Source: Malacoraja senta
Taxonomy: Eukaryota
Length of the DNA stretch: 64,000 nucleotides
Assembly: GCA_038087875.1 (NCBI GenBank)
Contig: CM075991.1
Coordinates: 9,116,001-9,180,000 of the forward strand
Direction: 5' to 3'
Part shown: piece by piece, positions 1 through 64,000 of the stretch
How positions within the stretch are numbered: the stretch's first letter is position 1
Layout of the letters: every line of letters starts with the position of its first letter
Translations under genes and position numbers: made by a program
Notes under the pieces: generated by a model
The model's database searches: none
What the model was told of the DNA's origin: nothing
The model's input: only the letters and a program-made list of their open reading frames with translations

Positions 1-809
1 AGAACGTACAAACTCTGTACAAGATTCAAGATTCAAGAGAGTTTATTGTCATGTGCCCCTGATAGGACAATGAAATTCTTGCTTTGCTTCAGCACAACAG
101 AACATAGTAGGCATGAATACAGAACAGATCAGTGTGTCCATAGACCATTATAAAAAATATATACACACATATGTATATGCTGCCTCTGTATATGTATATA
201 GACAGTACCCTTGGTCAGGATCGAACACGGGTCTTTGGTGCTGTAAGGCAGCAGCTCTACCGCTGCGCCACCTTGCCGCCCGAGGTTTCGGGTCAGCGAA
301 TTCCAGAATCCAGAGTCTTGGCATCTAAAGACTGGAGCAACGAATATATTTGAGGATCAACAAGATGACAGGAATCATGAGAGGTTGCGGGGCTGGAGGT
401 GGTTGCAGAGGCAGCATGGAGTGAGAGTGTGGATAGCTTTGTATACAAGGTTGAGAATTTTCCAGTACAACAGAGGGGTTGCCAAGTTGTGAGTCAATGC
501 TAGTTAGTGATAATACACGGTCTGTCTGTACTTGGTATTGGATATGCCTGGCAATGGTCTGAAGTTTATGTTGGCCGCAGAGCTTTGGAATAGGGAGGTT
601 TAGTTTAGTTAAGCGATAGAGCGCGGAAACAGGCCCTTCAGCCCACTGAGACCAACAATCACAAATGTCTGGAAAGCTCTCCCAAGGGTGGTGGTTGAAG
701 TAGATACATTAGTGGCATTTAAGAGACTTTTGGATAGGCAGATGGATATGTAGGGAATGGAGGGTTATGTGCAGGTAGATAAGTGATGGTCTTGGCATAA
801 GATGGTCTT

Positions 810-1110
810 GACCACAGTTTAAGAATCAGGAGTAAGCCATTTAGAACGGTGACGAGCAAACACTTTTTCTCACAGAGAGTGGTGAGTGTGGAATTATCTG
901 CCTCAGAGGGCGGTGGAGGCAGGTTCTCTGGATGCTTTCAAGAGAGAGCTAGATAGGGCTCTTAAAAATAGCGGAGTCAGGGGATATGGGGAGAAGGCAG
1001 GAACGGGGTACTGATTGGGGATGATCAGCCATGATCACGTTGAATGGCGGTGATGGCTCGAAGAGCCAAATGGCCTACTCCTGCACCTATTGTCTATTGT
1101 CTATTGTCTA
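810..1110 (+). mobile_element. CR1 (HER1-like) LINE 3' fragment
   Basis: FFSQRVV-type RT end; 3' UTR gaagggccgaatggcctact..; (ctattgt)n tail. Confidence 0.8.
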
Positions 1111-1630
1111 TAATGTTCGGCACAGTAATTGTGGGCCGAAGGGCCTGTTCTTGTGCCATACTCTTCTATGTTCTAAGGCAAGATGCCTCGGCTAATAAGA
1201 ACTGCTTTCTCCTCTCAATTGCTCCCCTTCTTCTAAGAAGTAATTTAATACAATTACAGATTCCTTTATCTGGGAAACCAGCCTCTGCATTTGAATTAAA
1301 TTGTTTCTCTAAATGGTACCATTTGTGTAAGGGAATAATTTAATGGATGATGAATCAAGATGAACTAATGTATACTGAGCAAACCAAGACACAGATGCAA
1401 AGTGCCAGTATTACCGCTCTGAGGTCCCCACACAACAAGGAAGCACAATGAAAATTATGCTAAAGGGAGCTGGTAAACTGGGGATATGTTTTATGATGCC
1501 CTTCATTGTTTAGGAATTAAAACACGGAACAATATGTATTAAAGTGACAGTCTTGTATCACTGTTTACAGTATATCCGGAGACATCGTGAGAAGAGAAGA
1601 AGCCTTACTTTTAGTTTTGTTTAGAGATAC

Positions 1631-2043
1631 TCCCCGTTGGATTGCAACCTTGTCGTGGTCGGGGAGCTTGTGTGTCTCAGTGACCCCTAGAGCTATGCCA
1701 GCGGGAGATTCGTCTCCTGTTAGGGTCTCCCATGCTGGACAGGTCGAAGGGTAGAGGCGAGACGAAGAGCGATCCTCTGGTCCTCCAGGTTGGAGGTTGA
1801 GCACGGGGCTAGCAACCCTGTCTCGTAAAACAAATATGTTACGGAAACAGCAACTGAAGGAATCAACACTACTGGGCGTGATGGACTTCCAGGGCTATCG
1901 ACAGATGCTGGGATGAATGTCAATGGTGAACAATGGACCTGATCTGGGGTAGTGTCCAGAAGCTAGCCCAGAACAGACAGGAGTGGAGGACCTTCATTGC
2001 TGCCCTACATGCCAGGAGGCATAAGAGGCAGTAAGTAAGTAAG
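1631..2043 (+). mobile_element. Internally deleted (bipartite) RTE-type non-autonomous retroelement
   Basis: RTE-like 5' UTR motifs (ccttgtcgtgg..gagctatgcc..cccatgctggacaggtc) joined to ORF end LAQNRQEWRTFIAALHA and (gtaa)n tail; TSD ttagagatac at 1621-1630 and 2044-2053. Confidence 0.7.
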
Positions 2044-2325
2044 TTAGAGATACAGCTCGGGAACAGGTCCTTCGGCCCTCCGCACATCTCCGCACATTAA
2101 CTCTATCCGACACACACTAGGGGCAAATGTTACATTTACTCCAAGCCAATTAACTTACAAACCTGTATGTCTTTGGAGTGTGGGAGGAGACTGAAGATCT
2201 TGGAGAAAACCTACGCAGGTCACGGGGAGAACGTGCAAACTCCGTACAGACAGCACCAATTGCTGGGATCGAACACGTGTCTCAGTAGCTCTACTGCTGT
2301 GCCACCGTGCCGGCCTACTTGAATA

Positions 2326-2589
2326 AACCCAATGAAATATATCTTGGCTCTCTGCATTAGTACAGAGGTGGACCAAGATTTCAGGGTTATTTCAAATCCA
2401 TTAGGATTAAGAACTTTGTGTCAGTATCATCATTATTTATGTCCTAATTGAGGGTCAAAAAAGTTAATAAGGACATAAATTACGATGATACTAACACAAC
2501 GTTCTTAATCCTAATGGATTTGAAATACCCCTTAAATCTTGGTCTACCATTGTACTATTGTATAGAGCCAAGATATATTTCATTGAGTT
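2326..2589. mobile_element. AT-rich fold-back MITE-like element
   Basis: Arms of about 125 bp are imperfect reverse complements; a diverged single arm recurs at ~3270-3360. Confidence 0.75.
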
Positions 2590-4535
2590 GGAATATAACC
2601 TATGCTGTACCCAAAACAGACAGTGAAAAGGGCGTTATTAACTAATCTGGTTAGTTGATTTGTCCACAGTAAACTGCTCCTACTGCAGATTAGTGGCAGG
2701 GGAATTTGAAGGGGGGTTGGCAGGTGGGATTAAGGGGTGGCACAGCGGTAGAGTTACCACATTACAGCGCCAGATATCCGGGTTCGATCCTGACTACGGG
2801 TGCTGTCTGTACGGAGCTTGTACGTTCACCCTGGGACCACGTGGGTTTTCTCCGGGTGCTCTGGTTTCCTCCCACACTCCAAAGACGTGCAGGTTTGTAT
2901 GTCAATTGGCTTCTCAAAAAGTCAAAGTATCCTTTACTGTCATTCAGACCTTTCGGTCTGAACGAAATTTCGTGCCTTGCAGTCATACATATAATAATAA
3001 ATAACAAAAACACACAATAAACACAAATTTAACATCCACCACGGTGAGTTCACCAGGCACCTCCTCGCTGTGATGGAAGGCAAAAGTCTTAAAGTCTTTG
3101 TCTCTTTGTCTCTGTAAATTGTAAATTGTCCCTCGTGTGCTGGATAGTGATAGCGTGTGGGGATCTCTGGACAGTGCGGATTCGGCGGGCCGAAGGGCCT
3201 GTTTCCGCGCTCTGTCTCTAAAGTATATGCGTGGTCATGATCAAAAGAGATGGGGCTCTGCTGGGGTTAATTCAATGAAATATTTATTGGTGCTGTGCAA
3301 TAGTACAGCGTTAAACCAAGATTTCAAGGGGATTTCAAATCCATTAAGTTTGAGAACTTAAGTTTGAGAACCTTGTCCTTTGTCTGTAGGATCATGCCAG
3401 TGTACAGAGTTATGCTGCTCGGCACGGACTCGGTGGGTCAATGAGGTCACTGGCGGCTGCTCCTCTCGCAGCTGTTCGCCCTCTCAATTCAATGATTCAA
3501 TGATATTTAATCATCACATGTACCGTGGTTCAGGGAAATGCTTTGTTTTGCGTACAACCCGGTAAAATCGAGCAGCAGACCTCGCCCAGGCAATACACAA
3601 GGGGCGCCACGTTTTGGTGCTGACAATGTTACAAATGTTATCCAAACGGTCCTACCTACTGCCTCTACTGCCTGCCTCTGCACATGGCAAAGGGACTCCT
3701 CCCCACGCCCCCCACCCCCAAGCTGGGTCCCCCCTTCGTACTCCGCATCCCCTCGCCGGGCACCTCTCCGAGGATCCACCTCGCTCTCCGACAACCCTCC
3801 TCGGCTATATCTGTGATCCACTCCCGCACACAGTTTTAATGTTAATTTCCGACGTGTATTATTCGGGCTGCGAATAGTTCTCTGGGAGCAGAACCCCATC
3901 ATAACCTAGAGAACCCCCCCCCCCCTCAACTTGCTGCCTTTCGTGAGCTCCATCCATTCTCTCACTGCGTCTCTGCAGAGCTTCAGAAGAGGATAAGGTA
4001 CACAAAAATGCTGGAGAAACTCAGCGGGTGCAGCAGCATCTATGGAGCGAAGGAAATAGGCAACGTTTCGGGCCGAAACCCTTCTTCAGAAGAGGATAGT
4101 TAACTCAACCAGCCCTCCCGGTCTTTGACTATGAATGCATGTGCACTGGCAGAGTGCGTATCCAATTTATTTTATTTACTGCAAACACTGACTGTCTTAC
4201 AATTATTCCAACTCCAAAAACTTGGGCCAATCGTTCTGCCAGATAACACAGCTGAGGAAGCCAACCATTTCTTGGCTGTGGTTCAACTTAAATCTGTCCC
4301 AAATGCCAGAGACAAAACACAAATAGGTGAGGCCCAAGGAACACGAGTTAGCAACATTGTTTTCTAAGGTGGTTTTGCTCTGGGAGGCAAGGAATTTCTC
4401 ATGTGAGTTGGGAAAGAGAGTCCAATGGTGAGAGTGGGACTGGTACTGTGAATCAAAGCAGCGCTTCTCTGGGGGCTGGAGCGAAAAGGTTTCTGTTCAC
4501 TGAACAAGAACTTGCTGGTTCTCTGCTGATGCACC

Positions 4536-4910
<375 letters not shown>

Positions 4911-6023
4911 GAGTTTTGGACTGTGCGTGTCTCCAGTCTGCCTTCCAGCTGGAGTCTGTGAACAATCCTTCCACACTGAGCCACTGTCAGTGATACGAGT
5001 CATATTATAGTGATATGGATCAATACACTGAGATTCACAGCCGCGCGCATTGCTCCCAATTCTTGATGTCACTGGAGCGGAACTTAATGAAACCACCGCT
5101 GGAGAAAACCAGACAAAACACAAGATTAATGGATGAAGGAGCGTTCAGTGTATGGATATCTTCCTTTGGAGACTGAAGATTGTATTAGAAGCCCTAATGA
5201 ATAGAAGGCTGCACTGTACTTTACACTGCAAGGCCTGTTGGCTTTAATAGAAATCACCTTTGCAGGTGCAACCCAATTTTCCGTCCTCATTTCCCCGAAA
5301 ATTGCAATTCTTGTCAACAGGGAGTCGCGTTAGAATCTTTGACACAAGACTTCTGTCAGGCAGCTTAATGTGTTTGTGTGTGCACAGCATATTGAGATTT
5401 CGCCAACCAGAAAGGGGCTTCTGGAAATGATCCTCGGGCCATGTGTGAATGAGAAGTTCAATTGTGCGTGCTCAATAACAACACACTCTCATCTAGCTGC
5501 TACAAGACTCTACCAAGTCTACATTTGGGGCGGCACGGTGGCGCAGCGGTAGAGTTGCCTTCCTTATAGCGCCAGGGACCCTGACTACGGGTGCTGTCTG
5601 TACGGAGTTTGTACGTTCTCCCCGTGACCGCGTGGGGTTTCTACAGTTTCCTCCCACACTCCAAAGGCTTAAGGGCCTGCCCCACTTGGCCGTCATTTGC
5701 GTCTCATTTATGCATCGTAATATTTGTAGGTATTAGGTGGATTGGAAGTGATAGGTGGATACAGGTGTGGGGAGGGTTTGATTGTCAGATGGGTGGAGGA
5801 AGGCCGGTGATGGGAGGAAGCCAAAAGGGCTTGAGATACATAGAGAAGAGGCACAAAACGTGAAGCTAGATAAAAGGAATGCAGGTAAAAGGGATGGAGG
5901 AGTAACAATTCAGGCCCTTGGGAGAGACCACGAACCAAATGTATGTCCCTTGCCTCCTCCACTGTCAGATTGAGACCCAACCCGAATTGGAAGGACAACA
6001 CCTCATATTTCGCTTGGACAGCT

Positions 6024-6558
6024 TCATCATCATCGGCGGTCACTCGAAACGAGTATGACTGTCCTCTCCTCTCCATAGGGTCGTCTACTTGTGGGTCTGC
6101 AGATGTCTGTAGAGGCTGATCCACGATCCACACACCTTGGTGCAACGTGGGCAGTGGAGACTGGCGGTGGTTGGTAGTCGTCGAGCCCCCTTCTCTCTCT
6201 CTCTCCTTACGGTGCTGTCGCTTTGTCTCTGCGACACGGCGTAGTTCCGTTTCGTGACGTGCGGCTCCTTCCTGCACGGATTTCCTCCAGGAGCGCCTGT
6301 CCGGTGCAACGTGCTCCCAGTTGCTCGATGTGATGTGGAATTTCTTCAGACTGCTCTTGATGTTGTCCTTGCAGCGTTTCCTTGGCCCGCCGGGGGGCTC
6401 GCCGACCTTCCTTCAATTGAGAGTACAGGATTTGTTTAGGGAGACGTGTGTTGGACATGCGGATGACATGGGCAAGTCCATCGAAGTTGGTGCTGCATTA
6501 TTGTGGTGGTGATGCTGGTCATGTTGGCTTCCTCCAAAACGCTGATGTTGGTGCGTTT
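6024..6558 (-). mobile_element. RTE-clade LINE 3' fragment
   Basis: RLPKQILYSQLKEGRR..W..DRRSWR..CPRCTKVC..LYRHLQTH; (gat)n tail. Confidence 0.8.
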
Positions 6559-6798
6559 ATACCCAGTGGTATGATTTTTGATTTCTCGAACTTCAAGTAA
6601 CCTTTGCTTTCTCTCTCTCGACGTCCCTCCCTCATCCTAGGTCACCGACTAGTTCCACTGTCCTCCTTATTAAATATTACTGATTGTATGCCTCGTTGTT
6701 ACCTTCCCCTCAGTTGACAATAAACCATTCTATGTTTCCTTGATCATCGTCCCCTTTAATCTGTGTTTTCACACCTTTCCCTTACATATCTCTATGTC

Positions 6799-7262
6799 AA
6801 TACCAACGCTCAAAATGTGGATTGCAAGTATGTTGGATACCGCACATCTTGAGGAAATGCGATTCCTCCTAATAGATAAATTTGACCAATTCATAACGAG
6901 TTGGTCTCCATTTGTCGTCTTTTTGGAAACATATGGTGCAAAACAGGTGTAAAAGCTAATCCGTGACTGCGGATGGTCAAGATTATAAATGATCTCCTAT
7001 TTTCTTTTCTTCTCTTCTTTTCTTTTATTCTCTTTCTTCTATTTTCTATGTCTCAACTTTCTTTTTTCATTCTTTATTTTTCTTTTTCACACACTATATA
7101 TCTCACATTTTTCTATTTTTCATTATCTAACTTTTTTCTTTTTCTTCTTTATTTCAAAAACATTTAAAAAAAAGCTGTACATAAAAGGTATTATGAAAAT
7201 ATGATTGTATACAATTGTACTTACTTCTAATAAAATAAAAATATTTTAAAAAATTAAAAAAA
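6799..7262 (+). mobile_element. L1/Tx1-clade LINE 3' fragment with poly(A)
   Basis: PTLKMWI..EEMRF..FITSWSPF ORF2 end, T-rich UTR, AATAAA and A-tail. 15-bp TSD acatatctctatgtc at 6784-6798 and 7263-7277. Confidence 0.85.
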
Positions 7263-7760
7263 ACATATCTCTATGTCTCTCTCTCCCCTGACTCTCAGTC
7301 CGAAGCAGGGTCTCGACCTGAATCGTCGCCCATTCCTCCTCTCCAGAGATGCTGCCTGTCCCGCGGAGTTACTCCAGCACTTTGTGTCAATAATCCAATA
7401 AGATGGTCGTGGGAGAAAGGGAAATAAAGCTGTTAATATAACGTTTATAGCAAAAATAGAGAAACGAGAAAGGAGAAAAAAACAAGTCCTGACTGATACT
7501 TATCATCAATTACTTTCACAAAAGGGAAATTGTCCGATTATTGACATGTTTAGAACATGAGAGAGCTGGATGATGCGCCCGTCAGTGAACCTGCTTTTCA
7601 TTCAGTTCAATCATGGGTGATTATCTCAACACCACGTTCCCTCCTGACTCCTTATGTCCTTCCTCAATAGACAACAAAAATCAAGCCCAGAGCCTTCCAG
7701 TGGTAAATAATTGTAAAACACTCTGTATTTCTCCTCACCTCTGTTCTAATGGATACAATT

Positions 7761-8060
7761 CGGGCGGCACGGTGGCGCAGCGATACAGTTGCTGCCTTAC
7801 AGCGCCAGTGTCCCGTGACTGTGGGTGCATGTCTGTACAGAGTTTGTGCGTTATTCCTGTGACCTGCGTGGGTTTTCTCCGAGATCTTCGGTTTCCTCCC
7901 ACACTCCCAAGGCGTATAGGTTTGTAGGTTAATTGAACTGTTTAAAATGGAAATTGTCCCTGGTGCGTGCCTGATAGTGTTCATGTGCGGGGATCGCTGG
8001 TCGGTGCGGACTCGGGGGGCCGAAGGGCCTGTTTTCGCGCCGTAACTCTAAACTGAAATA
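7761..8060 (+). mobile_element. tRNA-derived V-SINE (HE1-like)
   Basis: ggcggcacggtggcgcagcg head (A-box), central gtgggttttctcc..ggtttcctcccacactcc domain, CR1-like gggccgaagggcctg end and ctaaa tail. Confidence 0.75.
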
Positions 8061-8658
8061 AAATTTCTGGCCCTGATTCTGAGGCCAGATCATTATCTAC
8101 AAATATCCCTCTTTAAATAAACAAAACATTATTGTTGCATCTAGCAGTCGATGTGAACCTAGAGGCATGGTGGAGCATGTTAGTTGAGAGATACCACGTG
8201 GAAGCAGGGTCAAGTCCACCCCTGCCAGTGATCACCTGTTCGCACTCGTTCTACATTATCCCACTTTTCCATCCATTTCCTACCCACTAGGAACAATTAA
8301 CATCTTTGGAATGTGGGAGGAGACCCATGCAGTCACAGGAAATAGGCACAAACACCACACAGACAGCACCCGAGGTCAGGATCGAACCGGGGCGTCCTGT
8401 GTTGTGAGGCATCAGCTCCACCAACTCTGCCATGCTGCTGCGTCACTCTCACTCTGCTGCCCCATAGCATCTAGTCATTCACAATCGCACCATGGAAGAT
8501 ATTGGTTGGTAGAAAGACGTAAAATGCTGGAGTAACTCAGCGGGACAGACAATAGACAACAGTCTGAAGAAGGGTTTCGGCCCGAAACGTTGCCTATCTC
8601 CTTCGCTCCATAGATGCTGCTGCACCCGTTGAGTTTCTCCAGCATTTTTGTGTACCAG

Positions 8659-9152
8659 AGACAATAGACAATAGGTTGAGGAGTAGGCCATTCAGCCCTT
8701 CGAGCCAGCACCGCCATTCACTGTGATCATGTCTGATCATCCACAATCAGAAAAGGAATACCCCTTTCCTGCCTTCTCCCCATATCCCTTGACTCCGCTA
8801 TCTTTAAGAGCTCTATCTGACACTCTCTTGAAAACATGCAGTGAATTGGCCTCCACTGCCCTCTGAGGCAGAGAATTCCACAGATTCACAACTCTCTGGG
8901 TGAAAAACTTTTTCCTCATCTCCGTTCTAAATGGCCTACCCCTTATTCTTAAACTGTGGCCCCTGGTTCTGGACTCCCCCAACATCGGGAACATGTTTCC
9001 TGCATCTAGCATGTCCAATCCCTTAATCTTATACGTTTCAATAAGATCCCCTCATACTTCAAAATTCCAGTGTCTACAAACCCAGTCGCTCCATTGTTTC
9101 AACATAAGACAGTCCCGCCATCCTGGGAATTAACCTCGTGAACCTACGCTGC
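8659..9152 (-). mobile_element. CR1 LINE 3' fragment
   Basis: SRTRGHSLRIRG..FFTQRVVNLWNSLP on the minus strand. Confidence 0.85.
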
Positions 9153-10019
9153 AGTCAGCATCTCTGGATAGAAGGAATGGGTGACAAAGAAGAAATTGAG
9201 ACAACAAATGATTTTTAACTGCATTGCTACCTCATCTCCTTTCTAAAGGTACGTCCTTATATTTTGGGGGAGTCCAGAACCAGGGGCCACAGTTTAAGTC
9301 GGAGTCCTTATGATTACGGAGGGGTTCACCAGGGTGAATTGTCGCTGTCTATAGGGAAAGGGCTGTTAAACTGCAAGAAGGAATTCAGGATTCTCCTCTT
9401 TACTCTCCTTGCAACAACATGGAGTCTATCAAACAGAAAGCACGGATGCATTTAAAGAGAAGTTCCTGAGGGAACGAGGAATGGAGGATACGTTGATGGG
9501 GTTACATCAAGAGGGTGGAGACACATGTGGAGCATAAACACCACAGATCCCATTTCTGCACAGAACACTTTCATCTTTGTAAATAATACACAGGCGGTTC
9601 TTATACGAAGGCAAATGAGTTCTTATAAGCATGCATCCCCACCAAGATGGAACAAACACACAAACAAAACTCCAAGCCCACGGATGTTATCCCACTGATT
9701 AAATAGTAACGCCGTCTTTGCTTAGAGATATCAGAAGCAAGCGGAGCAGCATTTCCTGGCAATTCGTGTTCTTTGCAGAGGGTGTAATCTAGTTTAAAAT
9801 GCGGCAGAATCTATAAAATGAAAATCACACCATTCAACATTGATGTGATGCGAGCTCCTCTTCAAACACTCAGCCTCCATGGTTTCCACCGCTATATATT
9901 TCTATTTTGGGGACACGGGTGGAATGTCATTATCCTGCAACACACTGGCTCCGTGAATGTATTAAACTCATTCAAGTCGGCGTTGAACCATAGAACTGGC
10001 AGCAACCCGGAAGAAGAAC

Positions 10020-10482
10020 TGCATTGGGCCTGTACTCGTTGGAGTTTCGAAGATTGAGGGGGGCACCTCATTGAAACGCACAGAATCGTGAAAGGCCTGG
10101 GTAGAGTGGATGTGGAGAGGATGTTTCCACTAGTGGGAGAGTCTAGAACTAGAGGTCATAGCCTCAGAATTAAAGGACGTTCTTTAAGGAAGGAGATGAG
10201 GAGAAATTTCTTTAGTCAGAGGGTGGTGAATTTGTGGAATTCTTTGCCACAGAAAACTGTGGAGATCGTCAACAGATCTTTTTAAGGCTGTGGAGGCCAA
10301 GTCAGTGGATATATTTAAGGCAGAGATAGCTAGATTCTTGATTAGTACAGGTGTCAGAGGTTATGGGGAGAAGGCAGGAGAATGGGGTTAGGAGGGTGAG
10401 ATAGATCAGCCATGATTGAATGGCGGAGTAGGCTTGAAGGGCTGAATGGTCTAATTCTACTCCTATCCCTTATGACCTTATG
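10020..10482 (+). mobile_element. CR1 LINE 3' fragment
   Basis: SRTRGHSL..FFSQRVVNLWNSLP. Confidence 0.85.
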
Positions 10483-11374
10483 AGAAAAGGAATAGGTGAC
10501 GTTTCGGGTCAAGATTCTTCCCCAGACTCGAACAGTCTCTACCCGTCACCTATTCCTTCTCTCCAGAGATGCTGCCTGTCCTGCTGAGTTACTCCAGCAT
10601 TTTGTGTCTATCTTTGGTTTAAACGAGCACCTGCAGTTCCTTGCTACACACTGTTGGAAGTGTCATTGTTCAGATGAGAAGTTGAACTGAGGACTCCCCT
10701 GCTCTCTCAAGTGGATACAATGATCCCAGGGCCACACTCTACTGGAGAACAAGAGAGTCTTCGCTGTGCTCTTGCCACTACATGCCTTTTATATATCTTA
10801 AACTATGCCCCATTATCACATTACTGCTTGTGGGAGTTTTCTATGTGTGTAAAATGACCAATTCATCTCTTATAAAATGACTACACTTTGCAAAAGCTTC
10901 AGTGGTTACACATTATAAATGCATGCCACATGTATTTATAATGGGAGAGAGATAAATAAGGTAGACACTCAGCATCCCTTTGCTCATGGTGGGAGTATCT
11001 CAGAGGCATAAATGTCAGGTGAGAAGTACAATAGTTAGAGGTGGGAGGGGGACTGAAGAGGGATTTGTTCACACACATGGTGATTGGAGTCAGGAATGTA
11101 CTGCCTGAGTTTAGTTTAGTTAAGTTTAGAGACACAGCATGTAAACAGGCTCTTTGGCCTCCCCAAGCCCACGGCGCCCAGCCATCACCCATACACTAGT
11201 TCTACCCTACACGCGAGGGACCATTTTACAATTTTTCCAAAGCCAATCCACCTGCAAACCTGTTCGGCTTTGCATGCTGGAGGAAACCAGAGCACCCGGA
11301 GGAAACCCACACGGTCACAGGGAGAAGGTACAATCTCCATAGTCAGGATCGAACCCGGGTCTCTGTCGCTGTAA

Positions 11375-11785
11375 TGGGCCGGTCCCACCTAGGCGATTTT
11401 TTAGGCGACTACAGGCGACTAGGCTGTCGCCACATGGTCGTCGGAGTGTCGCCTGTATGGTCCTGAGTCGTCTCCTCACTCGCCCAAAGAGTCGTAGCGT
11501 CTTTCTGGTCACCGCTGGATTTTCAACATGATGAAAAAATTTCGGAGACAGTCGGCGACGTGCGTTTGGTACCAATGAGCGTAGCTTGACCTCCTGATAT
11601 AGGTGCTGGCGTAGTTGTCGCCAGGTTAACGTACGTTGTCGCCGGTGATTACTTCATTTTTTTTTGTTAAACAAATGATTCTCTTTCAAATGTTATGTCG
11701 AGGGGGGAGATCCAGTCACCGGTTTTTAGGTGACCTGCTACGACTATGACAGTCGCCTAAAAATAGCCTAAGTGGGACAGGCCCA
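11375..11785. mobile_element. PIF/Harbinger-type MITE inserted in a V-SINE
   Basis: TIR tgggcc(g/t)gtcccac; TAA duplicated at 11372-11374 and 11786-11788; SINE sequence continuous across it. Confidence 0.85.
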
Positions 11786-11986
11786 TAAGGCAGAAACTCT
11801 GCCACTGCGCCACCCTATGTGGCAATAATAATAATCATAATAATACATTTTATTTATATAGCGCTTTTCAAGGACTCAAAGTCGCTTATGGTAGATGGCA
11901 TTGGTAGATGCTTTCAGAAACTCTTATGGAGCATTCAGCAAAGCACTTGAATTGGCAAGGCATATGGACCTGATGCAGTAAATGGT

Positions 11987-12206
11987 AGACAAAAATGCTG
12001 GAGAAACTCAGCGGGTGCAGCAGCATCCATGGAGCTAAGGAAATAGGCAACGTTTCGGGCTGAAACCCTACTTCAGTCTGAAGAAGAAGGGTTTCGGCCC
12101 GAAACGTTGCCTATTTCCTTCGCTCCATAGATGCTGCTGCACCTGCTGAGTTTTTCCAGCATTTTTGTCTACCTTCGATTTTCCAGCATCTGCAGTTCCT
12201 TCTTAA
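11987..12206. mobile_element. Fold-back Penelope terminal-repeat mini-element (family A)
   Basis: Inverted copy joined to a sense copy at ttcagtctgaag. 12-bp TSD gcagtaaatggt at 11975-11986 and 12207-12218. Confidence 0.85.
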
Positions 12207-13009
12207 GCAGTAAATGGTGTAGTTGGGTGCAGTGGGCATGGAGAATGTGGTGGGCTGAAGTGCCTGTTTCTTTGCTATACAACTGTCTGATTCGAATAAC
12301 TGTATTGCCAGTAATGTCAGGAAGTGTATAGACAGCGCGAGGACTCAGCCTGAAGAAGGGTCTCGTCCCAAAATGTCACCTATATCTTTTCTCCAGAGAT
12401 GCTGCCTGACCCGCTGAGTTACTCCAGCACCTTGTGTCTATCTTTGGTGTAAACCAGCATCTGCAGTTCCTTCCCACACATGTCAGTAAATGTGCTGTTT
12501 AAATGGAAATATTTTTAGTGATGTATAAACTTTAACTATTTCCTGGATTTAACAGTTGTGGCACAGTGGCTCAACGCTGGTGTTGCTGCCTTACAGCGCC
12601 AGAGTCCGTGGTCAAACCTTACTTACGGGTTCTGCCTGTGCGGTATTTGTACGTTCTCCCTGTGACCTTGTGAGTTTTCTCCTGGTGCCCCCGGTTTCCT
12701 CCCACACTCCAAAGACTTGCAGGTTTCTAGGATGATTGACCTATAAATTTTCCCTAATGTGTAGGATTGTGCTGGTATAGGGGTGGTTGTTGGTTGACAC
12801 GGACTCAGTGGGCTGAAGGGCCTGTTTCCACGCTGTATCTCCAAAGTTTAAAGTAGCACCAGGACATCAGGGAAACTCTCAAGTGATTTCTTCAAGACCG
12901 ACAGTGGGGTCCTTCACATCCGCTTGAGAAAGCAGAAGGGCTTCCCAGTTCAGCTTCTCATCTGAGAGTCAGTCCTGCTGAAAGTCCCCCTGAAGTCCGA
13001 GAACACTGA

Positions 13010-13639
13010 TGCAATTATTAAGAAACATCAGCGCCTCTACTTCCTGAGAAGATTACGGAGAGTCAGTTTGTCAAGGAGGACTCTCTCTAACTTCTACAGG
13101 TGCACAGTAGAGAGCATGCTGACCGGTTGCATCGTGGCTTGGTTCAGCAACTTGAGTGCCCTGGAGAGGAAAAGACTACAAAAAGTAGTAAACACTGCCC
13201 AGTCCATCATCGGCTCTGACCTCCCTTCTATCGAGAGGAACTATCGCAGTCGCTGCCTCAAAAAGGCTGGCAGTATCATCAAGGACCCACACCATCCTGG
13301 CCACACACTCATCTCCCCGCTACCTTCAGGTAGAAGGTACAGGAGCCTGAAGACTGCAACGACCAGGTTCAGGAATAGCTACTTCCCCACGGCCATCAGG
13401 CTATTAAACTTGGCTCAGACATAACTCTGAACATTAATAGCCCATTATCTGTTATTTGCACTTTATCAGTTTATCAGTTTATTTATTCATGTGTGTATAT
13501 ATTTATATAAGGGTATATGGACACACTGATCTGTTCTGTGTTCATGCCTACTGTGTTCTGTTGTGCTGAAGCAAAGCAAAAATGTCATTGTCCTATCAGG
13601 GACACATGACAATAAACTCTCTTGAATCTTGAATCTTGA
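13010..13639 (+). mobile_element. Rex1/Babar LINE 3' fragment
   Basis: QRLYFLRRL..FYRCTVESMLT..DPHHPGH..LPSGRRYRS..FRNSYFPTAIRLLN; (cttgaat)n tail. Confidence 0.85.
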
Positions 13640-14199
13640 AGTGCAGGACTCACTCACTAATGCGTCAGAGTCTCCTTGTGTTGGTGTTGTCAAAAGAGGG
13701 GCCAAACGAGAGCGGTGCCAAACGAGAGCATGCCTCTGGTGCCAAGTCCACTCGGGATGATCACAGGGTAACAGCCAGCAGTTCGTCAGTGGTCCTCAGC
13801 ATCCCTGAGGGAGAGATTGAAGAGACATCCAGGAGATCTTGCTCCTGGTCGACGTCCCACATCAACACCCCCCCCCCCCCCCCCCACCACACTGCCTTGC
13901 AACCTCCCGCCCTGCCTACCTCCTCTTCCTGGCCCTGTTCCCTATCCCCTGAGTCACTGCCTAGTCCATGTTTTGTGCGAGGACCAGCTCTGAGTCACCG
14001 CTCACTCCCCCGCAGTTTAATGATCTGTGCGTTGGCTCGCACAGGCAGTCACTTGACTACTTTGCTGGAGTGCAGAAGGCAGACATTCTTCAGCACCAAC
14101 CAGGATCTTCAGGAGAAGAAGCTGAAACAAAGACGACCAGTTGTTTTACATTTCCCATGTTCTTCATTTGTAATTCCACCCACACAATGCACGCGTGCC

Positions 14200-14886
14200 T
14201 GTGTATGTGTGCACATGTGTATATGTGTGTGTATCGGTATGTGTGCATGTGTGTGTGTGTGTATGTGTGTGTGTGTATGTGTGCGTATATGTGTGTGTTT
14301 ATGTGTGGGTGTATGTATGCGTGTATGTGTGTGTATATGAGTGTGTATGTGTGCACATGTGTATATGTGTGTGCATCGGTATGTGTGCATGTGTGTCTGT
14401 ATGTGTGTGTATGTGTGCGTATATATGTGTGTTTATGTGTGGGTGTATGTGTGCGTGTGTATGTGTACATGTGTGCATATGTATGTATATGTGTGTGTGT
14501 ATGCGTGTATGTGTGTGTATGTGTGCACATGTGTATATGTGTGTGCATCGGTATGTGTGCATGTGTATGTGTGTGTGTATGCATATATGTGTGTGTATGT
14601 GTGTGTATATGTGTGTGTATGTGTGTGCATGTTTGCATATGTATGTGCATGTGTGTGTTTGCATGTTTGTATATGTGTATGTGCACATGTATGTGTGTGT
14701 GTGTGCATGTTTGCATATGTATGTGCATGTGTGTGTTTGCATGTTTGTATGTGTGTATGTGCACATGTATGTGTGTGTGTGTGTGTTTGTGTGTATATGT
14801 ATGTGCATGTGTGTGTTTGCATGTATGTATGTGTGTATGTGCACATGTATGTGTGTGTGTTTGTGTGTATATGTATATGTGTGTGA
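14200..14886. repeat. Degenerate (TG/TA)n alternating purine-pyrimidine repeat
   Basis: About 690 nt of tgtgtatgtgca-type units. Confidence 0.97.
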
Positions 14887-15423
14887 CCACGTAGCAGACA
14901 TTAAACTCTTTGCAATTAAGTTTTTTTTAAACCGTGCCGTTTCCATGATCACCAACAGTAAATTACACCAAATAGTATTCTATGATATTTACTTGTTGGT
15001 ATTACTGAAGTAAATATGTAGTCATTCGGAAAAATGTAAAATGTGTATTAAGATCAGAAACCAAGAAGTATTTGGTCATGCATGTGTAAGCACCATCTTA
15101 TTCGAAATTAACCAGTCCTTTCTGTCTTGGACAGTGAACTACAATGGAATTGAATCGATACTCAAGGAAGAACCAAAATACAGATCATCTCTTGACTGCA
15201 GCCCTGAATTGATTTCCTGAATTGACCTTGAACTGTTCTGAACTGTCTTTCCATTGAAGCTGAGGCCTCTTACGCTTTCCCGGGTCTGCAAGGCTGGTGA
15301 GTAATGGATTGGGGTGTTATCCCCGGCCAGTATTATTGGCTACATGAGTTGTATTATTGTCTATATTTGTGCCTATTGCTGGCAATATATGAATTATATA
15401 TATATAATATATGCATACGAAAT

Positions 15424-15844
15424 AGTAGGCCCCCCTCAGTCATGACTGACCATGGGTGATGCATCCTGGGCGGATGCAAGCCTGTGCGATGTCATATGGA
15501 GGACAGGCTGTTGCCCATGCAGCACGTCCCCCCTCTCCACGTCGCTGATCGATCCAAAGGAACAGCAGGGCCGTTACAGTTTGGCACCAGCGCCGTCGCA
15601 GGAGCTGTCAGAGCGAGGTTGTAGACAACGACGAACTGCCTTAGGGGCTCCGGATTTTCTTGAGGTTTACTCCTGGAGCCTTTTCCATGACTGGATATGG
15701 CCACAAGGCAGTGGAGGTTTTAAATCAGAGATTTCCCTCTCCTAGATGGACCCCCTTCCCAGGCTGACGAGCCCCATCTGCCCGAGACTCGTGGGGGCGG
15801 GAGCGTCTACCTTCCCATGCAGGTCTATAGCACCTGCCCACTGC

Positions 15845-15846
<2 letters not shown>
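15424..15846 (-). mobile_element. Short RTE-related non-autonomous retroelement in a TA-rich site
   Basis: Minus strand has an RTE-like 5' motif (ctaggagagggaaatctctgatttaaaacc) and ends in hairpin cagtcatgactg..gggcctactat; flanked by (TA)n. Confidence 0.5.
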
Positions 15847-15883
<37 letters not shown>

Positions 15884-17639
15884 ATATCTCTATATGTGAA
15901 ATATATGATATGTGAAATATATATATGTGTGTATGTATGTGTGTATTTGTATGTATGCACATATACATATACACACATATGTAACATCAATGATTGATGG
16001 TAAAATTTGCCATTGCAATCAGTTCATCAGCATAGCCTTTGGCTACCTAAGTAAAAGAGTTTAGTTGAGTTTAGTTTAATGTTACGTTATTGCAAGTTAT
16101 GACCTCAAGTCAACAGAAACTCAAAGTCTGGGCAGTTGGGATCCATAGTTCATAACACATAGGAACAGAGTTAGACTATTCGGCCCTTTGAGTCTCCCCC
16201 GACTCCCTTGCTCATCAAAAAGCTATCAATCTTCGCTTGATCTACTCTGCAGTTCTAAGGCTTGGATTATCTAAAGCATTTGAGAAATATCAGCAATCCT
16301 GTTTCTACACGTTACCCGTCCATTTTCCTCCATGGATGCTGCCTGACCCACAGAGTTGGCCCAGTAGTTTGTAGAAACAAGGAACTGCAGATGCTGGTTC
16401 ACCAAGGGAAGATCCAAGAAGTCTGAAGAAGGGTCCCGACCCAAAACGTCGCCTATCCATGTTCTCCAGCGATGCTGCCTGACCTGCTGAGTTACTCCAG
16501 CACTTTGTGCTTTTCCTCCAGTAGTTCTCTTTTTGCTCAAGATTTAAGCATCTGCAGTCCCTTGTGACACCAATCTATTACCCCTGGACACGTTTAGACC
16601 AGGATTCGGCAATCAATACCACCTTGGCCAAGTTCAACCCAAATAATATCCCATTTCAGAATAACAACACTGAGTTTGTACATTCTCCCCGTGACCTGTA
16701 TGAGTTTTCTCCAGCTACCTTCCACACTCCAAAGACGTATAGGTTATTAGGCTGATTGGCTTGGTATAATTGTAAATTTTCCCTATTGTGTGTAGGATAC
16801 TGAGAGTGTGCGGGGGTCACTGGTTAGCGCGGACTTGATGGGCCGAAGGGCCTGCTTCCACATTGTATCTCTAAACTAAACTAAACTGAACTAATCTAAG
16901 CAATCAATAGTAATGCCAGTAACTTCCCAGTCAGTGCCCTGTCTGTGAATTCATTTTAATTACCGGACAGAAGTCTGAATCAATGTTTAAAAACCCAGGC
17001 GCATCTCGTGATTTGAACATACGTAATCCCTATCACAGCATAAACGCTTTGAGCAGGAGTTATTTTTAATCGGAATAAATTCACTGGATTGCAAATCCCA
17101 ATTGTCGATAATTAATAATTGGACGATGGTACAGATTGCAAGGCAGATGGAGGGGGATGAAGTTAGGAAGTTTTAATGCACGATCTTTCCCTGGCAAATG
17201 TATCAGCCGAGCACAAACTGCTGCAGGATCATTACGGCTATTTTTCTTCTAAGTGGGGCACTGCTCAACAGTCCTTTAATTTTAATCAGTAATGCATTTT
17301 ATAGGCAGAGCATCTTGTGTTGCTTTGCGGGCCAAGGCTGAGGCTCATCATAGATACACTTCCGGAGTGCTCATTAGAAGTACCCATGAACAATGCCAGG
17401 CTTACAACAAGGGAGATCCAACGGCTTAACTTCCGTAATAATGTTTACCAATGTCAAGAATAGGATTGTGTAAATAAATTTGTTATTTACTTTGACACAC
17501 ATGGAGGACATTCGGCCCATCAGCTCTGTGCCAGCTCGCAGCAGAGCAATCCCATGATGACCAATATCATCTCTTATCCCTCTGGGGGCCTTCAACCTGT
17601 ATTATCTTTCACACACTCATCAACTCCCTTTACTTACAC

Positions 17640-17930
17640 TAGTTTAGTTTAGAGATACAGCGCGGAAAAAGGCGCTTCAGCCCACTGAATCTGCGCTGAC
17701 CAGCAATCCCCACACACTAACACTATCCTACACACACCAGGGACAATTTACATTTACACCAAGCCAATTAACCTACAAACCTGCACGACTTTGGCGTGTG
17801 GGAGGAAACCAAAGATCTCAGAGAAAACCTGCACGGTCACAGGGAGAACATACAAACTCCGTACAGACAGCACCCGTAGTCGGGATCGAACCTGCGTCTC
17901 TGGCAGCAACTCCACCGTTACGCCCACGTG
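17640..17930 (-). mobile_element. tRNA-derived V-SINE (HE1-like)
   Basis: Reverse complement of the same SINE. About 20 copies in the window, e.g. ~2044, 2735, 5528, 11110, 12556, 28340, 38740, 41480, 51865, 55915, 57023, 61445 and 62500. Confidence 0.8.
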
Positions 17931-18847
17931 TCATTCACTTATATTACCAATTTAGTATGGTCTACTGTCTTACATTCTTGGACATATAAATGTGCAAAAT
18001 GTGTAGTTGGATTGTCATTAAACTGTGTGTAAAATAAATAAGATTTTCACTGCACTTATGTACACGTGACAAAGTCCCATTGAACCGTAGGTGAAACACT
18101 TATCTCTTCTCTTCCCACCGTTCATAAGGTCATAAGTGATAGGAGTAGAATTAGGCCATTCGGCCCATCAAGTGTACTCCGCCATTCAATCATGGCTGAA
18201 CTATCTCCCCCTCCTAACCCCATTAGTTTAGTTTAGTTTAGTTTATCGTTTAGTTTAGAGATACAGCGCGGAAACCGGCCCCTCGGCCCACCGGGACCGC
18301 ACCGACCAGCGATCCCTGCATATTAACACTATTCTACACATACTAGGGACAATTTTTACATTTACCAAGCCAATTTACCTACATACCTGCACATGGAATG
18401 GACTGTAGTTTCAGAGGGCGTTAGGAGTTGTACATAGGCCAGCTCTAATAAAGAGAGCAGATTTCCATATCTAATGGACAAAAGGTGGACCATTTCTGCA
18501 ATTCTCATCTTTTGTGATCTCCATCACTAACTCTATGTTTTGTTCAACATTTATTCCATTATTTGATTTTAATTTCCCTGGTTGTTGTGGTGGGATTTGA
18601 AAGCATGTCATAAATGACTCAAGAGTGGACTAAGTGCAGACAGCCCTTGTCACCTAAAAAGTCGGAGTTTAGAAGGACGAAAGGGAATCCCATTGAAATC
18701 TACCGAATAATGAAAGGCCTAGGTAGAGTGGATGTGGAGAGGATGTTTACAGTAGTGGGCGAGTGTCGGACCGGAGGGCACAGCCTCAGAATAAAAGGAC
18801 GAGCCATTTGAATGGAAATGAGGAGGAATTATTCATTGCCACACACA

Positions 18848-19423
18848 TTATGCGGACGTGGTGTCGAAGGACGAGAAGCTGAAGCAAAGATGTCGAAGCC
18901 AAATAGCCGAATGGATACGAAGCCGAAACGTCAACAAACCGAAAGGGCGGGACACCTAAAACTCAACTTACCGAAAGGCTGCGTCGCCTAAAAGTAAACT
19001 CACCGAATGGCCACTCTGCTGAAACGCCAACTAACCGAAAGGCTGCGTTGCCTATAAGCCAACTAACCGAATGCCGCTCTGCCGAAAAGTCAAATAATGC
19101 CTTGTGTGGGAAAATGACACACCCCCCCCCCCCCCCCTCCCGTCTCCACCGGCCAGTGATGTGATGGACGTGGGGGTCTGGAACAATCGCTGACAACATG
19201 TCCGTTATTTGACTTTTCGGCAGAGCGACATTCGGTTAGTTGGCTTGTAGGCGTCCCACACTGTTGGTTAGTTGGCTTGTAGGCGTCCCACACTGTTGGT
19301 TAGTTGGCTTGTAGGCGTCCCACACTTTTGGTTATTTGGCGTTTTGGCTTCGTTTCCATCCGGCTATTTGCCTTCGACTTCTCTGCTTCGGCTTCTCGGC
19401 CTTCGACGCCACGTCCGGGCACC
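18848..19423. mobile_element. Fold-back element with 9-bp TSD (Mutator-like MITE) inserted in a CR1 fragment
   Basis: Inverted ends cggacgtgg(t/c)gtcgaagg..gagaagc; ccacacaca at 18839-18847 and 19424-19432; many internal ccgaa/ttcgg motifs. Confidence 0.7.
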
Positions 19424-22221
19424 CCACACACAGCAGTGGACACCAACATTGGGTCTTTTTAAAGTGGAGATTGATGGGTTCTTGATTAGGAAGGGTGTCA
19501 AAGATTACGGGGAGAAGGCAAGGGAATGGGGTTGAGAGGGGAAAATAGATCAGCCATGATCGAATGGCAGAGCAGACTCGATGGGCCGATCGGCCTAATT
19601 CTGATTCGGTGTCTTATAGACATGAGATATTGCGAATTCGGAAGGTGGTTAAGAGTGGAATTTTTTGACTCAGTGATACGGTTGTCTCCTTAAATGGGAG
19701 GATGCCGTAGAATCAAACTTCTGAAGAAACTAAAATTGTTGGCCAGAAATAGTTAATATTTTCTCAGAGCCTTGTTCCAGAAATAGTTCAATTGAAATTG
19801 AATATTAATGATGTGTTCATTTATGCAAACATATTTGACCAGCTGATATAACTGTCTCTGGCAGCTCAATAGATTAAGTTTCTAATGAATTTACGCAGTC
19901 CTTTGTACCCAGAGACTGTAACTGACCAGAAAATCATTGCAAATTGTAAATTAGATTCCGGTTCACTTTCATCTGCACGAGAAGATAAAAAATATAGGTT
20001 ATATAGGCTATTCGAGCCTGCCCCTCTATTCAACAGGATAATGACTGATCTGCCCCAATCCTCATCTCCTCCTCCAATAACCCTCAATTTCCAAATCTTT
20101 CCAAAAAAATGATCAATGATCTGGCCATGCTGGAAAATTCCAGAGATTCGTTGGCCTCTGTGAAAAGAGGTACATCTACACACCTGTTTTAAAATGCCCG
20201 CCTTCTAATCTAACTATGTTCCCTCATTCTAGACTCTGCCAACAATGGAAATATCTTGAGTAAAAACTCAAAGTGCTGGAGTAACTCAGCGGGTCAGGCA
20301 TCGTCTCTCCGGAGAAAGACACAAAAAGCTGGAGTAACTCAGCGGGTCGGGCAACATCCCTGGAGTGGTGGCGTTTTGGAGGTCGAAGCCCTTCTTCAGA
20401 CTGAGAATCAGGGGAAAGGGAAACGAGAGATATAGAAGGTAAATAGGACAAATGAATGCAAGATATGCAAAAAGCAACAATGATCAAGGAAAGGTGGAGC
20501 CCACAATGGTCCATTGTTGGCTGTCGGTCTGTGGAGAACAGGGGTAGGCGATGTGTCATGTCGGGACCCCTCAGATTTTGTCTCTCGTGGAATTATCTTA
20601 CCCCTTTATGTTTCAACAAAATGACTCCTAAACTCCAAAGAAGAGTCGAGCTGCTGCCTCACAGGTCAAGAGAAGAAAGTTCAATCCTGACTTCGGGAGC
20701 TGGCTGTGTGGAGTTTGCAGGTTCTCCCTTTGACCACACGGTTTTCCTCTGGGTGATTCGGTTTCCTCCCACCTCCCAAAACTATGAAGGTAGACGAAAT
20801 GCTGGAGAAACTCAGCGGGTGAGGCAGCATCTATGGAGCGAAATTATCAATTTCCCAAAACCATGAGGCTTGGCAGGTTAATTGCCCCATTAATTTCTCC
20901 CAGTTTGTAGCTGAGTGGTAGTTGGAGGAGTCGATGGGAATGTGTGGGAGAATAAAATGTGATCTTATAATGGGGTTATTGGAGAACTGGCGCAGAAGAG
21001 GAGACGAGGACTTGGGCTAATCAGTCAATATCATTTTGAGAAGAGCAGCCTAAAGAGCCTATATATATATACCCTCCTCCTGTTCCTATATGTTTTGATC
21101 TTCTCATGCAGATGAAAGTGAACCAGATTCTAATTTACAATTTGCAATAAAATGGGGATCTTATAGGAACATATAAAATTCTTAAGGGATTGGACAGGCT
21201 AGATGCAGGAAAAATGTTCCCCATGTTGGGGGAGTCCAGAACCTAGGGTCACAGTTTAAGAATAAGGGGTAGGCCATTTACGACTGGGATGAGAAAAACG
21301 TTTCCACCCAGAGAGTTGTGAATCTGTGGAATTATCTGCCAAATCACTGGATGTTTCAAGAGGGAGTGAGATATAGCTCTTAGGGCTAATGGTATCACGG
21401 GATATGGGGAGAAAACAGGAACGGGGTACTGATTCTGGATGATCAGCCGTGATCATATTGAATGGCGGTGCTGGGTCGAATGGCCCTGCAACAATTTTCT
21501 ATGTTTCTATGACCACATGGGTTTCCTCCGGGTGATTTGGTTTCCTCCAACCTCCCATAACCATGAGGCTTGGCAGGTTAATTGTCCCGTTCATTTCTTG
21601 CAGTATTGTACGTAGCTGAATGGTACTTGGAGGAGTTGATGCGAATGTGTGGGAGAATAAAATGTGATTATTGTAGGATTATGACAAAAATGGAAGCTTG
21701 ATGGTTGGCATGGACTCAGTATGCCGACGGGCTTGTTTCCACAATGTATGACACTATGACAAATATAGAACTAATGTTCTTAAGCCACTTGTGTTAGAGG
21801 AATCATCTCATCCTGGAAATTAACCAAGTGAATCGTTTTTTAAAAACGATTTCCAGTGACAGTATGTTTTATTCTTAAATAAGGAGCAGGGTGGCTTCTT
21901 ATCTGCTGCTCTGTGCATCTGAGATCATATTGAAGATTGCAGGTAGACAGAAGGGTCTGAAGAAGGGTTTCGGCCCGAAACGTTGCCTATTTCCTTCGCT
22001 CCATAGATGCTGCCTCACCCACTGAGTTTCTCCAGCACTTTTGTCTACCTTCGATTTTCCAGCATCTGCAGTTCCTTCTTGAACATATTGATGATAAATA
22101 TGCGGAAGGTGGGTAGAAAAGGATAGGGAGGAGGAGGCAATGATTCAGTGATACTTTATTGTCACATGTACCCAGGTACAGTGAAATGCGTTGAATTGCA
22201 TACAATCTGGTAAAATCATAC

Positions 22222-23963
22222 AGATGGAAAAACATTTCTTCCATCGAACGTGTCCGAAGACAGGCAGCTTGATTTGTTACTAACACCTATTTTTTTAATT
22301 TTTTTTTAAATATTTTTATTTTATTAGAAGTATGTACAGTCATATGGCACAAAAGTGCCTAATATATATTGACATAATACATTTTATGTACAGCTTCTTG
22401 TTTTTTTAAATAATAAAAAAGAAAGAGAGAAAATAGATAATAAAAGATAGAAAAACGTGTGATATATAGTGTGTGATGGAAAAAGGGAGGAAAGAAGAAA
22501 AGTGAAGAGAAGATAGAAAGAGAAAGAGTAGAAAGTAAGAAATTAAGGAGATCGTTATTTATAATCTTGACCATCCCTCACCCAGTCCTGAAACAGTTAG
22601 CTTCTACAATTGTCGACAAATGGAGACCAACTCGTTAAGAATTGGTCTAATTTTTCTGTTAGGAGGAATCGCATTTCCTCAAGATTTTTTTATTTATTTA
22701 TTTATTTTTATTAATTTTTTTTTAAGAAGAAAAAGAAAAAAGTTAGATAATGAAAAATAGAAAAATGTGAGATATATAGTGTGTGAAAAAGAAAAATAAA
22801 GAATGAAAAAAGAAAGTTGAGACATAGAAAATAGAAGAAAGAGAATAAAAGAAGAGAAGAGAAGAAAAGAAAATAGAAGTAAGGAGATCATTTATAAGGT
22901 ACACAAAAATGCTGGAGAAACTCAGCGGGTGCAGCAGCATCTATGGAGCGAAGGAAATAGGTAACGTTTCGGGCCGAAACCCTTCTTCAGACATTTATCA
23001 GATCATTTATAATCTTGACCATCCGCAGTCACGGATTAGCTTTTACACCTGTTTTGCACCATATGTTTCCAAAAAGACGACAAATGGAGACCAACTCGTT
23101 ACGAATTGGTCAAATTTATCTATTAGGAGGAATCGCATTTCCTCAAGATGTGCGGTGTCCAACATGTTTGAAATCCACATTTTAAGCGTTGGTATGGGTG
23201 TATTTTTCCAAAATGTATGTATACGTTTTTTTGCCGTTAGTAACCCATAATTAAAAAAATAAATTTTGAGATGAGTTCAATTTATTTCCATCTTCCATTA
23301 CTCCAAATATAATCATTTCAGTATTAGGTTCCATTTTTATCTTGAATAATTTTGTAAATATTTCAAAAATATCACTCCAGAATTTATAAAGTTTTATGCA
23401 GGAAACAAAAGAGTGTGTTATAGTTGCATTTTGGGATAAACATTTATGGGGGACGTATTTGGATAGAATTTATTCAATCTAGTTTTTGAATAATATAATC
23501 TATGTAAAAATTTTAATTGAATTAAATTATTTCTTACATTAACTAACACCTATGAGAGAGAAGCGAGTGTTACCAAACTTCTGAATTCTCTGGGGTGGAA
23601 CCCTCTCCAAGACAGACATGAAGCTCACCGTTTGACCTGTTTTTACAAAATGTTAAATGGTCAGCTCGACATAGATTACAAGACCTACACCAAACCCAAA
23701 CCAATTAGGAGCAGACGAGGGCATTCGATCCAATTTGTGATTCCAGCTGCCAAGACAGATGTGTACAGCAATTTGTTCTTCCCCCGCACAATTAAAGCGT
23801 GGAATAATCTCCACCCTACTTTAGTTACCCAACCAGAGGCAACTAAATTTAAGGTAGCTCTTTCTTCCCAAAAAACCCTTCTGGCTTAAGTCCTCCCTCC
23901 ACCACCTCCAGTTTAAATTCCATTTGGAATATTTTGGAGGACCAAGAAACCAAGAACCAAGAA
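22222..23963 (+). mobile_element. CR1-group LINE 3' fragment interrupted by L1 pieces
   Basis: SSIERVRRQAA*FVTNTY|EREASVTKLL..FYKML..FFPRTIKAWNNL; (ccaagaa)n tail. Confidence 0.75.
22291..23541 (-). mobile_element. Composite of two L1/Tx1-like 3' fragments
   Basis: Two poly(T)-headed units (~22291 and ~22685) homologous to 6799-7262, enclosed by one TSD actaacacctat (22279-22290, 23542-23553). Confidence 0.8.
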
Positions 23964-24824
23964 GCAGACCTCACCCAGGCAGTACACAAGTGTTGCCACG
24001 TTTTGCCACCGACAAAGTTACAAAAGTTTACCGAATAGTCCTATCTATTGCCTCATACTACACACACACACAAACACACACACACTGGGATTCCCTTTGT
24101 TTCTTGGCAGTTAACAACCCCCCCCCCCCCCCGCCATGTCCCCCTTCATTCTCGGAGGCCCTCCTTGTTCTCCAACTGTCCCCTCACTCTCCGGCAGCTT
24201 TCCTTGCTCTCTGAGGGCCCCCTCAATCTCCGACGCCCCCCTCCCTGCCCTCACTCTCCGACGCCCCCCTCCCTGCCCTCAATCCACTCTCAATTCTTTC
24301 CCTCCTCTCCCTACGATGGCCCTCCTCACTCTACGATGGCCCTCCTCACTCTACAATGGCCCTCCTCGCTCCACTTGCTCTCCGACACAACCCTCCTCAT
24401 TCTCCGTTAGACTCATCCGCGCTCACCGACATCCCTCCAATCTCGACGACTTCCCTCCACACTCTCCAGCGGCCCTCCAGGCTCTCCGACAACCCCCCTC
24501 ACTCTCCATTGCAACCTCCCCCCCCCCCCCCCCCCCACTCGCTGCTCGACGGCCCCCCTCGACGGCCCTCAGTGATGGAGCCGGGCCTACTGGAGGGCTC
24601 GGCCCCGCTAGCCGGGAACACTGCCAGCGCGTTGTTCACTGGGAACAGAAGGCACAGTTGAACAAAACAACAGATTGTTAAAGCTTAAAAAAGAAAGGGA
24701 AGAGACAGCAACCTCCTCTTATTCATTGGTGCAACCAAGGATAGTGTGTGGAATCAAGAGGTCTGCTTTAAAGAGAATTGATCTTCATACTCCAAGCACA
24801 CCCCTATTGGCCTCACTAAGCTAG

Positions 24825-25020
24825 ACACTGGAGTAACTCAGCAGGACAGGCAGCATCTCTGGATAGAAGGAATGGGTGACGTTTCGGGTCTGAAGAAGGC
24901 TTCAGACCCGAAACGTCACCCATTCCTTCTCTCCAGAGATGCTGCCTGACCCGCTGAGCTACTCCAGCTTTTTGTGTCTATCTTCGGTTTAAACCAGCAT
25001 CTGCAGTTCCCTTGCTACAT
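24825..25020. mobile_element. Fold-back Penelope mini-element (family B)
   Basis: ctggagtaactcagc..gggtgacgtttcgggtctgaagaaggcttcagacccgaaacgtcaccc..gctgagctactccag forms a near-perfect palindrome. Confidence 0.8.
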
Positions 25021-25434
25021 CTATTGTACTCACTATGGGCTACAAACAGATAAGTGGAGATGAAGCTCTCTTGTGGAGCCTCTTTTGCTCTGAAGTTAAT
25101 GAAGGAATCTGGATGAACCTTCTACATAAATATTTACTGCCATGTAACCTTGGTGTCTGTGCTGCTAAGTATCCCAAGACTATAATTTTACTCCTGTAAT
25201 CACCTGCCCTGTAAATAAAACCTAATGCTTCAGTTCAACCTGTGGACAGTGGAGCAGCTGGTAAAACAACTCCATCCCAGCACCGGTTTTATTCCCACCC
25301 GCAACCACACAGCAATGAACAACTCCTGCTCCAGCTTAAAAGGACACAAAGTTGTGGATTAACTCAGCGGGTCGGGCAGCATTCCTGGCCACCATGGACA
25401 GGTGACGCTACGGGTCAGGACTTTTCCTCAGACT

Positions 25435-25758
25435 GAAGGTGGCGCAGCGGTAGAGCTGTTGTCTCACAGCGCCGGAGACCCGGGTTCGATCCTGGCCTCG
25501 GGTGCTATCCGTGCGGAGTTTGCACGTTCCCCTTGTGACCACATCGGTTTCCTCTGGGTGCTCCGGTTTCCTCCCACATCCCAAAGACGTGTGGGTTTGT
25601 AGGTTAATTGGCCTCTGTAAATTGCTTTCGGTGTGCAGAGAGTGGATGAGAAAATGGGATAGCATAGAACTACTGGTAGAACTAGTGTTAATGGGTGTTC
25701 GATGTGGATTGGTGGGCAGAAAGGCCTGTTTCCATTCTGCATCTCTAAACTAAACTAA
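25435..25758 (+). mobile_element. tRNA-derived V-SINE (HE1-like)
   Basis: A-box ggtggcgcagcgg, B-box ggttcgatcc, V-domain, (ctaaa)n tail. Confidence 0.8.
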
Positions 25759-25791
25759 GGTAAAAACATAGTTTCATGTTTCCTTATGACG

Positions 25792-26416
25792 AGCAATTAT
25801 CAAGAAAGCTCATCAGCGCCTCTACTTCCTGAGAAGATTACGGAGAGTCGGTTTGTCAAACAGGACTCTCTCTAACTTCTACAGGTGCACAGTAGAGAGC
25901 ATGCTGACCGGTTGCATCGTGGCTTGGTTCGGCAACTTGAGCGCCCTGGAGAGGAAAAGACTACAAAAAGTAGAAACACTGTCCAGTCCATCATCGCCTC
26001 TGACCTCCCTACCATCGAGGGGATCTATCGCAGACGCTGCCTCAAAAAGGCTGGCAGCATCATCAAGGACCCACACCATCCTGGCCACACACTCATCTCC
26101 CCGCTACCTTCAGGTAGAAAGTACAGGAGCCTGAAGACTGCAACAACCAGGTTCAGGAATAGCTACTTCCCCACAGCCATCAGGCTATTAAACCTGGCTT
26201 GGGCAAAACTCTGATTATCAATAACCCATTATCTGTTATTTGCACTTTATCAGTTTATTTATTCATGTGTGTATATATTTATATTATGGTATATGGACAC
26301 ACTGATCTGTTTTGTAGTAAATGCCTACTATGTTCTGGTGTGGTGAAGCAAAGCAAGAATTTCATTGTCCTATCAGGGACACATGACAATAAACTCACTT
26401 GAACTTGAACTTGAAC
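25792..26416 (+). mobile_element. Rex1/Babar LINE 3' fragment
   Basis: Near copy of 13010-13639 with a (cttgaa)n tail. Confidence 0.85.
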
Positions 26417-28424
26417 AAGGAAAGAGGCTATTCGGCCAACGATGACCATACCAACTCAAAGAGCGCCCCACTAATTTCCCTGCAACCTAGTTTATTCTCC
26501 GTAATGGGCAACATTGAGTAAGTCATGGATTATAAAAGGGATTAATTGTAGTACTCTAATGATGGAGTAAAAGATGAGACCTCGGAAATTAGTCTGTTTA
26601 TATAGTATTTATTCCATTGATCACATGCTTGATCAATGGTGTTTTATCATTAATGTTTTATTATTATTCATGTTGAGTGTTTTCTGAGTCATTCGTAACT
26701 GTCACTGTATGTCATGTTGTTACTTGTGGGCGGAGCACCAAGGCAAATTCCTTGTATGTGAATACTTGGCCAATAACTTACTTACTTACTTACTTATCAG
26801 GAAGTGTGATTGATAAAGAAAAATACGAATACATTTCTCAGCTATAGAGACTACCTTTCTGGTATTATGTACAAGAAGGTGGCTAGTTTCTAATTGTTGC
26901 TGCTGTGATTACCTTAGAAGTTATTCAACATATTACTCAGAACAATACAGCACAGGTACAGGCTCTTCATCCCACAATGTCCCAGAGTCATACAGTAATA
27001 ATCATAGAATCTTACACTGTGAAAACAGGCCCTTCGGCTCAATTGCCAACAAGTCCCATCTGCCTGCCATCAAGTCCCATCTCCCTGCCTTTAGCCCATA
27101 TCCCTCTAAACCGGTCCTATCCATGTACCTGTCTAAATTGTTCTTAAACATTGCGATAGTCCCTGCCTTAACCACCTCCTCTGGCAGCTCGTTCCATACC
27201 CGCACCACCCTTTCTGTGAAAACATATTGCTAAATTAAACTAATCATCTCTGACTAAGTCCATCCCTCCACCACCTCTGGTTTAAATTCCATTTGGAATA
27301 TTTTTGGAGGACCAGGAAACCAAGAAACCAAGAACCAAGAAGAAGACTGCATGCAATCCATATCCCTTCATTCTCTGTATATGCATGTGGCTATCCAAAT
27401 GCCCAATAAACACCTCTAGTGTATCTGCCACTGGAGTTGTGAATCTGTGGAATTCTCTGCCACAGAAGGCAGTGGAGGCTAATTCACAGGATGTTTTGCA
27501 GGGAGAGTTAGATATAGGTCTTGGGGCTAAAGAAATCAAGGGATAAGGGGAGAAAGCAGGAATGGAATGGAATGGAATGGAATGCTATTTATTGTCATTC
27601 AAACCTAGGCCTGAACGAAATATCATTTACTACAGTTTTTTTACATTACAAAAAATAAAACCAAGACCCACACTTAACACAGTTTACACAAACATCCATC
27701 ACAGTGAATCTCCAACACCTCCTCACTGTGATGGAAGGCAAAGTCTTATCTTTAATGGGTACTGATTTAGGATGATCAGCCATGCTCATATTGAATGGTG
27801 GGCCTGGCTCGAAGGGCCGAATGGCCTACTCCTGCAACTACTTTCTGTTCTATGCCGCCTCCAATAAACAGTGGATTTGCATTCTCTTCAATCCAAGGAT
27901 ACTTTTAAAACAGGGCTATTTTGACTCATTTGCAGAATGAGATGTCACAGGTAGGGGGAGCAGTTTTGTCCATCCTTAATTCCCCACGCGTGTGGGAGCC
28001 ACTTTCTTGAACCAATGCAGCTCCTCTGGTGAAAGTGCTCGCACACTGCTGTTGGAGAGCCCGTATCAGTGCATTTTGTGACTCACCCATTCTTAGACAC
28101 ATCTGACTGTGTGTGTAATGATAGAGATAGCTCCAAAATGAATTAGCAAAGCATGGGATGAGGGTCTCGCTCAATAAAACTGGAGCAAAAGAAACAATTA
28201 CCACTGTTAATTTCCCACTGAATTTCTGACAGTGGGAGAAAAGAATTTTCTGCTCCATAGAAGGTGAATTGCAGTTATTCACAAACTATGTATTAGTAAC
28301 AAATGCATGTTTGTCAGCATGCAAACTGTAATGTGAATCGAGAGACCCGGGGTCATTCCCGGCTACCTGTGCTGTCTGTACAGAGTTTGTGTGTTCTCCC
28401 CGTGACCGCATGGCTTTTCTTTCA

Positions 28425-28738
28425 AGCGCCTGTCCCACTTACGCGACTTTTTCGGCGACTGCCGGCACCCGTCATAGGTCGTTGCAGGTCGCCGAAAATG
28501 TTCAACATGTTGAAAATGCAGCGGCATCCAGAACAAGGTACGACTCTTTGGGCGACTACTCACGACCGTGCAGGCTTCACCCCGCGACATGTCGCCTGTA
28601 TGGTCATGAGTCATCTCCTCAGTCGCCCATGGCGTCTTTCTGGTCGCCGCTGAATTTTCAACATGTTGAAAATTTCGGCGACCTGCAACGACCTATGCCG
28701 GCAGTCGCCGAAAAAGTCGCGTAAGTGGGACAGGCCCT
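28425..28738. mobile_element. PIF/Harbinger-type MITE inserted in a V-SINE
   Basis: Long TIR cctgtcccacttacgcgactttttcggcgactgccggc; imperfect 3-bp flanks tca/taa. Confidence 0.8.
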
Positions 28739-29789
28739 TAAGATCTTCAGTTTCTTCCCACACTCCAAAGGAGTACAGGTTTGTAGGCTGCTATAAATGT
28801 AAAATTATCCCTCGTGTGTGTGTAGGATAGTGTTAGTGTGCGGGATCATTGGTCGGTCCGGACTCAGTGGGCCGAAGGGCCTGTTTCCGTGCTGTATCTC
28901 TAAACTAAACTAAACTAAACAAAATCAAGATCGACAGTAAAGGAACTACAATGTATTTCCAAGTAAGGATGACACGTGCCTTGGAGGGTGTTTCTATGCT
29001 CCAACTGTCTTCATCTTTCTATGACTGCTATGAATCCCTGGCCCATGACTGCTCAAAATGGAGAAGCAGCATTAGTTCGGAGCACATTTAATCCCTGTAT
29101 GAGGGGTGGAAGAGACAGACTGCATCTCACACTACCTACCTACTCCCTCAAGTAATCCCTGTCCCATCTCTGGAAGAGACAGCCTGGAGTCATAGCGCCA
29201 TATATAGGTACAATATGGAAACAGGTCTCTCCCCCCAAGCTTGTCCACAATGACCAAGTTGGCACATTGGGCTAGTCCCATTTGGCCCATAGCCCCCTAA
29301 ACCTTTGCAATCCATATATCAGTCCTAATGTATTTTTAAAGTCCTAATTGTTTCTGCATTTATTGTGTCCTCTGGCACCTCGTTCTGGATACAGACTCTC
29401 TGATTGAACAGTTTTTGGATAGTCTCTGATTTAAAATGTTTCCCCCGAGGTCCCTCTTAAATCTTTCCCCTCTCACGTTGAGCCGATGTTCTCCAGTTTA
29501 AGAATCTTTTACCCTAGGAAAAAGATTGAAAGTTCATAAGTTATAGGAGCAGAATTAGGCCAGTTGGCCCATCAAGTCTACTCTGCCATTCAATCATTCA
29601 CTTTATCCCTACCCCTCAGAATCTTGTACACCTCAATAAACTCACCCCTCAGCCTCCTAAGCTCCCAAATGAAAAGTCCCAGTCTATCCAGCCTCTCCCT
29701 ATAACTCAAGCCACAAGCTCAGGTGAATCTCTTCTGCAATTCTTCCAACTTAATACCATGCAGTCCCTACTTTGGCCTCAGGGTGGAGA

Positions 29790-30455
29790 GGGACTTCCTT
29801 CCATCCTGAGGGATGACCTAGGATTGACTGAGATTGAAAAGGTGGTAGAGGTAGATGCTTGGGAGGTTCGACAGTGGTGCCACAGGTACATAGGGTGATT
29901 AAGAAGGATTTCGGCACATTGGCCTTCATCAGTCTTGAGTATTGAGCTGAGAAGTTGGGAGGGCATTTTACAGTCGTACAAGACATTGGTGAGGCCACAT
30001 TTAGAGTATTGCGTTCAGTTTCGGTCACCGTTTTAGGAAATATGTTGTCAAGCAGGAAAGGGTGCAGAGAAGATTTACGATGATGTTGCCAGCAATCGTG
30101 TGTCTGAGCTATCGGGAGAGGTTGGACTTTATTCCTTGGAGCACTGGAGGATGAGGGGTTATCTTACATGTGTGTATAAGATCAAGAAAGGAATAGATCG
30201 GGTAAATACACAAAGTTTTTTGCCCAGAGTAGGGGAATCAAGAACCAGAGGACATAGGTTTAAGATGAGGGGGGGAAGATTGAATTTTACAAGGGTTGTA
30301 GGAATATGGAATGAGCTGGCACAGGGGGTAGTTGAGACATGTACTATCACAACATTTAAAAAATATTTGTACAGGTACTTGGATAAGATGGGGCATGTTG
30401 GTCGGTGTGGGCAAGATTGGCTGAAAGGCTTGTTTCCATGCTGTATGACTCTATG
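29790..30455 (+). mobile_element. CR1 LINE 3' fragment (second subfamily)
   Basis: SRTRGHRFK..RVVGIWNEL; (tgactcta) tail. Confidence 0.75.
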
Positions 30456-30656
30456 ACCAGTGTAGGAAGGAACTGCAGCTGCTGGTTTAAACCGAAGATA
30501 GACACAAAATGCTAGAGTAACTCAGCGGGACAGGCAGCATCTCTGGAGAGAAGGAAAGGATGATGAAGAAGGGTCTCGACCCGAAACGTCACCCATTCCT
30601 TCTCTCCAGAGATGCTACCTGTCCCGCTGAGTTACTCTAGCATTTTGTGTCTATCT
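30456..30656. mobile_element. Fold-back Penelope terminal-repeat mini-element (family B)
   Basis: Inverted arms around gaagaagggtctcgacccgaaacgtc. Flanked by tgactctatg at 30446-30455 and 30657-30666. Confidence 0.8.
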
Positions 30657-31348
30657 TGACTCTATGGCTCCAATGACCCAAGTCTTGGTGACCTGGCAAG
30701 TCAAACTCCAGGTGTCCATCTGAAGCGTAGATCCATGAAACCCAACCAGTTCTGCTGATGCTGGAAACTCTCCCAGCTGAATCAAAAGGAAATCTCAACT
30801 GCTTGCAGAGAAGGTATCATTACCACTGGTGACTCACTCCATTCCTGGACGCATCTAGCTGTGTGGGTAATGGCACAGGCAGCTCCAAAAATCAGTCTGC
30901 AAAAATGAAAGGAGGTGTTTTTTGCTCAGTAAGACGTTGGAAAGAAATAATAACTATTGACAATCTCCCGTGGAAAATCAGAGGGTATTGACATGAACAC
31001 CTCAGGTTAAATTGGGGGTGGGGGTGATACCCAGTTATCTACATACTATGTACTATTTACAGGCATATACTTGCCAGCATGCTGCCTTACAGCGCCAGAT
31101 TCTGAATCTGACTACTGGTGCTGTCTGTACCGAGTTTGTACGTTCTACCCGTGACCGCGTGGGTTTTCCCCGGGTGCTCCGGTTTCTTCCCACGTTCCAA
31201 AGACGTAGGTTAAATGGCTTCGGTAAAAAATAAATGTAGATCGTCCCTAGATTGTGCTGGTCTCGGCGCGGAATCTGTGGGTCGGAGGGGCTGTTTCCGC
31301 ATTGTATGGCTAAAGTCTAAAGGTCAGGCTGGAACTGTATTGGTTAAG

Positions 31349-31601
31349 GTACACAAAAATGCTGGAGAAACTCAGCGGGTGCAGCAGCATCTATGGAGCG
31401 AAGGAAATAGGCAACGTTTCGGGCCGAAACCCTTCTTCAGACTGGAGGAAATAGGCAACGTTTCGGGCCGAAACCCTTCCGGGTTTCGGGCCGAAACGTT
31501 GCCTATTTCCTTCGCTCCACAGATGCTGCTGCACCCGCTGAGTTTCTCCAGCATTTTTTGTGTACCTTCGATTTTCCAGCATCTGCAGTTCCTTCTTTAA
31601 C
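31349..31601. mobile_element. Fold-back Penelope terminal-repeat mini-element (family A)
   Basis: Inverted plus sense arms. 15-bp TSD actgtattggttaag at 31334-31348 and 31602-31616. Confidence 0.85.
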
Positions 31602-33149
31602 ACTGTATTGGTTAAGTCTGGTGTGTTGTTCCAGTGACCATTCCACAGAATGGTACAAGTGAACAGGTACATGGATTGGACAGGTTTGGAGGGGTATGGT
31701 GGGCCAAACGCAGGCAGGCAGGCAGGTGAGACTAGTGTAGCTGGGACATGTTGGGCAAGTTGGGCCGAAGGGTCTGTTTCCACACTGCATTATACTATGA
31801 CTCTAAAGGATGTGAAACGCGTGCACGCAGGTGGGACTAGTGTAAACGGCCAAATACATTGAGACAACAAATTATTTTTAACTGCATTGCTACCGCAGTT
31901 GACAAATTCCAAGATCAAGTGAGTTCGATATTGTTATACTTTGGGGAAGGTAAAGAGAGAGCGCTGTATTTTGTTTTAAGTTTTAGCAACTAGGCAGTGA
32001 TATTGCCTGAAATGAAATTATGTGATATGTTCTTGAGGCAGTTTTGGGGGCGCGGGGTGGGAATCGACAGCTGTGGGAGGGAACTGGAGTTGCCGGTTTA
32101 CACCGAAGACAGACACAAAATGCTGGAGTAACTCAGCGGGACAGGCAGCATCTCTGGAGAGAAGGAACGGGTGGCACGCCGGGGTGTTCGTGTAAGCACC
32201 TCGCCTTACACAGTGACAAGTCTCCGAAGACACCAGGCAAGGGGCATAGAAACTAGCAAACATTAATACGACAGAGAAACACGAGGAACTGCAGAGGCTG
32301 GAGACTTGTGTAAGAGGCAAAGTGCCGGAGTAACGCGTGCAGGGAAGGAACTGCAGATGCTGGTTTTGAACCGAAGCCAGACACAAAAAGCAGGAGTAAC
32401 TCAGCGGGTCAGGCAGCATCTCTGGAGAAGTGGAGTGGGTGGCGTTTCGGGTCGAGACCCCTTCTTCAGTCAAGGCTGCAAGGCAGCAACTGGGGAGGGA
32501 AGGGGTGGGTGCTGGTCAGGGTGGGGAATAAAGTGTCCCCGAGCCGAAATGTCACCTGTCCATCCCCCCTCCAGTAAAACAAAACAGCTCGACGGCGGTT
32601 CCAGTCCTTGCTTCGGCGTCTCGGCGCTTCCTCGTAAAACCAGCCACTCTTCTCGTTCGCTGGTCCTCCTGCTGTCGTTGAGTTGCCTCTGCACTTGGCA
32701 AAAACCCGGAGGAGAGTGGCGATGGTCACACACACACACACAACCTCCTCTCTTCAGAGAGAGAGAGAGAGTGTGTGTGTGCTGCGATTTCCACACACAC
32801 ACACACACACCATTCATCAGTCTGGGAGACGCAGCATGAAGTGCAATTATGTTGATGCGTGGTTTCAAGAAGTGAATGCTGCGTGTCTCAAATCAGCAAG
32901 GGGGCTGAACTCCAAGGACCCTTGTCTCTGCAAGTGTGGAGGAGGGGAGGGGCGAGAGATTTTTTTTTTGGGGGTGGGGGGGGGGTCACTGAGTCAAGAA
33001 TTGCTCCACAGTTGTATTTGCAGAAGGGGGGTTTAAGAGAAGGGGAGGTGTGTGTTAGGCTGACACACTGTGCAATATCTCCCTGTGCAGCTGAGAGGGA
33101 GGGAAGGTTTGGGAGGCGAAGGGAGGGTGTATGAAGAGAGACGGACAGA

Positions 33150-33750
33150 GGGAGGGAGAGGGGCTGTGTGATTAGATCGCGTCAGAAGCACAGTGGCGCG
33201 CAGGGGATGGGGAAGGCGTGTGTGCGCTGCTGCTGAAGTTACAGTTGCAGACTGCGAGGTGGTGGGAGCGTTTGCAAGGGGAAGGGGGGGGGGAGAGAAG
33301 GAGGGGAGGTGTTCGGATGAGACGGCGGCTGCAGCCCTGGCTGGGAGCTGGTCAGGCGGCGAGGCGCTGGGCCAGCCCGGGAATCGCCAGCCGGGCAAAC
33401 TTCGCCTGGTCTCCAACCTCGCCGCCGTGCCGTTGTTGTTCCATGGCTGGCTCGCCGGGCTGGCCAGACCAAGGCGCTCCGCTTCCCAGGGGATCTCATT
33501 GCTATTCATGGATATCAGCGATCCCGACTCGCTGCCAGTTAGGCTGACAATCTACTGTGCAGACCTTGGAGGTGGGGAAGGAGCGGAATAAAGCAGCAGG
33601 ATTAGGGCACCCGCCGACTACAGCATGGGTAAGTGATGCGGCGCGTTTAACCCTTATCCCGTCTTATCCTTCCAGCACAGTGGTTGACATCCGCTGGTCT
33701 CACTCACCGTTTACAACACAAAGCGGCCAATGCACCCGCGCTGCCCCCTC
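33150..33750 (+). promoter_or_regulatory. CpG-island-like promoter / 5' UTR of LRRTM4
   Basis: Unique GC- and CpG-rich sequence directly upstream of and across the ATGG exon, preceded by GA-rich tracts. TSS not determinable. Confidence 0.6.
33625..33628 (+). CDS. LRRTM4: LRRTM4 coding exon 1 (ATG+G only, phase-1 intron follows)
   Basis: cagcATGG|gtaagt: ATG in good context followed directly by a consensus donor. Joining to the acceptor at 35417 gives M-G-F-M-K-D. LRRTM genes typically have only ATGG in the first coding exon. Confidence 0.9.
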
Positions 33751-34478
33751 CCTCCTAAATTTCACCAGCACCCCCTCTCCTCCCCCCCCTCCCACCATCC
33801 CCCAATTTCACCAGCACCCCCTCTCCCCCCCCCTCCCACCTCCCCCAATTTCACCAGCACCCCCTCCCACCTCCCCCAATTTCACCAGCACCCCCTCTCC
33901 CCCCCCCTCCCACCATCCCCAATTTCACCAGCACCCCCTCTCCCCCCCTCCCACAACCCCCAATTTCACCAGCACCTCCTCTCCCCCCCTCCCACAACCC
34001 CCAATTTCACCAGCACCTCCTTTCCACTCACCCCCTCCCCCAATTTCACCAGCACCCCCTCTCCCCCCACCCCCACACAACCCCCACTTTCACCAGCACC
34101 CCCTCTCCCCCCCTCCCACCTCCCCCAATTTCACCAGCACCCCCTCTCCCCCCACCCCCACACAACCCCCACTTTCACCAGCACCCTCTCTCCCCCCCTC
34201 CCACCACTCACAATTTCACCAGCACCCCCTCTCCACCCACCCCACAACCCCCAATTTCACCAGCACCCCCTTTCCACCCACCCCCTCCCCCAATTTCACC
34301 AGCACCCCCTCTCCCCCCACCCCCACACAACCCCCACTTTCACCAGCACCCCCTCTCCCCCACAACCTCCAATTTCACCAGCACCCCCTCTCCCCCACAA
34401 CCTCCAATTTCACCAGCACCCCCTCTCCCCCACAACCTCCAATTTCACCAGCACCCCCTCTCCACCCCCACCCCCCAA
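33745..34478. repeat. C-rich minisatellite in LRRTM4 intron 1 (core ccccaatttcaccagcaccccctctcccc)
   Basis: About 20 tandem copies of the tttcaccagcacc core with variable C-rich spacers. Confidence 0.95.
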
Positions 34479-34509
34479 TAAAAGTAAAATTAATACTAAT
34501 AACGGGTGT

Positions 34510-34652
34510 GTAGGAATGAACTGCAGATGCAGTAGCATTTACACCGAAGGTGGACACACAAATGCTGGAGAAATTCAGCGGGACAGGCAGCGTCTCTGGA
34601 GAGAAGGAATGGGTGACGTTTCAGGTCGAGACCCTTCTTCAGATTATAACAA
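34510..34652 (-). mobile_element. Penelope mini-element (family B) in LRRTM4 intron 1
   Basis: Minus-strand tctgaagaagggtctcgacctgaaacgtcacc unit. 13-bp TSD taataacgggtgt at 34497-34509 and 34653-34665. Confidence 0.8.
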
Positions 34653-34672
34653 TAATAACGGGTGTTTGTTAA

Positions 34673-37400
<2,728 letters not shown>

Positions 37401-38004
37401 TCTAATTCGGGTGCAAGTTGGACGAGTCAAGCATTCATGGCACCAATATTCTTTCAGTGTCTGCCAACAGGCGTTTGGTCCAAGCCTTGTTGTGTTGTGT
37501 TGGCAATGTTGCATACATGGGATATCAAATGAGTAATACAGTTGTTAACCGGGTTTTTTGTGTACGGTGTCAATTGAGTGGAGTATGGTGAAAGTTGGTG
37601 GTCAATGAACGAAAAAAAGTTTTGTTTTTTGCATAGAATTTGACTCATTTTACCTCATGTGAAAGTACTCCGTCTGTCTGCCATCTTCTCAAGAAGTGGC
37701 CATGGGCCTTTACATCCTACTGGCAGGTCTATGCCAATTTGGCTCCATGTGGGTCCAATTTTCCACCAGCGGTTCTTCTTCTCTGCTGGGCATCCAGTGG
37801 TTCGAGTGGCACAATGAAACTGTAGGTAGAATTGAGAGGCCAATGATCCAATGGCATGAATTCAGATACCAGTTGTTAATTAAGTACGTCAGTAGCTATA
37901 AAGACCAGCGATAGCCATGAAACTACTGGGTTGTCATTATGAACCATCTGGCTCAGCTCACTGAAATATCTTTCAGGGGACGAAATCTGTCATGCTAACT
38001 AGAT

Positions 38005-38570
38005 CTAGAAACATAGAAACATAGAAAATAGTTGCAGGAGTAGGCCATTTGACCCTTTGAGCCATGATCATTGTGATCACGGCTGATCATCCACAATCAG
38101 TAACCCGTGCCTGCGTTCTCCCCATATCCCTTAATTCCATTCGCCCCTAGAGCTCTATCTTAACTCTCTTTTAATTCCATCCAGTGACTTGGCCTCCACT
38201 GCCCTCTGTGGCAGAAAATTCCACAGATTCACAACTCTCTGGGTGCAAAAGTTTTTTCTCATCTCAGTTTTAAATGGCCTCCCCTTTATTCTTAGACTGT
38301 GGCCCCCTGGTTCTGGACTCCCCCAACATTGGGAAAAAATTTCCTGCATCTAGCTTGTCCAGTCCTTTTATAATTTTATACGTTTCTATAAGATATCCTC
38401 TCATCCTTCTAAATTACAGTGAATACAAGCCCACTCTTTCCAATCTTTCCTCGTATGACAGTCCCGCCATCCAGGTGTTTAACCTCGTGAACCTACGCTG
38501 CACTGCCTCAATAGCAAGGGTGTCCTTCCTCAAATTAGGAGACCAAAACTGCACACAATACTCCAGATGT
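38005..38570 (-). mobile_element. CR1 LINE 3' fragment
   Basis: (atagaaac)n tail at left; QRVVNLWN on the minus strand. Confidence 0.85.
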
Positions 38571-41500
38571 GGTCCATATGTGATTCCAGATCCAATATGG
38601 TTGACTCAAAGCATTCCACCAGAAAGTGAAAGTAGACCACTCACAAGCAACAAATGAACTTACTGAAGACACAGAAGGAGGCAATTATGACCCCTTATAC
38701 CCATGCAGGTTCCTAATCTGGCCTTTAGATTTTGGTCTTTAGAGATACAGCATGGAAACAGGCCCTTCAGCCCACCGAGTCCACACCGACCAGCGATCAC
38801 CCTGCATACTAGCACACTAGGGACAATTTACAGTTTTTACTGAAGCCAATTAACCTACAAACCTGAATGTCTTTGGAGTGTGGGAGGAAGCCTGAGCACC
38901 TGGAGAATACCCACGTGGTTACTGAAAGAACGTACAAACTGTACAGGCAGCACCTATAGTCAGGATCGAACCCGGGTCTCTAGCACTGTAAGGCAGCAAC
39001 TCTACCGCTGCACCACTGTCCCTAGTGTGTAGAATAGAACTAGTATCTGTGTGATCGCTGGTTGGCTCGGACTCCATGGACCGAAGGGCCTTTTTTTCAC
39101 GTTGTATCTCTAATCTAAGATAGTGCTGTAAGCAAGCGGCTCTACCACTGCACCACTGTTGCCTTGCTCAGGGCAGTCTGCCCCCTGTGATTGATTTGAT
39201 AAGAAACCTTGTCCCCAGTTGGCAATTTCCTTTCCCACTGCAGTTGATTTTAAAGCAGAGGTGTTATGTTTAGACATCCAGTAATTTCATGCCATTGTTC
39301 CGAAAAACTTGCCTGTCGATGTAAATGTATTAAAACATCTGTCACGGCACCTGTCAGTCAATTCTTGCGTGACAGCACTCTGGGTGGTGGTGTGTTGAAC
39401 ACTGCGGGTGGGGCTTTTGTACTTCAAGCCGCTGAAGCCTGTTGCTCTGTTATTTTCATGCAACCTGTTTATTTGCCAGGATCGGATTTGACTTCCCATT
39501 AACAAAGAGAGGGCAGTCCTTCAATGAGATGCTTTCAAACAATTCCAATCAGTCAAACGTGAAGTGTACAGGAAGGAACTGCAGATGCACATAATCTCTT
39601 GCCCAGAGTAGGGGAATCGAGGCCCAGAGGACATAGGTTCAAGGTGAAGGACAAAAGATTTAATAGGATTCTGAGGGGCAACCTTTTCACACAAAAGGTG
39701 GTGGGTGTATGGAACAAGCTGCCAGAGGAGGTAGTTGAGGCTGGGACTATCCCAACGTTTGAGAAACCGTTAGACAGGTACATGGATAGGACTAGTTGGA
39801 GGGATATGGACCAGGTGGGAACTAGTGTAGCTGGGACATGTTGGCCAGTGTGGGCAAGTTGGGCCGAAGGGCCTGTTTCCATACTCTATGACTCTATGCT
39901 AGTTTAAACCGAAGAAGGACAGAAAAAGCTGGAGTAAATCAACGGAACTGGTAGCATCTCTGGAGAGAGGGAATGGATGATGTTTCGGGTCGAGACCCTT
40001 CTGCAGACTGAGAGTAAGGGGAAAGGGAAATGAGAGACATTGACGGTGATGTAGGGGTTTCTATGCTGTGTGACTCTATGACTTGCCCTGGATTGTCAAC
40101 CAGAACTGACTCATGTCCAGGACATAAGTGCTACCGTCTGGAGAGAAGGAATGTGTCAAGACCCTTCTGAAGAGTGTCCCATTCCTTCTCTCCAGAGCTG
40201 TTGCCTATCCCGCTGAGCTACTCCAGCTTTTTGTGTCTCTCAGTTAAACGTGAATCGGTCTTTTACGTATGTTACGTAGTCTGATTACTATTGGAATCCT
40301 TTTCACAAACTGGCCTTGTTGGAGCAACCTTAATACGTCAGTATTGTAGTCGTGTAATGGGACTATGGTTGTTCTCACTGTGATGAAATCTCTAATACAG
40401 CAAGACATAAAAACTGATTTTTTTTCCATGAGTGGTAGCTACTCAATAACTAAAATTCTGTAGCTCTGGTATTTTATTTAATTCACATGTTTAATCTATA
40501 ATGTTTTATTATAAATGTTTTATGTATGTCACTGTATCCCACTGTATGCGGGCGGAGCACCAAGGCAAATTCCTTGTATGTGAATACTTGGCCAATAAAC
40601 GTATTCATTCATTCATCCACATGCCAAACGTGCTCCGGTTCAGTTTCACTGTTACACATTTAATCTCAGCAGACTGATCAGCTGAAACAGCACATAGAAG
40701 ACCCTTTGATTCTCTATTGATAGAGATAGAAAGTTAAAACCATTGATAGTGGATAGAGAATCAGTTAAAACCTTAACTGATTCTCTATCCACAGACGCTG
40801 CTGACCTTTGAGCGTTTTGTTCGTTCGTTTTCAGTTTTCCATCAGATTTTTCCTGCAGATTTTTGTTTATCCAGTATATAACTGTTCCCCTGGTACCTCT
40901 GTCCCAGCCAAGCGCAGAATAATTTGTTCCTGGTCTCGGCTAAGCTGTTTAACGAAAAATAAATAGTCTGGGGTACTGCTCAAAATCAAAAGGTGGCAGA
41001 TGGTGGAAACCTGAGATAAAAGTTGGAAATGTTGGAGGAAATGGGCAATGAGTCAGGCAGCATTGGTGAAGAGGGAAACAAAGTTACTGCTTCAGTGGCT
41101 GGGTTGTCCTTCCTGAGCTAGGAAGGCAAACAATGAAGCCCAGTACCTGTTCGAGGTGAATGACATTGAATGGTCATAAGGTCATAAGGAATAGGAGTAG
41201 AATTAGTCCATTCGGCCCATCAAGTCTACTCTGCCATTCAATCATGGCTGATCTATCTCTCCCTCCTAACCCCATTCTCCTGCCTTCTCCCCATAACCTC
41301 TGACGTCTGCCTATGGAGTGAGATCCATCTGAATTCTCAAGCTTCCCCAGTGTAGTGTCTATCAGCTGATGGAACATAGATTTACATAAAACCTGACAGT
41401 AAAGGAGATGAATGAACAATGAATATGCTTTTGGTGCTGTTAATTTCCTCACACCCTTGTGGGGGTGCCATCATCAATAGGGCAGTACGATGACGCAGCG

Positions 41501-41638
41501 GTAGAGTTGTGGCCTCACAGCATCTGAGACCCTGGTTTGATTCTGCCTACGGGTGCTCTCTGTACCAAGTTTGAATTTTCCCCCTGTGACTGCGTAGGTT
41601 TTCTCCCACACTTCAAAGACCGACAGGTTTGTAGGTTA

Positions 41639-41817
41639 GACATAAAAAGCTGGAGTAACTCAGCCAGTTAGGCAGCATCTCGGGAGAAGCGGAGTAGGTG
41701 ACATTTTGGGTCGAGACCCTTCTTCCTTTTCTCCAGAGATGCTGCCTACCCCGCCGAGATACTCCAGTATTTTGTGATTATCTTCGGTATGAACCAGCAT
41801 CTGCAGTTCCTTCCCGC
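41639..41817. mobile_element. Fold-back Penelope mini-element (family B) inserted in a V-SINE
   Basis: 16-bp TSD acaggtttgtaggtta at 41623-41638 and 41818-41833; SINE sequence resumes after it. Confidence 0.85.
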
Positions 41818-43635
41818 ACAGGTTTGTAGGTTAATTGGCTTCGTTAAAATTGTAAATTGCGTGTAGGATAGTGTTTGTGCACGGGACGATCGCTAGTCGG
41901 CGTGGTCTCAGTGGGCCGAAGGGCCGGTTTCCATGCTGCATCTCTAAAGTCCAAAGATTCTAGCAGAACCTATGCAAGGCCACTAATGATGGCCTTAGAC
42001 AGCTGCAAAAGCACATATATATGAGGATGAAGTGACGGCCAAGCATCTGAAGAGCTGCCAGATCTTTGAACAGTGCCAAGGCATGTTTCTTTAGGCACCC
42101 CGAGCAATGTTATGGAACTTGGGTTAATGACTTGAATGAAACTTAACAGCTCCCGCAATGCAGTAATGGAAGAAAAAAGGCTTGCATTTAGGTAGCGCAT
42201 TGGTTATCTCAGTCCTGACATCCAGAGGGACTATAATCACAGGGCCTTTGAAACGTGATCACTCAGCATTGTAATGTACAATATTTTAGAAGCCAAATTG
42301 GTGCCACAGAGAGTAAAGTGATAAATAATGAGTCCGGGGTAAGAAAGAGTCTCGACCTGCAATGTCACCTATCCAAGTTCTCCAGAGAGGCTGCCTGACC
42401 TGCTGAGTTACTCCAGCACTTTGTATCCATAAGTTTATAAGCCATAGGGGCAGAATTAGGCCATTTGGCCCATCGAGTCTGCTCCACCATTCAATCATGG
42501 CTGTTCTATCCTTCCCTCTCAACCCCTGCCATTCACCTGCCTTCGCCCCATAACCCATTGACACCCATACTAATCAAGAATCTGTCAATCTCCCATCTAA
42601 AAAATGCCCAAATGATTTGGCTTCCACAGCCATGTGGCAATGAATTCCACCGATTCCACACCATTTTGCATTATGATCAGATAGTCTGATTGCCAATATT
42701 GGTCGACGGTTAAGAATTCAGACCAAGAAGACACCAAGGAGAAATATCACTGCAGGCAGAGGAAACTGCAGATGCTGGAATCTTTTTGCAAAAACACCAC
42801 GTACTGGTGGAACTCAGTGGGACAGACAGCATCTGTGGAGGGAATGGACAGGTGATGTTTCGGGTCGGGTTCCTTCTTCAGACCGGATATATTGTTGTCA
42901 CCATATGGTCCAGGCGGGCAGGCAGGCCCTCATCTGACAAGACTTCACCTCCAACAGTGCAGCGCTCTCTCCCTCAGAACTGCAGTGGAAACTCGGCCGA
43001 GACTGCTTCATTGGAGAAGGAGTCAGGTCCACCCACAAGCTTGTGGTATTAAGAATAAAACAAGATTACAAATAATAAAAATAACTAACTATTCAGTTTT
43101 CTTATTATTGGGCTGTAAGCTTCACTGACAGGGACAATGCTGACTGTTATCGGTGCTAAGAAGCTGCTTGCTGAAAGTACATATTGCCGTGTCTTATCAG
43201 TACTAAGGAGCTGTTTGATGATGCACGTATTACTACTATCTGCTATAGATGTTAATGCCCCTGTCCCACTTAGGAAACCTGAACGGAAACCTCTGGACAC
43301 TTTGCGCCCCACCCAAGGTTTCCGTGCGGTTCCCGGAGGTTCCCGGAGGTTTTTGTCAGTCTCCCTAATGGTCGAAAGTGGTTTCTGCTTCTTCTAAGTT
43401 CCGGTGATTATTTCAAAAAATTCAAAACCGGCCGCGACTAAAAATATGTTGCCGTTTAAAAAATCGGTGATTTTTTAGTTGAAGCCGGTTGCGATGCTAG
43501 TTGAAGGTGGTTGCCGGAGGTTGCAGGTAGTGGAAGGTAAGACCTCCCTGGTGGAATAAAACTGGGTGAAAAAAAGGTCTTACCTTCCACTACCTGCAGC
43601 CTCCGGCAACCACCTTCAACTAGCATCGCAACCTA

Positions 43636-44163
43636 GAGACATAGGAAATCGCCTTGCCGACGAGGTGGCTGAGAAAGTTTCTAGGAGTCACCAAATTGTC
43701 CCTCGGAAAAAGGAATGCCAACCATCCAAGAAGTACTTCAAATACAGGGGGACGCTCCTGCAGAGGTGAAACAGCTGTGGCAGGACCAAAGGTGTATGTA
43801 TGATCCTGCCACTAGCTTATGGGTTATGGGTTATGCCTGCCGCCCAGACTTGCATGTCTGACAAGCTTGCGTTGTGGGTTATTGAATATGTATACTTTGC
43901 AACTCATTGTGGGGCCAAGGCTGTAAGTGATATGCTTTTAGAGACCTGGTGGCATCCAAAACTTCTGGACTTGTCCCAGCGTATCAGCCAGCGATGTTTG
44001 ATTTGCCAGCAGCATAATCCAGGTAAAGGCTTGCCCTGTGAACCAGGTAAGACCCCTTGATCAGCAGGTCCCTTTGAGACCTTGCAAATGGACTACATTG
44101 AGTTGGAAAGATGTCAGTGTTACAAGTATGTTCTTGTCATTGTTGATGTTTTCAGTAAATGGA
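43636..44163 (+). pseudogene. Retroviral pol remnant (RNase H C-terminus and integrase N-terminus)
   Basis: IGNRLADEVAEK, then after a frameshift ATHCGAKA..WWHPKL..CLICQQHNPGK..P*SAGPFETLQMDYIEL..YKYVLVIVDVFSKW (zinc-binding region plus first catalytic Asp). Stops and frameshifts present. Confidence 0.85.
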
Positions 44164-44269
44164 TAAGTTTGCGTTAGCACCTCTCATGTGTGTGGTAGCA
44201 TTATGTTTATGAATGAATCAGACCAAGAGGAAATATAAAGATGCAAAAGACTGAGTGTAGTATGTTTGG

Positions 44270-44808
44270 CAAGACATTCTTGCCATAGAGGGAGTACAGA
44301 GAAGGTTCACCAGACTGATTCCTGGGATGGCAGGACTTTCATATGAAGAAAGACTGGATAGACTTGGCTTGTACACGCTAGAATTTAGAAGATTGAGGGG
44401 GGATCTTATAGAAACTTACAAAATTCTTAAGGGGTTGGCCAGGCTAGATGCAGGAAGATTATTCCCGATGTTGGGGAAGTCCAGAACTAGGGGTCACAGT
44501 TTAAGGATAAGAGGGAAGTCTTTTAGGACCGAGATGAGAAAATCATTTTTTACACAGAGAGTGGTGAATCTGTGGAATTCTCTGCCACAGAAGGTAGTTG
44601 AGGCCAGTTCATTGGGTATATTTAAGAGGGAGTTAGATTTGGCCCTTGTGGCTAAAGGGATCAGGGGGTATGGAGAGAAGGCAGGGATGGGATACTGAGT
44701 TGGATGATCAGCCATGATCATATCGAATGGCGGTGCAGGCTCGAAGGGCCGAATGGCCTACTCCTGCACCTATTTTCTATGTTTCTATGTTTCTATGTTT
44801 CTATGTTT
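44270..44808 (+). mobile_element. CR1 LINE 3' fragment inserted in the ERV
   Basis: LSYEERLDRLGLYTLEFRRLRGDLIETYKI..RVVNLWNSLP; (ttctatgt)n tail. Confidence 0.9.
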
Positions 44809-45987
44809 GAAAGATTCTGTGTGTAACTGGTTTTACAAAGGATGTGAGTTTATTGCAATAGGCAGAATCAGGGATTGTAAAATGTGCGAATGCAAAGGTG
44901 TTGTTAATAAATCATGTATCTAGGGCGTTACTGCACTGTATGAAACTGCAGTTGCCGCGTGTCTGCCTAACACCACCAGTACCATCTGTGTGTGAAACCA
45001 TGTGGACAAATGAAATGGATTGAAGCTTCTCATTCACAGGTCAGGGCTGCATATGGTGAAGCCCCCGCGCTCAAAGTCCCATCTAATATTGAGCCAGGTG
45101 GCTATGTCATGCTAAAGTCGAGGGTCGCACTGCACCACTGCAAATTGATTGGGGAGCCCAATCAAAAGGGGGGAGTAGAGTCATTTTTGTTCTAAATCAG
45201 CCCGAACAAGATTCTCCAACGTCTTGCAAAAAGTGCTTCTTGCAAAAAGTGCTTTATCTTGTTCCAATGGTGACCTGCCAGACTCTGATCAGGTTATCTG
45301 TGAAGCCAGCAAACAAGGTCTGTCCATCTGCAGAGTTGTTTTAGTTTTTACTTTTCTGCTTTGCTTGGGAGTTGTATGTTTACTTGTATCCTTATGACTT
45401 AAGTAGTATCCTTATAAGTTTAGTTTTTGAACCTTTATAACCATATAACCATATAACAATTACAGCACGGAAACAGGCCATCTCGACCCTTCTAGTCCGT
45501 GCCGAACACATATTCTCCCCTAGTCCCATATACCTGCGCTCAGACCATAACCCTCCATTCCTTTCCCGTCCATATAAATATATAATGGTTAAGCATTTCT
45601 TAACCATTTATGGTTAAGAAATGCGACTGATTATCGGACTGACTGACTGAACGACGTTTAAACTTGAGTGACTAAGTCAATTAGTTGATTGTCAATTTAG
45701 TTAGAAATTAGCTTTTTGCGAGCCTTTTTGTGAGCTTTTGTATATTCCAGATGAATTGAAATGAGGTGATTTATCCTGCCATGCATCCTGATGCTACTGC
45801 AGACGGAGGGAAATAAAGGAGAAATTTAACTATGTGTCCCACCCAGTACATGCGTATAGAGTGTTACACCTCTGTAAAGGAGATGTGGTACAGTGCAATG
45901 GCCCAGATGCCTTTGGATCCTGGAACGTCACCAAGATTGACTACTGTAACGGGATACTGCGTCAGCCTGATCAGCAGGTAGACTTTT

Positions 45988-46223
45988 ACCCCCTGTCCCA
46001 CTTAGGAAACCTGAACGGAAACCTCTGGAGACTTTGCGCCCCACCCAAGGTTTCCGTGCGGTTCCCAGAGGTTCCCGGAGGTTTTTGTCAGTCTCCCTCC
46101 CTGCTTCCATTACCTGCAACCTCCGGCAACCACCTGCAACCTCCGGGAACCGCACGGAAACCTTGGGTGGGGCGCAAAGTCTCCAGAGGTTTCCGTTCAG
46201 GTTTCCTAAGTGGGACAGGGGCA
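45988..46223. mobile_element. PIF/Harbinger-type MITE inside the ERV
   Basis: Long TIR cccctgtcccacttaggaaacctgaacggaaacc..; TAA follows the right end. Related truncated copies start at 43256 and ~47512. Confidence 0.85.
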
Positions 46224-46740
46224 TAAATAAAGATAACCGAAACCTGTGGGGATTAATTACCCTGTTGGTTTGGGGAGTGCAAATTTGACTTTTTCTGCAG
46301 ACGGAATCCCTTGGAAGACAACTTGGCAAAGGAACATTTGTATGATGAACTGTGCTATAAAGAGGCCTTGGTTACTAACCCATGGCTAGAGCAATGGAAA
46401 CCGCTCATACAAACAAGGAGAAAAAGTGACATTTTGACAATATAGACTGATCAGAACTTGTTCGCACGGACACATGATACCTTGTTTTCGCCTGAGTCGG
46501 TAATATGTTACCCTTCCACCTCAGTTGAAGGATTGTTCACACCCACCCCTGTTATAGATCCCAGAGAGTATATACGAGGATACTATGAAACACCCCAGCA
46601 GATAATTATAACATTTACGTATGCCTAAATCTTACTCGCCACGTGACAGGGAAAGGAAATTCGGGATACCCCTCTTGTTGGAATGAGACGGGCTACGGGT
46701 GTACTAGCGTTGAGGTGACAGGAAATATGTCATATGTTTT

Positions 46741-46915
46741 GCAATAACTGTACTGTGTTTGTTTGTTGGGATTGCTATTATTAAGTGCATATTAGGTAAG
46801 CTCATGCAGGCTATGTGAAGCATGGGTACTAATAAAATACTGCTACAACATTTAGAGGAAGATGAAAGCATCCCAAGGTTGAAGGATGAGGAAGTTGAAA
46901 GGTTGGAAAAAAAAA
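46741..46915 (+). pseudogene. env-like transmembrane/cytoplasmic tail remnant
   Basis: My translation AITVLCLFVGIAIIKCILGKLMQAM*SMGTNKILLQHLEEDE: a hydrophobic helix then a charged tail, just upstream of the 3' LTR. Confidence 0.45.
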
Positions 46916-48954
46916 ATGTTCAGCGCGGACTTGAAGGGCCGAGATGGTCTGTTTCCGTGCTGTAATGGTTATATGGTTATATGGTTATATGATGGTAAAT
47001 GCGCAAGTTAAGAAAGAATTGTTAGAAGATGAATGTATATAAAATGGAGATAGACCAGTGATATTAAGTCCAGAATAGTTAAGCACCGTAAGGGCTAGGG
47101 TATGAGGCACAGCAGAGGAGTAGGGAACAGCATTGGTGTCAACAAGCCAGCCTGCCGACCTACGTGGTCCAGGTTTTGGGGGCTATAAAGCGTCACGAGA
47201 TTACGAATAAACTTGGATGACTAATAAGCCATTGCTGATGAATCTCTGTCTGTATTATTATCCTATTAGTGGTCATTAATATGACCAAATGGGGGAATGT
47301 GGTATTAAGAATAAAACAAGATTACAAATATTAAAAAGAACTAACTATTCAGTTTTCTTATTATTGGGCTGTAAGCTTCACTGACAGGGACAATGCTGAC
47401 TGTTATCGGTGCTAAGAAGCTGCTTGCTGAAAGTACATATTGCCGTGTCTTATCAGTACTAAGGAGCTGTTTGATGATGCACGTATTGCTACTATCTGCT
47501 ATAGATGTTAATGCCCCTGTCCCACTTAGGAACCCTGAACGGAAACCTCTGGAGACTTTGCGTCCCACCCAAGGTTTCCGTGCGGTTCCCAGAGGTTGCC
47601 GGAGGTTTTTGTCAGTCTCCCCAATGGTCGAAAGTGGTTGCCGGAGGTTGCAGGTAGTGGAAGGTAAGACCTCCCTGGGGGAATAAAACTGGGTGAAAAA
47701 AAGGTCTTACCTTCCACTACCTGCAACCTCCGGCAACCACCTTCAACTAGCATCGCAACCGGCTTCAACTAAAAAATTACCAATTTTTTAAACGGCAACC
47801 AAGGCAAGACAAGCACCCATAGTCAGGATCGAATCCGGGTCTCTGGCACTGTACGGCAGCAACTCTACCGCTGTGTCACTGTGCAGCTCATTTGTAAAGG
47901 ACATTTCTTTTAAAGTGCAGAAAAGATGCACTTACCCATGGAAATGCCGGAAATGCCAGAAATTCTGGTTGAAGAATCCAATGCAGAGGAGAGAGAACTT
48001 CTAAAATCGAAGTGATGCTATTTCTCAATGCATTAGTATGGTTGGGTTTACTGTAAGGAAGGTGTTCGATTTTCCAGTGTGTTAATTCTGTGCACCTGGA
48101 TTAGTGAATGGTATGTTCAGCCCATCTAGGAGTTGACTATGTATTGTGAGTGCGTTGTTTATGTTCAGGGCCAGACTAGGTTACGGATCCGGGTTAATTT
48201 TCTCTTAACGACCTCAGTTCATAAGTTCGAGGAGTGGAATTAGGCCGTTAGGTCCATCATGTCTACTCCATCATTCAATCATGGCCAATCTATCTTTCTC
48301 TCTCAACCCCATTCTCCCGCCTACTCGCCATAACCCCTGATGTCCTTACTAATCAAGAATCTGTCACTCACCACCTTAAAAAATATCCATAGACTTGGCC
48401 CAAATTGACATGTGATGAAACGTTAGTGGTTTGCGTGAATTGACTGTGAGCCCAGCTGTGTTGGTGCTGAGAATTCCCCTGTAAGCAGTTGAAAAAGAAG
48501 TGAATCGAAGATTAAAATATGGTTTAATTTTAATTCTCCCATCAAGGCAAGACTTGTTATCCTATGCCTGCAATGTAAGCAATTCAATTTCAACACCAAA
48601 TTATAGGTATTTGACCTCCTTAATTTATTGTATTGAATTAAATACGGCCACGCAGAACAGGCGATAAAAACTTATCTTTGGTTGCCAGCACTAAATACTA
48701 ATTTGGTCACCATTGTATTTTCTTCCTGCTTGCTTATTTGCATCATGTCAGATTACGTTGATGGTAGACGCAAAATGCTGGAGTAACTCAGCGGGACAGG
48801 CAGCATCTCTGGAGAGAAGGAATGGGTGACGTTTCGGGGTCGAGACCCTTCTTCAGATTACGCTGATGGTTCTGTGTGCAACAAATGTCTATGTGTTCAG
48901 TAGGTTCAGGAGTTCAATGTCAACTTAATGGCTTGGGACACTCTGGAGGTCAGA

Positions 48955-49765
48955 TCATGCACCCCACCAACCGTCACATACAACAAGTGATCCTCCGTCA
49001 GTTTCGCCACCTCCAACGTGACCCCACCACTCGCCACATCTTCCCATCTCCCCCCATGTCTGCCTTCCGCAAAGACCGCTCCCTCCGTAACTCCCTTGTC
49101 AATTCTTCCCTTCCCTCCCATACCACCCCCTCCCCTGGTACTTTCCCTTGCAACCGCAAGAGATGCAACACTTGTCCCTTCACCTCCCCCCTCCACTCCG
49201 TTCAAGGACCCAAGCAGTCGTTCCAGGTGCGACAGAGGTTCACCTGCATCTCCTTCAACCTCATCTATTGCATTCGCTGCTCTAGATGCCAGCTGATCTA
49301 CATCGGTGAGACCAAGCGGAGGCTTGGCGATCGTTTCGCCGAACACCTCCGGTCGGTCCGCAATAACCAACCTGAACTCCCGGTGGCTCAGCACTTCAAC
49401 TCCCCCTCCCATTCCGTATCTGACCTCTCTGTCCTGGGTCTCCTCCATGGCCACAGCGAGCAACACCGTAAATTGGAGGAAATGCACCTCATATTCCGCT
49501 TGGGCAGTCTACATCCTGGGGGTTTGAACATTGAATTCTCCCAATTCTGCTAGCCCTTGCTGTCCCCTCCCCTTCATCAGCCATCTGGTTATCTCCTCCC
49601 CTCCCCCAGCCCTCGGGCTCCTCCTCCGCCTTTTTCCTTTTTTCCTTTCTTCTCCCCACCCCCTATCAGTCTGAAGAAGGGTTTCGGCCCGAAACGTTAC
49701 CTATTTCCTTCGCTCCATAGATGCTGCTTCACCCGCTGAGTTTCTCCAGCATTTTTGTGTACCAT
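48955..49765 (+). mobile_element. Penelope-like retroelement 3' fragment: GIY-YIG endonuclease plus terminal repeat
   Basis: ORF 48876-49553 has CNRKRCNTC..FTC..NLIYCIRCSRCQLIYIGETKRRLGDRFAEHL..VAQHF..LEEMHLIFRLGSLHPGGLN, the Penelope GIY-YIG C-terminus. It is followed by the repeated ctgaagaaggg..gtgtacc unit. Confidence 0.9.
49667..49702 (+). ncRNA. Minimal type I hammerhead-ribozyme-like motif in the Penelope terminal repeat
   Basis: CTGAAGA(49671-77)-A-GGGT[TTCG]GCCC-GAAA-C-GTT: CUGANGA box, 4-bp stem II with UUCG loop, GAAA box and palindromic AACGTT in place of stem III. Stem I is weak. Confidence 0.7.
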
Positions 49766-52700
49766 CTGATCTCTCACTCTGTCCCTGGCTTCACCATTTC
49801 GTCCAAAGATGGTCCCACAAATTACCAAGCCAAAGGGCCGATTACACTCTGTGTAGGAAGGAACTGCAGATGCTGGTTAAAAACAAGGATAGACACAAAA
49901 ACTCGAGTAACTCAGTAGGACAGGCAGCATCTCTGGAGAGAAGGAATGGGTGACGTTTGGGTCTGAAGAAGGGTGTGGCGCCAACCAGCGATCCCCGCAT
50001 GTTAACACTATCCTACACACACCAGGGACAATTTTCCTACATTTACCAAGCCAACTTACCTACTTACTTACATTCTCTCAACCCTTCCATCTTTCCTCCA
50101 CCCATTTGTATCTGGTGTCAGCCATTGAAACTGTTTCTCTTGCATGAAGAAGGGTCTGAAGAACGTCATCCATTCCTTCTCTCCAGAGACGCGGCCTGTT
50201 CTGCTGAGATATAAATGGGTTTGGTACGAGAGGAATATAACAGGGGGCTGGTTGGTTATTAATGAATCCGTTGGCTGAATAGCCTGTTTCTGCACCGTCT
50301 GACCATAATACCGTGATTAAAACGTACACTATAAAATATAAAAGGTATATTTCGGAACATAATAAGGATTGGGCTATAAATCCTCTGCTTGCCATTGAAG
50401 CACACATTCCGTAATTGAATATGTACATTTTTACAGCTTTCAGCTACCTTTGACTAATTGATATATCTGATAGATTTATAGTGGCCAAACTGAAGTTGTT
50501 TTTTCAGGGATTTTAGCTCTGCTGACCCCATTTGGTTGTTGGCTGGAACTAGAGGAATTTTGCTTATTGACTTATTTTCATGGCCCCATCCCAGCACGAG
50601 CCAGACGGAGCAGTCTTGCGAAGAGAAGTGAGCAGCGATGTAATGGCACGGCTGGTAGAGACACTACCTCACAGCGCCAGAGACCCAGGTTCATAGAAAC
50701 ACAGAAAGTAAGGTACAGGATTAGACCATTCGGCCCTTCGAGCCAGCACCGCCATTCAATATGATCATGGCTGCTCATCCAAAACCAGTACCCAGTTCCT
50801 GCTTTCTCCCCATATCCCTTGATCCCGTTAGCCCAAAGAGCTAAATCTAACTCTCTCTTGAAAACATCCAGTGAATTGGCCTCCACTGCCCTCTGTGACA
50901 GAGAATTCCACAGATTCACAACTCTGGGTGAAAAAGTGGCCTACCCCTTATTCTTAAACTGTGACGCCTGGTTCTGGCCTCCCGCAACATGGGGAACATT
51001 TTTCCTGTATCTAGCCAGTCCAATCCCTTAAGAACGTTATATTCAATCCTGACCTCAGCCGCTGTCTGTACGAAGTTCGCCCATTCTTGTGACCGCGTGG
51101 GTTTATATCACAAAGACATGCGGGTTGGCAGGTTAAGCAACCTCTGTAAAATTCTCCCTGGTGAGTCTAGGGAGAGGATGCTAAAGTGGGATAGTATAGA
51201 ACTAATGTGAATGGGTGATCGCCCGTCAGGGTGGGACGAAGGGCTTATTTCCATGTCGTTTCTCTAAACTAAACTAAACTAAAAATGTAAGCTGACAGCT
51301 GCATTTTTGAAGGAAATCTTTCCTCTCTGGGACTTTATTCATGCTAAGATCTCTGCCATAATGAGCTTAGCATGATGGCTTTCATGAGCGTTCAATTCTA
51401 ATTTTTCCCGAACGAGTTATAAGGTCATGAGGTCATAAGTGATAGGAGTAGAATTAGGCCATTCGGCCCATCAAGTCTACTCTGCCATTCAATCATGGCT
51501 GATCTATCTTCCCCTCTTAACCCCATTCTCCTGCCTTCGCCCCATAACCCCTGACACCTGTACTAATCAAGAATCTGTCCATCTCTGCCTTAAAAATATC
51601 CACTGACTTGTTTTCCACAGCCTTCTGTGGCAAAGAATTGAAAAGATTCACCACCTTCTGACTAAAGAAAATTTTCCTCATCTCCTTCCTAAAAGAACAT
51701 CCTTTAATTCTGACGCTAGAGTCATGGAGACCATTGGGGGTCCTAAGAGATGACTAAGATTACATCTCCAGTTAAGGAAGAGAATAAGGTAGTGCTTCTC
51801 CCAGAAGATGCACACTGCCTGGTGACATTAGGGAATCAGACCACTTTAGGTTGCTGGTGTTAAGCTTAGTTTAGTTTCGAGAGACAGCGTGGAAAAAAAG
51901 CCATTTGGCCCTTGGTGTCTGCACCGACCAGCGGTCATCCGAACGCTAGATCTATCCGACACACTAGGGACAATTTACAGAAGCCAATTAACCTGCAAAC
52001 CTGCGTATCTTTGGAATGTGGAGGAAACCTGAGCACCCAGAGAAAACCCACATGGTCACGGGGAGAATGTGCAAACTCTAAACAGACACAGCACGGTCAC
52101 CCGTAGTCAGGATCGAACATTGGGTCTCTGGCGCTGAGAGGCAGCAACTCTACCGCTGCGCCACTCTTCCGGCCAAATGTTAAATGTGTGCTGGAATAAC
52201 AGTTGTTGATTGAACCTACTTTGGCACATAACGGCCAATGTGTTGGATTGCGTAGGACATGGATCCCCCATCTCACTTGCCCCTTATGTGATGCCCTTGG
52301 TCGTACTTTCCATTTGCAGCTGCCCACTGCGGAAGGTGACCAGGTTATATGTGTGGTGTTTGTACAACACAGCCCCAAATACACGCTAACTATTGGCCTT
52401 CTGACACCTCAAATTATCCGAGGTCTGGCCTTTTGACACCTCAGATTATGCCAGGGATGCTTCCTGACATGCTGAGTTACACCAGTACTTTGTCTCAATC
52501 TTGGGTATAAACCAGCATATGCAGTTCCCTGTGTCTACATGTATATATGTGGTTGTCTTAAGTATTTATTGCTATGCCACATATAATGCCCTGAAAAAAA
52601 AAGAGAACATTGCTTAATTAACCTGTGGTAATTGTGTCCTCATTAAAAAGGTGAATATCGTGGATTGTGTGTAAAGCTTGTACATTTCTATGAGGATGTG

Positions 52701-53383
52701 TTAAAGATGATAAAATATAGTCATTTTTCAGTTTTATTTTCCAACCTAGTTTCTCCCAAAGGGCTCGAAGCTGGGATTTACAAGCAGCTGTCTATCAGCG
52801 GTTATTCACGGTTTGTCCTTTATATATTCCCAGTTAAATTACTCAAGCTCAAGAATGAGTTTAAAGGAACAAGATGAGTGAAATTCTGTTTTGGTGCAGT
52901 AGCTAAGATGAACAATCCTGTTTTCTGCGTGAGGGGTCGTACAGTTGACACAAACATCTGGAAGACTAAATCGCCGGTCATCGGGAATTTTTGCATTATT
53001 GGTAGTGTGCTGGCGTCTATTCAGAAAGTGTCCATTGCTATAGATGCCTAGAGTCAGTGAGTGATACATTGTGGAAACAGGCCCCTCGGCTCAACTTGCC
53101 CACACCGGCCAACATGTCCCAGCTTCACCACCTGCCCGCGTTTGGTCCATAATATTTGTTCAAACCTGTCCTATCCAAGTACCTGTCTAACTGTTTCTTA
53201 AACATTGAGATAGTCCCTACCTCAACCATCTCCTCTGGCAGCTTGTTCCATCCCTTTGTGTGAAAAAGTTACACTGTTGCTAGCTGCCTCTGCTCACGGT
53301 CTGGCTGTCTATTTTTTTTTTGTTGTGATTAGAGTGTGTTTTTTTAGTTTTTTTGTTTTTTTTCGGTATTTATGTGGGGGGAA

Positions 53384-54304
53384 CCATTACCATTACCATT
53401 ACCAAGCACTTTATTTGTCCCCGAGGGGCAATTTAAACAAACAATACATTTAATCTGCACCGACCGGTCGACCGCATGAGCAGCGACCCGGCAATGGATT
53501 GGGTTGTCAGCAGCGATACAATAAAAAAGAACACACAAAAGGTAACACAAACATCCACCACAGCATTCATCACTGTGGTGGAAGGCACAAAAATTTGGCC
53601 AGTCCTCCTCCATTTCCCCCCCGTGGACAGGACCAGAGTCCAAGTCAGTCCAGGATCGGCTCTTCCTCACCGGAGACCGCGGCTTTAGATTGTTATGGGC
53701 CGCAGGCCGGCGGTCAAGATTTAAGGTTCCCTGCCGCAGCCAGAAGCACCGTAGACTGCAGGGCCGGCGGTCGAAGCTCCCCTCCAGGGGTGATGGTAAG
53801 TCCATGCCGGCCCCGCGGTAGAAGTTGGCCGCGGGCCGGCAATGATGGCTTCTTCTTCTTCCCCCGGGTCCCCCAAGAGGGATCCCGGGCTGTAGACGCC
53901 GCACCAGCTGGAGCTTTGCAGACCGCGGCTTCAGGCTGCGACTTCAGGCTGCCGGCTGCCCCGGGCCAGCGAAACGGAGCGCTCCCCTCCAGCGAGCCCC
54001 AGCGAGGGTTCACCCGCTCCACGCCGAGAGTCCACGCTGCGCCCGCCGCTGAAGCCCGGGCACGTCTCCGGGAAAGGCCGCGCCGATTCTTGATGTTAGG
54101 CCACGGGGGAGGCGACCTGGAAAAAGTCGCCTCTCCATGGAGGAGGCGACCGAAGCGGTTTCCCCCTTACCCCCCCCACACCACCCCCCACACAAGACAC
54201 ACAAAGAAACATTAATTACACATTTTAAAACATACTAAAAATAAAAAATAAAGTTGAAAAAACTGACGCACTGCTGACATGGCTGCTGCCAGAACAGCGC
54301 CCCC
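53384..54304 (-). mobile_element. GC-rich non-coding retroposon nested in a related element
   Basis: Minus strand: GC head, T-tract, G-run GGAAAC, hairpin, GC-rich body, ggtggatgtt motif, AATAAA and (ggtaat)n tail. Confidence 0.6.
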
Positions 54305-55002
54305 TACAGAAGCGGGTAGGGTAAGGGGGAAACCATCCTTCAGTCGCTTCCTGGCGAGGATGCGGCTATTATCCGAGTCGCGTCCTCGCCCCCCCCCCCC
54401 CACCAACCCTCGCGGCCTACCAACTGGATTGGCGCGGCCTTTCCTGCCGGGACCAGACCAGAGCTTCAGCAGCGGCGGCGAGGCGCTGGAAACATCGCGG
54501 AGCGGGCGAGGCCTTCCTGCGATCGCCGCTTGGAGCTCTGGAGTGTTGAGCCGCTGCTCCAACATTGCGGAGCTGTGGGTGTGGAGCTCCCAATGCGGGC
54601 GGAGCGACTTTAACATCGCGGACTCCTGGGACCCTTTGCCGGGGGTCGCCAGCGCGAATCTCCGCCCAGCGCGGCCTGTGGACATCGGGACCCGCGGACT
54701 CTGGTCGAAGGTGGCCGACGAGAGGTTCCCGGCGAGATGGACCTGACTGCGGGGTGCTCGGGAGGCCCCGACCACGGGTGAACATTGGGGAACATCGGCG
54801 TGGAGGTTGACTGGACTTTGGTTCCTTCCCTCACAGTGGGGAACTTTGGTGCCGCTGTGGGGATGTTTGTGTTGTGGACTACTATGTTCTGTGTTTTGTG
54901 TTTTATTTTATTTTTTTGTATGACTGTAAGGGAAAAATAATTTCGTTGTCTCTTCATTGAAGACAATGACAATAAATTAAATTAAATCAAATTAAATTAA
55001 AT
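54305..55002 (+). mobile_element. GC-rich non-coding retroposon (5' part at ~53272-53383)
   Basis: Same architecture; ends tgacaataaa(ttaaa)n. Confidence 0.6.
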
Positions 55003-57679
55003 CAGATTCCTATTAAATCTTTTCCCCTTCGCCTTAAACCTATGTCCTCTGGTACTCGATTCGCCTAATCTGGGAAAGAGACTGTGCGTCTACCCAATTT
55101 ATTCCTCTCATGATTTTATACACCTCAATAAGATCACCCCTCATCCTCCTGCGCTCCAAGGAATAGAGTCCCAGCCTACTCAACCTCTCTCTATAGCTCA
55201 GACCCTCTAGTCCTGGCAACATCCTCATAAATCTTCTCTGTACCCGTTTCAGCTCGACAACATCTTTCCTATAACATGGCTATCATAAAGGGGTTGAATA
55301 ATTTACCCTGAATCCAACCTTAGAGATGATTATAAGTGTATAAGTGTCACTGGTGGCCGGTGTGGGCAAGATGGGCCGAAGGTTTGTCAGTTAACTGGCT
55401 TAGTTAAAAATGGTAAATTTATCCCAAGAGTGTATAGGATAGTGTTAGTGTGCAGGGATCAAGATTCAAGAGGCATTTATTGTCAATGCACCAATTGGTA
55501 CAGTGAAATTTGGGGGTCGCTAGTCGACACGGACTTTGTGGACCGAAGGGCCTGTTTCCACGCTGTATCTCTAAATTAAACTAAGCCTGACACGATGTCT
55601 CTTTGTGTTGGTAACTCGACATGAACTGTGTCAGTACAAATCTCCACTGATCTGTTCAGAGCCACGCAGCCTACTAACACCAATGTTCTCATCAAGAATG
55701 CATTTGGGTGAAATTATAGAGCGTTAAGGAACCAGCAGAGCGAGAGTTGGAGAAATGAGAGAAGGGGGGGGGGGTGGGAGATGAGATAAAATCTTATTAA
55801 AATTGCAACGTGATCAGCAAAGCATCTCAACAAAAATGTTCATTCAAAGATAAAAACAGAATATGCTGGAGGTTAGGTGCAGTATTTGCAAACTGAGAGA
55901 AGCAGAAACAGAGGGGGGCACGGTGGTGCAGCGGTAGAGCAACTGCCTTACCGTGCCAGAGACCCGGGTTCGGTCCCGACTATGGGTGCTGTCCGTACAG
56001 AGTTTGTACGTTCTCCCGTCACCTGCGGGTTTTTTCCGAGATCTTCAGTTTCCTCCCGCACTCCAAAGAGGTGAATTTGCTTTGTATAAGTGTAATCCCT
56101 AGTGTGTGTTGGATAATGTTCGTGTGCAGGGATCATTGGTTGGCGCAGACATGGTGGGCCAAAGAGTCTATTTCCACGCTGTATTTCTAAACTAATCTAA
56201 ATTAAAACACTTTATGTTTTAATGTTGAAGTAACAAGGAACTGCAGATGTTGGTTTACCGAAAAAAAGATACAAATTGCTGGAGTAACTCTAGGTCAGGC
56301 AGCATCTCTGGAGAACATGGACTAGTCGGGAATCTGAAGAAGTGTCACCTATCCATGTTCCTCAGTGATGCTGCCTTACCTGCTGAGAACTCCAGCACTT
56401 TGTATCCTTTTAAAGTCTCATGTCAATAACCCTTTGGCTGAACTGTAAAAGAGGTATAGAGTCATAAGGTTATCGAGTGATACAGCGTGGAAACAGGCCC
56501 TTCGGTCCAACTTGCCCACATCAACCAACATGGCTCAGCTACACTAGTCCCACCTGCCCACATTTGGTCCATATCCCTCCAAAGGTACTATCCACGTACC
56601 TGTCTAACTGTTTTTTAAATGTGGGGATAGTCCCAGCCTCAACAACTTCCTCTGGCAGCTAGTTCCATGCACGCACCACCCTTTGTGTGGAAAAAGTTGC
56701 CCTTCAGATTCATATTAAATCTTTTCCCCTTCACCTTAAACCTATGTCCTCTGGTCCTCGATTCCCCTACTCCAGGCAAGAGACTCTGTACATCTACCCG
56801 ATCTATTCCTCTCATGATTTTATACACCTCCATAAGATCACTCCTCATCCTCCTGCACTCCAAGGAATAGAGTCCCATCCTAGAGTTAATTACTATTGAA
56901 ATGTGGAGGGGGAGGGATGGATAGGACTAGGAGAACATCTCTAATAGGGTGAGGGCATAATATTCATGGCAATGAGCTGGTGGTGAATCCATCTGGTTAA
57001 TGAGGATTGTTGGAGAGAAAGACTTTAGATACAGCCTGGAAACAGGACCTGTGTCCCACTGTGTCTGTGCCGACCAGCGATCACTCCTTACACTACCCTA
57101 CACACACCAGGGACAATTTCACAACTTACCAAAGCCAATTAATCTACAAACCTGTACGACTTTGTCATGTGGGAGAAAACCGGAGCACCGGGAGAAAACT
57201 CACGCAGTCACGGGGAGAACGTACCAACTCCAAATAGACTGCACCTGTTGTCAGGTTTGAACCCGGGTCTCTATGGCTGTGAGGCAGTAACTCTACTCCT
57301 GTGCCACCGTGCCGGAAGATGTACGGCGGGTTCCTTTGGTTTTACAGGGGTTATGTTATCCAGATGGATTGTTGTACTGATCTGAAAACATGAGTTCAAA
57401 TCCTATCAAAGCACCTCGGGGAATTTAAGATGCAATTGATTAATTTAAGTTCGATTAAAAATTCAATTCATCAAATTAGTGGTTACTTAATTAATATGCA
57501 AATAGAGTTCAAATGTCGACTAAAAGGGAGAGAAAAAAACAAAGAGAAATAAAAGCTGTGATACCATGAAAAGGGCAATACCATGTTTATTCAGTAATTT
57601 CAATTATTCGAATCAAGAATGTTTGCCATATTCACCAACATCGGGATGTTAGGAAGAAGCTATTCTTTATGGCGATCAC

Positions 57680-59669
57680 TAGAGCCAGGATTTTACCATA
57701 AATGCCATGTGCCTTTTCATGCCTTTTTTGATGAATTCACTGGGATAATTCCTTTTTCATGACCGAGTGCCTAAATCAGCCTTTTTGTTTGCCATTTTGC
57801 TGAAAGGTCGTGCTATTTTCTCTAGTTGTACCGTGATTACAATGACGTTTTCTATGTTAACACGTTAATATTAATGTTATTATTAACGTGTTAACATAGT
57901 ATAACTTACAAGAAAACTTCCACCACCGGGGCGAAACCGGGTGTGCCACCTTCGAATGAATAGAATGTTTAAGAAAGAACTGCAGATGCTGGAAAAATCG
58001 AAGGTAGGCAAAAAATACTGGAGAAACTCAGTGGGTGAGGCAGCTTCTATGGAAAGAAGGAATAGGCGACGTTTCAGGTCGAGACCCTTCTTCAGACAGA
58101 TGTGGGTGGGTGCAGGAAACAGAAAGGAAGAGGCGGAGACACTAGGACTAGAAGGAGAGCTGGGAAAAGGAGGAGGGAGAAGACAAGGGCTATCTAAAAT
58201 TAGAGAAGTCAATATTGATACCGCTGGGGTGTAGACTACCCACGCAAATTACCCAAACTTGTCTCCTCACTACATTCACTGCTGGCTCCAGTCGCAAATC
58301 TGCGTTTGCGAATATCTGTGCAAGGCATTCATTGATGCTGGAATTCCACTGTGGAAATTGGAAAACAAATCTCTCAGAGGTTTTTTAGAGAAATACACAG
58401 AGGAACATATACCAAGCGAGTTATCATTACGGAAAAAATATGTTGACAGTAACTTCAACATTGTTGTGCAGAAAATTAGAGATGAAGTTGCATGCAACAA
58501 AATATGGATCACAATAGACGAGACAACCGGTGCTGGGGGGAGATATGTTGCCAATGTGGTCATTGGTACACTGGAGGCAGGTCAACCATCAAAGGAGTAT
58601 TTGTTGACATTGGAAGTATTGGAGAAGTCAAACAGCTCAACCATTGCTCAGTTGTTTACATCTTCACTTGCTGTACTTAGGCCAGAAGGTATCAAACATG
58701 AGAATGTTCTTCTATTTGTGACAAAGTTTTATTCCCCAAAATGTTGCATTTGACACGCTTAGCTCAAGGACTTCATAGAATTGCCAAGCACATACGTAGC
58801 TTGTTTCCAGATGTCGATCGCCTAGTTTCCAATGTCAAGAAAATCTTCCTCAAAGCACTTATTTTTCCTGTGCAGTTGTTTAAGGAAATGGCCCCCTAGA
58901 TTCCGCTTCCTAGTCAGCCTCTTTTGACTAGGTGGGGTACATGGCTCTCTGCTGTACTCTGCTATGCTGCAAATTTTGAAAAGATAAAAGAAATCGTCAA
59001 CTGTTTTGAAGAAGAAGAATCTGCTGCAGTCAGGATCGTCAGTGAAATCATGCAGAAAAAGTCCCTCCACCGCGATCTTGTGTTTATTGCTTCCAATTTT
59101 GCAAACTTCCCACAAGCTATAACTTCCCTTGAGAAACGTGGCGAAACATTAGTGAATAACTTGCAGGTTTTCAACAAAGTAACTGACATTAAGTTCCTGG
59201 CAATGTCGGTAGAGACATGCAAGGAAAATGTGAGAGAGTAATTTTAGCTAGCAAAGAAGAAATACAAAGCATAGCTAAAGTTCTCAAAGGTAGTTGTAAT
59301 GCACAATATATGGATATGAATATAGTCTGTAGCTTGTATCGGGTATGCACCAGTGACCTCAGCTGAGTATAGCTTGTTTCGGGTATGCACCAGTGACCTC
59401 AGCTGAGGTAGAAATAAGTTTTTCACAATTGAAGCATATTCTGTCCGACAGACAGCATAGTTTAACACCAGATAACTTGAAAAAAAATGCTAGTAATTAT
59501 GTGCAACCAGGCAACTTTGGTCATTTAATGTAGTATACCTTTATATTATCATTTTAAACCATATTTTGGTGGTGGAAATAAATGCCTTTTTCATGCCTTT
59601 TTGTAATTTTATTATGCCTTTTTGCCTGCCTATTTCAGTGTTTTTTAACGCCTAAACACCCTGGCTCTA
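57680..59669 (+). mobile_element. hAT-superfamily DNA transposon with disrupted transposase
   Basis: TIR TAGAGCCAGG / CCTGGCTCTA; 8-bp TSD gcgatcac at 57672-57679 and 59670-59677. ORF pieces AFIDAGIPLWKLE..IWITIDETT..GRYVANV (58259-58753) and TRWGTWL (58924-59241). Interrupted by a minus-strand Penelope fragment at ~57965-58245. Confidence 0.9.
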
Positions 59670-59904
59670 GCGATCACGGTTCGACACCTTCCCAAAACAT
59701 TTAGACTAATATGGGATAGGAGTGGTCACGACCCGAAACGTCGCCTATTTCTTCTCTCCATAGATGCTGCCTCACCCGCTGAGTTTCTCCAGCATTTTTG
59801 TCCACCTTCGTTGAGTCTCATTGTATGTAACTCATTTTCACCTAGGCCACAGCTACCAATGGCCTGGCTCCTTTATCATCGTTACTTTTTCATTTGTTCT
59901 ATAT

Positions 59905-60432
59905 CAGGATTGAGGAAGGACATTCTTACTATTGAGGGAGTGCAGCGTAGGTTCACAGGGTTAATTACCGGGATGGCGGGACTGTCATATGTTGAGAGAA
60001 TGGAGCGGCTGGGCTTGTATACTCTGGAATTTAGAAGGATGAGAGGGCATCTCATTGAAACATGTAAGGATATTAAGGGTTTGGACACGCTAGAGGCAGG
60101 AAACATGTTCCCGATGTTGGGGGGGAGTCCAGAACCAGGGGCCACAGTTTAAGAATAAGGGGTAAGCCATTTAGAACAGAGATGAGGAAACACTTTTTCA
60201 CACAGAGAGTTGTGAGTCTGTGGAATTCTCTGCCTCAGAGGGCGGTGGAGGCCAGTTCTCTAGATGCTTTCAAGAGAGAGCTAGATAGGGCTCTTAAGGA
60301 TAGCGGAGTCAGGGGATATGGGGAGAAGGCAAGAATGGGGGTACTGATTGTGGATGATCAGCCATGATCACATTGAATGGCGGTGCTGACTCGAAGGGCA
60401 GAATGACCTACTCCTGCACCTATTGTCTATTA
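59905..60432 (+). mobile_element. CR1 LINE 3' fragment
   Basis: IEGVQRRFT..LGLYTLEFRRMRG..RVVSLWNSLP. Further CR1 pieces at ~21150, 39590, 50690, 51420, 55003, 56460 and 61035. Confidence 0.85.
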
Positions 60433-62030
60433 TCTCTCTATATCACCATCTATATCTCCTGTTTCCCTTTCTGCTGAATCTCAGTCTGAAGAAGGGCCTT
60501 GACCCGAAGCGTCACCTATTCCTTCCCTCCAGAGATGATGTCTGACCCGCTGAGTTACTCCAGCTTTTTGTGTTTACCGAATCTCCTCAATCTGTTGATG
60601 GTAACAGTATTCCCATTAATTTGCCGTTCAAATATTGGGTTCCTTGGATAATTTGAGATCATTTATCCGCCACAATATGCTGTTCCACGATAAGCCATCC
60701 GAAAACCTCCAGAAGCTGGGAGAAGATTTATATTTTAAACCATTATTTGTACACATTATTCCTTGTGTTTGAACAATAAACTCATGTGACTGAACAAAAT
60801 TCATGCGACTGCATAAAATGGTCTTTAACTAGCTTCACACAGTATTGAGCTGAATATCTTGTCAGTGCAAATGGGCTTGCTGTTGTTGGTATGCTGAAGT
60901 TCCAGTGTACCAAACTGCACCGAGATTGCTTCCCAATTATTCAATCTTGAGAAAGCAACATGCAAATGGAGCCAAGGTGTTTCTTGTAAACAGCCCTTGG
61001 GGTCTTTGTCACGAAGCTGCTCAGAATTTATAAAGAAGTCTGTGGATATTTTTAAGGCAGAGATAGAGAATTCTTGATTAGAACGGGTGTCAAGGGTTAC
61101 AGGGAGAAGGCAGGAAAATGGGATTAGGAGGCATTGAATGGCGGAGTCTGTGGAATTCTCTGCCTCAGAGGGAGGTTCTCTGGATGCTTTCAAGAGAGAG
61201 CTCGATAGGGCTCTTAAAGATAGCGGAGTCAGGGGATATGGGGAGAAGGCAGGAACGGGGTACTGATTGGGGATGATCAGCCATGATCACATTGAATGGC
61301 GGTGCTGGCTCGAAGGGCCGAATGGCCTACTCATGCACCTATTGTCTATTGGACTCGATGGGCCGAATGGCCTAATTCTACTCCTATAACTTGTGAAGTG
61401 GGGGAAGAAAAAACAGTTCAATGTCTATTAGCCAAAGGACGAAAGGGGCAGCACAGTGGCGCAGCGCCAGAGGGCTGGGTTTGATCCAGACTACAGGTGC
61501 TGTCTGTGCGGAGTTTGCACGTTTTCCCTGTGGCCGCATGGGTTTTCTCTGGGTGATCCAGTTTCCTCCCACACTCCAAAGACGTACAAGTTTGTCAGTT
61601 ATTTGGCTTCGGTAAAAATTGCCAAGTTGTTAATTGTCCCTAGTGCGTGTAGGATATTGTTAATGTGCGGGGATCGCTGGTCGGCGTTGACTCGATGGGC
61701 TGAAGGGCCTATTTCCACCCTGTATCTCTTACTAAACTAAACTAAAAAATCAAATATTGCTACTTTAATCCCTTCTATTTTCCTCCAGAGGAAGGAAGTT
61801 GAAATCCTTTCTGAATTCCTATTCCTTTTTACTAATCTTTTTATGCAGTTTGAAGTTTTTTGGATCAGCCCACCCTTGTAACTTATGGTTGGTCAGCAGA
61901 AATGAAGTACCTTCTGTCGAGGCACCAGCTTCCTTCAAGCCTCCAACATTATCTTTGCATTGAGAAGCCTCGAGTTAGCGGCAAGTACCACACAGTGGGA
62001 AAGTACCACAGTTGTAAAAACCTCTCCTCA

Positions 62031-62361
62031 AAGCCCTGTCCCACGGTACGAGTTCATTCCAAGAGCTCTCCCGAGTTTGCCCTGATTCGAACTCGGAGAT
62101 TGACGGTAATGGCCACTCGTCGGTACTCGGGGCTCTCGAGGACATTTTTCAACATGTTGAAAAATCTTCACGAGTCTTCCCAAGCTTACCTGCCGCTAGT
62201 GAGTCTTCCCGAGTACCTGCCGTTAGCGTTACGAGCCGCTAAGAGACGTCCCCGAGCTCCGACGTACCCGCTACGTTCATTCTCCGTGCTTACCACGAGT
62301 TTGATTTTTTTTTTAACTCGGGAGAGCTCTTGGAATGAACTCGTACCGTGGGACAGGGCTA
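62031..62361. mobile_element. PIF/Harbinger-type MITE
   Basis: TIR agccctgtcccacggtacgagttcattccaagagctctcccgagtt; flanks tca/tta. Confidence 0.8.
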
Positions 62362-62855
62362 TTAAGTGAACTTCAGGTGAAGAGACAATTGATGGGGTGT
62401 GATGAGAGGCTGTTTCCCCTAATTGAAGTGAGTGTCTGTAAATAGAGGGTATAGTCTCAGAGTAAAACCTCAGCCATTCACTTCTGAGTTGAAAAGAACC
62501 AACAGCACAGTGGCACAGCTGGTAGAGCCGCTGACTCACGGCGCCAGGGACCCGGGTTCAATCCTGACCTTAGGTGCTGTTTGTGTGGAGTTTGCATGAT
62601 CTCCCTGTGATTATGTGGGTTTCCTTCGGGTGCTCTGGTTTCCTCCCAAATTCCAAAGACGTGCGTGTCTGTAGGATAATTGACCGCTGTAAATTGCCCC
62701 TAATGTGTAGGGAAAGTGGTAAAACGTAGAACTGATGTACGGGTGATCGATGGTCAGCGTGGACTCAGTGGGCCAGAGGGCCTGTTTCCATATTGGATTT
62801 CCAAACTCGACTAACCATATATCAGGCACAACGTAATTGCAGAATTGTTTAGAAA

Positions 62856-63621
62856 GGGGCGATGGCTGCCCTGCCGCCAGTCTGTTCGTTTTTTCACTCT
62901 TTTTGTTATTTTTTAGTTTGTTAAAAGTTTTTGTTTTAATGTTCTTCGGTTTGTTTTATGTTTGAGGGAGGGGGTCGGGGGGAGGGGTTGGGGGAAACTT
63001 TTTTTCGGGTTCTTACCTTGGCAGAGATGTGATCCATTTTCGGATCACATTCTCCGGGCGCTCTGCGGCCTACCATCGCTGGAGCTGGAAGCCTCCTCGG
63101 ACTGACTTTGAGCCCCACCGCGGGGCGCGGACTTAACATCGGAGCTGATCCCTTGCCTGGGATCGCTCCCACCCCGACCGCTGCGGAATCACCATCAAGG
63201 GCTCGCAGTCTCGGGAGAGGCTAGTCAGGAGCACCAACGTCGCGGAAGGTTCGACCAGCCCCGACGCGAGGTTCGATCGCCCGGCGCAGGGGAGCTGACA
63301 AGCTCCCCCGATGCAGGAGCTGATCGCCTTGACACGGAGGGCCTGAACGCTGCTGGCTACGGGAGTTAAGATCATCCCATCAACGGAGGGCTCGAGGCCC
63401 ACGACCGAGGAAGAACTAAGGGAAGGACTTGAACTTTATTTCGCCTTCCATCACAGTGAGGAATGTGCAGGGGTCACTGTGGTGGATGTTCATGTTAAAA
63501 TGTGTTTTTGAGTGTTCTGTTGCTTTTAATTGTATGACTGACCTGGCCAGTGAAATTCCTCGTATGTTGCAAAACATACTTGGCGAATAAAGTGTGATTC
63601 TGATTCTGATTCTGATTCTGA
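62856..63621 (+). mobile_element. GC-rich non-coding retroposon
   Basis: gatggctgcc head, T-tract, gggggaaac, hairpin, cggcctacca, cacagtg..ggtggatgtt, AATAAA and (gattct)n tail. Confidence 0.65.
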
Positions 63622-64000
63622 AAGCATAAAGTTGGGTCTTCAAAGGTAGTGGATGTGAGGAATTGGAGATACTAGTAAATATGGGGGCTATACCAAGAAC
63701 TTTAGCACTTTGTTGAGCTAGCTGCAGTTTTGTGCCAGTCAGAATTCCTGCAAGAGCCGGTGGAAATTCTCATCTGATTTGGATTGAACTTTGCCCCTGG
63801 AGGTGGAAAGACAATCGACCAACCAATCCATTTCTGGTTCTTGTGTTTAAGAGCATCATTATGGATTGCACTTACTGAAGAGATTGCTGACCATCCAACA
63901 AAAGCAGGCAATCAATAAGAAGCTATTATCAATAATGTTGATGAGAAAATGCATTGGGCCTTCAGCCTATTTAACTTTAAATTGAACAGGTTGTGTTAAC

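Follow-up and report, generated by a model that had tools for sequence, protein, structure and literature searches.

The 64,000-nucleotide stretch of the Malacoraja senta genome analysed here (the window) carries, just behind a fragment of an endonuclease ORF, a short motif with the letters of a minimal hammerhead ribozyme, pieces of which recur throughout the window and the genome. The locus raises the question of what so many hammerhead-like units represent, i.e. ribozymes at work across the genome or the leavings of an element that carries the motif. Our analyses make it highly probable that the motif belongs to the pLTR of a young Penelope-like retrotransposon and that most of its copies are stumps, likely derived from uncut RNA and probably inert.

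The letters at 49671-49698, CTGAAGA-A-GGGT[TTCG]GCCC-GAAA-CG-T-T, are those first described in the sequence-only reading of this DNA, which was also correct in describing a stem III reduced to palindromic ACGU in a core of type I order (Table 1). Its statement that one copy directly follows a GIY-YIG ORF holds, with the core starting 118 nt past the stop of the GIY-YIG-bearing ORF fragment, as does its association of such minimal type I motifs with Penelope elements, the motif lying after an RT/GIY-YIG ORF and recurring in ~3.9-kb tandem arrays. The GIY-YIG region of the window fragment scores 22.5 bits with Pfam PF01541 (cut-off 22.6), and the whole 5'-truncated copy is identical to a long copy elsewhere in the genome (L021) at 788 of 803 aligned bases (98%). 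Many other copies continue for ~35 nt, the 'tail', past the proximal 3' end site. An Rfam scan of the window gave no hammerhead among 80 matches at E<=5, as is expected for a motif without stem III.

Table 1. The Penelope-like element copy behind the ORF fragment, its parts, and the other hammerhead cores of the window.
Feature	Position	Strand	Basis or remark
5'-truncated family-A Penelope-like element (ORF end, 3' UTR, pLTR hammerhead, proximal 3' end)	48960..49763	+	identity to L021
C-terminal ORF fragment	48960..49553	+	RT-EN linker with C-x4-C-x2-C, then GIY-YIG endonuclease at ~49260-49361
Pyrimidine-rich 3' UTR	49554..49665	+	length and sequence differ between families
TCAGTCT, edge where stump 5' ends stop	49666..49672	+	A at -3 from C3; 5'-end counts
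Stem I 5' strand, GU	49669..49670	+	pairs with 49699-49700 (AC; GC in other copies); 2 bp only
Minimal hammerhead core	49671..49698	+	sequence reading; features as in PMC4209133
Core: CUGAAGA	49671..49677	+	sequence reading
Core: extra A	49678	+	sequence reading
Core: stem II, GGGU/UUCG/GCCC	49679..49690	+	sequence reading
Core: GAAA, then palindromic CG, U16.1 and U17	49691..49694 (GAAA)	+	sequence reading
Predicted scissile bond	49698/49699	+	sequence reading; features as in PMC4209133
3' pLTR part, conserved, to the proximal of two 3' end sites	49699..49763	+	3'-end clustering
Exact family-A core on stump	8564..8591	+	stump sits inside an older family-B copy
Exact family-A core on stump	21957..21984	+	junction GGGT makes a chance 4-bp stem I
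Exact family-A core on stump	4062..4089	-	15-bp target duplication that shares 7 nt with the start of the core
Exact family-A core on stump	22963..22990	-	13-bp target duplication
Exact family-A core in compound inverted/tandem stump	31413..31440	-	exact descriptor
Family-B core	34615..34642	-	G-U at 10.1-11.1
Family-B core	48828..48856	-	extra C in stem II
Family-B-like core	58068..58095	-	G-U at 10.1-11.1

An open frame of 1222 codons in the L021 long copy contains an RT and, at its C-terminal end, a GIY-YIG domain (RVT_1 E=6.5e-6, GIY-YIG E=0.0015; both below the Pfam curated cut-offs), which is the single-ORF arrangement of an EN+ Penelope-like element; its atlas neighbours, at 0.98, lie in clusters with the same RT and GIY-YIG architecture. 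The C-x4-C-x2-C read in the translation between RT and EN has the form of the Neptune linker feature, Cx2-5CxxC (PMC8557442), and by this motif the linker is Neptune-like. Other features of the element are likewise those of Penelope-like elements, including tandem units of ~3.9 kb with a hammerhead at each junction (L025, L030), inverted 5'-truncated partners (L021, L027, L028), two clusters of 3' ends ~35 nt apart with target duplications, and the location of the hammerhead in the pLTR. The motif has CUGANGA, GAAA and UH in type I order, and the unpaired base after A9, the G10.1-C11.1 pair and the palindromic 15.2-16.2 are present in all five family consensuses. Because the build of the element and these listed traits of published minimal hammerheads (PMC4209133) apply, we assign the motif to the pLTR hammerheads of Penelope-like elements. 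Family A is young, since the best 150 genome matches to the window ORF fragment are 98-100% identical to it; older GIY-YIG fragments, with 3' UTRs of differing length, lead into the same hammerhead motif. In the long frame the first ATG lies 163 nt after C3, where it overlaps a donor-like AG/GTATG and is preceded by an upstream frame of 41 codons (L025 2720-2735; L021 3505-7173); Pro/Ser-rich repeats occur among the N-terminal 480 residues.

A profile made from 14 window copies detects 45 fragments in the window, a few of which are opposite-strand partial matches at the same palindromic locus; the repeat is indeed dispersed, as the sequence-only reading had it, while its count of about 25 units was too low. 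Its impression that many units retain the full motif does not stand, as only six of the 45 fragments, all of family A, match the exact descriptor. These are the family-A sites that it had listed (8564+, 21957+, 49671+, 4089-, 22990- and 31440-) with the exception of 12078, which has a 3-nt insertion in its core, and none of its five family-B sites is exact (G12 is lost at 16422 and C3 at 30565). Consensus building further replaces its two families with at least five related ones.

Genome-wide, the exact descriptor identifies 57,766 cores, 43,468 of them also carrying the 2-bp stem I, and there are 18,581 exact family-A cores; the reversed control of each pattern gave 0. Profile searching of 80 evenly spaced 10-kb genome samples (800 kb) returned 326 fragments, which extrapolates, very roughly, to 800,000 in 1.94 Gb, and a looser core pattern had 63 matches in the same 800 kb versus 0-1 in five shuffles. 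The sampled density of one per ~2.5 kb agrees with the earlier estimate of one unit per 2-3 kb, and the claim that the units mostly lack the ORF is also supported: among 131 core-bearing copies of all families, 16 are preceded by UTR-like sequence, 24 are inverted and 91 directly adjoin DNA that looks like target. Between 13 and 19 of 79 family-A copies extend into the UTR or ORF, and 29 of 93 short family-A copies are inverted. Head-to-head inverted stumps have stem II or the palindrome TCAGTCTGA at their centre (window 12056-12104, 24885-24913 and 31440-31500; L194, L208). Some stump 5' junctions carry jump-back duplications covering the initial 12 nt of the core (window 21945-21984; L152, L175, L183); these duplications create a chance 4-bp stem I and show re-annealing of the cDNA end at stem II. 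Two tandem arrays of ~2.4-kb period have a family-A stump in each unit (G000:C1:3870354-3892440 and 4008186-4030204).

Comparison between families and comparison between copies give different pictures of how the motif is maintained. Once two noisy clusters were set aside, the 131 core-bearing copies yielded four older consensuses with good support, and family A is the fifth. Across these, variable positions number 0/15 in the core, 1/8 in stem II, 2/4 in the loop, 8/20 in the linker and 7/34 in the tail, with H17 alternating between C and U. The hammerhead as a whole is thus less variable than the adjacent linker (1/25 versus 8/20, p=0.006), whereas the difference between core and 3' tail is not significant (p=0.08), and the five families are close relatives. 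The sequence-only reading had named, as a result that would speak against it, a core no more conserved than its flanks across families, and at family level the invariant core does not give that result; its covarying stem II is not borne out, the sole stem II change being one-sided (U-A to U-G) with no two-sided change, although every change is compatible with the structure. All five consensuses retain two CpGs that have decayed in 20-34% of individual copies. In the copies, by contrast, A/T sites have changed at similar rates in the core (52/925, 5.6%) and in the invariant flank (158/2347, 6.7%; p=0.27, 160 full-length fragments), and G12 is lost in 50 of 155 copies via the CpG at C11.1-G12. 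By these sequence comparisons the dispersed copies decay neutrally, and the combination of like decay of core and flank with a core that is constant across families implies selection on the source elements rather than on the dispersed copies. An apparent excess of core conservation in the copies was an artefact of selecting on the core and of a 1-nt offset between families, and disappeared with gapped, family-aware alignment.

The ends of the stumps are informative as to the RNA from which they were copied. We took the first 100 exact matches to the family-A tail motif, in the first 7 Mb of one contig; 18 in the two 2.4-kb tandem arrays were skipped (after one from each array had been kept), 82 were mapped and three near-duplicates were dropped, giving 79 copies, numbered with C3 as 0 and the scissile bond as +28. 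The 5' ends lie at -6 to +7 in 43 copies, downstream of +7 in 16 and upstream in 20; of these last, one is at -16, 13 reach the ORF and six were stopped by the aligner at poly-T indels and are probably longer. A single end falls at -7 to -30, and five are within 3 nt of the scissile bond. The stop rate at the edge is 6.9% per nt, versus 0.2% upstream and 0.4% downstream. Stumps are 100-135 nt long, and their 3' ends lie at two sites ~35 nt apart, matching the known tail. Both 3' classes stop at the same 5' place (12/25 and 30/53), which rules out a length ruler as the cause of the stop and shows that it is set by the site. Of 64 non-inverted short copies, 30 have target duplications of at least 10 bp, mostly 11-15 bp; among the 23 junctions that target duplications resolve without microhomology, 18 are at -6 to +5. 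In genome-wide counts with patterns that place two non-matching letters ahead of the element, 56 ends are at -7, 678 at -4, 1,380 at -3 and 2,296 at -2; the 41-fold drop from -2 to -7 is an upper estimate, since the -7 pattern covers family A proper only and those for -2 to -4 include a sister subfamily. At the scissile bond there are 203 ends, near the background of 141 at +31. Were cut RNA the common template, stumps starting at the bond would be expected; as none are enriched, the templates are likely to have been mostly uncut. This agrees with in vitro work on an Anolis element, for which uncut RNA is reported as the main RT substrate, with two internal RT starts (PMC11167929).

These results can be accommodated by a mechanism in which the RT of the element would prime at a nicked target, start inside the pLTR at either 3' site, a choice of internal starts shown in vitro for the Anolis element, and stop at a fixed site in front of the hammerhead. 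The most likely cause of the stop would be that the template RNA begins there, at the initiator-like TCAGTCT; stumps would then be run-off products of the 5' pLTR, and long copies would come from priming in the downstream pLTR. The motif itself is held by selection in the active lineages, where it would cut only with help from a dimer and/or the protein of the element.

We propose tentatively, as a plausible reading, that an initiator joined directly to the front edge of the hammerhead sets the start of the transcript, such that priming in the 5' pLTR gives a 'strong-stop'-like run-off cDNA that inserts alone. The initiator consensus is YYANWYY, which TCAGTCT fits, though its CAG resembles a splice acceptor too, and TCAGT is retained in family A and in the four well-supported family consensuses. 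The conservation of TCAGTCT across families with differing UTRs, together with the reported location of Penelope-like element promoters in the pLTR, points to an RNA start at the edge. With a start at about -3, the RNA could form a stem I of 2-3 bp only. Against such a start, the 5' edge tapers over -6 to +7 rather than falling at one base, and D. virilis Penelope is described as starting well upstream of the hammerhead, with an intron between (PMC4209133, PMC2377424). An untemplated cap-type G is not enriched at -3 junctions (8 G, 12 A and 10 T in the first 30 genome-wide rows, by eye); a cap-derived extra G, hinted at in a small sample, is not borne out at -3 genome-wide, and the G excess at -2 reflects largely jump-back duplications and inversions. 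Nor do the published rows of animal minimal hammerheads support a general upstream initiator, as 10 of 44 fit YYANWYY by eye, about the number expected by chance.

A possible, if doubtful, alternative is that the pile-up of 5' ends marks not an RNA end but a block to RT on a longer RNA, caused by a helix between the core strand and the upstream pyrimidine tract or by a bound protein. When upstream sequence is included, the predicted fold does pair the UTR pyrimidine tract with the core strand; the ends are spread over 14 nt, including +2 to +7, as a block might produce, and inversions cluster at stem II and the palindrome. However, the mode of the ends (-2 to 0) lies beyond the predicted helix (+3 to +10), the stop rate falls ~30-fold after -6 despite continuation of the pyrimidine tract, and in vitro the insertion product length of the Anolis element is reported to have tracked the template 5' end.

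We consider it unlikely that CAG/TCTGA acts as a splice acceptor, as in D. virilis Penelope, with splicing supplying the 5' strand of stem I or setting the stump edge. Immediately upstream there are a pyrimidine tract, the CAG and, for family B, a CTGAC resembling a branch site; a donor-like AG/GTATG is present about 160 nt downstream, and the end of the Penelope intron has been mapped to helix I (PMC4209133). Nevertheless, the predicted joint has 0 genomic matches, no upstream exon is shared at 30 of 30 loci, target duplications directly abut the element, many ends retain the AG, and use of the candidate donor would still give a stem I of 2 bp and a mismatch. No splice joint that completes stem I occurs among the joints listed for four contig sets (113 others stand outside the list).

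That the dispersed copies are active ribozymes, cutting host or element RNA as dimers, is improbable. Tens of thousands of copies preserve all core nucleotides, the extra A, the G10.1-C11.1 pair and the ACGU palindrome, and some junctions make a 4-bp stem I. Stem I is otherwise short: GU with AC or GC, 2 bp, in 63 of 92 cores having stem II (30 of the loci in this set having been chosen for their exact core) and 2 bp in the consensus of every family examined, with no family in the samples having a longer one. This is within the published range, at its weak end, helix I being of 2 bp in six of 44 published minimal hammerhead rows and usually of 3-6 bp (PMC4209133 supplement). Predicted folds disfavour the hammerhead, with stem II at a probability of 0.002-0.19 and the purine-rich core strand pairing instead with a downstream or upstream pyrimidine tract, and a dimer with stems II and III is calculated at -13.3 kcal/mol versus -29.8 kcal/mol for the co-fold optimum. 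Exact cores average one per 34 kb, so that sense-strand neighbours are rare. Published minimal hammerheads are reported as uncut when monomeric and as cutting weakly even when dimeric (PMC4209133), and the Anolis hammerhead as cutting only with protein (PMC11167929). With the neutral loss of the core and the lack of a 5'-end peak at the scissile bond, these findings argue against the claim that the dispersed copies are working ribozymes; the stumps are probably inert, and any cleavage by the motif would probably need help.

Finally, it is very doubtful that the short units are a separate, self-amplifying non-autonomous family (retrozyme or SINE-like), even though they far outnumber ORF-bearing copies, a few ~90-nt head-to-tail joints occur in contigs and retrozymes, including in one chondrichthyan, are reported as Penelope-like element derivatives, since the stumps agree with the autonomous element base for base, with 5' ends that are ragged, separate target duplications and no tandem monomer arrays in the loci examined. 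The 'amplified' ribozyme units of the sequence-only reading are better described as stumps of the autonomous element.

Comparison with known systems places the skate motif as a further case of the minimal hammerheads of metazoan Penelope-like elements (Cervera and De la Pena 2014, PMC4209133). As reported for these, it has a type I core, an unpaired base between 9 and 10.1, G10.1-C11.1 and a palindromic 15.2-16.2, and occurs mostly as single truncated copies, with opposite-strand pairs. It differs in its 2-bp stem I, with a 4-bp stem II, from the typical 3-6-bp stem I, and in its abundance, the 57,766 exact cores here comparing, with different descriptors, with ~4,000 in coelacanth and ~9,000 in Xenopus. 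Shark, skate or Callorhinchus terms do not occur in the searched part of the supplement of that paper. PAc, a Poseidon element of Anolis (Frangieh et al. 2024, PMC11167929), likewise has two internal RT starts giving an optional tail, a hammerhead upstream of them and uncut RNA as template. Its ORF starts at stem II, whereas the skate element has its first ATG 163 nt after C3 and a Neptune-like linker; the passages covered of the PAc account contain no pile-up of genomic 5' ends at the hammerhead. Neptune EN+ elements (Craig et al. 2021, PMC8557442) are described as having RT followed by C-terminal GIY-YIG, a Cx2-5CxxC linker, partial tandems, an inverted 5'-truncated partner and a 30-40-bp tail, as here, but the N-terminal region of the skate element, rich in Pro/Ser, is unusually long. 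In D. virilis Penelope (Schostak et al. 2008, PMC2377424) the pLTR holds a promoter with an Inr, as is proposed here, and, as in the skate element, the 2-bp helix I follows AG; a 75-nt intron there ends at helix I, with the start placed 46 nt upstream of the intron, while the skate genomic copies include no spliced form. Animal non-LTR retrozymes (bioRxiv 10.64898/2026.07.22.740005) are, similarly, short hammerhead-bearing sequences derived from pLTRs. They are described as tandem arrays of short monomers forming a family of their own, an organisation that we did not find; the skate copies are dispersed single insertions of the end of their parent element.

The kind of motif is therefore already known (PMC4209133), and what is notable here is its copy number and the map of 5' ends. 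We found no report of a 5'-end pile-up at Penelope-like element hammerheads, or of skate or shark examples, in the literature searched, which lay outside subscription journals, Repbase and bioRxiv supplements. The role of the hammerhead in endonuclease-bearing Penelope elements is described as still open (PMC8557442). In this regard, thousands of young insertion ends form an unusually large in vivo record, in which the predicted cut site is not enriched and a steep edge lies immediately ahead of the core, and support, from genomic data, the in vitro finding of an uncut RNA template; a young family with a long open frame makes the question tractable at the bench. If the stumps are run-off products of an RNA starting at the edge, this would explain both the mostly solitary state of Penelope hammerheads in animal genomes and the reduction of stem I to 2 bp in this element, and the insertion ends would be a map of the RNA of the element, whose in vivo templates were not ribozyme-cut.

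The window has several other features. A large coding exon of the LRRTM family lies at ~35400-36990 (+), with LRRTM2 as the best solved-structure match (E=2e-121). Two near-identical, near-perfect 107-nt palindromes (43507-43613 and 47634-47740), with miRNA-like hairpin scores below Rfam thresholds, probably represent a small inverted-repeat transposon. Another repeat that is abundant and dispersed (D9-D15) is tRNA-derived SINE-like (2736-2919, 25438-25621, 61433-61616, 62510-62693 and others), and presumably resembles shark SINEs. By eye, the open frame at 58235-58753 (+) looks like a DNA transposase fragment and those at 5708-6412, 12966-13424 and 59649-60152 (+) like C-terminal fragments of LINE RTs. 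A C-rich minisatellite with a unit of ~41 nt occupies 33784-34476.
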